Origin: Eledone cirrhosa
Taxonomy: Eukaryota
Length of the DNA: 64,000 nucleotides
Direction: 5' to 3'
Assembly (NCBI GenBank): GCA_964016885.1
Contig: OZ024746.1
Span: 51,274,001-51,338,000, forward strand
Shown here: piece after piece, positions 1-64,000 of the stretch
Numbering within the stretch: the stretch's first letter is position 1
Layout of the letters: each line of letters begins with the position of its first letter
Notes under the pieces: model-generated
Seen by the model: only the letters and a program-made list of their open reading frames with translations
Databases searched by the model: none
Told to the model about the DNA's origin: nothing
Made by a program: the position numbers and the translations under genes

Positions 1-203
1 CAATGTGTGTATGTGTATGTGTGTATATGTGTATGTGTGTATGTGTACATGTGTATGTGTGCATGTGTGTATGTGTGTATGTGTGCATGTGTGTGAGTAC
101 CTCAACGCGTGCGTCTTTCATGTGTTTATATGCAAATAGTATTGCACTTCCTTTCGTTTTTGTTCTCCCTATCTATCCAACCAGCCATCGTCTATCTACC
201 TAC

Positions 204-294
<91 letters not shown>

Positions 295-408
295 CCACAT
301 ACACTCACGTATATGTATACACACACACACATATATATATGAATATACACACACATATATGCGTGTATATACATATATGTTTGTAGATATACGTATGTAT
401 ATATGTAC

Positions 409-458
<50 letters not shown>

Positions 459-473
459 GGGATATATATTCAT

Positions 474-526
<53 letters not shown>

Positions 527-688
527 GGCTGTGCATGTATGTGTGTATCTTTGTACCATCTGTGTTTACTCTCCAAACAAACGACCTTGCAGCATTCACA
601 CTATAAAACAGACTTGATGTCTTCATAAAATCCATACTTCCCAATTTCTTATCCATTTATTCTGAGTAAATATATAAATATATATGTG

Positions 689-827
<139 letters not shown>

Positions 828-905
828 ATATATATACATATATATTTGCACACACACACACATATACATATATACATAGATAGATATACATACATACATA
901 TATAT

Positions 906-965
<60 letters not shown>

Positions 966-1167
966 TGTGTGTGTGTGTGTGCAAACATTGATGATCACAG
1001 TAGATTCAACAATAGTGTGGAAGCCGTGTGAATGGTATTGATGTCGTTATTAGTTCTATACTAGAAGACAGCAAATATTTAATAGTAACCATATTAAATA
1101 ACAACAGAAAGCTAGCTACTGCTGCAGTGCGTGTTCCTTTAACCAATATAAGAAACATCGAACCCCT

Positions 1168-1202
<35 letters not shown>

Positions 1203-1209
1203 GCCATTC

Positions 1210-2540
1210 CAGATTGATAATTGTCTTTCCAGAGATCCAGACCAACTGGCACGCATGTGTCAGCCAGAGAATATCTTCTCTATTTAAGGCTTTTAACATC
1301 TCGGACTGAATACCATACTCCCCAGAGGCTTTGTCACATTTGAGTTCTTTAATTGGTCTGGTGATCTCAGGCCCCCAGAGGTTACTCATTGCTCCTAGAT
1401 GCACCTCATGAACATCAGAAGATGCTGTGACTGGGTTTAGGAGATCAGCAAATATTCTCTCCATCTCGCAGGAATGCACCTCTTTGAAAAGCGAAGAACC
1501 TCAGACGCATTCCTGATATCAGGCATGGACGGTGGTGATCTCTTATTACGAAGTCGGTGGATGGTCTACTGGAACCCTTTATTTGCTGATCTGAAGTCAT
1601 ATTCCAGCTTAACCCTAAAATTCTCTCATGTCTTAACATTAAATGCCTTTACGATCAGTGCTACGACTTTTTGTGCCTGCTTATATCGCAAGTGTAAGAA
1701 CTGAATTTATTTCCAAGCCAAGTTTTGTAAGTCTCCTCCTCTGCTCGGATGGATGTTTGATCCCTTGATTGAACCAAGGGGTCTTCCTGCTACCCGACCC
1801 CACACCAAACCGCTTTCACCCTCAGCATTTAACAGCTGAACAATCTCCATTCCATTACAACGTTCTCAGTTTTCTTAGGGAGTTCTCTGAATTTGGATGC
1901 AATAGCATCTGCATACCTGGTCATGACCTCTTTATCAGCCAGCGTTTCCCTCTTTATCATATATATTGACCTGGATCTGCCAGATTTGTGGGGTTTCTTG
2001 GCTTTAGGTAGTCTCAGGTTGCAGAATCGAAGAGATCAGAGACAATAGCAAGATCAGTTACTAATCTCTGTTTTCGATTTCTCTTATGCCATGTGTATTT
2101 GTGGACTTTGGGATGGAAGAAAGTATTCTTAATAGAGAGCCCATTACTAGAACAGAAGTATAATAAGGCTTCTCCATTCGTATTTAGATTGGGATCACAA
2201 TTATTTCCAATCACTCCTTCCCATGTCAGATGGTCAGTGCCAACATGTGCATTGAAGTCTCCCATCAGGATATATGACTCAGTCTTAACTACATCTAACA
2301 CTGCAGTGACTTCATCAAGAAAGGATCTGTATTCGGACTCTCTGTTTGGCGCATAAACATGCACCACCCACAGAGACCTTTCTTCCAGGCTAAGCTACAA
2401 GAGGCAAATCATCTCTCCTAATGGGATTCCTTCAGCCGGGGAGGTAGGAGTATACCCACTCTCGCCTGTACAGTCATTTCTGTCACCACACATGTATAGT
2501 GGAGTTTCCATCCTCCACCAAATCTACAGTACCGGAGCCA
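1210..2540 (-). pseudogene. RTE-clade (Rex3/Expander-like) LINE fragment: APE endonuclease and start of RT, decayed
   Basis: ORF 2014-2367 has VYAPN...ILMGDFNAHVG...WEGVIG APE motifs. ORF 1006-1479 has KASGEYGIQSEMLKAL...WLTHACQLVWISG (RT domain 0). Stops and frameshifts lie between them. Confidence 0.8.
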
Positions 2541-2699
2541 CGGAACTTTATCGAAGAAACCCTGACTGTTTCCAATCGGTAGCACTTGTTCCTGTAAGGG
2601 TTGTAACTTTCCAGTACCCAAGTTTTCCTTTCCGAACCTCTTTGCGGTCTTGGGATACACAACCTTTGTGCGTCCATCCTACACCTTCCAGGACAGGTC

Positions 2700-3260
2700 G
2701 CAGGCCCATTGCCAATTCTCACAGCAATGGATAGAGACTGCAATATAATCCTTTTCCTTTTTAGGGCGTCGGGGGAATCTCTGAATTGGGACGTGATGTG
2801 CTGTGACTCGTTCTCCGCCTCCAATTCTGTCACTTCGGCCACAAACCCGGGTTCCGCTACTCGCAATGCAGAGGAGAAGAAAATAGTTAAATACCGGGGC
2901 CTGACCGACCGTTTCCTCTTTGTCTCCGTCGAGAGCTGTGGTGTCCGTGATCCCCGCACTACTGATTTCCCCCGTAAAATCGGAAAGACAGTGACCCGTT
3001 TGAGGAGGAAGCCCAGTGAAGTTGAGTTGCTTTTGCAGTGTGTTTCTAGCCATTCTCCACGTTAAAACGACTTTGCCATTTTGACCACGGGGCGCCGCTA
3101 AGGCACCACTCCGACTGAAGTATAGTGTCTGTCCCTCCCCTCTCCCTTTCTTTCGTTGCTTGATTCTTTTCCTTTTATTCGTTTCCTTTTTTTCCTTTCC
3201 CTCTTTGTTCCCTGTAAAATTGTGTTTTGTTTTTGAATGAAAAGCTTTGTAAAATAAAAT
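2700..3260 (+). mobile_element. CRE-like non-LTR retrotransposon 3' fragment (restriction-like endonuclease domain and pyrimidine-rich 3' UTR)
   Basis: Translation LNWDVMCCD...ATRNAEEKKIVKYRGLTDRFLFVSVESCG...RKIG fits the WD..D / AE.KK..KY / F.P.A.E..G pattern of CRE-type RLE domains. Confidence 0.65.
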
Positions 3261-3325
3261 AGAATTTGGTAAAAGAAAAACAATTTAAAACTACATGTGC
3301 AAACAATCTTGTATTATAAGTGTAA

Positions 3326-4185
3326 GTGGTTGATTGGCAGTATCGGTGGAGCGTCAAGCACCATGCTTTGCAGCATAGAGTTATGGCTCTTTACGTTTTG
3401 AGTTCAAATTCTGCCGAAGTTAGCTTTGCCTTTCATTCTTACGGGGTCGATAAAATAAAGTACCAGTAATGCACTGGAGTAATTGCTGGCCTTGTGCCAA
3501 AATTAGAAACAATTATTTTAGACAAAGGGCGGTTGATTGGCAGCATCAGTAGAGCGTCGGACACCATGCTTTGCAGCATAGAGTTATGGCCATTTACGTT
3601 CTGAGTTTAAATCCTGCCGAGGTTAACTTTGCCATTCATCCTTACGGGGTCGATAAAATAAAGTACCAGTAATGCACTGGGGTAATTGCTGGCCTTGTGG
3701 CAAAAGTGGAAACAATTATATTGCAAGTGGCTGAGTATTCCAAAACCTTGTGTGCACTTAACCTGATTTTTGTCAGAATCAGTGTCACAAAATATATAAC
3801 GAGGCAGGACTTTTGAATTCTGAAACAGTTCAAAACATTGCATTTGCTAGGAGTTGATTGTACTCAATATATTGTACTCAATAAATAAAGTACCAGTAAT
3901 GCACTGGGGTAATTGCTGGCCTTGTTCCAAAAGTAGAAACATTTATTTTAGACAAAGGGCGATGGATTGGAAATATCGGTAGAGCGTCGGACACCATGCT
4001 TTCCAGCATAGAGTTATGGTCATTTACTGTCTAAGTTCAAATTCCGCCGAGGTTAACTTTGCCTTTCATCTTTACGGGGTTGATAAAATAAAGTACCAGT
4101 CATGCACTGGGGTAGATTTTATCGACTTCCCGCTCCCCCCAAAATATGCTGGCCTTGTGCCTATATAAGAAACAATTATTTTAGA
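3326..4185 (+). mobile_element. Cluster of 3 full and 1 partial copies of a ~190 bp tRNA-derived SINE
   Basis: Repeated GGCGGTGGATTGGCAGTATCGGTAGAGCG (A box) ... GAGTTCAAATTCCGCCGAGG (B box) ... GTAGAAACAATTATT at ~3326, ~3527, ~3880 (partial) and ~3957. Confidence 0.85.
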
Positions 4186-4975
4186 CAAAGTAAAATATTG
4201 CAAAACAAAAATTTTACATAACATCACGAGTATTGCAAAGACATTGTACATGTGTATGTGTGTATGCATGTGTGTGTATGCATGCGTTCGTGTGTGTGTG
4301 TATACATGCGTATGTGTGAGTGACTGTGTGCATGCATGCGTACGTGTGTGTGAGCGTGTGCATGCATGCGTACGTGTGTGCGTGTGTATGTATGCGTTCG
4401 TATGTGTATGTGTGTGTGTGTGTGTATGCATGCGTTCGTGTGTGTGAGTGTATATATGCCTGCGTACATGTGTGTAAGTGTGTGTATATACATGCGTAAG
4501 AGTGTGTCTGTGTGTGTGTGTGTGTGTCTGTCTGTGTGTGTATGTATCGATTACTCATTCAAGCTAAATTATCTGGTAGCATAAGATTTGGTAACTAAAG
4601 TAGCAGGAACATTAGCTCTATAATTCCAGTGTTGATCTGCAAGAATGCTTATGTTGCACCCCGTAACACACCACACAGCTGCAACATAAAAAAAAAAAAA
4701 TCAATTCTATATGTTAATATCTAATGATATATTTCTTGACTGGTTCTAAAAAGAATGTTGGAGTCATAACATAAAGAAAGAAAATAATTCAGATTAAGAT
4801 TCTCCTAGGCTGTTCCGGGTTCTATCGTGTGCGGCGCTTTGAGAAAGTTGTCTTCTATTTAAACCTTCAGTTAACCAATACTTTCCCAGTGAATGTATAC
4901 AGCTTCAAATGATGTTATTAAGATATTGAACTTATATAAGCAATTAAAAACAATACTAACTACACAAAGTAGAGT

Positions 4976-5144
4976 TACCGTATTTCCCGTAAGACGCTAC
5001 TTTTTTCCTAAAATAAGTTTCAAAAATCTACCATGCGTCCTGGAGGACGAAGGTTGTTTATTATTTTTTTCTTCAAATCTTTGGTTGTCAAAATTAGGGT
5101 TCGTCCTCGAGGACGAAGCGTCTTCGGCGCCGGGAAATATGGTA
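4976..5144. mobile_element. Tc1/mariner/pogo-type MITE
   Basis: Terminal inverted repeats TACCGTATTTCCCG ... CGGGAAATATGGTA with TA at both ends and no ORF. Confidence 0.75.
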
Positions 5145-5159
5145 TATTGAATATTCAAG

Positions 5160-5740
5160 TATCTTTTATGGTTATGAAAACGGAAAAAGAAGGGAAAGGC
5201 AAGGGCTCTGGTGTCACAGAAGAATGGAGATGTGGAAGGGGAGGGGGTGGACTCTGGGCCTGGGGCGTGGTGGTATTGAGGCTGCGCTCCGCGGACAAGA
5301 CCGCAAAAGTTTTCCCGTGGACAATGGCCAGCGACACCCGCTCCTTCCTCAGATGGGTCGCAGACGTTCCGATCTTGCGGAGGAGCTCGCCAGTACGAGG
5401 TCCAAGTACGCCTGAGATCTCGATGGCGACCGGTGCAGAGAGAAAGCGGCCGGACAATCCTCGGTATTTGTTTCTCTTCCTTTCCTCTGCATTGCGAGCC
5501 GCAGTACCGGTGGTTCGTCCTTCCTCAGACGGCCGCCATCGTTCCGATCTTGCGGAGGAGCTCGGCAGTACGAGGTCCAAGTACGCCTGAGATCTCGATG
5601 ACGACTGGTGCAAAGAGGAAGCGGCCGGACAATCCTCGGTATTTTATTTTTCCTTTCCTCTGCATTGTCGGCTGCAGTACCGGGGTTTGTGGCTGAAGCG
5701 ACTAAGTTGGAAGCGGTCGAAACTCGAAACGACTCAAATT
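5160..5740 (-). mobile_element. Second CRE-like RLE fragment with an internal ~188 bp tandem duplication
   Basis: AARNAEERKRNKYRGLSGRFLSAPVAIEISGVLGPRTGELLRKIG is homologous to 2709-3065. The block GTTCCGATCTTGCGGAGGAGCTCG occurs at ~5366 and ~5541. Further remnants lie at ~9070-9350 (-) and ~11380-11560 (+). Confidence 0.65.
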
Positions 5741-6720
5741 TAGTCGTCAGGCAAAAATTCCCTGTCATATCTAAACTCTGTTTCTCTTGGGTATAGAGCA
5801 ATAAGTTTACCAAATTTCCCTCTCCCGTTCTCCCTTTCTTCCATGCCCTCACAGTCCTTACTTTTCTCCTTTTTTAGAAAATATTTCTGGCATTTATAGT
5901 CCTTTCTCCTACTTTCCTATACAGTCTTCTTTGCCCCTTCCTCCTCTGTTCGTTGGTTTTGTTTTTATCCCCCCCCCCCTTTTTTTTTTTTCATATTTCC
6001 ATCAATATTTGTTATGTTATTTATACAACTGTGAATTGATTTATTTTAGCAAATAAAACCATTTTTTTTTATTATTCATAATATATACAAAGAAATTGGG
6101 CTGGTTCGAAAATTTGAAATTTATTTGCTTATATTATGCAAAACAGTTACGATTCATATATTAACTAAAAAGTAGTCGAGTAAGACGGGGGAAAAGGGTC
6201 AACAGACACATCTACATCTGTGTCCGCCAATTTTATAGTTAATATATAAATAATTGTTTCTACTTTTGGCACAAGGCCAGCAATTACCCAGTACATTACT
6301 GGTACTTTATTGCAATTGCTTGTCAGATTATATAGTTTGGTGCATTTTTAGGTTACGGCCAGCCACACAAACCTGTAACATATCCTGAACAAGCAATGCC
6401 TGTGCTTTGAAGGTCTTTAAAGTGGGGAAAGGCCTTGCATTCGACCAATCCCAGTCTCTACTGAAAAAGAGAACTGGTCAACATCATCGGATGCTTCCTA
6501 AGCCGCAGGTTTTTTTTTCAGAGTTTCCCCTCTCCTAGAAAGGTGTTGTGTCAACAATTGAGGGCCTTTCACTCCTAGGTGAAAAAAAACCTACTATTTG
6601 GATGGTCGTTGTCTCTGCTGAGTTCCTCCGCCCTTTGCCAGTTTAGTCACCTACGACCCGACCATGAGACAGGTTGTACTGGGTTACATGTTACCAGTAG
6701 CACTCGAGAGCAACTTGACT

Positions 6721-6777
<57 letters not shown>

Positions 6778-6780
6778 AAC

Positions 6781-7190
6781 TGTAGCGAAGCGACACCTGT
6801 GGGGTGATAGCTCTGACGTCACAAACATACGTCATAAAAATAACACAGCCACTACTGGAGCCTTTTTGGAAACAAACTGTGTCAAGCTGTGTACATTTAA
6901 GCTGCCCTTGTTACAGCCCTTTGCTTTTGTCTTTCTTACGATTTGTTGCATTTTATTGATTGTTTTGCATGTTTCTGTTGTTACATTTTTGCGTGCCTTG
7001 CCTTTTGTTTGCTGCTTGTGCAAACATTTCTTTTGTTTATTACCTATCTTTGCCTTGCTTCTCACTACATATGTTTACTTCTTTATCGATTGGTCATCTG
7101 GAGGAGGGCTATATGTAACGAAGCGACACCTGTGGGGTGATAGCTCTGACGTCAAAAACGGACGTCATAAAAATAACACAGACACTCCGG
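6781..7190 (+). repeat. ~70 bp direct repeats 332 bp apart, LTR-start-like
   Basis: TGTA(G/A)CGAAGCGACACCTGTGGGGTGATAGCTCTGACGTCA at 6781 and 7113. The second copy is preceded by purine tract GGAGGAGGG. Confidence 0.45.
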
Positions 7191-7637
7191 CAAAAAAAAA
7201 TGCAGAGCGACAACACGCATTTTTCTTGGAGCTGATTGTACAAACTCGCACCAACCATTCCTATTCTTCTGAATATTTTTGCAAGTCATACATACACAAA
7301 TACACATCGTCTAAATAACTTTGAGAAATCTCGTTTAGCCCACCTTTGTGAGATAAGATTTAACACCAGAGTCCGGTTAGGCATTCCAACCTGCTCCGTT
7401 CAAGATCCTGTCACCTGCACCAAATACGGGTTGATGTGTAAATCAGCAGCTGGATTGAAGTGCCATTTGAGGCATAAACATAAAAAAATGAACTGAAAAG
7501 ACTGTTGAACCTTACCATATACGGGATCTTCTGAAACTGAGAAAAATCAATCTGTAGACGCAGAAGTAAATATTTCCAAAAACGTTTTTGAAATATGTTT
7601 AATTCTACGTCAAAAGATTAATTTTTCGCAGTTTCAG

Positions 7638-7695
<58 letters not shown>

Positions 7696-7890
7696 GAAAA
7701 CGAAAAAATCAGTGATGCATCGGAACTTATTTTATTGTGTGTTACAATTGTTTCCCCGGCGAACAGCTCGAGGTGCGATCCGTGTGTGGATCGACCCGAC
7801 TCTAGACTCGCAGGTTCCTCGGACACGTCTATTGATTTCGGAGCATATCCTCTTTCCGTAGGAGCATAGAGTGCTCATAGAGTGCTCAAC

Positions 7891-8285
7891 TCTAAAACAA
7901 TAGCATACGGTCTTCAAAATGCTTTTAATTAAGCATAAAGTGTATTGCAAAATACATTATATATACATTCATATATATATTGCTATTTCAGAGCTCCAAT
8001 TCTAATTTTTAATTTCTGCCTGACCGGCTACCGCTCTGTATAATCAGTTCCTGATTATTTACTAGAATTCTATAAGAATATAACATCAGTGATCTCAGTA
8101 GACAGGAGGGAGTAGTTAGCCTTGATAAGCATCAATAAATGCGAAACAAGGCCTTGTCAGCTTATCTCCCCTGTTTGCTGAGGTTAAAGTAAGTGAGTTT
8201 GCCACTATTCTAAAACAATAGCATACGGTCTTCAAAATGCTTTTAATTAAGCATAAAGTGTATTGCAAAATACATTATATATACA

Positions 8286-8295
<10 letters not shown>
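7891..8295 (+). mobile_element. Non-coding partial-tandem unit (period 318 bp) containing a decayed hammerhead
   Basis: TCTAAAACAATAGCATACGGTCTTCAAAATGC... at 7891 and 8209, HHR-like motif between them, ends in (TA)n. Confidence 0.65.
8118..8162 (+). ncRNA. Decayed type I hammerhead ribozyme
   Basis: AGCC-TTGATAA-GCAT caataa ATGC-GAAA-CAAGGCCTTG-TC-AGCT. Two core substitutions versus CTGATGA, palindromic stem III, stem I extendable over 8094-8182. Confidence 0.65.
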
Positions 8296-8327
<32 letters not shown>

Positions 8328-8336
8328 TATATATAC

Positions 8337-8369
<33 letters not shown>

Positions 8370-8579
8370 AAAATTGAATTAGAAGATTTTTTGACTAAAT
8401 ATAATAACAAGGCGTTCAAACCCACTGGACGGAAAGAAATATGTGCACCAGTACACATGGCTATCGAACCCACAACTTGTTTGCCAGACAAGTGCACAAC
8501 CACTACACGTAGTAGTAGTGTTCTTGTCCAGCAAACAAGAGTTGTTGGTTCAACTGCCATATGCATTTAAACCTTAACT

Positions 8580-8995
8580 CAGGCTCTTTACGTTCTGAGT
8601 TCAAATCCCGCCGAGGTTAGCTTTGCCTTTCATCCTTACAGGTTCGGTAAATAAAGCACCAGTAATGTACTGAGGGCGATTTAGTCGACTCTCCCCTCCC
8701 CTTCAAATTGCTGGCCTTGTGCCTAATGTAGAAACAATTATTAGAATATTCTTATGAGTTCAAATCTCACTGATGCTAACTTTGCCTTTCATCCTTACGG
8801 GGTCGATAAAATAAAGTACAGTAATGAATTGGGGTCGATTTAATCGACTTTCCCCTCCCCCAAAATTCATGTAGCACAGAGTTATGACCCTTTACACTCT
8901 GAGTTCAAATCCCGCCGAGGTTAAGTTTGCCTCTCATCCTCACGAGATCGATAAAATAAAGTACCAGTAATGTACTGGGGTAATTGCTGGCCTAG
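8580..8995 (+). mobile_element. Three 5'-truncated tandem copies of the tRNA-derived SINE
   Basis: GAGTTCAAATC...TTTGCCT.TCATCCT.AC repeated at ~8597, ~8756 and ~8901. Confidence 0.8.
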
Positions 8996-9393
8996 TAAGA
9001 GTTACGACGAAATCATTTAATTCAATTTTCAAACTCCGGTCACCATTTCCCATATATGTCTTCTTTATTTAATGGCTTTATTTATGGGGTCTAAAGAAAA
9101 GGAAGAATAGGGAAATATAGAAAAAAAGAGAGAGAAAGAAAGAAGGAAAAGAACGGGAAAGGGAGAGGATGGCAAGAACTCTGGTGTCGCAGAAGAGAGG
9201 GGAGGGGTGAAGGAGGATGGTGATTGGGCTTTGGGCCTAGGACAAGAGGGCAGAAGTGCTGTATCCCGTTGACAAGACGGCAAAAGCATTCCCCGGATTA
9301 TGGCCAGTGACTCCCGCGTTGAATCGGGGGTAACCGCAGAAAGGTACGTACTCAATACATTAGTAGAGTGTAAACATCAAATTTAATATAGAA

Positions 9394-9453
9394 ATGGCTA
9401 CTAAAGAAATGATGATTTCCTTCGATGAAACAGTTCTAGTCCTGTAGAAGCCA
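9394..9453 (+). ncRNA. Decayed hammerhead, same family as 29761
   Basis: TGGCTACTAAAG..ATGATGA-tttccttcgat-GAAA-CAGTTCTAG-TC-CTGTAGAAGCCA, immediately followed by (TA)n. Confidence 0.45.
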
Positions 9454-9456
9454 CTT

Positions 9457-9497
<41 letters not shown>

Positions 9498-10012
9498 CAT
9501 ACATGCACACACATTTATATATATATATATTTTATATATGTGTGTGTATGTGTGTCTGTGTTTGTGTATATGTGTGTGAGTGTGTGTGCGTGTATCAGAC
9601 AGACAAAACAAGATAACACCTGCACACCGACACAATTGGACATGTTGCTTTGATGTATGTCAGTAACATCACACACACACACACGTATACATCCGTTACC
9701 ACACACACACATATTGTACTTACTACAGTCTCTGACGGTTTCTATTTCTCACTCACTTCACATCACTTCTCATTCTTCCCCCTCATCTTCTCCTTCACCT
9801 GTCTGCATCCCCCCCTCTTCTATTCCTCCCCTCCCCCATCTTCTCCTTCCCCTCTTACACACATTGAATCATTCTTTTTCACGCATTTCATGTCTTCACT
9901 CGGTTTTTATACATATTCTTGCACACACACACTCGCACATGTACTTACACACGCATACACGCGCACATACACATATATATAGATATACATATACGTTTAC
10001 ACACACACACGC

Positions 10013-10046
<34 letters not shown>

Positions 10047-10111
10047 GTACTCACACATATCAGTACATTTATATATCTATATCTATCAATCTATCTATTT
10101 AGCTACCTATA

Positions 10112-10182
<71 letters not shown>

Positions 10183-10258
10183 TATATATATATATACTAT
10201 ATATATATATATATATACTATATATATACTATATATATATATATACTATATATATATA

Positions 10259-10332
<74 letters not shown>

Positions 10333-10334
<2 letters not shown>

Positions 10335-10862
10335 CTACTGTACGTCTGTATACATATATGTATGTACGTGTACATACTTATATTTAAGTAACAGCCGTAC
10401 TAAGAGTGGGAAATGAAATTTCGTTTCATTTTTTCCGTTTATCGTTTTCGGTGCACCCGGCCGATTAACCCAGTCGATATGCAAATTGGGCTACTCAGCC
10501 GTTAATATGCATAAGGTAAGTATATACGTTCAACAATCTGGCAGGAAGGTATACGTTGCTGACGATAGATAATAAGCTTGAAACTAGCACAGCGTTCCTT
10601 TGTCAGTGTTGAACAAACGAGCAACGATGGTTGCTAGACACTACAGCTTAATACGGGATGTTTGTTTACAAACACACCGAGCATTATAATAAATGTTCGG
10701 TGAATCCATACGTATATATATACATGTGTGCATGTATGTATATATACATATACATACTACTGTACGTCTGTATACATATATGTATGTACGTGTACATACT
10801 TATATTTAAGTAACAGCCGTACTAAGAGTGGGAAATGAAATTTCGTTTCATTTTTTCCGTTT
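10333..10862 (+). mobile_element. Retrozyme-like non-coding unit: 422 bp period, 108 bp direct terminal repeat, one hammerhead, within (TA)n
   Basis: TACTACTGTACGTCTG...TTTTCCGTTT at 10333-10440 and 10755-10862. HHR at 10553-10595. Second family member at 30100-30655. Confidence 0.75.
10553..10595 (+). ncRNA. Type I hammerhead with mutated cleavage triplet
   Basis: ACGTTG-CTGACGA-tagataataagctt-GAAA-CTAG-CA-CAGCGT. It has GCA where the 30395 copy has GUA. Confidence 0.65.
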
Positions 10863-10863
10863 A

Positions 10864-10965
<102 letters not shown>

Positions 10966-11815
10966 TACATATATATATATATCTGTGTGTGTGTGTGTCT
11001 GTGTGTCCACTGCCATACGTTGGGTGAGCCCCTTCGTACGACATTAGCAATGAATCACCAGCTTTATACAAATACATAAATACGACATATGTTAACCCTT
11101 TTGCTACTAACTCACCTGAAACCGCCTCTTCTACGATACAAATCGGGCAATCTTAAAATGTTCACACTTATATTATTAAAACTTCCCATCATAATTTTAT
11201 GATAACTTATGTTCCAATGATCGGTTTAATATAAAAAAAAATTACTTATTTTACGAAGTTCCTCGAAAACTTTGAATATTTAAAGCAAATTCATTGGAAC
11301 GCTTAACTTGTTCGATTATTTTTTTTATATTGAAACCTTAATTGTATCAATCCATTACAAACCAGCATACTTTCAAGCCGTGCCTTAGGCCCAGAGCGCA
11401 ATCACCCTCTCCCTTCCCTTCCTCATTCTTCCGTGACGCTAGGGCGCTTGCTTTCCCTTCATTTTTCGTTTTTCTTTATATTTTCTTATTTTGCATTCCA
11501 TTCTTTTTTTCTCAATCTAATCTGTTTTTCTCTTTTTCTATTAAATTGTTTTTACTAAGATGTAATCAAAAGACTTAAAATGGTAGCTAAGGTGCCAGTA
11601 TCACTTTGGTGTAAAAGCAACATCGTTGTCTGGCATATATCAGATGCAACGTTGTGTCCTACTGTTGACGCTCCTCACTTTTTTCCGTCTCTATTGGTTA
11701 ATATGCCTAAATTGTTCCACTATTTTTATTGTCAAACCTGTTTTGTAGCAACTTACTATACGCCAATGTACTTTTAAAATTCACATAGGGAGTGTATTTC
11801 ATTTGAAATAGTGTA

Positions 11816-12790
11816 ATAGAATGGCTAAGATATTGAACACTTACATCCTACCAGTTGCGTTATATGGTCTTGATTGTGTTAACTGGACGATAATCTCACT
11901 TCAGAAGCTCTCTACTTTCCAGAATCACATCATAAGACTTATGACTAACAAACAACTCAACGACCACATCTCTGTCAATGAACTACTCAACATTACCAAG
12001 CTTAAACCAATCACATCAGTTATCAAGTCAAGACTACTATTTACTACTACTTTGAGGCTAAACTACGCCAGTTACAAACTGTGCATCAACATGAGAGATT
12101 TTTCTCCACAAAGTTCGATCACCAACAACAGAGTTTAAAGAGCAAATATCAAGTCCAGTCCATAGGTTGACATTACCAAACCATCGTTTTGGCTGCCGGC
12201 CTCTGCTTCTCTTTCCAGTCAAACTTCCTTCTAGGCATAACATACTCACACTACGAGTTGATCTTTTTATATGACCGTATAGCTTGACAATTGATGGAAT
12301 TGGTCTAAGTCTGGTAATGTTGAGCAGCTCACTGATACAGATACGGTCGCTGAGCAGCTCACTGATACAAATACGGTCGCTGAGCCGCTTGCCAGTGATG
12401 TGGTTCTGGAATGTAGAGAGCTTCTGACCTTGTCGTCCATTTAGCACAATCAAGACCAGATAACCCAACTGGTAGTGTATGACAACTGATAAAAAACAAT
12501 GCCAATCTCCAACTCACAATCTACAACCGGTAAGTCAAGACTACTTAAACTGTATGGCCATATCAAAAGATCAACTCGTGGTGTGAGTAAGTTATGCCCA
12601 GAAGGAAAGTTAGCCGGTATGAGAAGCATGGATCAACAGCCAAAACGGTGACTTGATAATGTCAACTTATGGACTGGACTTGACCTTTCTCTTTAATCAC
12701 TTCTGCTGGTGATCGAAATTTGTGGAAAAGAATATCTCGTGTTGATGCGCAGTCTGCAACAGGCGGAGTGAGCATCTAGGAGGAACAAAA
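11816..12790 (+). mobile_element. RTE-like LINE 3' fragment interrupted by an antisense copy of a related family (12039-12531)
   Basis: ILPVALYGLDCVNWT...LSTFQNHI on +, and KLYGHIKRS...LEGSLTGKRSRGRQPKRW on -. 14 bp TSD AAGTCAAGACTACT at 12025-12038 and 12532-12545. Confidence 0.75.
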
Positions 12791-13013
12791 TAGTTAAGTA
12801 ATCACTTTGCTTTGTTATCTGTAAAATGTCACCGAAAGCTGGATCTTGTTTCATATTAATGGCAATAAAATATATTATCTCTCCTGTAGGGGTTTATATA
12901 GTGTTCTATTGTGTATTTAAAGGACGCCGTAAAGTTGAATGATTAGGAACTTTGCGGTGTACTCATAAAGTACTGAGTTCAGTCCCACTACGTATCTTTC
13001 ACTCCCTCTTTCT

Positions 13014-13090
<77 letters not shown>

Positions 13091-13093
<3 letters not shown>

Positions 13094-13295
13094 CCATCCA
13101 GACAGCCAGCCATCAAGACAGCCAGCCACCAACCTACCAGCCGACTAACCAGCCATCCAGACAGCCCACCATCCAACAAGCCAGCAAGCCAACCATCCAT
13201 CCAGACACCCAACAAGCCAGCCAGCGAACCATCCATCCAGCCAGACAGCCACTAACCAACCAGCCGACTAACCAGCCTACCATCCAACCATCCAT
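13091..13295. repeat. Degenerate CCAG/CCAA/CCAT tetranucleotide repeat
   Basis: cagccagcc, ccaacc and ccatcc runs. Confidence 0.8.
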
Positions 13296-13488
13296 TTCTA
13301 CGCCGTACGTCAAGCCAGCACCTGCACAGACCTTCCCAAACAATATTATCACACACAATCGTAGCGAGACCACCACTTCCGTCTCTTACGCTGGTCGTTT
13401 CCGCTGGAGTGCTTCAGTCAAAACTCCACCCATTTTAACGTCGTTCCTTCCCACCCAGTCACATTAATCACCGCCACTTACACATGCT

Positions 13489-13489
<1 letters not shown>

Positions 13490-13561
<72 letters not shown>

Positions 13562-15823
13562 ACACATACACACACACACACATACACACACGCACACATG
13601 CGTACACACTCACATACACACATGCGGACACACTCACATACACACATGCGGACACACTCACACACACACATGCGTACACACTCACATACCCATGCGTACA
13701 CACACTCACATACACACATACGTAAACACTCACATACACACATGCGTACACACTCACATACACACATGCGAACACATTCACACACACCCATGCGTCCACA
13801 CTCACATACAGACATGCGGACACACTCACATACACACATGCGAACACACTCACACACACCCATGCGTTCACACTCACATACACACATGCGGACACACTCA
13901 CACACACATGCGTACACACTCACACACACACACATGCGTCCACACAAACATATACACATGTGGACACACTCACATACACACATGCGGACACACTCGCATA
14001 CACATGCGTACACACACTCACATACACACATGCGTACACACTCACACACACATGCGTACACATACTCACCTACACACATGCGGACACACTCACATACACA
14101 CATGCGGACACACTCACACACACACATGCGTACACACTCACATACACATGCGTACACACACTCACATACACACATGTATACACACTCACATATACACATG
14201 CGAACACACTCACACACACCCCATGCGTCCACACTCACATACAAACATGCGGACACACTCACATACACACATGCGTACACATACTCACCTACACACATGC
14301 GTACACACTCACACACACGCATGCGGACACACTCATATACACACATGCGTACACACTCACATCCACACATGCGTACACACTCACATACACACATGCGTCC
14401 ACACTCACACACACACATCCGTACACACTCACATACACACAAGCGTACACACTCACATACACACAAGCGTACACACTCACATACACATGAATACGCACAT
14501 TCACATACACACATGCGGATACAATCACATACACACATGCGTCCACACTCACATACACACATGCATACCCACTCACACACACACATGCGCCAACACTCAC
14601 ATAGACACATGCAGACACACTCACGCACACATATGCGGACACACTCACACACACACATACAGTCACATACACACATGCGGACACACACGCTTACACACAT
14701 GCGGACACACTCACATAAACACATGCGGACACACTCACGCACACACATTCGTCCGCACTCACATACACACATGCGGACACACTCACACACACATACAGAC
14801 ACACGCCCATGCGGACACACTCACAAACACACATACAATCACACACACACATGCGGACACACACATGCGGACACACTCACAAACACACATGCGGACACAC
14901 TCACGCACACACCTGCGGACACACTCACATACACACATGCATCCACACTCACTCACACACATGCGGATACACTCACATATACACATGCGTACACACTCAC
15001 GCACACACATGCGTCCACACTCACATACACACATGCGTACACACTCACATACACACATGCGGACGAATTCACATACACACATGCGTACACACTCACATAC
15101 ACACTCACACAAATACACATGCGTACACACACTCACACACACACATGCGTCCACACTCACACACACATACGGACACACTCACACACACATGCGTCCACAC
15201 TCACACACTCACATGCGTACACACTCACACACACATGCGTACACACTCACATACAGACATGCGGACACAGGTGCACACATGGATACAGACAGATAGACAT
15301 ACAGTTAGAGAGACTGATATACCGATAGACATACAGACATACATTCAAAGAATAACCCCAAATCCCCCAGAACATTCTCACACACACACACACACACACA
15401 CATACACACACACACAGACGCACACACACATACACACATACACACACAGACACAGACACACACACACACATACCCAGACACACACACACACACACACACA
15501 CAGACACAGACACACAGACACACACAGACACATAGGCACACACAGACACACACACAGACACACACACACACACGGACATACACACACACACACACACAGA
15601 CACACATACACAGACAAACAGACACAGACACACAGACACACAAACATACAGACACACACATACACACATACACACAGACACACACTGACACACACACATA
15701 CATACAGACACAGAGACACACGGACGCACGCATGCACACACACACATACGCGCGCACAGACAAAGGTTAACACCGTAAATCCCTAAAACGCTTACAGACA
15801 TACACATACACACACACACACAG

Positions 15824-15856
<33 letters not shown>

Positions 15857-15950
15857 AATACTCATACACACATACACACACACACAGAGGAACATAAATA
15901 CACACACGCACACACACAGACGCACGCAAACACAGACACGCACACAGACA
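13490..15950. repeat. (CA)n-derived ~24 bp minisatellite (CACACTCACATACACACATGCGKA)n and flanking CA-rich tracts
   Basis: Unit directly visible over ~13600-15270 and responsible for the HSHTHMRT repeat ORFs. Confidence 0.9.
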
Positions 15951-15980
15951 TGCAAAGCTTAAAACTCCGTATCCCTAAAA

Positions 15981-16049
<69 letters not shown>

Positions 16050-16277
16050 ATACAAACACACCCACAAACACACAGACAGACAGATGTACACACACACAGC
16101 CACAGAGACACCCCAAACATATTCTTACTCTGATTGCCTAGAAGACTGAGACAGAGGCTACCTTACTCTGTATACCAGAATCCTTAGAAGCCCACAGAAC
16201 ACCGCCATTTCCTGAAATCACCTACAGACATAGACATACACACACGCACACAAAGCCCATCCCGTATAAATATTTTA

Positions 16278-16331
<54 letters not shown>

Positions 16332-16430
16332 CACATACGTATACACACACACACACACACATATATATATGCATACGTATACACAGACAGACAGACACAC
16401 CACATATATATATATAAATACATATATATG

Positions 16431-16490
<60 letters not shown>

Positions 16491-16493
<3 letters not shown>

Positions 16494-16657
16494 CGAAGGA
16501 AATGTGGTAAGGAACCAGGTGGACAATAACGCACCAAAGTACTCAATACTTAGGGTAGTAGAGTGGGTAATAGGAACAAGTAGGACAACAAGGCGAATTC
16601 TGTCCAGAATTAGCCGTCGAAACGGCTTGAGCTCAGCCGTCGGGGTCCTACTCGTTC
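16491..16657. mobile_element. Family A PLE-like terminal fragment in inverted arrangement, with the 3' half of a hammerhead
   Basis: GAAA-CGGC ttgagctca GCCG-TC-GGGGTC at 16619-16647, with the inverted tail GTGGTAAGGAACCAGGTGGAC...GTAGAGTGGGTAATAGGAA. Other copies at ~24633-24945, ~31655-31932, ~40958-41035 and ~41260-41365, all next to (TA)n. Confidence 0.6.
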
Positions 16658-16658
16658 C

Positions 16659-16709
<51 letters not shown>

Positions 16710-16976
16710 GTATATATATGTATATACATACGTATATATATATGTATGTATATATATATGTATATATATGTATATACATACATATATATATATGTATGTA
16801 TATATATATATTTGTATATATATGTATATACATACATATATATATATATATGTATGTATATATATATATGTGTATATATATATATGTATATATATATATG
16901 TATATATGTATATATGTATATATATATATATGTATATGTATATATATATATATGAATATATATATATATATATGTG

Positions 16977-17010
<34 letters not shown>

Positions 17011-17037
17011 TATGTATATGTATATATATATATATGA

Positions 17038-17105
<68 letters not shown>

Positions 17106-17128
17106 GTATATATATACATGTATATATG

Positions 17129-17174
<46 letters not shown>

Positions 17175-17424
17175 TATATATACACACACACATACAGACA
17201 TATATATACACCCAAATACCCATATATACACACACGAGGTACTCTACCCTAGAATTCTCAGAACACTCAGAGACATATACAAACACAAACACGGTTTATC
17301 CACCTCATATAGCTAGGCAACTTACACACACACACACACATACACATATATTAATAAATACATTTACATATATATATACATACATAGATACATACATATA
17401 CATATCTATATATCTATCTATCTA

Positions 17425-17484
<60 letters not shown>

Positions 17485-17668
17485 CACACAGACATATATA
17501 TATATACACTTTGGCTACTATGCATTTACCTACCCGTACTTGTAAGTTCTAGCCTCCACCCTCATCTTTCCATCTGTTAATGCAGTGAAGCAGAAAGATA
17601 GACAATCTCTGGTTTTCAGCTGCAGGATAGATTTTTTATTTGGATTGTTACACATGTATATTGGATTG

Positions 17669-17731
<63 letters not shown>

Positions 17732-17738
17732 CATTTGT

Positions 17739-17812
<74 letters not shown>

Positions 17813-17870
17813 TTACATATATACGTATGCATGCATGCATACACATATGGTTATATGGCTACACACACAT

Positions 17871-17901
<31 letters not shown>

Positions 17902-18101
17902 CATATAATGATTAAACCACCATTAAACTAATAGGACCATCGGGGCTGGCTCGACGGTTGTGCTCTTGCCGTTACGGCAGCTAATTCCTGACTAGCAGTG
18001 GTGGTATAATGTGCTGAGATAACTGGTAAGGTAACATATAATAATACGATGAGAGAAAGGCGGGGGCGGATTTCACTTTTCTGTTACCGTTGTATTATTC
18101 G

Positions 18102-18172
18102 CAATCTTTTCCCCTGAAGATAGAAAATTGTCCGAAACGTTAGAGTGTTCATTCCTCACAGGAAATCGATTG
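18102..18172 (+). ncRNA. Degenerate minimal hammerhead
   Basis: CCC-CTGAAGA-T-agaaaattgtcc-GAAACGTTA-GAG. Distal pairing CAATC..TTTCC / GGAAA..GATTG. Stems I and II contain mismatches. Confidence 0.5.
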
Positions 18173-18856
18173 TATATATAAATATATTGTCAAAAGACTA
18201 TCGCCATCTGTTTTTCCTCTGGTTGTGGGTCTAATCTGATATGGATAGATAACTATATATATATATATATTAACATTAAATTTTGTTCTGGTACTTACAT
18301 AGAGCACTCTTCACTCCTATGACTTTTTCAATTTTCAACGGAAACTTCAATACATATATATATATATACATATATCGCATTTCGGCTATTGGAAATTAGC
18401 GAAAAATAACTTTCGAGATGTGTGGCAAGCGCTGCATAGAAACGAGTGAACTGGAGCAACAACATACGTTAAAAGGCCAAACACACTGAGACGATGGTTA
18501 AACCATTATCCGCAAAGCCATAGAAACGACCAGGCTATTCGTGTCAAACAAATAATAAAATATGATTGAAAATTATACCCGGAGCCCTGGAAACGGTGGT
18601 AAAATCCAAAATGGGGTTTCTGCAACTCCTAAATCAGGTACTGTCCGCTTAAACAAATAATTGTTTCTACTTTTGGCACAAGGCCAGCAATTAGCCAGTA
18701 CATTACTGGTACTTTATTTTATCGACCCCGTAAGGATGAAAGGCAAAGTTGACCTCGGCGGGATTTGAACTCAGAATGACAAATAATGTTAAGCTTATGG
18801 TATGATGATCGAACAAGGAAGTCACTTTTTCAACAGGCATTTAGTTCTATGCAAAG

Positions 18857-18892
<36 letters not shown>

Positions 18893-19356
18893 AGAGAGGG
18901 GGGGGGGGGAGCGATAGATAACTGTATAAACAGATAGTTAAATAGATAAAGAGAAAAGTAGATAGCTAGACAATTTGATAAATATATATATAATTTACAT
19001 ATTTACATTGTAAATGTGAAGAAAGGCAGATAGACTGATAAATAGATAGACACATATAGATGTATAGATAGATGTATAAATAGATAAATAGATGGATAGA
19101 TAGATGGAGAGATAAGAAGGTAAATAGATAAGTTGGTGGATAAATAAATGAATAGGAGAGGTAGATGGATAGATAGCTTGAGATCTGCATCCTGTAGATT
19201 TATTCCAAGAAAACAATGGGTTTTCATTGCTTCAAAGATAGATTGATACGTAGATATGTAGATAAGTTGATAGATAGATAGATAGATAGATAGTTAGTCA
19301 AAACCCTAAAATATTCAGATAGCTAGGTAGATAAATAGATATACTGATACATAAAA

Positions 19357-20023
19357 GTTTCTGATTAAGGCACAAGGCCAGCAATTTTCTGGGATTGAAA
19401 GTCGATTAAATCGACCCCAGTTCGTCACTGGTGTTTTATTTTATTGACCCTGTCAGGATGAAAGGGAAAGCTAACCTCAGCAGGATCTGAACTCAGAAGG
19501 TAAATGGACGTAACTCTATGCCTTGATGCATGGTGTCCGACGCTTTACTGATGCTGCCAGTCCACCGTCCTGATATATAGATACAGAATGGCTATATATA
19601 CAGTTACGAAAACTGTAACCAAATACACCTATGATAATTGTTTCTACTTTTGGCACAAGGCCAGCAATTATCCCAGTTTATTACTGGAACTTTATTTTAT
19701 CGACCTCGTAAGGATGAAAGGCAAAGTTAACCTCGGCGGGATTTGAACTCATATCATAAAGGGCCGTAACTCTATGCTGCAAAGCATGGCGTCCGAACCT
19801 CTACCTATACTGCCAATCCACCGCTAATAATAATTGTTTCTACTTTTGGCACAAGGCCAGCAATTATCCCAGTGTATTACTGGTACTTTATTTTATCGAG
19901 CTCGTAAGGATGAAATGCAAAGTTAACCTCGGCGGAATTTGAACTCAGACCGAAAAGGGGACGTAACTTTATGCTGCAAAGCATGGAGTCCGACTCTCTA
20001 CTGATACTGCCAATCCACCGCCC
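19357..20023 (-). mobile_element. Three copies of the tRNA-derived SINE (further partial copies at ~6250-6312 and ~18657-18777)
   Basis: Reverse complement of the SINE consensus: ATAATTGTTTCTACTTTTGGCACAAGGCC...GCCAATCCACCGCCC. Confidence 0.85.
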
Positions 20024-20134
20024 TATGATAAGAAGGATTTATGACATAGAAAGGTCACACATTTTTGATGAGATCGACTAAATCAACATCAGTACATATT
20101 ACTTGTCATATGTAGTGGAATTGATTCAGTTGAC

Positions 20135-20668
20135 TACTCTGGGTCTCGAATAATCGTCCCCCACCCCGCACTTATTACTTTTTCAGATTTTTTCCAACCC
20201 CCGATCTTATTCCCCCACCTCCCGCTTATTAAATTTTGCTAATCTATCTCCAGCGAAATTTTATTTTAATTTTCTTTATACATAACAAAAGAAAGTGCAT
20301 CATTAAAAATATTGCCAGTATCGGTAGAGGCTCGGACGCCATGCTTTACAGCATAGAGTTACGGCCCTTTATGGTCTGAGTTCAAATTCCGCCGAGGTTA
20401 ACTTTGCCTTTCATCCTTACGGGGTCGATAAAATAAAGTACCAGTAATGCATTGGGATAATTGCTGGCCTTGTGCCAAAAGTAGAAACAATTATTAGAAA
20501 TCCCATATGTTATACAATAAATATAGGATGTGTTGGGGGTCTTAATATGTAAACTAGACAACTAATTCTGGTTTTAAAAAATCAACAGAGGCAACCATGA
20601 AAAATTACCGATTTTCCAACCCCTCCTCCGCTTATTCCACTCCCCCTAATATTTGGGAACCGAGAGTA
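20135..20668. mobile_element. TA-flanked MITE interrupted by a SINE (20312-20495, +)
   Basis: TIR-like TACTCTGGGTCTCGAATA ... TATTTGGGAACCGAGAGTA and internal CCCCGCTTATT repeats. Confidence 0.55.
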
Positions 20669-21098
20669 CACCACGAGACCATCGAGCATGGCTCCCAAAC
20701 TAATAAATCCTACATTCCTCTCGGAAATTCGACAAACCCGGCGTTCCTATGAGCCAGACGTAACTAGACATATTTTGTCAAGGAAAACATATACGATATT
20801 CCCCCCCCCCCCCCCCCAAAAAAAAAAACCATGGGAGCCTTTAATTATATATTTTATACATAACTACCTTTAATTTAACAAAAGATTCTTTTACAGAAAA
20901 ATGTACTTTTCCATTTATTTTTTTACTGGTTTCAGTGATTAGACGGCAGTCATGCTGGGGTACAACCTTTAAGAGATTTAGTCGATCGTATCGACTCTAT
21001 TACTTATTTTCTTTTAACGTCTCGTACTTATTTTATCGATCTTATTTTGTCGAACCACTAGGTTGCGAGACATTAAAAATCAATAAACGTAAACACAG

Positions 21099-21133
<35 letters not shown>

Positions 21134-21784
21134 TATACATATATATAATAGACGTCTGTAAAGTTTCCGTTTACCTAATTTCACTCACAAAGACATTGCC
21201 CAATTCTCACGAAATGAGAATGAGCCCGTAAAGTATTAGATACTAATTTTTATTAAGTTTTGTTGAGAACACTTTATCTCACAGAAACTTCAAGTTCCTC
21301 GGAACCATCTTTAGGGTCGCATGAGATATGGCTCATCATCAGGCGGGTCGCAAGCGCTAATTTACATTCGTGCCCACATAAAAAATGGCGGTAATTAGGG
21401 TTGTTTTGATTTGTATCTTCAGGATTCGTACACCTTGTTTTCCTCGATCGTAAAAATTATAGAAAGATAAATTGCGACTGAAAAGTTCGGGTAAAAAAAT
21501 CAGAAAGATTTCACTAAGGTGACTTAGGCGAGCCATTCAGAAAGATTCGTGGGCCGCAGGTTGCCTATGACTGGTATAGACAATCACCAACTTCATCAGA
21601 TTCCACTTGCTAAGTTACTTTATTCATCGAGACCGAAGGTATGAACGATAAAGAGCTCAACCCTATCACTATCATATTTCTAACGAAAGAAAGGGTAAAT
21701 TATTTTGAAATCATTATGAAAGTAATCAAGAATTTAGAAGGGTTTAGCTATTTAACTAAGTTTCTCATTATTAAATTAGTGCTT

Positions 21785-21985
21785 AGGGCGGTGGATTGGC
21801 AGTATCGGTAGAGGGTCAGACGCAATGTTTTGCAGCATGGAGTTATGGCCCTTTACGTTCTGAGTTTAAAACCCGCCGAGGCTAACTTTACCTTTCATCC
21901 TTACGGGGTCGATAAAATAAAGTACCAGTAATCGACTTCTCCCTCCCCAAAATTGCAGGCCTTGTGCCTATATAAGAAACTATTA
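21785..21985 (+). mobile_element. tRNA-derived SINE copy
   Basis: Full consensus match starting AGGGCGGTGGATTGGCAGTATCGGTAGAG. Confidence 0.85.
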
Positions 21986-22883
21986 TAAAACTGGTATTTG
22001 AAACATAAAATTGGGATTTGAAGATTTTAGATAAAGATAAATATTTCAAAATAAATAACTTCGTATCATAGTACCATGGGCAGTTTCAGGCGGTTTGATA
22101 TCAAAAGTGTAACTGAATACTGATTACAACGATGTACCAGAGTAAATCGATGACAGATATTGGTCAAACGAACTGATATTAAATAAATGAAAGATATTAA
22201 AGATAAAATTATTTGAAACATCATACATCGTGATAACACCATAGCACCACTGTGTGAATGAATTTTAACATTTCCGTGCAGTACAGACAATCACATCGTC
22301 CACGCTCGTCATCATATCTAGTTTCTTTTGGGCGGGTTCTGTAGCATGCAAGAGGACTATATTTTATATTTAAACTGGACAGATGTAAACATCCTTAAAT
22401 ATAGAACACATGTAGTGGATAGAGGTAAACATGTTTAAATATAGAACGTATTTACACTACTGTAAATTCGTTAAAATATAGAAATATATGTACATTGATG
22501 TATATAAGTTTAAATTTAGAACACATTTACTGTTTAGTGTTGTGGACACATTCATATTAATGGAAGCAAATTTACATGTTGATTATTTAATTAATTAATT
22601 CGTCATTGAGCCACACCGTGAATGGTTGCCAAAAACATATATATATTTATCTATGGCTCTGTCTAGTTTATGTATATCTAAATCTCTATATTTTATATAC
22701 TCCCGTAAGGTTGAGTAAAACTTTAGGCAGTATTCGGCTGCGCTTTCTAGCAACCAGCCTAGTCGCCGTCAGGCACCAATCACAAGCTATCTGACTTGAC
22801 CACTGGCCATGTGACAATTCTTAGCCATTTTGAATTCGTTTCTGGCGGGGATCATTTAAGAAAAATCTTTGTCCAATTGAGTT

Positions 22884-22968
22884 TGTTTCCTGATGATTTC
22901 GAAACTCATTGATTTATCCATGATCGGATATTTCCAAAAAGCGAATGAAACTACCGGGGGTAGAAACA
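22884..22968 (+). ncRNA. Type I hammerhead ribozyme with intact core and large stem II insert
   Basis: TGTTTC-CTGATGA-tTTCG...CGAAt-GAAA-ctaccggggg-TA-GAAACA. Perfect 6 bp stem I. Downstream sequence is homologous to 32915-33150. Confidence 0.75.
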
Positions 22969-23495
22969 TGTTTTTGGTATGTTTATGTACATTTTTTCTT
23001 CTAACTTTGATTTTGTACCTAATTGTGTATGGTTAACTATATGCCTAGTCAATTTCTACGGGCTATTAGAAATACTAGGTAAATCTTCTGTGGCTGTGGA
23101 TCGCGGATAAAATAGCTATCATTTATTTATCTATTGTTTCTTCATAAGTGCATTTTAAACTTATAGCCTCGTTTAATTGATTTTTTTAACGGTTGATTAT
23201 GCTTGTTTGTGTCTGGCTGGTTCGTCTTCAGATTTGATGTGATTTTTGTTGCGTTAACACTGGTCTGAGGATCAGGCAGACTTGGAGTCTGGTCTGGGAT
23301 GATGCCACCAGATCACGAGCCGGCTACGTAACTGGGTTGAGCAATAAACATTTCTAACTGGGTTCAACAATAAATCTCATATGTAACACTTTTACTTTGT
23401 TCTTATTATATACACTCTCCTCTGTATCGAGTGCTGACATTGGTACTTTCACCAGTTTTCTCAGGATTTACTGAACATTTTGCCCCCCCCCCCCC

Positions 23496-23541
<46 letters not shown>

Positions 23542-23700
23542 GGTAATTGCGAAGAAAAAGCAAAGGAAAAAGAGTGCTCTCTGTATAGAACAGAGCTATT
23601 TAATTAGAAAGTGAACAACACAAAATATAACTACTCCATTACCAAAGGGTTCTGGATCCCAGACAGAGATAATATCTCTGTCTGACGACCGATCCAGACG

Positions 23701-23732
<32 letters not shown>

Positions 23733-24518
23733 CCTATCAGAAGCAACAGTCCCCATTTGATCTAGCTGAATCCCCAAGTAACACAAATCGAGTTCACGGA
23801 TGTCATCCAACTATCTTATTGATTTTTTTTCCTCTAAAATCTGTTCAGCGATTCTTTCCTTAGACATTTTAACTACATGCTCCTAGTACCGGAACTGTGA
23901 TCTCTCGATCTGGAGATGTAGTGGAACTACGTAGAGCGACTTCCTGATCTCTGAGCTATCGGGAAACGTTACTGCAAAGCCTCCTTGAAGGAACCCCATT
24001 TCATCTGCTTGTTTTCGCGATCGTATTCTTTCGGTTATTGTCCAAGATTCATGAATATAGTTAAAGATATGTACGTTATATATATTCCAATGACAATCAT
24101 GGCTTACAATCAGATTTTATCAGACTGAGTAAATATTGGCATGCTCCGCTTATCTGAGTTACAAGCAGTAAGTGCTTCACTCATCTACACTGACAGATCA
24201 TGAATGTATTTTCATCAGACAGCAAAAATTAATGCTTTTGCTTTAGAGCGAACAACGAAAGCAAAAGCATAATTTATTTTCGTCCGCTCCCTTCCATCCA
24301 TAATTGCCTCGGAAGCGTTACCTTTTACTCAATTTTGCTGTCTGATGAAATCACGATATTGATCGTCATTGAAATAGGGATAATGGCTCTATTAATAAAG
24401 GACTCTTTAACATCTACAACTTCGCATTTTCCTCTTTATAAATGAACTCCGCCCTCCTTATTTTGAAGACGTATTATAACGTCGAGTGTTTGAATTGTAT
24501 TGCATCCTTATCTACCGA

Positions 24519-24634
<116 letters not shown>

Positions 24635-25135
24635 AACAAAGAGGGGACGGTAAGATACCTGGTGGACCATAACGCACCAGAGTTCTCGATACTTGGAATA
24701 GTAGAGTGGGTAATATGAATACCCGCAACGGCCGAAGCTCAGCCGTCGAGGTCCTGAATGTTTTCATGTATAGATACACACACATGCACTATATATATAT
24801 ATATGTGAAAAGAGTCAGGACCCCGACGGCTGAGCTCCGGCCGTTTCGACAGCTAGGTCAAAACATAGGTCAAAACGTAGCTGTCGAAACCGCGGAGCTC
24901 AGCCGTCGGGGTCCTGACTCTTTTCCTATTACCCACTCTACTATCCAGTATCGATATATATATATGCATATACATGTATACATATATATATATACATACA
25001 TATATATAAATATATATATATGTATATATACACATACACATATATATATATAAATATATATATATGTATATATACACATACACACACACATATATATATA
25101 TATATATACATATATAAATATATATATATACAGTA

Positions 25136-25234
<99 letters not shown>

Positions 25235-25248
25235 TATATATATATACA

Positions 25249-25298
<50 letters not shown>

Positions 25299-25403
25299 AT
25301 ATATATATATATATATATATACAGTAAAGTGTTGAGTGCTCTAAAAAATCAGTTATAAACATTTAGGTTTGTCTGACATCCAACAAATTAAATACCACTT
25401 CTA

Positions 25404-25512
<109 letters not shown>

Positions 25513-25678
25513 GATATTAAGATTTCGAAAATATAACGGTTGACATTTGATATTTCTAGGCATATCATGTTTATATCTAATTGTCTAGTCAAGCGTTAAC
25601 ATTCTAGAATCACCTTATATATAAGACTTGTGATCAAAAATGTACATTACCTTTCTAAGCCTGTAATTTATAAAATCA

Positions 25679-28627
<2,949 letters not shown>

Positions 28628-29034
28628 GGGAGAGATGACCCCTTAGCCTTTGTCAAGGCAGAATTCTAGGAGAAGGAAAACTCTGATATAACACCTGCAA
28701 CCCTGATGGTATCAAATGATATTGACTAGTTCTTCTTTTTGGTAAATATCATCTTGGTTAAGAGAGTGGGACTGGCTTTGTGCAGTGCCTTTGCTCACTA
28801 TAAAAGCTTCACGGCACAGGCATTACTTTATATCTGGAGATCTCTCTGCACTTGTCGTCACATGGTATCATGAGCCCAGCATTATGTGTCAATAATTGTC
28901 ACAAGTGTAGTGTCTGTACCAGAGTTTTCAAGTCGCTGGCTGGACTAAAAAGTGACACTCGTTCAGCGCATCGGCAGGACTTCTCCTACATGGATGTAAA
29001 GTAGTGGCCGTACTCGAAAACTAGTTGGCAGCCA

Positions 29035-29138
<104 letters not shown>

Positions 29139-29234
29139 GCATATACATGTATATATATGTATATATATATATATATATATGCATATACATGTATATATAT
29201 ATGTATATATATATATATATATGCATATACATGT

Positions 29235-29374
<140 letters not shown>

Positions 29375-29378
29375 GTAT

Positions 29379-29410
<32 letters not shown>

Positions 29411-29589
29411 ATGCATATACATGTATACATATATATATACATACATATATATAAATATATATATATGTATATATACACATACATATATATATACATATAT
29501 AAATATATATATATACAGTATATATATATGTATACATATATATATATACATATACATATACATATATATATACACATATATACATATAT

Positions 29590-29815
<226 letters not shown>

Positions 29816-30099
29816 AAAACTTTTATACTCTGCAATGTATTGAGTACCTTACTTACTGTGGTTACCTCCGATTCAATCCGGAATAACGTATATATATATA
29901 TATATATAAAATAAATCATATGATACCAGTTCCTCAGAGAAATAACAACCCAACCAGGAGCTGGACATGTCGGAGTATTGACGGAGTAACACACTTCAAC
30001 AACATGTGTACCTGTATATATATATAGATAGATATAATATATAATATATATATATATATGTGTGTGTGTGCATAAATAAATAAATATATATATATATAT

Positions 30100-30775
<676 letters not shown>

Positions 30776-30785
30776 AGTATGTATG

Positions 30786-30816
<31 letters not shown>

Positions 30817-30831
30817 GTTTGTGTGTAAATA

Positions 30832-31035
<204 letters not shown>

Positions 31036-31567
31036 TACAACAACAGAGATAGTTTAAAGCTAAACTCTGACTGGTAACCATCTCACTCAACAACCATTAG
31101 GTTATATTTAAATATAAACCCAATTTAAGTGTTTGGGGTGCTAACAATATGTATAATGTGGAAAAACCAGTTGTATTATTTTATGAGATATAATTAAAGT
31201 TAAAGTATATCTCTCTTTCCAAACAATTGTTTCATTATAAGTTTTCTACAAGTTGGGAGAATATTTCCAGTTTATGTAGAAGCCTAATATATATTCATGT
31301 TAGAATATATTTAGGTGGGCGCTTATAAATCATCAGTGGAAGCCCATTAAACTTTGATATAAGAAAGAAATTCTTACCGCAGTCAAAAATCGTGTCTGTT
31401 AAGTTGCTCCTTCCCGCATCGAATGACCGCCAAATTTAAAACTTCAGCAGTTTTTGACTGAGGAAGTATCATAGCGACACGAAGCGGGAAGGGGAGACAA
31501 CTACGATCCACGAAAGGAGGAAAAAAAATAATATACACGCGGGTTAATTAGTTGTTTCGAAAACATT

Positions 31568-31655
<88 letters not shown>

Positions 31656-32276
31656 GCTGTCAAAACGGCCGGGAGCTCAGCTGTCGAAACGGCGGGAGCT
31701 CAGCCCTCGGGGACCTGACTCTTTTCCTATATATATATAACGAGGGAATTGTGGTAAGGAACCAGGTGGACCATAACGCACCAGAGTACTCAATACTTAG
31801 GGTAGTAGAGTGGGTGATAGGAAAAGGTATGACCCCGACGGCAGAGCTCAAGCCGTTTCGACGGCTATTTGAGTCCTGAAATAGCCGTCGAATCGGCTTG
31901 AGCTCTGCCGTCGGGGTCATACCTTTTCCTATATATACATATATATATAAATTTTGTGTATATGTTGGTTGTTTACCGACACATCAGTATGCAGATTGGA
32001 GCACTCGACGAAGTACGCAGGTTGGTTTGGTTACTCCGGAGTAATGTAAAATAAAATAATTAAGTCAAATATTTAAAATTTGGCTTCGTTTATTAATGGT
32101 GTACTGCTATATATATTTCGGTGACAACCATCCTTGGCTCTCACCTTTTCAGGCAGTCCGAATTGGTGTGATAGAGACAGGTACACATGTTGTTGATGTG
32201 TTTTACTCCGTCAAAACTCCGACATGTCCAGCTCCTGGTTGGGTTGTTATTTCTCTGAGGAACTGGAATCTTATGA

Positions 32277-32326
<50 letters not shown>

Positions 32327-32474
32327 TCATATATATATATGTATATGTATATATATATGTATATATATATATATAAAGATTTACCTATACATAAAGTCAT
32401 AGATATATATGTGGCAACCGGTCACTTTGTGGCTCAATGAAGAATTAATAAATTAAATAATCACAGCAATATAT

Positions 32475-33198
32475 CATAAATCATGTCCTTAGAATTATTA
32501 GATAAAATATATAACATTTCCTCTCCCAATTAGCATAATTAACCATATATAAAATCAATTAGACCAGGCTATAAGAATTAAAGGCTCCTATGAAGAAATG
32601 TTCGACAAATAACCGAAAGCGGCTTCTTTGCGGTGACCCCAATAGAGTATTTATCCAACATTTCAACAGCATGTAGAAACTGACTAAATATACCGTCAAC
32701 CATACACAATTAGGTGTAAATTTAAACTTAGAAGAAACGTATACATACCGTAATTATATCTCTACCATGGTTTCGTCCGTATTTTTAAATATCCTATTTT
32801 TGGCGCGATCGCTTTGGAAAATTAACTGTCCAATCTTTTCTCCGGATGAGTCTGTTACTCTGGATACATCCTAATAATAGGATATCTAAAAATACGGACG
32901 AAACCATGGTAGAGATATAATTACGGTGTGTGCACGTTTCTTCTAAGTTTAAATTTACACCTAATTGTGTATGGTTGACGGTATATTTAGTCAGTTTCTA
33001 CATGCTATTGAAATGTTGGGTAAATACTCTATTGGGGTCACCGCGAAGAGGCCGCTTTCGGTTATTTGTCGAAAATTTCTTCATAGGAGCCTTTATTCTT
33101 ATAGCCTGGTCTAATTGATTTTTTATATGGTTAATTATGCTAATTGGGAGAGGAAATGTTATATATTTTATCTAATAATTCTAAGGACATGATTTATG
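32475..33198. repeat. ~323 bp inverted repeat (77 bp spacer) of a hammerhead-bearing PLE-like terminus
   Basis: 32475-32798 is the reverse complement of 32876-33198 with scattered mismatches. The right arm runs into (TA)n. Confidence 0.88.
32839..32915 (+). ncRNA. Type I hammerhead with one core substitution (CGGAUGA)
   Basis: TCTC-CGGATGA-GTCTGT...ACGGAC-GAAA-CCATGG-TA-GAGA, with palindromic ACCATGGT stem III. Confidence 0.78.
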
Positions 33199-33343
33199 TA
33201 TATATATATATATAAACTGTATATATATATATTTATATATGTATATATGTATGTTTATATATACATATATATCTATTTATATATATGTATGTACATATAT
33301 ATATATGTATACATGTATATGCATATATATATATATACATATA

Positions 33344-33382
<39 letters not shown>

Positions 33383-33418
33383 TCATGTATATGTATACAT
33401 GTATATATATATACATGA

Positions 33419-33468
<50 letters not shown>

Positions 33469-33634
33469 ATATATACATACATGCATACACACATGTATGC
33501 ATACGTATATAGATATATAAAACTTTTAACCGGAACTCTTACATATTCCATGTTACTTTATCTCACCGTCAAACTCTCCCTTTACTCCGTCTGCCCTCCA
33601 GCATTATCTGTCTTAGTGTCTATCACCTCCACCC

Positions 33635-34547
33635 TACACACACACACACACAGTGACACATACACATACACACTCACACATACACACATACACACAAACA
33701 CACACACAGAGACACTCCGTCACACACACACTCTCATACACTCACATACACATTCACACACACATACACTCGCATAAACACACACACACACATATACAGG
33801 CACTCATACATGCACATACGCACACACACATTCACACACACACTCATACACTCAGACACACACACATGCACATATGCACACACACATTCACACACTCACA
33901 TACACATTCACACACACATACACTCGCACACACACACACACATACACAGACACTCATACACACTCACACATGCGCATACGCACACATACATTCACACACA
34001 CACTCATGCACTCACACACACACACATTCACGTACGAACACAGACATTCACATACACACTCACACACACATACACTCACACACACATACACATACGCACA
34101 CACACATTCACACACACACACTCATACCCTCTCACACACACACATGCACACACACACACACACACACACACGCGCACATACACATACAAACAAGCACTCA
34201 CACATACACGGGGATACGGACAAACGCACATACACATGCACGTGCACACACACTCGCACATCTCTCAACCCTGCCAACCCCGTTTTTTTTGGCTCGTTTG
34301 TTCCTCGATATTCAATTTATCTCAGCCACCCTGATACCCTCAAAACCACCCAGTCCTTCTGGTCGTCACCCACTCCATTCTCTAGCTCTCTTTCAACAAC
34401 GTACCCGAATGACAGTCTTACAAAGCCATCAATCACTTTATCATACCTGGCCACGTTCACAGCTAACTGCTCCACCCGTATCTCGTGTCACGGCCAGATT
34501 TTCTCGGGTGCATGGCTAGCTATTGGAATCACACACACACATACATG

Positions 34548-34578
<31 letters not shown>

Positions 34579-35050
34579 GCACACTCACTCACTCACTCAC
34601 TCACTCACTCACTCACTCACTCACTCACACACATACACAGATACACACAAAGACACCCTCTCTCACCCACACACCCCCACACACACATACACTCACACAT
34701 ACACACACACACTCACATAAACACTCACACATACATACGCACTCTCTCACATACACACGCACATACACACACGCACACACATACACAGATACACACAGAG
34801 ACACTCTCTCTGACACACACACACATACACACACATACGCATACACACATGTACACACTTACATTCTTTTTTCCTCACACATACGCGTGAATAATCACAC
34901 ACATTTACATACACTCACACATACATACATACGCACCCATACAATCATTACACACACATACACACATGTTCACCATACGATCATTCTAAATTCCCGCTCT
35001 CAATTACATGTTATTTCACTAACACATATACGCACACACTCCCATTACAC
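33635..35050. repeat. Degenerate (CA)n/(CACT)n low-complexity region
   Basis: Visible directly and produces His/Thr-rich spurious ORFs. Confidence 0.85.
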
Positions 35051-35302
35051 ATTCTATCACTCGCTATAAACATGTCTATCTATCTATCTATCTATCTATC
35101 TTGATAGAGTGAGACACGCTTCACATCGGCTCTGCTATTCTATCGGAATTTACCCTTACTATAGTAAGTACCAATGAATTTTTTCAGTGCAACACATTTG
35201 GAACACTTGCCCCTGTTATTTAGGGAAACATTTTTACATTTACCCCCTTTTTAGGGGGTAAAATATATAACTATTTTTCTGTAAAACTTCTTTCTTGGAC
35301 GC

Positions 35303-36469
35303 ATGGCGGGAAAGATGGCAGACATGTCTCCCATTAGCTCTGCCACGCCCCCCAAGTCTGAAGAAGAAAAAATGGATACAATAAAACTAGACAACGAAAC
35401 AAACAAGGAAAATGAAAAAACAAATGTTACGGAAAATGAGCAAACGGAAAACAAACAAACAGAAAATAAGAATACAAAAAACAACAAGGCAACTTTCGCC
35501 CAGACAACAAAAAAATCTATAATATATACACCTATTGACTTAACTGCCGCCAGAGAAAAACTGGCAGAAGCAAAAAAGCACATAGTCTTGGAGGGGGGGG
35601 GGATGTTTTCCATTAATTCCCCCCCAGAATTCAAGAAAACGAGACTAGAAAACACTGTTCTGTTTAGAACAATTCTAAACCACACGAGAAAGCCAGCACA
35701 ACCCAGCCAAATGGAGATAGAGTTGTTCCTAAAAGACTATATGAAGAATATTCTCTTCATACGAAAGGACCGACTCTATGGCAGCATTTCTGTTTTAACA
35801 AAAGACAAGGAAACAGCACAGAGGCTTTCCCTAAGCCCACTATCAACAACAGCATACAGCTTCTATCCCTCCTACATGGGTAGAAAAACTCAGATTCAAA
35901 ATACAGACAATGCTGCCCACAATGGACTTCTGGTGGGCTATTGCTGGCTTCATAGACATAGGCGAGGACACAGTGCTGTCAATGGGAAGGCATCTGGAGA
36001 TGCGTTCCTGGGAATGGGCCTCGACTTACTAGTCCAAATGAGGCCCGAAAGAATAGCGCAAATCCCGGATCGCATCTGGCTGGATGACCTCACCCCAATA
36101 TATATAATTGTAGAGGGGAGAAGACCAGCATGCTATTCATGCATGGAAAGGGGACACGTTAAGGCTAACTGCCCGAATCGTATCCCCCAAAAAGTACTAT
36201 TGCCCACACCCACCACAAACAGTACACCAACACCACCCACCTCCAAAAATACACTAATACCACACACAGCAAACAAAATACAGACACCACCAACCACAAA
36301 CACAACACAAACATCACCACCACCAGCACCAAACACAAGCACGACACAAAAATCACCACCACCATCACCAACCACAACACAAACATCACCACCACCATCA
36401 CCAATCACAAGCACGACACAAACATCACCACCACCACCACAAAACATATTCCAAACTAATAATAAATAA
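35303..36469 (+). CDS. Tx1-like ORF1 (gag-like, CCHC zinc knuckle, Pro/Thr-rich repeat tail), probably prematurely stopped
   Basis: VEGRRPACYSCMERGHVKANC (CX2CX4HX4C) and TTQTSPPP repeats. Coding-like sequence continues to ~37151. Confidence 0.75.
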   Translation: MAGKMADMSPISSATPPKSEEEKMDTIKLDNETNKENEKTNVTENEQTENKQTENKNTKNNKATFAQTTKKSIIYTPIDLTAAREKLAEAKKHIVLEGGGMFSINSPPEFKKTRLENTVLFRTILNHTRKPAQPSQMEIELFLKDYMKNILFIRKDRLYGSISVLTKDKETAQRLSLSPLSTTAYSFYPSYMGRKTQIQNTDNAAHNGLLVGYCWLHRHRRGHSAVNGKASGDAFLGMGLDLLVQMRPERIAQIPDRIWLDDLTPIYIIVEGRRPACYSCMERGHVKANCPNRIPQKVLLPTPTTNSTPTPPTSKNTLIPHTANKIQTPPTTNTTQTSPPPAPNTSTTQKSPPPSPTTTQTSPPPSPITSTTQTSPPPPQNIFQTNNK

Positions 36470-37156
36470 AACAGCAACAAATCTACCCCTCCCGCAAAAA
36501 ACAACAACCAGACACCACGTCCCTCCCACCTAGCGCTGAAGAGTTTCCCCCAACTTCTGAAGAAGAAGGAGGAGAAGCCTTCAGACAAGTTAAAAGAAAA
36601 AAACGAAAGCACACACCCAGCACACCACAACAACAAATAACCCACACACAAACACCAACTCCAATCAAAAACACCCACCCTCGACAAACAAAAATAAATC
36701 TGCGCCTCCCCTCTTCGAAACATTGACAGCATCACAAAAAAAGACTTTGCAATACACATATATAAATAAAGAAAACAAAAAACTGTTTAAATTAATAAAC
36801 AATAGCCCTTTGGTGCAGACCGAAGGGCCAAACTTTATCTCAACAGAGAACTTCACCCATTTAAAAATGATAAAGTCCCTCTGGACCTTTATCGTTCCTT
36901 AAAAGAACAATTTAAACAGGACGTGAGCCCCCCCCCCCCCCTGTTTAAAACCGTTAAATCGCGTCCTCTTGAAAGATTTCCCCATAACCTCCCCTCTCCC
37001 TGACACAACTCCAAATACCCCAACCCCACCACACTCGGATACCCCCACACCACCACAAAACATCCCTCCACCCAACACACCCGACCCCATGGAAATTACA
37101 CAACCCGGAGAGGTAGGTGCTTTTCTTTCTTCACTTTCAACACCAAAATAGATCAA

Positions 37157-40100
37157 TTGAGAGTTGGCTGTTTGGATGCGCGTGGCCTGGGCTCAGCTTG
37201 GAAGCAAGCAAAGCTTCTAAGTGATCTCAGGTCACGAAGTATAGATGTGATGGTTGTTTGCGAGAGTCGGATCAGCAGCGTGCGACAGCTGGTTCCCGCC
37301 TTCGATGACTTTGAGATGCACGCATCTCTCTGTCAACCAGGAGGCGGGGGTGGGGTTGCCGTACTGCTGGATAAACGTCTGGCTCTCGACGTACAGATTG
37401 TTCACTCGGACCCGGGGGGTCGATTACTGGTGCTGGACGTCGGAGGCGGTGAAGGCGGGGCTTTCAGACTGGTCGGTCTTTATGCCCCCTTCGGGGCTGA
37501 AAGAGCCGACTTCTTCCAGCGTCTGGAGACTTTTCTAGGAACGTCGCGTTCCCTGCTTTTAGTGGGGGACTGGAATGGAATCCTAGATGCGCGTTGGGAC
37601 TATGCAGAGGCATGTCCCGATAGAGGGGGGTGTAGCAGCCTCAAGGGGTTACTCCATCGATTCGACCTGGTCGATAGATTTCGACTAGATTTTCCAACTG
37701 TGCCAACCTGGACCTGGGAAAACCGCAGTGGTCAATCTAGATCGTACCTAGATAGGTTTTTGGTTAGGAGTAAGGATAGGGACGTATTTAGTTGTCCAGA
37801 ATTGCTCATGGTTGGCTATTCAGATCACAAATTAGTGACCTGCGTGGTCAACCTTGAGAGAACGCATAGACATGGTCCCGTTTACTGGAAGATGAACTTG
37901 TCCTTGCCGGCAAAGGAAGCTTACAGGAACCGGATTAGTAGCTTAGTTAAGATGCGGTTGACGGGAGCGATCGTCAACAGCAGGTGGTGGGTATCTCTAA
38001 AGAGAGAGATTAAAGTAAGTTCGATAGGTTACAGTAAGGAACTAGCGGCGAATAGAAATAGGAGGGAAAGGGAGTTAACAGATAAACTAGAAGAGGCGAT
38101 TAGGAGCGGAGACGTGGCCAGAGTGTTAGCGTCGAGAACGGCGTTGAGCCAGTTCTTTGACGCGAAGCACGAAGGCTGCGTTGTCCGAAGTAAAATACGT
38201 GCTTTAGGAAACGAGGGGACCAAAGCTGTTGGCTGGGCCCGCGTGACAGAAGCCAAGAGTGGAATTAAATCCACCATTCGGTCTTTGCGAGACCAGGATG
38301 GACGGGTGATCCTTGAACCTGAGCGGATGTGCGAGGCCTTTCAAAGGGACTTTGCTCGACTGTTCGGAGGGGGCGGGGGGCCGGACGGGGATGTGGACTT
38401 CGGTCCATACCTCGACGGTCTACCGCGTCTTTCGAGCGGCGAAGCGGAGTGCTGCGAAAGGCCAATCACAGCCACTGAAATCGGTGAAGCGCTCAGCCAA
38501 TGCAGCAGACGCAAATCTCCGGGTCTCGATGGTCTACCATACGAACTTTATTTAGCTATGCCGGTCTTGTTCTCCGAACTCCTCGAGGCTGTCTATTGCA
38601 ACTGGCAACAGAACGGGAGAATTCCCTGTTCTGTGACCAAGGGCGTGGTCACGCTAGTGAGGAAGGACGAGAGCAAGGGGGACGACTTAAGTAACTTTAG
38701 GCCCATAACTCTGCTGAATGCAGAGTTACAGATTTTGGCCAAGGTGTTGGCGAAGAGGTTGGCGCTTGTGGTGGGTGGTTTGGTGGGAGACGCACAGACA
38801 TGCGCTATCCCGTCCAGATCCATTCACGACAACCTCCACCTCATGCGATACATCGTAGAGAGCGTTGGGAACGAACCCGGCTTTGGTGGGGCCCTGATCA
38901 ACTTAGATCAATCTAAGGCGTTCGATAGGGTCGACCATGGTTACCTGGATGCGGTGCTAGCGGCGGCGGGCTTCGGACCCGTTTTCAGGGGCTGGATTTC
39001 TGCCAGCACAGTGGCAACGTCTGCTCTAGGGTTAAAGTAAACGGCTACCTCTCGGAGCCGTTTCAAATCACCCGGTCCATCAGGCAGGGGTGCACCCTCT
39101 CCTCCCTTCTGTACGTATTGGCTCTCGAGCCACTGCTCCGGAAGTTGGAGTTGCTGCGGGGCATACCCCTGGAACCAGGATTGCACAAAGCGGTCTCGGC
39201 CTATGCCGACGACGTAACAGTAATGGTGGCGGACGCCTCGGAAATCGGGGCGATCGCCACCCTACTGGAGGAATACGAAAGGCTGACGGGGGCTAGGCTG
39301 AACCGGGACAAGTCAGTCGGTTTGCAACTCGGAACGCGGAGGGGCAAACCGATGCCGTTAGACGGTGTCGTCGGGCGGTGGACGGAGGGCCCGGTGAAGC
39401 TGCTCGGGGTCTGGTTCGGACCGGACCTCCAGGTGGAGAAGAATTGGGGCGAGGTGACGAGCAGGGTGTTTGCGCTGACCCAGAAGTGGGCCAAGTGCAA
39501 ACTATCACTGAAAGGTCGGGCGGAGGTGACCAACGCTTACATAGCGTCCGTCATCTACTACCGCCTGACCGTCGTGCCTTGCCCCAAGGAAACGCTCACC
39601 ATCATGGAGCGCATGCTCTTCCAGTTCCTCTAGAAGAAGCGGCCTCCCATGGTGAGGAGATCCATCTGCTGCCAGCACCCTTCGAAAGGAAGGCTGGGTA
39701 TGCCGTGGCTGTTGATGCGTAGGCTACGCATTGAGGCTACGGCATCTACAGGTATTCCTCACCGGTCAGCCGGTGGGCCCTGTTTGTGAGGCGAACCTTC
39801 CCACAGCTCGTCTCGCTCACCGAGCTGCAATCCTGGGTGAAGCAAAGACCGAGAAAACTGGGCAACTGGCACACCGAGTGTGCCCAGGCGCTCACGGCTC
39901 TCTGGCAAGCGGACCCGACTATCAGTGGAGAATCCACCTCGACATTCTATAGAGGGCTGGTGGCTAGCAGGGGCGACGACACCCTTGGAGAGTCGCTAGG
40001 CATGGAGGAGGACGAACTGGCCAGCCTGTTCGGTAGAACTTTCGGCCCGGGACCCATGGACAACTTCCAGAGGTCCCTAGCCTGGCAGTGCTACCGGGGG

Positions 40101-40510
40101 GCTCTCTGCCCGTTCGAGAAAAGCTCTACAGACACGGGCGCCCGGGCAGGGATCCCGCGAAAAAGATCTGTCCCAGATGCGTGCGCGACGAGGAAACCGT
40201 TGCGCACGCACTAGTAGACTGCCCGGGCGTTGCCGATCTGTGGGGCTACGTCGAACGACTGCTGTCGTGTGTGGCGCCGATTCGATTGGCCGCCGAGTCT
40301 GTGGTGAACATCAAGCCGCCTCCTCCCTTCAGAAATGAAGCAGAGGCGGTCTTTCTCCGGCCAACACCTGGTTTACTTCTTCCGATACCACTTCGGAAGA
40401 AGGATCAGGATGGAGAGAGAAGTGCTTGGCCCCAGACAGTTTTATGAAAGGTGGGTGAAAGAAGCGAGAATGGCTCGTGTAAATGGGCCTTCTCTCTACA
40501 TTGTTCTGTA
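37157..40510 (+). pseudogene. Tx1-like ORF2: APE endonuclease + reverse transcriptase + C-terminal CCHC, frameshifted
   Basis: GDWN, SYLDRF, SDHK (APE). KSPGLDG, FRPITLLN, LDQSKAFDRVDH, AYADD (RT). CPRC...ETVAHALVDC. Frameshift at ~39004, stop at 39631, later frameshifts. Confidence 0.92.
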
Positions 40511-40757
40511 GGTGAAGAAGTGAAGAGGAAAGGGGGAGCGCCTCCTCTCTGGGCTTCCCCCGCGAAAAGGGTTGCACACTTTTCGGGGGTATGTGCAATC
40601 CCCAACACGCCCCTCCCTTTTGAGGACTTTTTATTATTATATTATTCTTATTGTTATGCCTTTTTCTTTACTCGCATTTATGTAAACTCCCCCTGTGTAT
40701 TTGTCCCTTTCTCTTGTGCCCTAGTGGCAAATAAAGAAATCTATCTATCTATCTATA

Positions 40758-40934
40758 TAATTGTTTCTACTTTAGGCACAAGGCCAGCAATTACCCAGTG
40801 CATTACTGGTACTTTATTTTATCGACCCCGTAAGGATGAAAGGCAAAGTCAACCTCGGCAGGATTTGAACTCAGATCGTAAAGGGACGTAACTATGCTGG
40901 AAAGCATGGCATCCGACCCTCTACCGATACTGCC
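40758..40934 (-). mobile_element. tRNA-derived SINE copy
   Basis: Reverse complement of the consensus. Confidence 0.85.
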
Positions 40935-41366
40935 GTGTTATATATATATATATATATTTCCCACTCTACTACCCTAAGTATTGAGTACTCTGGTGCGTTA
41001 TGGTCCATCTGGTTCCTTATCACAATTCCTTTGTTATATATATATATATTATTCTTTTACTCTTTTACCTGTTCCAGCCATACGGCTGAGGCCATGCTGG
41101 GGCACCGCCCTTGTTAAAGAATATAGACATAGTTAAAGACATAGTCACTACTTTAAAACTGATAGCGTATGGTCTTCTAAATGTTTTTAATTAAACATAC
41201 GGTATATTGCCAAATATACTATACATACATTCATATATATGTATATATATATATACCAAGTGTGGTAAGAAACCAGGTGGACCATAACGCACCAGAGTAC
41301 TAGATATCTCGGATCTAGCTGTCGAAACGGTCGGAGCTCAGCCGTTGGGGTCCTGACTCGTTTGAT

Positions 41367-41430
<64 letters not shown>

Positions 41431-41432
<2 letters not shown>

Positions 41433-42246
41433 TAGCAGCAGTACCCAGCGTTGCCTGGGTAGGTGAAATAATATCTGCTTTGATTTGATTAAAAGGTGTT
41501 GATCTTAGCGACTGCTTCTCGATGACATCTATGGCCACACACAGGCCATGCGGGTGAGGGTCGTGATGACCTCTATCACTGAGAAACGCGGGTGACTGAC
41601 GAAGGGGCGTGCTGGGGGAGGGAGTTTCGAATTTGAACGAAATCGGTTGAAAAATGTTGGAGCTAGAGCCGAAAAGGCGGAAATTTGAGAGAAAATGTGG
41701 TATTTTCGAATATTTAAGTGGTAGCCATGCCGTTCCAGAACAAAAAATCCAAAATGTAAAGCCACTTTAAGACGTGAACTAATCAGATCTAGCATAGTGT
41801 AAAATTTGAACAAAGTAGTTTGATTAATGTAGGAGCTAGAGCCGAAAAAGTGGAAATTTGAGTTAAAAAGTGGTATTTTTGAATATTTAAGCGGCTGCCA
41901 CATAATGGCTTTATATTTTGCAACAAATGCAAAATATAAAGCCATTACAGGATGTGCAATGATAAATTCTATGTTGCTTTAAAATTTGAACGAAATCGGT
42001 GTGAAAATGTGGGAGCTAGAGCCAAAAATCTTATTTTTCGATACCTAAAAAAAGTGATCCCCCCTATCGATTTTTATCTGCAGAATGACCCCGGAATAAA
42101 AAAAAACGATACGCTGATATATAGAAAACACTCCCCGATGACTAATCTATGAGCCTGTAAAGTTTCATAAAAATCGGTCGTAAGATGTAGGCCCTATAGG
42201 TAATACACAGACACACACACATACTTAATTTTATATATATACAGAT
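41431..42246 (-). mobile_element. Non-autonomous Helitron-like element
   Basis: On - it starts TCTGTATATATATAAAA...TGTGTGTCTGT and ends with hairpin CCCAG gcaacg CTGGG followed by CTGCTAGT. Internal GAGCTAGAGCC repeats. Confidence 0.72.
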
Positions 42247-42563
42247 ATATATATATATATATTCAAAAAAGAAAGAGAGAAGATGTGTGGTTACCAATAA
42301 ATGTTTAGAAATCTTGGATGAAAACGCAAACACAAGGACAAGTATATATATATATATATATATGTGTGTGTATGTGTGTGTGTGTGTGTGTGTGTATGTA
42401 TATATATATCATCATTATCATCATATTTTAACGTCCATCTACGCACACACACACACATATATATATATATGTATGTATATATATATATATATGTATTTTT
42501 CCGGGAAAAACTTGAACCGTTAACATCTTCCTGGTTATGTCAATATTTATAAAACAAACTTTA

Positions 42564-42624
42564 TATTTTATCTGATGAGAGCGTACCAAAGTTTTGGTAC
42601 CCTTGAAATATATATAATAGAATA
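42564..42624 (+). ncRNA. Type I hammerhead ribozyme, intact; relative of the HHR of the intact PLE
   Basis: TATTTTAT-CTGATGA-GAGcGTACCAAA gt TTTGGTACcCTT-GAAA-TATATA-TA-ATAGAATA, followed by the same AATATGGTTTTATAAATATAGTTTCCATTTATTTAAT tail as at 58008. Confidence 0.88.
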
Positions 42625-43244
42625 AATATGGTTTTATAAATATAGTTTCCATTTATTTAATATCATTGAATATTATACTCCAGAAAACTTGTCGAGTTCT
42701 TCGAATCAGTTATAAACATTTATATTTGTTGAATTACCAACACATTAAATATCCCTTTTGCTTATATATATATATGTCCCTCTACCCCTCTCTCTATTGA
42801 CCTTTAGGAATGATACTTATATTAATACTCCATTATGAACAGAACAAGCCTATAAGGACCTATATCATAGTTGATATGGTACAACTTACGTGGAGTACGT
42901 AATCCTGTTTACATTTCAATTAATTGATTATTGTGACGTAAGATTCACACTTCTAATTAATTAATTAATTAACTAATTAATCATTTAGATAAACGATATG
43001 AATGTGTATATATATATACAAGTATTGCACCAAGAAAAATATAACGTCGGCGTGAAGGAGATTATGAATTCATTTGCTTTGACATATGTTTCTATGTCTA
43101 TTATAAATTGTCGACCTATGCTGACTATGATATATATTGTTCAAACATATGCAATACATAGTTATTTATTACACTTCACCAGAAAGCCTATAGTAGTGGA
43201 ATTCAACTATTCACTACGCGGCTGACACACACACACACACACAC

Positions 43245-43275
<31 letters not shown>

Positions 43276-43282
<7 letters not shown>

Positions 43283-44670
43283 AGATCAAAAGATGGTTAA
43301 AGGAGTTCCATGTATTTTATTATGCGTATTTCAAAAACAAACATCATCATGCAATAATATTTGTGTTTTCATCAGATAAAACAGGAGAACATGATATGAA
43401 GGCTAAAAAACACTTGTGGATAGTGCAGTTTTAAATCTACATATGAAAAGTGGTTTTAGATTGATGTGTGATATTGGGAAAAATATTTTATTTAGAGAGG
43501 GGGGGGGGTGGAAAGGATGAAAAAGGGGGAGGAGATGAGAGGGAGAGATGGGTGATAGAGAGAAAGAGATAGCTTTTATAACTGAGAGGAGATATACTGT
43601 CCCACACAGAGAGGTTGAAAACCGTTGGAAGATAATGTATAAACCCCAAAAAATTTTTGAAAATCAACGAAAGGAGGATATGTGCGAGGAAAAAGTATTT
43701 TATTTAAGGAGGGGGGCTGGAAAGGATGAAAAAAGGGGGAGGAGATGAGAGTGAAGGTGGAGAGGGAGAGATGGGCGATAGAGAGAAAGAGATAGTTTTT
43801 ATAACTGAGAGAAAGATACATTGCCTTACACAGAGAGGTTGAGAAACCGTTGGAAGATAATGTATAAATTAAAGGAATTTGAAAATTAACGAAGGGAATT
43901 TATGTATGAAGATAGAGAGAAGAAATAATAATTGTGGATGAATATTCTAACGTCAAAAAAAGGGTATGTTGTGGCAATTTCAAAATTAACGAAGAGAAAA
44001 ATTTATTAAGGTTTGTGTGTAGAAGGATTTGAGAAAAATAATGTGAAGTTAAAGTTTGTATATTGGAGGAATTGATAATATATGCGAATAGAGTTAATAT
44101 GTATTAAGAATGAGTTCGTTGATGGGGGAGAAAAAAAAATAAATTAAGGATGAAATTGAGATTAAAAAGATTTATGAGAGAGAGAGAAAAAAATAATGAT
44201 TGCGGATAAATATTCTAACGTAAAAAAAAACAGATGTATATGTTATGGATGATTTTACAAGGTGAAGATAGAGTGAGGGTAATGAGTAAACAAGTATTAT
44301 AGAGTGTATAAAGCCCTTTAAAGTATGGTAGGAAGATGGGTATATTTTAAAGAGGTGTATGTATATGTGCCTTTGAGAAAAGATTCTAAATTGATAAAGA
44401 ATTGAATATTAACTGTATACTTTGTGAAAAGTTCTATGGAATTTATGCAGGCAGATAGAAAACAAATCTGTGCGTCTATTTATTATAGAATCTAGGTTAG
44501 AGATAATGGTAAATTTTTCATTTAGGCAGAGATTACAGATTTTAGATAGAGAGCTGTTCAAGTATGAGGATGCAGAAGAAATCTTCTTCCAAAAGATGGT
44601 ATATTTAATGTTTTTGTCTTTTAAGGACCATATGAGTTCTGAGAGAGCAGTGTTAGTTCTTTTAAGTTTG
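43276..44670 (-). mobile_element. 5'-truncated Penelope-like element: GIY-YIG C-terminus, ~1 kb 3' UTR with tandem duplication, hammerhead, then (TA)n
   Basis: TALSELIWSLK...ICNLCLNEKFTII...NRRTDLFSICLHK at 44409-44670, HHR at 43313-43383. Confidence 0.85.
43313..43383 (-). ncRNA. Type I hammerhead ribozyme, intact core
   Basis: Minus strand reads TGTTTTAT-CTGATGA-long G.U-rich stem II-GAAA-TACGCA-TA-ATAAAATA, near-identical to 61996-62066. Confidence 0.85.
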
Positions 44671-44871
44671 TATATATATATATATGTGTGTGTGTGCGTG
44701 TGTGTGTATGTGTAGGATACAGGGGCCGACGGTCCAAGAAACAACGCCATGCGTTCGGCCTTTCAATGTTTATTTTAAGTTTTGCCGTCTGAAGAGCTTA
44801 GCCTACCATAACTGATATTCCTCAGTGAAATATGTTTTAAATAAACCTGATTCAACAGAATATTACCTCCG

Positions 44872-44936
<65 letters not shown>

Positions 44937-45164
44937 ATAGTTGGGGAGGTCATATTGTTATAATATTGCCAGAAATAATAACAAAACACACTCACTGTTT
45001 GGTTTGGGTTGGTTTTCGCTTCTGTATCGTTTATATCTTTATAATAATTTTATCTGGCAATCAATGTTTATCATTGATTGACCAACGGTTAAAAACATAT
45101 ATATAAATATATATATATAGTCCATCAAAGTTCTTTCATCACACACTTGTGATATCATCAGTGG

Positions 45165-47469
<2,305 letters not shown>

Positions 47470-47928
47470 GTTATACTCCAAGATTGAACGGAATTCTTAC
47501 AAACTTGTGGAGTTACCCCTATTATAGCCATGTCAGTAGAATGAACCCTTCATTCTTGCCCTTGTGTTGGCATGTGAACAGAACTGCAGACACTAATGTT
47601 TCTGGGTATCGCCCTTCACCAGTACAGCTCACTGTTCACCTGCCAAACTGTCATAGCTAGTGAAAATATATGCTATTTTCAAAAATGCACAGTGACCGAT
47701 CGACCTGATTTGTATATTAGCAGACTGCCTGATCAGTCAAATCTGCATATTAGCAGATCCACTGATCAGCCGGCCATTTATCGCTCGTATACAGGAAACT
47801 GACTGGTCAGTCTGCTGATATGCAAATCTGGCTGATCAATCGATCTGCTAATATCCAGATCTGACTGATCAGCCAGAAACTCTGTTTCTCTCTCTCACAC
47901 ACACTCACTCATACATATACATACGCTC

Positions 47929-47992
<64 letters not shown>

Positions 47993-48226
47993 CTACATAC
48001 ATATTTGTGAGTATGTGCATGTGTGTCTGTATACAAACATAATTTAAATCATGGCGAAGAGAGTTCTATATTACGTGACTAACAAATGGTTTCATCTGGC
48101 GAATGTTTTCTGAAATCGTAAATAATATAGACCACGTGAGAAAATATTGCTTATATAACACCAGATGTGGAACGGGGGTGGCTGGTGTGGAGAAAACATA
48201 ATTTATGATAGTAGGAGTGGAATGGA

Positions 48227-48296
<70 letters not shown>

Positions 48297-48356
48297 GAGA
48301 GATAGATAGATAGATAGAAAGAGAAAGAGAGAGAGGGAGAGAGATAGGGTTTGGGA

Positions 48357-48393
<37 letters not shown>

Positions 48394-49665
48394 TGGAAAT
48401 CGGGGTATATGGTAGGGGCCAGTTTAATAATAAATCACAAAACGAGACAGCCCAGAAAATACATGGTGATTACAAATAACAATATAATATGAAAAATGAA
48501 AATATATAAGCAAAATAAGATAATAAATAAATAAATAAACAAATAAATAAATAAATAAATATAAAAATAAAAAAATAATAAATTAAAAATAGAATAACAT
48601 AAAATAAGGTAAAAATAGACGGCGGTAATATGATGGGTGTATAAGGACATACAGATAGATAAATTATAATACAATATCATACACAATTACAAAAATACAC
48701 ACGCCCCTATTACACTGATGCGAGGGTAATTGAAACTTAACGTCTTTTAGGTTAGATTTTACGACAAACCAGTAGAGGGAAGTGTTAGTTTCTGAATAAT
48801 TGCGGTTCCTAAACTGTGTCCCGCAAGATGTAATTAAGTGCACAATGAAAGAGCAAGATTTTATTTCAAAATGTGAAAAGTACAAATTGAAATTTGTAAA
48901 GTGTCAAAATGGGAAACAATTAAAATAAGAGTAAAACTATTGCCAAGAAAAAAAAACAAAAAAAAACATCCTAAGCGCATGTTTCACATTAATTTCACAT
49001 TAAACTTTACTCTATTGACAAAAGAAAGGCGTACATATATTTTTTCTTTAATAATTTACTTAACCATATTCCTAATTTATGCTAATTATCACATTAATTT
49101 CACATTAAACTTTACTCTATTTATTAAACTTTACTCTATTGACAAAAGAAAGGAGTACATATATTTTTTCTTTAATAATTTAATCAACCATATTCCTAAT
49201 TTATGCCAATTAGCTCATTTTAATATATTTTCTAATTGAGGTACAAAGTGCGCCAAGATATTTTGACCTATTTCAAAGTGCGTTGTGAGTACACAAAAAG
49301 GTTTAGGAACTGCTGCACTCCTGAGTAACAATAATAAAAATGTCTAAACTTATTATCCCCTTATAATATATAACCAGCAATTTCTCTGTCTGTCTGTCCG
49401 ACAGTGGAAACACGTGTGCGCGTGCGAATGTTTTTTGCGCACGCGTAGAGAGAGAGTGAGAGTGAAAGAAAGAGACAGACTACGAGAAGGGGATAGCGGG
49501 AGGGAGAGAGGGAGAGGGAGAGAGTGAATAGACGCTAAAACACGTGCGCGCGTGCCAATGTTTTTTGCGCACGCGCACGCGTAGAGAGAGAGTGAGAGTG
49601 AAAGGAAGAGACAGACTACAAGAGGGGGATAGCGGGAGGGAGAGAGGGGGGAATTGAGGAGTGCT

Positions 49666-49832
49666 ACAGAAACATATATACATTTTTGTGTGTGTGTAAT
49701 ATATATATATATATATACACACACAGAAATATATATATATACACACAGAAATATATAAATATATATACATTTCTGTGTGTGTAATATATATATACACACA
49801 CACAGAAATATATATACATTTCTGTGTGTGCA

Positions 49833-49867
<35 letters not shown>

Positions 49868-49895
49868 GAAATATATATACATTTCTGTGTGTGTA

Positions 49896-49941
<46 letters not shown>

Positions 49942-50690
49942 TACACACACAGAAATGTATATATATTTCTGTGTGTATGTATATATTACACACACAGAAA
50001 TGTATATATATATACACACAGAAATATATATACATCCCTTAGCTACTGTACTCTATCTGTTCCTATCTCTCTCTCTCTCCAGCTATCCCTCTCTTTTAGT
50101 CTGTCTGTTTCTCTCACTCTCACTCTTTCTCTTTGTAACTCACTAACATTCCTTCCCTCTATCGCTGTGACAAATGGGGAGATGGAGGAGGAGGAGGAGG
50201 AGAGAGTCACTTCGTCACTTCACCTCTGCCTTTCTTTCTCTCCCCTCTCACTCCCTCATTACGTACAGACATTAGGGCGGTGGATTGGCAGATTCTGTAG
50301 AGAGTCGGACACCATGCTTCATAGCATGGAGTTACGTCCCTTTACGGTCTGAGTTCAAATACCGCCGAGGTTAACTTTGCCTTTCATCCTCACGGTGTCG
50401 ATAAAATAAAGTACCAGTAATGTACTGGGTAATAGCTGGCCTTGTGCCAAAAGTAGAAACAATTATTAGAAACATGCTTCATTTTTACATATCTAAGCAT
50501 TAGTAAAATAACTAATAATTTCAAAAGTAATTTTTCAATTCCAATTGTTATGAACAGCAAAACATTAATAATAATTTTGTTCTAAAAAATATATATACAT
50601 TTCTGTGTGTGTAATATATATATATATACACACAGAAATATATATACATTTCTGTGTGTGTAATATATATATATATATATATATATATAT
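49666..50690. repeat. Palindromic-unit minisatellite ACACACAGAAATATATATACATTTCTGTGTGT + (TA)n, interrupted by a SINE (50274-50468, +)
   Basis: Unit seen repeatedly at 49666-50035 and 50587-50665, and again at 58088-58115 beyond the PLE pair. Confidence 0.8.
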
Positions 50691-53600
50691 GGAAAGTTAT
50701 ATTTAAAATTGTTGGGTTACAACTAGTAAATATTTATAACTGATATAAAAGCACTCGACAAATATTTGGAGTATATTTACAATATTAAATAAATGGAAAC
50801 TATATTTATAAAACCATATTTATTTCATTATATATATTTCGGGGATATCATATTAACAATATGCTATGCCTTCCTCAGACAAAATACAATATAAACAGTT
50901 TTATAGATAAATAGATTCGACATACCGTAACAACACCGACTTGCATTTGAAGAGGTTGAACTGGCAGTGAAAAAATTTTACACAGAGAGAAAGAAAGAGA
51001 GAAAAAAGAAAGAAAGACAGAAAACGAAGAAAAGGAAGAAAAAGAAGAAATGCATGGAACAAAATAGAGAGATGGAAAGATAGATAAAGAGAAGAACTTC
51101 ATGTAAAGAAACAGAAAGAGATATATATATATAGAGAGAGAGGAAATAGAGATAGATACATATATATATAGAAAATTAGGTAGTGGGAGGTCAGTTGAAT
51201 AAATGTATCAATGATACATTTATTTATTTATTTATTTATTTAGCTCTAGTATTAATGTAAGGGAGATATATAGAGAGAGAAAAAAAATATAGAGAGAGAA
51301 AAAAATAGCGAGAGAAAAAATTTAAAAATAGCCAGATATATTCGAGGCGTAAAAACCCTATGTTTTAATGTATTTATAAAACTTCCACTATATTGTAAAT
51401 ATCAGTATTCCTGAATGAGACAAGTATCCATAGTGTGTGAAAATTAATTATCTTATGTTTAGTTTTTTAAAAAAATTCATATGTTTATGTGATAGCTACA
51501 AACATCCATGTGAATCCACATGATCAACTCTGCAAACTCTAAGTTCACGGAAAACATTCTCAATGTGGTATAAAAATTTGAGTATACATATATGTGTATT
51601 ATTATTCCTGTCTTTACTCTACAAGATTATCTATCAAGCAGAAATAGAGAGCAGATTTCAATATACTAATAAAAATATATATCAGAAACAAAACTAAAAA
51701 AATAACAATAATAATAATAAGTAGAAAACTAAAAAAATATTACGAAAGAATATTACATATTAAAAATATTACATATTAAAAAATTTACATATTAAAGATA
51801 TTAAAAATAAAAATAAAAAATATTAGAAAATACTACAATAATAAAAAATAAAAATAAACCACAAAGATCAACCCTTCAAAATTAATTGACAATATATTGC
51901 CAAGTTCATTATAAGCATCAGAGTCGAAAAACAGACAAAGCCAAAAATTATCTATCAAATCACATCTAGCAAAGATCATTTCAAAATGTTTATGATGCCC
52001 AATTTGGTCTACATGTGTTCTTATATTTAATATAGAAGTTTATCTAGTGTAAGGTTTATTCAAAATATTTGGAGCATCAGCTTTTAGGGTAGCTTAATTT
52101 TTCATGAGGAATGTTTAAATAAAAATAAAATAAAAATAAACAATAAAAAAGAATAAAAAGAAGGAATCAAAAATTTATCGGCTAGTTTCCCATATAAATA
52201 TAAATCAAACTAAATATACTACATTTTAAATTTAAATTTATATTTAAACGTTGAGTTTAATCTATGTTTGCAACAACTGAATAAATTTGTCCGTAGATTA
52301 AGGGAATTCTTAGATTTTAGTATAAAGAATATCTCCTCTGCGCAGAGGTCACATGTCTCAGAGGATGAATTAAAAGGAATCCCTCTTGAGACTATATTCC
52401 AAGCCGTCGAATATCTAACGTTATCTAGCTTAAGTTGCCAGAGTACGCCTGATAGTGCCGTTGAAGATTTTTTGCTTGGATCTGTGAAAGAATTCTTGTG
52501 GTTATTATAGCGAAGTTTAAATTCCGTCGATGTGGAACCGACGTAGTTAAAAGAATTAGAGTCAGTATTAACATTACAATTGTATACTATATTTTTAACT
52601 AAGCAGTTGTTATTTAACGGACATTTAGATCTATCTCTACAGTTACATTTGTTAACTTGTATATTATTTATGCTATTATCACTAGGTTTTAAGTTCCTAT
52701 TATTTATTCTATTAATATTTTGTGCTAAATTTTTGGTGGATGAGTAGGTTAATTTAATTGTATGCCTATTGAAAATTGAGTGATACCTATGTGTTCTAGG
52801 GAAGCGATTATCAAGAGCTTTGAAAAATAGTTTAGCGATGTGGGTTTTAATGTTTAGTGAGAAAGGGGGGGGCAAACCAAATTATGTTCCTAGTTCTATT
52901 TCTTTTTTGGCCTTTGGAATTATTGTAATGCTTTCTATTTTAGTTGTTAAGGTTGTTGCCGTAATTAAAAAAGTTGTTACTTTGTTTAGTTTGTCTATCA
53001 TTATCTATGTACACAATCTTATCAGCATATCCTGCCCTAGCTAATGCTTCATTATAGTATTGGGCCTTTTCGTCGAAAATCTTTCTATTCGACGAGATCC
53101 TAGAGATACGTTTTTGAACAGAGTTTACTATAGTGTTTTTGACAGATCTGGGGTGGTTAGAGTTAAAGTTGACATAGTTTAAGTTTTCATTCAACTTGTG
53201 AAAAGGATAGTGGAGACATGTGTTGAGATTTAATGTTATATCTAGGAAATTGACTATTCTATGGTTGTTCTCAATTTCTATTTTAAGATTAAAGTAATTA
53301 AAAAATTTTGTAATTTGTTTACATTTTCTATTTAGTTCAGGGTTATTATTATTAATAAGTAAAAGCATGTCATCTCTATATAAACCTCCGGTAGTACCAG
53401 GTATTTTCCTATGTAGCGAATTGATTAAAAATAAGCCCACAAGGTCAGTTACCTGAGCTGAGTCGGATGATCCCATAGTTATGTCAAAATTGCTATCTCT
53501 ATCTGCTCTGGTCCATAATTTGTCATTAAATTCTATCAAAGTTTTCCTAGTCGATAATATAATATGCATTTCTTTGCTAGTTAGGTCAGTATGTTTGAAT

Positions 53601-54317
53601 GCGTAATTTAGTGCCTTATTTAGTAGACTAGGGGTAATAGAAGAATAATAGTTAGCTATATCAAGTTGAATAAACCTATTATTATTGTTATATTTAATTT
53701 GCTTAAACCACTCAACAACCTCTCCAGTTCCCTTCCACAAGCTCAGGTTAGATACACAATCCAAGTTCTTAATTTGCTGTATCACCCTGTCAAGAATGTT
53801 TTTGCTTAATTTGCCCAGGTCCGATTTTGATGGTGCGATCAATCTAACTGGCAGGTCATTTTCAAAATTCCTCTTGTGATCCTTCATATCGATCTTCGGT
53901 TTCCTGGGCACGAAAGGTTGTGTTCTGTTCTCAATTTCCAACTCGTGCATTATACAAGATGCTTCGACATTCATTTTCTCAAGTTCGGCCTTATCTGCTA
54001 CCTTGTACTTTTTCCTCAGCTCTTTCAGTATGAGGCCATTATACATGTCTTTCTGCACTCCATAGAGGTTGTTGGTCTTGTCAGATTTCACCAAGATCTT
54101 CTCAGTTTTCTCTAAGCTCCCAATGTTATCCTTAATGCCTTTCAGATATTATTGGCCTTTGAAGTTTCTCTTGAATTTGACCCCTTGTATGATAGAAATT
54201 ATATCGTTTTCAAAGTCAGATAAAAGTTTGTTAGGGGGTGGATTTCTTTTAGATTTGAAAACTTTGTTTAAGTCCGAGACATTTTCGTTTGCATTAGATT
54301 TATCAAAGTGGAATGCA
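50689..54317 (-). pseudogene. Inverted, 5'-truncated and disabled copy of the intact PLE
   Basis: Reverse complement of 54505-58050 plus ~90 bp extra 3' tail. Lacks the first ~39 codons. Stops at ~54150 and ~52941, +1 frameshift in the G-run at ~52870. Confidence 0.93.
50821..50886 (-). ncRNA. Type I hammerhead at the 3' end of the inverted PLE copy
   Basis: Minus strand reads TATTTTGT-CTGAGGA-aGGcATAgCATATT gtt AATATGaTATcCCc-GAAA-TATATA-TA-ATGAAATA. Confidence 0.78.
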
Positions 54318-54388
54318 ACAATTTTAAATATAACTTTCCATGTATCTTGCTCCAATACTGTTGAGCGCTTTATATTATAACTGGAAAA

Positions 54389-56602
54389 ATGGAATTCTTT
54401 AAGATTACTTCCTCTCTAAAAGACATACCTCTACCTAGAAACAAAGACTTTATAAAACAATTAATAGATAAATCTGACTCTTTTATAAGGAGAATCAGGT
54501 GGCGTGCATTCCACTTTGATAAATCTAATGCAAACGAAAATGTCTCGGACTTAAACAAAGTTTTCAAATCTAAAAGAAATCCACCCCCTAACAAACTTTT
54601 ATCTGACTTTGAAAACGATATAATTTCTATCATACAAGGGGTCAAATTCAAGAGAAACTTCAAAGGCCAGGAATATCTGAAAGGCATTAAGGATAACATT
54701 GGGAGCTTAGAGAAAACTGAGAAGATCTTGGTGAAATCTGACAAGACCAACAACCTCTATGGAGTGCAGAAAGACATGTATAATGGCCTCATACTGAAAG
54801 AGCTGAGGAAAAAGTACAAGGTAGCAGATAAGGCCGAACTTGAGAAAATGAATGTCGAAGCATCTTGTATAATGCACGAGTTGGAAATTGAGAACAGAAC
54901 ACAACCTTTCGTGCCCAGGAAACCGAAGATCGATATGAAGGATCACAAGAGGAATTTTGAAAATGACCTGCCAGTTAGATTGATCGCACCATCAAAATCG
55001 GACCTGGGCAAATTAAGCAAAAACATTCTTGACAGGGTGATACAGCAAATTAAGAACTTGGATTGTGTATCTAACCTGAGCTTGTGGAAGGGAACTGGAG
55101 AGGTTGTTGAGTGGTTTAAGCAAATTAAATATAACAATAATAATAGGTTTATTCAACTTGATATAGCTAACTATTATTCTTCTATTACCCCTAGTCTACT
55201 AAATAAGGCACTAAATTACGCATTCAAACATACTGACCTAACTAGCAAAGAAATGCATATTATATTATCGACTAGGAAAACTTTGATAGAATTTAATGAC
55301 AAATTATGGACCAGAGCAGATAGAGATAGCAATTTTGACATAACTATGGGATCATCCGACTCAGCTCAGGTAACTGACCTTGTGGGCTTATTTTTAATCA
55401 ATTCGCTACATAGGAAAATACCTGGTACTACCGGAGGTTTATATAGAGATGACATGCTTTTACTTATTAATAATAATAACCCTGAACTAAATAGAAAATG
55501 TAAACAAATTACAAAATTTTTTAATTACTTTAATCTTAAAATAGAAATTGAGAACAACCATAGAATAGTCAATTTCCTAGATATAACATTAAATCTCAAC
55601 ACATGTCTCCACTATCCTTTTCACAAGTTGAATGAAAACTTAAACTATGTCAACTTTAACTCTAACCACCCCAGATCTGTCAAAAACACTATAGTAAACT
55701 CTGTTCAAAAACGTATCTCTAGGATCTCGTCGAATAGAAAGATTTTCGACGAAAAGGCCCAATACTATAATGAAGCATTAGCTAGGGCAGGATATGCTGA
55801 TAAGATTGTGTACATAGATAATGATAGACAAACTAAACAAAGTAACAACTTTTTTAATTACGGCAACAACCTTAACAACTATAATAGAAAGCATTACAAT
55901 AATTCCAAAGGCCAAAAAAGAAATAGAACTAGGAACATAATTTGGTTTGCCCCCCCTTTCTCACTAAACATTAAAACCCACATCGCTAAACTATTTTTCA
56001 AAGCTCTTGATAATCGCTTCCCTAGAACACATAGGTATCACTCAATTTTCAATAGGCATACAATTAAATTAACCTACTCATCCACCAAAAATTTAGCACA
56101 AAATATTAATAGAATAAATAATAGGAACTTAAAACCTAGTGATAATAGCATAAATAATATACAAGTTAACAAATGTAACTGTAGAGATAGATCTAAATGT
56201 CCGTTAAATAACAACTGCTTAGTTAAAAATATAGTATACAATTGTAATGTTAATACTGACTCTAATTCTTTTAACTACGTCGGTTCCACATCGACGGAAT
56301 TTAAACTTCGCTATAATAACCACAAGAATTCTTTCACAGATCCAAGCAAAAAATCTTCAACGGCACTATCAGGCGTACTCTGGCAACTTAAGCTAGATAA
56401 CGTTAGATATTCGACGGCTTGGAATATAGTCTCAAGAGGGATTCCTTTTAATTCATCCTCTGAGACATGTGACCTCTGCGCAGAGGAGATATTCTTTATA
56501 CTAAAATCTAAAAATTCCCTTAATCTACGGACAAATTTATTCAGTTGTTGCAAACATAGATTAAACTCAACGTTTAAATATAAATTTAAATTTAAAATGT
56601 AG
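54389..56602 (+). CDS. Intact Penelope-like element ORF: reverse transcriptase + Cys-rich linker + C-terminal GIY-YIG endonuclease (737 aa)
   Basis: VKSDKTNN, PVRLIAP, IQLDIANYYSSI, TMGS, GLYRDD, VNFLDI, SNHP (PLE RT). IIWFAPP and CNCR...CPL...CL. IVY...YVGST...FKLRY..H and CDLC..E (GIY-YIG). Confidence 0.95.
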   Translation: MEFFKITSSLKDIPLPRNKDFIKQLIDKSDSFIRRIRWRAFHFDKSNANENVSDLNKVFKSKRNPPPNKLLSDFENDIISIIQGVKFKRNFKGQEYLKGIKDNIGSLEKTEKILVKSDKTNNLYGVQKDMYNGLILKELRKKYKVADKAELEKMNVEASCIMHELEIENRTQPFVPRKPKIDMKDHKRNFENDLPVRLIAPSKSDLGKLSKNILDRVIQQIKNLDCVSNLSLWKGTGEVVEWFKQIKYNNNNRFIQLDIANYYSSITPSLLNKALNYAFKHTDLTSKEMHIILSTRKTLIEFNDKLWTRADRDSNFDITMGSSDSAQVTDLVGLFLINSLHRKIPGTTGGLYRDDMLLLINNNNPELNRKCKQITKFFNYFNLKIEIENNHRIVNFLDITLNLNTCLHYPFHKLNENLNYVNFNSNHPRSVKNTIVNSVQKRISRISSNRKIFDEKAQYYNEALARAGYADKIVYIDNDRQTKQSNNFFNYGNNLNNYNRKHYNNSKGQKRNRTRNIIWFAPPFSLNIKTHIAKLFFKALDNRFPRTHRYHSIFNRHTIKLTYSSTKNLAQNINRINNRNLKPSDNSINNIQVNKCNCRDRSKCPLNNNCLVKNIVYNCNVNTDSNSFNYVGSTSTEFKLRYNNHKNSFTDPSKKSSTALSGVLWQLKLDNVRYSTAWNIVSRGIPFNSSSETCDLCAEEIFFILKSKNSLNLRTNLFSCCKHRLNSTFKYKFKFKM

Positions 56603-57940
56603 TATATTTAGTTTGATTTATATTTATATGGGAAACTAGCCGATAAATTTTTGATTCCTTCTTTTTATTCTTTTTTTATTGTTTATTTTTATTTTATTTT
56701 TATTTAAACATTCCTCATGAAAAATTAAGCTACCCTAAAAGCTGATGCTCCAAATATTTTGAATAAACCTTACACTAGATAAACTTCTATATTAAATATA
56801 AGAACACATGTAGACCGAATTGGGCATCATAAACTTTTTGAAATGATCTTTGCTAGATGTGATTTGATAGATAATTTTTAGCTTTGTCTGTTTTTCGACT
56901 CTGATGCTTATAATGAACTTGGCAATATATTGTCAATTAATTTTGAAGGGTTGATCTTTGTGGTTTATTTTTATTTTTTATTATTGTAGTATTTTCTAAT
57001 ATTTTTTATTTTTATTTTTAATATCTTTAATATGTAAATTTTTTAATATGTAATATTTTTAATATGTAATATTCTTTCGTAATATTTTTTTAGTTTTCTA
57101 CTTATTATTATTATTGTTATTTTTTTAGTTTTGTTTCTGATATATATTTTTATTAGTATATTGAAATCTGCTCTCTATTTCTGCTTGATAGATAATCTTG
57201 TAGAGTAAAGACAGGAATAATAATACACATATATGTATACTCAAATTTTTATACCACATTGAGAATGTTTTCCGTGAACTTAGAGTTTGCAGAGTTGATC
57301 ATGTGGATTCACATGGATGTTTGTAGCTATCACATAAACATATGAATTTTTTTAAAAAACTAAACATAAGATAATTAATTTTCACACACTATGGATACTT
57401 GTCTCATTCAGGAATACTGATATTTACAATATAGTGGAAGTTTTATAAATACTAATACATTAAAACATAGGGTTTTTACGCCTCGAATATATCTGGCTAT
57501 TTTTAAATTTTTTCTCTCGCTATTTTTTTCTCTCTCTATATTTTTTTTCTCTCTATATATATCTCCCTTACATTAATACTAGAGCTAAATAAATAAATAA
57601 ATAAATAAATGTATCATTGATACATTTACTCAACTGACCTCCCACTACCTAATTTTCTCTATATATATGTATCTATCTCTATTTCCTCTCTCTCTATATA
57701 TATATCTCTTTCTGTTTCTTTACATGAAGTTCTTCTCTTTATCTATCTTTCCATCTCTCTATTTTGTTCCATGCATTTCTTCTTTTTCTTCCTTTTCTTC
57801 GTTTTCTGTCTTTCTTTCTTTTTTTCTCTCTTTCTTTCTCTCTGTGTAAAATTTTTTCACTGCCAGTTCAACCTCTTCAAATGCAAGTCGGTGTTGTTAC
57901 GGTATGTCGAATCTATTTATCTATAAAACTGTTTATATTG

Positions 57941-58007
57941 TATTTTGTCTGAGGAAGGCATAGCATATTGTTAATATGATATCCCCGAAATATATATAAA
58001 GAAAATA
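57941..58007 (+). ncRNA. Type I hammerhead at the 3' end of the intact PLE (stem I weakened relative to the mirror copy)
   Basis: TATTTTGT-CTGAGGA-stem II-GAAA-TATATA-TA-AAGAAAATA. Confidence 0.72.
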
Positions 58008-58044
58008 AATATGGTTTTATAAATATAGTTTCCATTTATTTAAT

Positions 58045-58096
<52 letters not shown>

Positions 58097-58224
58097 GAAA
58101 TATATATACATTTCTTTATATGTAATACGTTTGATTTGTTCAATTTCTCATCCAAATCTCAACAATATCTGTATATACATTAGATTTGCTAGCAGAAAAC
58201 CGCCCACCGGGTGTTTTCTGCTAG

Positions 58225-58869
58225 TCTATATATATAAAACTGAGGATGTCTGTCTGTGTGTGTGTGTTTGTGAGTTTGAATCCCTAAAACTCAAGAAGTA
58301 CCCAACCGATTTTTTTCAAACTTTACATGTGTATTACTTATGTTTCAGGGAATGTTATGCACATAAAAGATTCAACTTTTTGATCCACTAGGGCCCGCAT
58401 TGTGTAAAAAACTGCTTTTTTCCTGCTTTTTAGGGTCTTTTTGAGGCGTTACATCAGACCGATTTCCTTGAAATTGTAACTATGTATTAGTCAGTCTCTT
58501 CTTCATACCGTGAGCAAAGAAAATCCAACTTTTTTATGGCCTAGAGCCCGCATTAGGTGAAAAACTTCATTTTTCAACTTTTTAGGGCTTTTTTGAGGCG
58601 TTACGTCTAGCCGATTTTCCCGAAATTTCAAGGCATATTATGCACATAAAAAAAATTCATTTTCTTGATCCCCTAGGGCCTGCATTAGGTGAAAACCTGC
58701 ATTTTTCATGCTTCATCGAGGAAAATCTTAAAGATTATCCAGCCATCAGAGTATTCGGTTTATTTTCTTTACATATTGTCCAGGCATGCAGTTTTTCCAC
58801 GATTAGGTCTGTTGGCGGCCCGCATTCCAAAATACCTTATCCCATGCAACGCCGGGTACCACTGCTAGT
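58225..58869 (+). mobile_element. Non-autonomous Helitron-like element
   Basis: Starts TCTATATATATAAAA...TGTCTGTCTGTGTG and ends CCCATGCAACGCCGGGTA...CTGCTAGT. Preceded by another CTAG-ending hairpin at 58188-58225. Confidence 0.72.
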
Positions 58870-58876
58870 TAATAAT

Positions 58877-59812
58877 AATAATTGTTTCTACTTTTGGTAC
58901 AAGGCCAGCAATTACCCAGTACATTACTGGTACTTTATTTTATCGACCCCGTAAGGATGAAAGGCAGAGGTAACCGCGACGGGATTTGAACTAGAAAGCA
59001 TGGCGTCCAACCCTCTACCGATACTGCCAATTCCCCACCCTCTAATTATAATAATGATTTCACTTATTATAATAATGATTTTATTTATTGGCCACAAGGG
59101 TCGACATGTAGGGGACAATACAAAGACACGGACAGTGGGGGTTTACAATAAGCTCGAGTAAAAGTGCACAATAGCAAAAGCAATAATGAAAATATATAAT
59201 AAACTATGTATAAACGTAACAAAATAAATTCCCCAATAGGTGGGTGAACTACCCAGGGGCGACTCCACCAATACCCCACCAATCCTGAACCACCCGACGC
59301 TTCTAGGGTACCTGGGGAGGGCATCCTTCTCCTCAAATTAATCAGCCTACAGGCGCATTCATCCATCTTTTAGCAAATGTACTAGAGGGGAGGGGGAAGC
59401 ACTTCTCTCTCGACCCTCACCTTCCTTTCCAGGTTAAACATAATAATTGTTTCTACTTTTGGCACAAGGCCAGCCATTAACCAGTACATTACTGGTACTT
59501 TATTTTATCGACCCCGTAAGGATGAAAGGCAAAGTTGTCCTCGGCGGGATTTGAACTCAGAATGGCAAGGGCCGTAACTCTATGCGTCAAAGCATGACGT
59601 CCGACCCTCTACCGATACTGCCAATTTAACAATAATTGTTTCTACTTTAGGCACAAGGCCAGCAATTACTCAGTGTATTACTGGTACTTTATTTTATCGA
59701 CCCCGTAAGGATGAAAGGCAAAGTTAACCTCGGTGGGATTTGAACTCACAACGTAAAGGGACGTAACTCTTTGCTGCAAAGCATGGCGTCCGACCCTCTT
59801 CCGATACTGCCA
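58877..59812 (-). mobile_element. Three tRNA-derived SINE copies surrounding a Tx1-like LINE 3' fragment (~59065-59440)
   Basis: SINE reverse complements at 58877, 59443 and 59632. The LINE piece reads LERKVRVEREVL on -, similar to the ORF2 end near 40400, and has AATAAA with an ATT-repeat tail. Confidence 0.75.
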
Positions 59813-59847
59813 ATTTAAAAATAATAATGATAAATAAGTATATATGT

Positions 59848-60085
59848 AAAGGCGTGTGTTAGAGTGTTGGGCTTGCAATCGTGAGGTTGTAAGTTCGATT
59901 CTTGGACCGGGTGATGCGTTATGTCCTTGAGCAAGACACTTTATTTCACGTTGCTCCAGTTCACTCAGCTGTAGAAATGAGTTGTGACGTCACTGGTGCC
60001 AATCTGTATCAGCCTTTGCCTTTCCCTTGGACAACATTTGTGGTGTGTAGAGGGGAGACTGGTATGTATGGGCGACTGCTGGTCG
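59848..60085 (+). mobile_element. Second tRNA-derived SINE family
   Basis: B-box-like GTTCGATTC followed by conserved-domain-like GTCCTTGAGCAAGACACTT and CACTCAGCTGTAGAAATGAG. Confidence 0.65.
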
Positions 60086-60624
60086 CTATCTACATATACG
60101 AAAAATGAATACAGACAAATATATTCACTGTGCGTTAATTTGGCTCAAATGATTCATCATTTTGCTTACGTTCAAACACTATATTTGTAGTATTAAAAAA
60201 GCAGTGATTTTATAAAATCTAAAAACCAGTGTATTTAGCAAAGGAATACACAGTATGTATACTCCACTATCAACCCATGTATTAATTTTCCAATTTGTTT
60301 CCCTCTTACTCTCCCCACGCTTCTCTGTCTCTTCGTTGTCAAACAAGACACCGGGCCAATGGCCCCATACACATCATATAATATATTAATTTTTCCCCTC
60401 TACTCTTACTAGAGTTATGTACGCAATATTTTTTTAATGGACTTTGATAGTATTCTGAAATTGTGGACAGTAGTAATCTAAACCTATTACTTTGAGATAA
60501 CTGAAAATGAATTATTTTTGTTTTCTTACTCTGCGCTCATCATTGAATCTTTTATACCTTTATGTCTATGCACATTAGTGAAATAGTACAGTATATACAT
60601 ACATAATACATATATATATATATA

Positions 60625-61397
60625 TTTCCTATCTTCGGTTTGCTTTTATCCTTCTATGTTGTTTACTTGTCTCACTCGCTTTACGCGACTCACTTGTCCC
60701 AATAGCTTTTTTTAGTTATTGCTCGCACCAACCTGAGGTATATGATTTTTAATGCGATGAAATACCAATGATGGTTGGCAAATCACTGACGAGGGTCTAA
60801 TTTTATAATATGTAACCCATGTGCAACCACGCAGTATTCCTCTTTCTTCTCATGTTTTCTATACATATTTACCTCGGCTGCGTTTGTCTGTTTCTCTCTT
60901 TCTCTCTTACTGCTTCCCCGTTCTCTCTGTTTCTCTCACCTTCTTTCGCCCCCTCTGTCAGTTACACTTTCTCTCGACTGACCTCTTCCTCGCACTTCCA
61001 CTCACTGACTCTCTGTTTCTCCCCTTCTCACTTCCTCCCGTTTCGTTGGTAGTGGGGCTCTTTCTTTCTTTCTTTCTCACATCTCACTCACGTCGGACGG
61101 TCTGTATTCTACGCGCTCATGAAATTCACCCAGTTTATGCTGACCGGATAACCATGTTGCTTGTTTTTTTTCCTATATTCGGTTTGCTTTTATCCTTCTA
61201 TGTTGTTTACTTGTCTCACTCGCTTTACGCGACTCACTTGTCCCAATAGCTTTTTTTAGTTATTGCTCGCACCAACCTGAGGTATATGATTTTTAATGCG
61301 ATGAAATACCAATGATGGTTGGCAAATCACTGACGAGGGACTAATTTTATAATATGTAACCCATGTGCAACCACGCAGTATTCCTCTTTCTTCTCAT

Positions 61398-61401
<4 letters not shown>
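60625..61401 (+). mobile_element. Non-coding unit with 233 bp direct terminal repeats (period 544 bp) between (TA)n tracts; each repeat has decayed hammerhead-like cores
   Basis: 60625-60857 is near-identical to 61169-61401. CCAAC-CTGAGGT...GAAA...GTTGG and CTGACGA-GGGT...ACCC occur in each repeat. Confidence 0.65.
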
Positions 61402-61454
<53 letters not shown>

Positions 61455-61610
61455 ATAACAATAAATCGTTAAAGATAAGAGTCTGTGAAAACTACTTATC
61501 ATGGATAGTTTAAGCATACGGTGTTGTGTGACTCAACAAGAGGTTTACGTGGGTGACGAGTTTATGACTTCACGTGTATTCCTATGTAAATATATCTTGG
61601 AGTAATAAAA

Positions 61611-61711
61611 AAAGTGAAGAATAACATGGTCAACAGTACAAACAAGAAGATTTATTAATAAATTTATTAATAAATCTCCTTGTTTGTACTGTTGACCATG
61701 TTATTCTTCAC

Positions 61712-61715
<4 letters not shown>
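61611..61715. repeat. ~105 bp palindrome; a third arm copy lies at ~62214-62265
   Basis: AAAGTGAAGAATAACATGGTCAACAGTACAAACAAG...CTTGTTTGTACTGTTGACCATGTTATTCTTCACTTT. Confidence 0.85.
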
Positions 61716-61778
<63 letters not shown>

Positions 61779-61808
61779 AGATCAAAAGATGGTTAAAGGA
61801 GTTCCATG

Positions 61809-61879
61809 TATTTTATTATGCGCATTTCAAAAACAAACATCATCATGCAATAATATTTGTGTTTTCATCAGATAAAACA
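61809..61879 (-). ncRNA. Type I hammerhead ribozyme, mirror copy
   Basis: Exact reverse complement of 61996-62066. Confidence 0.9.
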
Positions 61880-61995
61880 GGAGAACATGATATGAAGGCT
61901 AAAAAACACTTATGGATAGTGCAGTTTTAAATCAACATGTTGATTTAAAACTGCACTATCCACAAGTGTTTTTTAGCCTTCATATCATGTTCTCC

Positions 61996-62066
61996 TGTTT
62001 TATCTGATGAAAACACAAATATTATTGCATGATGATGTTTGTTTTTGAAATGCGCATAATAAAATA
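61996..62066 (+). ncRNA. Type I hammerhead ribozyme, intact
   Basis: TGTTTTAT-CTGATGA-AAAcACAAATATTATT gcat GATGATGTTTGTtTTT-GAAA-TGCGCA-TA-ATAAAATA. Confidence 0.9.
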
Positions 62067-62454
62067 CATGGAACTCCTTTAACCATCTTTTGATCTTATA
62101 TTATGCATACTCCAGTCCTACAAACTGTAGAGTGCTTCTTATCCGATATCTGCATTGCTTTATTGTACTACAATAAAACTCACCTCCTACATATATATAT
62201 ATATATATATATAAAGTGAAGAATAACATGGTCAACAGTACAAACAAGGAGATTTATTAATAAATATATATATATCTTAGTCTTAGTGTTAGATTCTTCC
62301 GCGCCGTTCGGTACATCGAGCAGTAAGTATTCGCCAACGGTCACGCTCAGCGGGAACTATTTCGAGACCGTGCCAGGTGATGTTGGCTGCCATCAGGTCC
62401 TTCCGGAACGTTCGTCGCCAGGTGATCCGTGGGCAACCCCGCCTCCGTTTACAG

Positions 62455-62523
<69 letters not shown>

Positions 62524-62526
<3 letters not shown>

Positions 62527-64000
62527 CTAAAATAACAGATTAAAGTTTAAGCAAAGAATCGCTGCTTTCGCCCTTAACGGGATCTTCTGAAACTAACAAA
62601 GTCAATCTGTAAACGCAGAACTAGATATTTCAAAAAACGTTGCAACCGGAGGAAGACAGGAAGACGATACTTTGATTCGTGGAAACGTTCGCTGGCTAAG
62701 AACGGGAAAAAACGAATAATACGTCATTAATAGGAGCGGTGAAAAACAATTACGCGCAAAGACAGAACCACGCTTATGGTATAAAAGAGGTCGTAGACTA
62801 ATATTCTCTTAGGTGGTGCATAGAGACGTTATCTGGCAATGAACGAGAAAACGAAGATAATACGTCATATGTGGAGCGTGGAGAACAATAGCACGCAAAG
62901 ACAAAACCACGTAAATGGTATAGCAGAAGTCGTAGACTAAAATTCTAACTAGGAGACCAAATGAATCTCCGCTACAGAGTTAAGAACAAGTAAATAAATA
63001 CAATACAGAAGTAATAGAAATAAATAAATACATACACGCAAACAAATACGTACATACACAAGCATACGCAAAACCTTACCATAGGTATACAAAACCACGC
63101 ACATATAAATATGTGTGTGTGTGTGTATGCGTGTATACTTATATAAACGTATATACATAAATAAATACGTATATAACAAGCGCACACACATACCTACATA
63201 TACATACACGAATGTTCGGAGACGTAAGTCAACTAAAACAAGAAGTACACGTATACACACACCCACCATACGCACGAACCCGCATACTCACACAGACGCA
63301 AAACTCCCGTATACACATAGCCAAACCCTATGTACCAGAATATATAAAATTATACGCCAAAACAATCAAATATACGTACGAGAAGGTATACGTACCTTCA
63401 CAAAACAAACGGGTAATACATACTTACCTATGAAAATAAGTAAAGGAATAAACAAAACATATACGTAGCTCCCACATCAAGACGTAAAATATCCACGTAT
63501 AGATCGTACTATCCGTTAGGGTATAAAGTGGGGCTGTAATACAGGAAAGTTTTGTGCAATTTATGTTTACAAGCCGAAATTGCCTCAGAATTTTTGTTTA
63601 AGATGTGGTCTGTGGCGTAGAGTATTTCCAGGGCCTCAGCGGCTCAGATGTCACATGGTCTTTTATTTCCGTTATACGATCTAGCCCTAGCTAGGATCTC
63701 CCAGTGTAACTTATATTGGGTGTGGTTGTCTTTTAGACTCCAGATATAAGCTGAAAGTGACGTCATATTCCTTCTTAGAGGGTAACGAAAAGAATTGGTA
63801 TGCATGTAAAGGCGCTGCTTGAAACTATTGGCGGTTAACCCTATGTAGGCCCTACGGGACGTGGGTGTTACAACCTTACATTTGTAGACAATGTTACTAG
63901 AGAGGTAACATTTTTAATAGAAATACTATTAAAATGTCTTACCCTACGACTCCTAACCTTGCACATAACGTCACAGCTTCAAATTTAGCTAAACTACCTA
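62524..64000 (-). mobile_element. Decayed Penelope-like element 3' portion (GIY-YIG remnant absent from the ORF track, 3' UTR with ~140 bp tandem duplication, HHR-like motif, (TA)n); runs off the window
   Basis: Manual translation of 63907-63516 (-): LSSNIVYKCKV...RAYIGLTANSFKQRLYMHTNSF...TSLSAYIWSLK...WEILARA...CDI*AAE...LNKNSEAISACKHK. Confidence 0.85.
62544..62594 (-). ncRNA. Hammerhead-like motif with variant core (CAGAAGA)
   Basis: Minus strand reads AGTTT-CAGAAGA-tCCC gttaa GGGc-GAAA-GCAG cgattct TTGC-TT-AAACT, with distal pairing ACAGATTGA/TTAATCTGT. Confidence 0.65.

What the first reader, a model, noticed from the sequence alone, without database searches (positions are those of the whole stretch)
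42564..42770. Natural covariation: same PLE terminus, completely rewritten hammerhead stem II
Seen: 42564-42662 shares stem I, GAAATATATATA and a ~40 nt downstream tail with the HHR at 57941/50821. Stem II, however, is GAGcGTACCAAA/TTTGGTACcCTT instead of GGcATAgCATATT/AATATGaTATcCC, and the free core position differs (CTGATGA vs CTGAGGA). A third tail relative is at ~25325-25410. Structure is conserved while sequence is not, which is the best in-window evidence for selection on ribozyme function.
Basis: seen in the sequence. Interest (0 to 1): 0.72.

Follow-up and report, generated by a model that had tools for sequence, protein, structure and literature searches.

The report
Penelope hammerhead stem changed stepwise
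These are hammerhead-ribozyme motifs at the ends of a very abundant, known kind of jumping gene; their stem was changed in small matched steps rather than rewritten, which likely reflects selection on the RNA fold in the parent elements, and the most strictly kept parts are an unpaired cytosine pair and the 47 letters after the predicted cut site.

Summary
The motif is real. 42564-42624 is a type I hammerhead in a 5'-truncated end of a Hydra-type Penelope-like element (PLE); 21,402 genome copies match its clade.

Corrections: 50821 and 57941 are two arms of one insertion, and 25325 has no ribozyme. Stem II is not rewritten: 7 of 12 pairs are identical, 3 compensated, 2 broken, with G-U intermediates in other subfamilies.

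Inherited changes keep pairs more often than private ones (6:1 vs 16:48; p 0.003-0.19 by method). Such covariation is published for PLE hammerheads (PMC4209133).

Extras: a fixed C.C mismatch (71,751 vs 371 paired copies), noted before by this scan elsewhere in this genome, and 47 nt after the cut site that are 45/47 identical between lineages with about 57-62% protein identity. Under 1.5% of copies end at the cut site, so uncut or religated RNA is the likely template. Cleavage is untested.

The parts
42496..42763 (+). 5'-truncated 3' end of a PLE (lineage A), between (TA)n runs; short inverted piece at the 5' junction
   Evidence: 40 of 1297 candidates scored, full-length matches 96-100% identical
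42564..42571 (+). stem I, 5' strand
42572..42578 (+). catalytic core C3-A9 (N7 = U)
42579..42604 (+). stem II and loop; G.U at 10.1-11.1; C.C mismatch at 42582/42601
   Evidence: predicted -9.3 kcal/mol
42605..42616 (+). G12-A14, palindromic 8-nt helix III, H17 = A; predicted cut after 42616
   Evidence: cut site by the core consensus given in PMC3088659
42617..42663 (+). stem I 3' strand and near-invariant 47-nt segment, ending at the short 3' terminus of the family
   Evidence: 44,318 exact genome copies of a 26-mer from it
42664..42763 (+). ~95-nt optional tail, ending at the long 3' terminus
50690..54317 (-). inverted 5'-truncated arm of the lineage-B2 insertion, with tail
50821..50886 (-). 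hammerhead of lineage B2 (core 50878-50872; A.C, C.C and G.A mismatches in stem II)
   Evidence: predicted -4.9 kcal/mol
54318..58048 (+). full-length arm of the same insertion: ~25 nt of the previous unit's tail, ~47-nt leader, ORF, ~1.3-kb 3' UTR, hammerhead, short terminus
54389..56602 (+). intact 737-aa RT plus C-terminal GIY-YIG-type ORF with Hydra-clade motifs
57941..58006 (+). second arm's hammerhead; stem I 3' strand carries a private change that breaks pair I.2
25322..25406 (+). tail-only fragment of a related subfamily, no ribozyme

Best explanation
The motif is a type I hammerhead at the 3' end of a Hydra-type Penelope-like retrotransposon, and the two stem II variants come from two diverged lineages of the element whose parent copies were likely selected to keep a cleavage-competent fold while the stem changed pair by pair. 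Shown: homology of the stems, intermediates, covariation across families, the ORF and tandem layout. Inferred: G-U pairs served as stepping stones (pair 2 A-U > G-U > G-C; pair 6 U-A > U-G > C-G). The ribozyme likely cuts weakly, as a dimer through the palindromic helix III and probably with help from the element's protein. Reverse transcription likely starts inside uncut or religated tandem RNA at two sites about 50 and 140 nt past the cut site, which would give the two observed 3' ends. The 47-nt segment between the cut site and the first end is likely a recognition site for that protein. The 42564 copy itself is a dead insertion.
For: Flank-only clustering and tree recover the stem types and a ladder A-D-C-B; protein identity to the window ORF falls in the same order: 94, 90, 86, 82, 79, then 55-62% for lineage A. 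Structure-blind alignment of 33 real copies: 90 cells changed on both sides vs 26.8 shuffled, 0/500; slid controls at most 20. Tree-aware test: II.3 and II.6 E 0.0025, II.2 0.0075, II.5 0.06, II.7 0.18. Private changes in 131 insertions keep 16 and break 48 pairs; hand-counted lineage steps keep 6 and break 1 (p 0.003). N7 changes 6 times on the tree, other core positions never (core was required in most searches), and a ribozyme-blind sample had intact cores in 26 of 30 loci with only private lesions. Helix III variants stay self-complementary. L157 is inverted piece + 1009-bp partial tandem + 3747-bp unit. In 27 of 27 inverted pairs exactly one arm has the tail. PMC11167929 (parts 1-2 of 4 read) shows two internal RT starts, the tail between them, and protein-assisted cleavage for a Poseidon element.
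Against: No pair is significant within the A-D clade (best E 0.95; 0.87). The inherited-vs-private contrast depends on method: p 0.19 and 0.03 by automatic parsimony on 100 of the 131 insertions, 0.017-0.087 before three lineage haplotypes were added, 0.018 if two doubtful shared breaks are counted. Pair 8 was lost in lineage B and pair 1 is unpaired in 9 of 33. The B2 stem is predicted to be poorly formed (pair probabilities 0.0-0.3; z +0.67), yet B2 holds the intact ORF. I chose the representatives; several are single copies, and shared ancestry was checked by protein only for A-C, E and G. The test is my own R-scape-like script, not R-scape. In PMC11167929 cleavage was not needed for insertion in vitro.
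Confidence: 0.72

Rival explanations
1. The fold is kept as a binding or folding signal for the element's RT, and cleavage is vestigial or deliberately damped.
For: 296 matches (control 92) run into (TA)n at the cut site, against 21,402 and 71,751 that carry the motif. Pair 10.1-11.1 is G-C in only 4 of 33. Stem II weakens along lineage B from -12.2 to -4.9 kcal/mol. Catalytic mutants did not impair insertion in PMC11167929.
Against: Only N7, the free core position, varies among lineages; A15.1-U16.1 and H17 are kept; helix III stays self-complementary. U.U at 10.1-11.1 is reported as tolerated (PMC3088659).
Confidence: 0.18
2. The matched changes arose without selection, from shared descent or from hairpin-templated repair during reverse transcription.
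For: No significance inside the clade; these elements fold back often (inverted arms); few independent events.
Against: Templated repair would give perfect Watson-Crick stems and erase mismatches, yet C.C persists in 71,751 copies vs 371 scattered C-G copies and G-U states were amplified. The null keeps the tree and still rejects chance for 3 pairs.
Confidence: 0.06
3. Cleavage serves translation: in tandem RNA the cut would leave a 187-nt uncapped leader before the ORF, starting with the invariant segment.
For: Cut site to ATG is 187 nt in L157. Type I hammerheads in viral 5' UTRs promote cap-independent translation (PMC13725137, abstract and discussion read).
Against: Two upstream ATGs lie in that leader. 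The cited effect was shown in fungal and plant cells and was small for isolated ribozymes. No data from this element.
Confidence: 0.12

Closest known systems
Hydra-clade Penelope-like elements and their hammerheads (Craig et al. 2021, PMC8557442; passages, section 11, Files S1/S2 read)
   Same: Single ORF with C-terminal GIY-YIG-type domain; RW(K/R), DKT, CxCx5C, CxxC and CxH motifs, no CCHH; (TA)n targets; type I hammerhead near the 3' end; first stem II pair often non-canonical.
   Different: Unit is 3747 bp with a 1.0-1.8-kb 3' UTR (published: generally <3 kb); stem II is interrupted by C.C at pair 4, seen in none of the 26 Hydra rows of File S2 (whose descriptor favours paired stems); tail ~95 nt rather than 30-40.
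Minimal hammerheads in pLTRs of metazoan PLEs (Cervera and De la Pena 2014, PMC4209133; parts 1-2 of 4 read)
   Same: [quoted passage not shown]
   Different: No extra nucleotide between A9 and 10.1, and G10.1-C11.1 is not conserved.
Poseidon element PAc of Anolis (Frangieh et al. 2024, PMC11167929; parts 1-2 of 4 read)
   Same: Two discrete 3' ends downstream of the hammerhead with an optional tail between them; copies do not end at the cut site.
   Different: In PAc the ribozyme overlaps the ORF start; here it lies 187 nt before the next ATG. Different clade; no biochemistry here.

Membership tests
Type I hammerhead ribozyme | Core C3 U4 G5 A6 N7 G8 A9, G12 A13 A14, A15.1-U16.1, H17 | tested here: met
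   consensus as
Type I hammerhead ribozyme | Stems I, II, III around the core, ends in stem I | tested here: met
   stem I 90.9%, stem II 94.9% of cells paired; helix III only 2 bp as monomer
Type I hammerhead ribozyme | Site-specific self-cleavage after H17 | not testable with these tools
   needs a cleavage assay
Hydra-clade PLE | Single ORF, RT with C-terminal GIY-YIG endonuclease | tested here: met
   737 aa; YRDD at 352, VY...YVG at 615-632; 153 homologues; no Pfam hit for the query itself
Hydra-clade PLE | RWK, DKT, CxCx5C linker, CxxC and CxH, no CCHH | tested here: met
   RWR 37 (K to R), DKT 118, CxCx5C 596, CxxC 694, CxH 721, no CCHH-like match
Hydra-clade PLE | (TA)n insertion, partial tandem pLTR, inverted 5'-truncated copy, optional tail | tested here: met
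Hydra-clade PLE | Placement in the Hydra clade of an RT phylogeny | not tested
   no reference Hydra, Neptune or Nematis proteins were aligned
min-HHR consensus of Cervera and De la Pena 2014 | Palindromic minimal helix III, long helix II, location in pLTR | tested here: met
min-HHR consensus of Cervera and De la Pena 2014 | Extra nucleotide between A9 and 10.1 | tested here: not met
   stems pair in register without it; sliding by one column drops pairing from 87.7% to 30-36%
min-HHR consensus of Cervera and De la Pena 2014 | Highly conserved G10.1-C11.1 | tested here: not met
   A-U 11, G.U 9, G-C 4, unpaired 9 of 33
Non-LTR retrozyme (tandem non-coding repeats with a hammerhead per unit) | Short tandem non-coding units | tested here: not met
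   copies are dispersed truncated ends of a coding 3.7-kb unit; definition

The most novel reading that the evidence does not exclude
The fixed unpaired C in stem II and the near-invariant 47 nt between the cut site and the first 3' end form the docking site through which the element's own RT switches the ribozyme on and picks its start site. Tens of thousands of dated copies along one lineage ladder would then give a natural mutational scan of a protein-assisted ribozyme and a direct handle on what PLE hammerheads do.
Probability: 0.25. Interest if true: 0.62.

Novelty: new variant of a known kind. Interest (0 to 1): 0.33.

Why it matters
The role of hammerheads in PLEs is an open question (stated so in PMC8557442). 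This family supplies an intact ORF, an ordered series of natural ribozyme variants with G-U intermediates, and two sharply defined candidate contact sites, so cleavage, dimer dependence and protein help can be tested on matched natural variants.

Tried and rejected
Rfam scans found no hammerhead; Pfam found nothing on 5 ORFs. Idea that copies are primed at the cleaved 3' end on (TA)n: rejected, under 1.5% end there. Idea that the invariant segment is a separate hairpin: rejected, mean z 0.0 over 32 representatives, 6 below -1. Idea of an intron from an upstream GTATGT to the tail: donor not kept in lineage A, not pursued. A tiny upstream ORF and AATAAA in the invariant segment: not shared by all families, left as leads. 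No RNA holder listed. Laying two contig runs: the second organism's run held one near-identical B2 piece at low depth, not taken as independent. Metagenome scan: 118 loci, 11 passed a loose filter, none has both stem I and the mismatch. Automatic parsimony on collapsed trees was noisy because subfamilies fell into polytomies; reported anyway. Rows dropped: 9 of 180 unparsed, 7 with stem deletions or duplications, inverted partners removed to reach 131, 31 short-flank copies. Lunse et al. 2017 on dimeric PLE hammerheads was not held; I saw only its citation and a review's passage, so it or the unread supplements of PMC4209133 may show the mismatch. Searches for the mismatch in print: (0 papers).

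Full report
Observation. The window lies in a 3.0-Gb, microsatellite-rich animal genome; the closest named protein relatives are from Argonauta hians. At 42564-42624 there is a type I hammerhead: stem I, core CTGATGA, a 26-nt stem-loop II, GAA, a palindromic 8-nt helix III and H17 = A. It aligns with the 50878(-) copy over 223 columns (E 2e-38). The 50821 and 57941 motifs are arms of one head-to-head insertion (99.3% over 3555 bp). The 25325 relative is tail only. So the window offers two independent ribozymes of this clade.

Is stem II rewritten? No. In register from the core, 7 of 12 pairs are identical, pairs 2, 5 and 11 are compensated, and pairs 1 and 8 changed on both sides into mismatches. 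Stem plus loop is 16/31 identical, the upstream 42 nt 21/42, the tail 73/99, and the 47 nt after the cut site 45/47.

What carries it. The B arm holds an intact 737-aa ORF (54389-56602) with RT and C-terminal GIY-YIG-type motifs and the Hydra-clade signatures listed by Craig et al.. Locus L157 shows the textbook layout: inverted piece, 1009-bp partial tandem, 3747-bp unit; the tail runs straight into the next unit's leader, and the cut site is 187 nt before the ATG. The window's full arm begins with ~25 nt of the previous unit's tail. Lineage A ribozymes also lie about 1.0-1.2 kb behind related ORFs, 55-62% identical to the window protein in partly decayed copies. The 42564 copy is a ~270-bp truncated end of a family whose best-scored copies are 96-98% identical to it.

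Homologues. A pattern with free stem II found 21,402 copies, control 0. I parsed 171 of 180 tail-anchored ends and reduced them to 131 independent insertions. Clusters and a tree made from flanks alone recover the stem types and a ladder from A through D and C to B; protein identity follows the same order. Along it pair 2 goes A-U, G-U, G-C; pair 6 goes U-A, U-G, C-G and back to U-A; pair 5 goes G-C to A-U; pair 8 goes C-G, C.A, A.A, G.A and is lost, while lineage B lengthens the stem.

Tests of selection. (a) Private changes keep 16 pairs and break 48; hand-counted lineage steps keep 6 and break 1 (p 0.003), or 6 and 3 with two doubtful shared breaks (p 0.018). Other versions gave p 0.017-0.087 and 0.19 and 0.03 (100 insertions). 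(b) A sequence-only alignment of 33 real copies from this clade and about eight other families: pairs 2, 3, 5, 6 paired in 33 of 33, pair 7 in 32, pair 1 in 24; 90 double-change cells vs 26.8 in shuffles. (c) My R-scape-like test with a tree-preserving null: the top 5 of 666 column pairs are stem II pairs, three at E<0.01; two stay significant with 15 spread representatives; none is significant among the 15 of the A-D clade (an earlier hand-anchored run gave five pairs at E<0.05 and again none within the clade). (d) N7 changes 6 times on the tree and the other core positions not at all. The core was required in most searches, but 26 of 30 ribozyme-blind loci had it intact and the other 4 had private lesions. 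Selection on the fold is therefore likely; it acted in parent elements, and the in-window pair alone does not establish it.

What is kept most strictly. First, the mismatch at pair 4: unpaired in 33 of 33, with the 5' C never changing while its neighbours change 2-9 times. Genome-wide, C.C occurs 71,751 times and C-G 371 times, the latter scattered over many families in the 100 rows listed. It is absent from the 26 Hydra rows of Craig's File S2, and I found no paper on it; one key paper was not available. This scan noted it before in the same genome (e1-8670794, seen after my own tests). Second, the 47 nt after the cut site: almost identical across lineages A to B, 44,318 exact copies of a 26-mer, not explained by a hairpin of its own, and different in family G, which is about as distant from B as A is.

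Mechanism. Copies end at two places, about +45-57 and +135-149 from the cut site, and in 27 of 27 inverted pairs exactly one arm has the long end. Only 296 matches (control 92) run into (TA)n at the cut site. This fits Frangieh et al.: RT starts at two internal sites of uncut RNA, the tail lies between them, and the ribozyme cuts only with the protein. It also fits the religated-circle model of Cervera and De la Pena; my data do not separate the two. I infer a weak, dimer- and protein-assisted ribozyme, with the invariant segment as a protein recognition site. Against a strong need for cleavage: pair 10.1-11.1 is loose, and the lineage with the intact ORF has the weakest predicted stem.

Verdict. 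A real, selected structure of a known class. Covariation among PLE hammerhead families within a genome is published. It works like the min-HHRs but fails two of their consensus traits, and it fits the Hydra clade by motifs, with phylogeny untested. The interrupted stem II and the invariant post-cut segment make it a variant worth an assay. Interest 0.33.

Noticed in passing
window 25929 (-): A hammerhead with a canonical 4-bp stem II and 6-nt loop, about 1.6 kb behind a PLE endonuclease fragment at 27556-28665 (-).
   Followed up: no
window 24342 (+), 43375 (-), 61871 (-), 62004 (+), 30401 (+): Five more hammerhead motifs of other families; the first four have C.C or C.U at pair 4, the last has a short uninterrupted stem II and a 6-nt helix III.
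   Followed up: partly
L130:1494-1559 (-), L134, L112: Family G carries a second CTGA-N-GA box inside its stem II loop in many copies; it gives false short-stem hits.
   Followed up: no
L157:2540-2690; window 54344-54388: The leader before the ATG resembles the first ~45 nt of the tail, an internal direct duplication; both 3' termini lie near a TTTCCAT motif in lineage B.
   Followed up: no
representatives: Many families end about 50 nt after the cut site despite different sequence, and several share an ACTCC motif about 10 nt beyond that end.
   Followed up: no
window 42543-42556 with 42630-42643: Predicted extension of stem I; 5'-strand variants in other subfamilies keep pairing through G-U while the 3' strand is fixed.
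   Followed up: partly
window 44409-44762 (-), 45311-46624 (+), 63644-63913 (-): Further fragments of related PLE ORFs.
   Followed up: no
window 35285-39633 (+): A LINE-like element: ORF1-like 394-aa frame and a broken endonuclease-RT frame (family by recall, not tested).
   Followed up: no

What the first reader, a model, noticed from the sequence alone, without database searches (positions are those of the whole stretch)
54316..54388. PLE 5' leader is the continuation of its own post-hammerhead 3' tail (circularly permuted unit)
Seen: the 26 nt CAACAATTTTAAATATAACTTTCCAT that starts the intact copy (54316-54341) is identical to the extreme 3' end of the inverted copy (50714-50689, minus), ~115 nt downstream of its HHR cleavage site. 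The inversion junction shares a 2 nt CA microhomology. Inference: the true repeat unit runs HHR cut site -> ~190 nt leader -> ATG -> ORF -> 3' UTR -> HHR. Self-cleavage of tandem transcripts would release a ~3.8 kb unit-length, possibly circular, RNA with a 5'-OH end that needs cap-independent translation.
Basis: partly seen in the sequence, partly recalled or inferred. Interest (0 to 1): 0.75.

Follow-up and report, generated by a model that had tools for sequence, protein, structure and literature searches.

The report
Penelope retrotransposon primed at two sites
The repeated 26 bases are the known end-to-start overlap of a Penelope-type jumping gene, but its many copies show that the two ends of each mirror-image insertion fall at two fixed sites, that short copies stop at a likely capped RNA start, and that long copies were likely read around a closed RNA circle.

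Summary
Observation confirmed. The 26 nt are the pseudo-LTR/tail overlap of a Hydra-clade Penelope-like element (3,822-nt unit); their length is a truncation accident. The tail runs into the leader in 38 of 39 other copies. The hammerhead is supported by covariation. The circle idea was proposed in print in 2014. What the copies add: 71 of 71 inverted insertions have one end 50 nt and the other about 140 nt past the cut site. Short arms pile up at an Inr/DPE/splice-donor cassette 140 nt upstream of the cut (46 of 76 arms reaching it), often after an extra G, as expected for a capped RNA; 2 of 101 begin near the cut. So cap-independent translation is not needed. Long copies pass that site (1 of 23 stop) and their two pseudo-LTRs share locus-private alleles, so one source RNA was copied for more than a unit: likely a circle, otherwise an internal template jump. 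No RNA data. Earlier notes of this scan report two fixed ends for non-coding repeats elsewhere in this genome.

The parts
54316..54341 (+). 26-nt overlap at the 5'-truncated start of the direct arm (unit +165..+190; +1 = C of CUGANGA)
50689..50714 (-). Same 26 nt at the 3' end of the inverted arm; distal priming site D (+190)
54316..58049 (+). Direct arm: leader, ORF, 3' UTR, hammerhead; ends at proximal priming site P (+100), then (TA)n
50689..54317 (-). Inverted arm, 5'-truncated at about codon 39, ORF broken by a stop and a 1-nt insertion; carries the 90-nt tail
54316..54317 (.). Head-to-head junction with 2-nt CA microhomology
54389..56602 (+). ORF, 737 aa from the ATG: RT plus C-terminal GIY-YIG-type endonuclease with Hydra-clade motifs (RWR, DKT, YRDD, CxCx5C, CxxC, CxH, no CCHH)
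50814..50893 (-). Type I hammerhead of the inverted arm; core starts 50878, predicted cut after 50829 (AUA), palindromic UAUAUA helix III
57934..58014 (+). Type I hammerhead of the direct arm; core starts 57949, predicted cut after 57998; helix I altered by a private substitution and insertion
50689..50778 (-). Tail between P and D, about 90 nt, present on one arm only
57856..57908 (+). Predicted internal promoter cassette: Inr (A at 57859), DPE-like AGTCG at +28..+32 (57886-57890), predicted splice donor GTATGT from 57902
50919..50971 (-). Same cassette on the inverted arm (Inr A at 50968, donor from 50925)
50663..50688 (.). (TA)n target tract, left flank, inside a local TA/CA minisatellite
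58050..58088 (.). (TA)n target tract, right flank

Best explanation
This is a two-armed insertion of a Hydra-clade Penelope-like retrotransposon whose outer ends lie at two fixed sites 50 and about 140 nt past the hammerhead, and whose long arms were likely copied around a hammerhead-cut, re-ligated 3.8-kb RNA circle, while a likely capped and spliced transcript from an initiator 140 nt upstream of the cut would serve as the message. Steps: (1, shown) tail and leader are one sequence; the 26-nt overlap arises because the direct arm stopped at +165 and the inverted arm began at +190. (2, shown) each inverted insertion has one P and one D end in (TA)n. (3, inferred) the element's protein nicks both strands of a (TA)n tract and primes one end at P and the other at D on one source RNA; the primer likely anneals over AUGUAU, since most D ends read ATAT rather than the element's ATGT. 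(4, inferred) unspliced capped RNA primed near its 5' end gives the 200-280-nt mini arms that stop at the initiator. (5, inferred, least certain) tandem transcripts self-cleave at both hammerheads, the monomer is ligated, and RT reads on past its starting region, regenerating the upstream pseudo-LTR from the same nucleotides as the downstream one. (6, inferred) the two cDNAs are joined head to head by microhomology.
For: Continuity in 38 of 39 loci, 30 reaching the hammerhead core. One P plus one D in 71 of 71 inverted pairs and 12 of 12 in diverged subfamilies. D ends ATAT-type 59 against ATGTAT-type 19. Hammerhead: 96.9% of cells paired, 4 pairs with changes on both sides, core position 7 takes all four bases. 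Stops at -75..-102: 46 of 76 arms against a background of 0.027 per 28 nt; pairs are both-short 14, both-long 11, mixed 1. Inr, DPE at +27/28 in 13 of 14, donor in 27 of 27 arms long enough, same order as D. virilis Penelope. Extra G before arms starting at the Inr A: 22 of 47 and 41 of 100 against 17.8% expected; 7 of 14 inspected G's are not templated by the partner arm. Long arms do not stop there: 1 of 23 on the second pass, 1 of 26 partner arms; 0 of 30 show a cap scar while continuing upstream. Upstream against downstream pseudo-LTR: 0.56-0.59% mismatch within an insertion, 3.2-3.5% between insertions; 19 locus-private alleles shared in 11 of 31 loci; 26 shared by the two arms in 14 of 28 loci. 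No excess recombination between the repeat region and the ORF.
Against: No RNA evidence of any kind. In the one PLE tested in vitro, hammerhead mutants did not change insertion and no RNA-seq reads began or ended at the cut (PMC11167929). Almost no arm begins at the cut, where unligated monomer would leave ends. No arm longer than about 1.4 units was seen among 36 full-length arms (the one candidate triple array was two insertions). No mutation hotspot at the ligation site. Rfam finds no hammerhead here and the monomer's lowest-energy fold is not the ribozyme fold. Private shared alleles inside -90..+50 are 2, somewhat fewer than the roughly 7 that the upstream rate would give (my scaling). 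Part of the pile-up at -89 may come from a near-palindrome that lets the two arms anneal, and half of the G's could come from the partner arm. The splice acceptor is undetermined.
Confidence: 0.5

Rival explanations
1. Same promoter and two-site priming, but no circle: the template is the linear, capped, terminally redundant RNA, and RT jumps within the molecule from the 5' copy of the repeat to the 3' copy, like retroviral strand transfer. Mini arms come from short transcripts of the many truncated copies that have no second copy to jump to. The hammerhead only trims the 3' end or is dispensable.
For: Explains allele sharing, lack of recombination and the absence of ends at +51 equally well. 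Fits PMC11167929 (uncleaved RNA is the substrate in vitro). Junction fillers and rearranged pieces show that this RT changes template.
Against: Needs jumps that succeed in about 95% of passes on both arms (1 of 23 and 1 of 26 stops) and leave no cap scar (0 of 30). PLE RTs are not known to have RNase H (recalled).
Confidence: 0.3
2. One reading: the hammerhead-cut monomer, linear or circular, is both message and template; the unit starts at the cut and is translated without a cap.
For: Hammerhead conservation; unit continuity; more-than-unit copying.
Against: Conserved Inr/DPE/donor and the extra-G signature point to a capped start at -90. The post-cut leader opens with AUG-AAA-UAA and holds upstream AUGs at +51, +62 and +189. 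A linear monomer ends at +50, so it cannot template arms that start at +100 or +190 and read through the cut.
Confidence: 0.1
3. Long copies come from linear read-through transcripts that start far upstream of the element, and the two pseudo-LTRs are made alike afterwards by gene conversion.
For: Would give no stop at -90 and variable pseudo-LTR lengths.
Against: Upstream pseudo-LTRs could only shrink, yet 22 of 36 reach beyond -102, up to -1487. Position-specific differences should recur among daughters: 2 of 77 recur, one at an arm end. Concordance holds for inverted arms too.
Confidence: 0.1

Closest known systems
Hydra clade of Penelope-like elements (Craig et al. 2021, PMC8557442; passages, section 11 and supplement part 2 read)
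   Same: [quoted passage not shown]
   Different: Unit 3.8 kb against generally under 3 kb; tail about 90 nt against 30-40 bp; hammerhead sequence unlike the listed Hydra ones, with a two-pair helix III. The one-end rule is strict here (71 of 71).
Poseidon of Anolis carolinensis, PAc (Frangieh et al. 2024, PMC11167929; parts 1-2 of 4 read)
   Same: Reverse transcription starts inside the RNA at two sites downstream of the hammerhead that bound the tail; both target strands are cut and extended; AT-rich target.
   Different: There the sites lie inside the ORF and are described as not homologous to the target; here they lie in the leader, about 90 nt apart, and D ends suggest primer annealing. 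That paper does not assign one site to each end, and found the hammerhead dispensable in vitro.
Penelope of Drosophila virilis (Schostak et al. 2008, PMC2377424; passages and Discussion read)
   Same: Promoter inside the pseudo-LTR with Inr, DPE and a splice donor 46 bp downstream (44 here); the upstream copy's 3' UTR is the downstream copy's 5' UTR. The paper states that no obvious mechanism regenerates the pseudo-LTR.
   Different: Promoter and intron were shown by experiment there, only inferred here; acceptor unknown here.
PLE minimal hammerheads and the circle hypothesis (Cervera and de la Pena 2014, PMC4209133, parts 1-2 of 4 read); metazoan retrozyme circRNAs (PMC7229834, passages)
   Same: Type I hammerhead with short palindromic helix III in the pseudo-LTR; proposal that ligated circles template more-than-unit reverse transcription.
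   Different: Circles were shown for small non-coding retrozymes, not for a coding PLE; the proposal had no copy-level test in the parts read.

Membership tests
Penelope-like element (EN+) | Single ORF with RT and GIY-YIG endonuclease | tested here: met
   One 737-aa ORF with YRDD and C-terminal VYNC..YVG..F..R..H. No Pfam hit for P0001 itself; one of 14 aligned relatives hits GIY-YIG weakly; no PDB hit.
Penelope-like element (EN+) | Partial tandem (pseudo-LTR) and inverted 5'-truncated copy | tested here: met
   38 of 39 loci read from tail into leader; 28 of 40 leader-selected loci have an inverted pair.
Penelope-like element (EN+) | 30-40-bp tail at one end | tested here: met
   Tail present at exactly one end in 71 of 71, but about 90 nt long.
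Hydra clade | RWK-like motif, DKT, CxCx5C, CxxC and CxH, no CCHH | tested here: met
   RWR, DKT, CNCRDRSKC, CDLC, CKH; conserved in 13 relatives at 33-39% identity.
Hydra clade | Insertion into (TA)n | tested here: met
   Both flanks in the window and nearly all arm ends.
Hydra clade | Groups with Hydra RTs in a tree | not tested
Hydra clade | Generally under 3 kb | tested here: not met
   Unit 3,822 nt owing to a 3' UTR of about 1.4 kb; a descriptive trait, not a diagnostic one.
Type I hammerhead ribozyme | CUGANGA, GAAA, NUH core with helices I-III supported by covariation | tested here: met
   16 pairs, 96.9% paired, 19 cells with changes on both sides, slid controls 36-62% paired (three arms with deleted cores were left out of the alignment). 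Core intact in 29 of 30 and GAAA in 26 of 30 unselected arms. Rfam gives no hit.
Type I hammerhead ribozyme | Self-cleavage | not testable with these tools
   Needs in vitro transcription of monomer and tandem constructs.
Circular RNA intermediate (retrozyme-like) | Covalently closed unit-length RNA in cells | not testable with these tools
   No RNA run available.
Circular RNA intermediate (retrozyme-like) | More-than-unit cDNA from one molecule | tested here: met
   not specific for a circle.
Circular RNA intermediate (retrozyme-like) | Template switch point at the hammerhead cut | tested here: inconclusive
   No parent-daughter pair in the sample; no junction hotspot.
Inr/DPE internal Pol II promoter with 5' intron | Inr, DPE at +28, donor, capped start | tested here: inconclusive
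   Motifs conserved, arm ends and extra G fit; one subfamily lacks the YC of the Inr; no RNA data; motif names and consensus (RGWYV, Inr) are recalled.

The most novel reading that the evidence does not exclude
A coding Penelope-like element splits its RNA into three jobs: a capped, spliced message that has lost its hammerhead; capped unspliced 5' ends that seed tens of thousands of two-armed mini insertions; and a hammerhead-cut, ligated 3.8-kb circle on which two reverse transcriptases, primed 90 nt apart from the two ends of one DNA break, run for more than a unit and regenerate the pseudo-LTR. This would be the first copy-level evidence for rolling-circle reverse transcription by an autonomous eukaryotic retrotransposon.
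Probability: 0.4. Interest if true: 0.78.

Novelty: new member of a known kind. Interest (0 to 1): 0.52.

Why it matters
The overlap itself is textbook Penelope anatomy. The value lies in the family: it is young and large enough to read mechanism from copies. How pseudo-LTRs are regenerated was called unexplained in 2008, a circle was proposed in 2014, and the 2024 in vitro work left later steps open. The copies here rule out simple linear copying for long insertions, tie the two priming sites one-to-one to the two DNA ends, and narrow the question to circle against intramolecular jump, which one whole-genome computation or one RNA experiment can decide. I did not find the one-to-one rule as a count, the two template classes or the allele-sharing test in the papers read or in six library searches; most subscription journals, including the 2005-2006 Penelope reviews, are outside that library.

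Tried and rejected
No RNA holder listed; the four runs laid were contigs of unknown kind with no joints: no evidence either way on expression or splicing. DNA search with the tail found nothing because the words are too common. Hammerhead-dead subfamily: a core deletion seen twice in 30 arms has only 5 copies genome-wide, so it gives no test. Multi-unit array at C1:43.1 Mb: two separate insertions. Mutation hotspot at the cut site: suggested by 6 within-insertion differences, not borne out in 233 arms (10 loci over 8 nt against 37 events over 36 nt). Parent-daughter search: none among about 120 loci. Intermolecular recombination at the repeat: not seen. Special meaning of 26 nt: rejected, other full arms start at +170, +156, +151, +138, +113, +112, +98. 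Pfam, PDB and Rfam gave no useful hit. The protein atlas was unavailable.

Full report
Observation. The 26-mer at 54316-54341 equals the reverse complement of 50689-50714 and occurs only there. It belongs to a two-armed insertion: an inverted arm 54317-50689 and a direct arm 54316-58049, 99.3% alike over 3.55 kb, joined head to head through CA and flanked by (TA)n. I use unit coordinates with +1 at the C of CUGANGA, taken from the natural tandem copy L031 (3,822 nt): predicted cut after +50, 26-mer +165..+190, ATG +238. The direct arm starts at +165, so it lacks the upstream hammerhead and promoter.

What the element is. The ORF gives 737 aa with RWR, DKT, YRDD, CxCx5C, a GIY-YIG-like stretch, CxxC and CxH and no CCHH. 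These are the Hydra-clade marks in PMC8557442 and they are conserved in 13 relatives at 33-39% identity. Pfam and PDB give no hit for this protein, so the assignment rests on motifs; no tree was built. The hammerhead is not found by Rfam, but in 20 distinct sequences from diverged subfamilies 96.9% of cells pair, four pairs change on both sides and slid controls fall to 36-62% (three arms with deleted cores were left out). Core position 7 takes all four bases. Helix III is two pairs around a palindrome, the form said to need a dimer (PMC4209133). Relatedness inflates these counts, and cleavage is untested.

Continuity. Of 39 other loci chosen by the leader (best 40 of 1,098 candidates), 38 read from the tail straight into the leader and 30 reach the hammerhead core. 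This is the pseudo-LTR of Penelope elements, described as the upstream copy's 3' UTR serving as the downstream copy's 5' UTR (PMC2377424), with a tail often at one end only. The number 26 has no meaning: other full arms start at +170, +156, +151, +138 and so on up to -1487.

Two fixed 3' ends. Arms end at P (+100) or D (+190 to +194). Among 95 stretches analysed, 71 had a recognisable inverted pair, and all 71 had one P and one D (43 chosen by an exact hammerhead match on one contig, 28 chosen by the leader); the other 24 were single, interrupted or cut off. Twelve of twelve pairs from diverged subfamilies agree (read, 20 stretches fetched). This matches the two internal start sites of Anolis Poseidon and adds that one site serves each DNA end. 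D ends read ATAT in 59 cases and keep the element's ATGTAT in 19, which suggests that the (TA)n primer anneals over AUGUAU (inference). Since all arms start past the cut and read through it, the template is continuous there: uncut or ligated. A linear cut monomer cannot template them.

A capped start at -90. In the hammerhead-selected set, 46 of 76 arms that reach -75 stop between -75 and -102, mostly at -89/-90, against 0.027 stops per 28 nt further up; 2 of 101 start within +42..+56 (five full-length insertions of that contig were analysed in the other set, which raises the fraction slightly). In 30 arms chosen by sequence past the cut, none starts at +51. At -90 lies YC-ACT, followed by RGWYV at +27/28 in 13 of 14 arms and GGTAYGT at about +44 in 27 of 27 arms long enough, while the sequence between varies (some arms are pairs from one insertion). 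D. virilis Penelope has Inr, DPE and a donor 46 bp downstream. Genome-wide, 47 arms have a base other than the templated C before the Inr A (G 22, A 23, T 2) against 147 with C; all 30 inspected are true starts, most A's come from partner-arm microhomology, and 7 of 14 G's are untemplated. A second, non-palindromic subfamily gives G in 41 of the first 100 of 114 matches (tallied) against 17.8% expected; 2 of 20 inspected were point variants in long arms. An extra G is the mark of a copied cap in full-length L1 insertions (PMC11702581, passage). So a capped RNA likely begins 140 nt upstream of the cut. An intron from -47 to any candidate acceptor (+9, +79, +139, +214) would break or remove the hammerhead core, leaving an ordinary message. 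The post-cut leader, by contrast, opens with AUG-AAA-UAA. Cap-independent translation is therefore unnecessary.

Long copies need more than a linear read. If full-length copies were read to the cap they would stop at -90. Only 1 of 23 does on the second pass, and 1 of 26 partner arms (both p about 1e-6 or lower against the first set). Pairs are both short (14) or both long (11), mixed once: two template classes. Within an insertion the two pseudo-LTRs differ by 0.56% upstream of -90 and 0.59% in -90..+50, against 3.5% and 3.2% between insertions; the own downstream copy is the closest of up to 34 in 18 of 25 loci; 19 alleles seen in only one of 40 loci sit in both copies (11 of 31 loci), and 26 in both arms (14 of 28 loci). 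At family polymorphisms 730 of 741 calls agree, 158 of them minor alleles. Differences do not recur by position (2 of 77) and the repeat region shows no excess recombination with the ORF. One source RNA was thus copied for more than a unit. 'Private' is relative to this sample.

Circle or jump. A ligated hammerhead monomer has no cap end and explains all of this simply, and hammerhead circles exist for small metazoan retrozymes. An intramolecular jump on the terminally redundant capped RNA explains it too, and fits the report that hammerhead mutants do not affect Poseidon insertion in vitro. Tests that could separate them failed for lack of data or gave nothing: no parent-daughter pair, no junction hotspot, no amplified hammerhead-dead lineage, no arm beyond 1.4 units. 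I put the circle at 0.5 and the jump at 0.3.

Novelty. The layout is known and the circle was proposed in 2014. The family is a new Hydra member with a long unit and a 90-nt tail; its hammerhead differs from those listed in the Hydra supplement (only part 2 of 59 was read). The strict one-to-one ends, the cap signature and the allele-sharing test were not in the passages read or surfaced by six searches; the bioRxiv retrozyme paper was read in part 1 and passages only, PMC3846280 in passages (it notes a TCACT initiator-like motif and fixed-length inverted pseudo-LTRs). Earlier notes of this scan describe two fixed ends and probable circles for non-coding repeats elsewhere in this genome; I reached my reading first and did not check theirs. 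Verdict: real, mostly known anatomy, with copy-level evidence that makes an open mechanistic question testable; interest 0.52.

Noticed in passing
own genome, e.g. L103, L107, L112, L113, L135, L136: A large class of 400-500-bp two-armed mini insertions, each arm from about -90 to P or D; the 29-mer just past the cut has 37,312 exact matches. Their junctions differ from one another, so they look like independent events, not one MITE lineage.
   Followed up: partly
window 50689-50778 (-); alignment: The tail holds conserved small hairpins (ACTC..GAGT; TTGTTG..CAACAA) and a YAG at +139 kept in 35 of 36 arms: candidate protein-binding site or splice acceptor.
   Followed up: partly
L139:5654-5945 and window 54317: L139 holds a leader piece ending at unit about +359; the window's inverted arm is truncated at +354. 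Possibly a preferred break near GGTGGCGTGCATTC; two cases only.
   Followed up: no
L112:715-838: 124 nt of unrelated CA-rich DNA sits between the two arms, an apparent capture at the junction.
   Followed up: no
L109:4982-5162; window about 50279-50460 and 58890-59000: A second, unrelated short repeat interrupts one copy and also lies on both sides of the window's insertion.
   Followed up: no
L161, L180, L187-L189: Five copies share a deletion that removes the GAAA half of the hammerhead core; recurrent microhomology deletion or a very small lineage.
   Followed up: partly
full-length arms: Stops per base are about twice as frequent on the second pass (about 0.20 per 100 nt) as on the first (about 0.10), as expected if RT must displace its own earlier strand; hand estimate.
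   Followed up: partly
window 13475-16404 and 32284-33371: A long degenerate tandem array and a 1.1-kb palindromic repeat elsewhere in the window.
   Followed up: no
window 33193-40891 and 45596-47251: Clusters of long open frames (up to 678 aa), probably other decayed retroelements; not examined.
   Followed up: no
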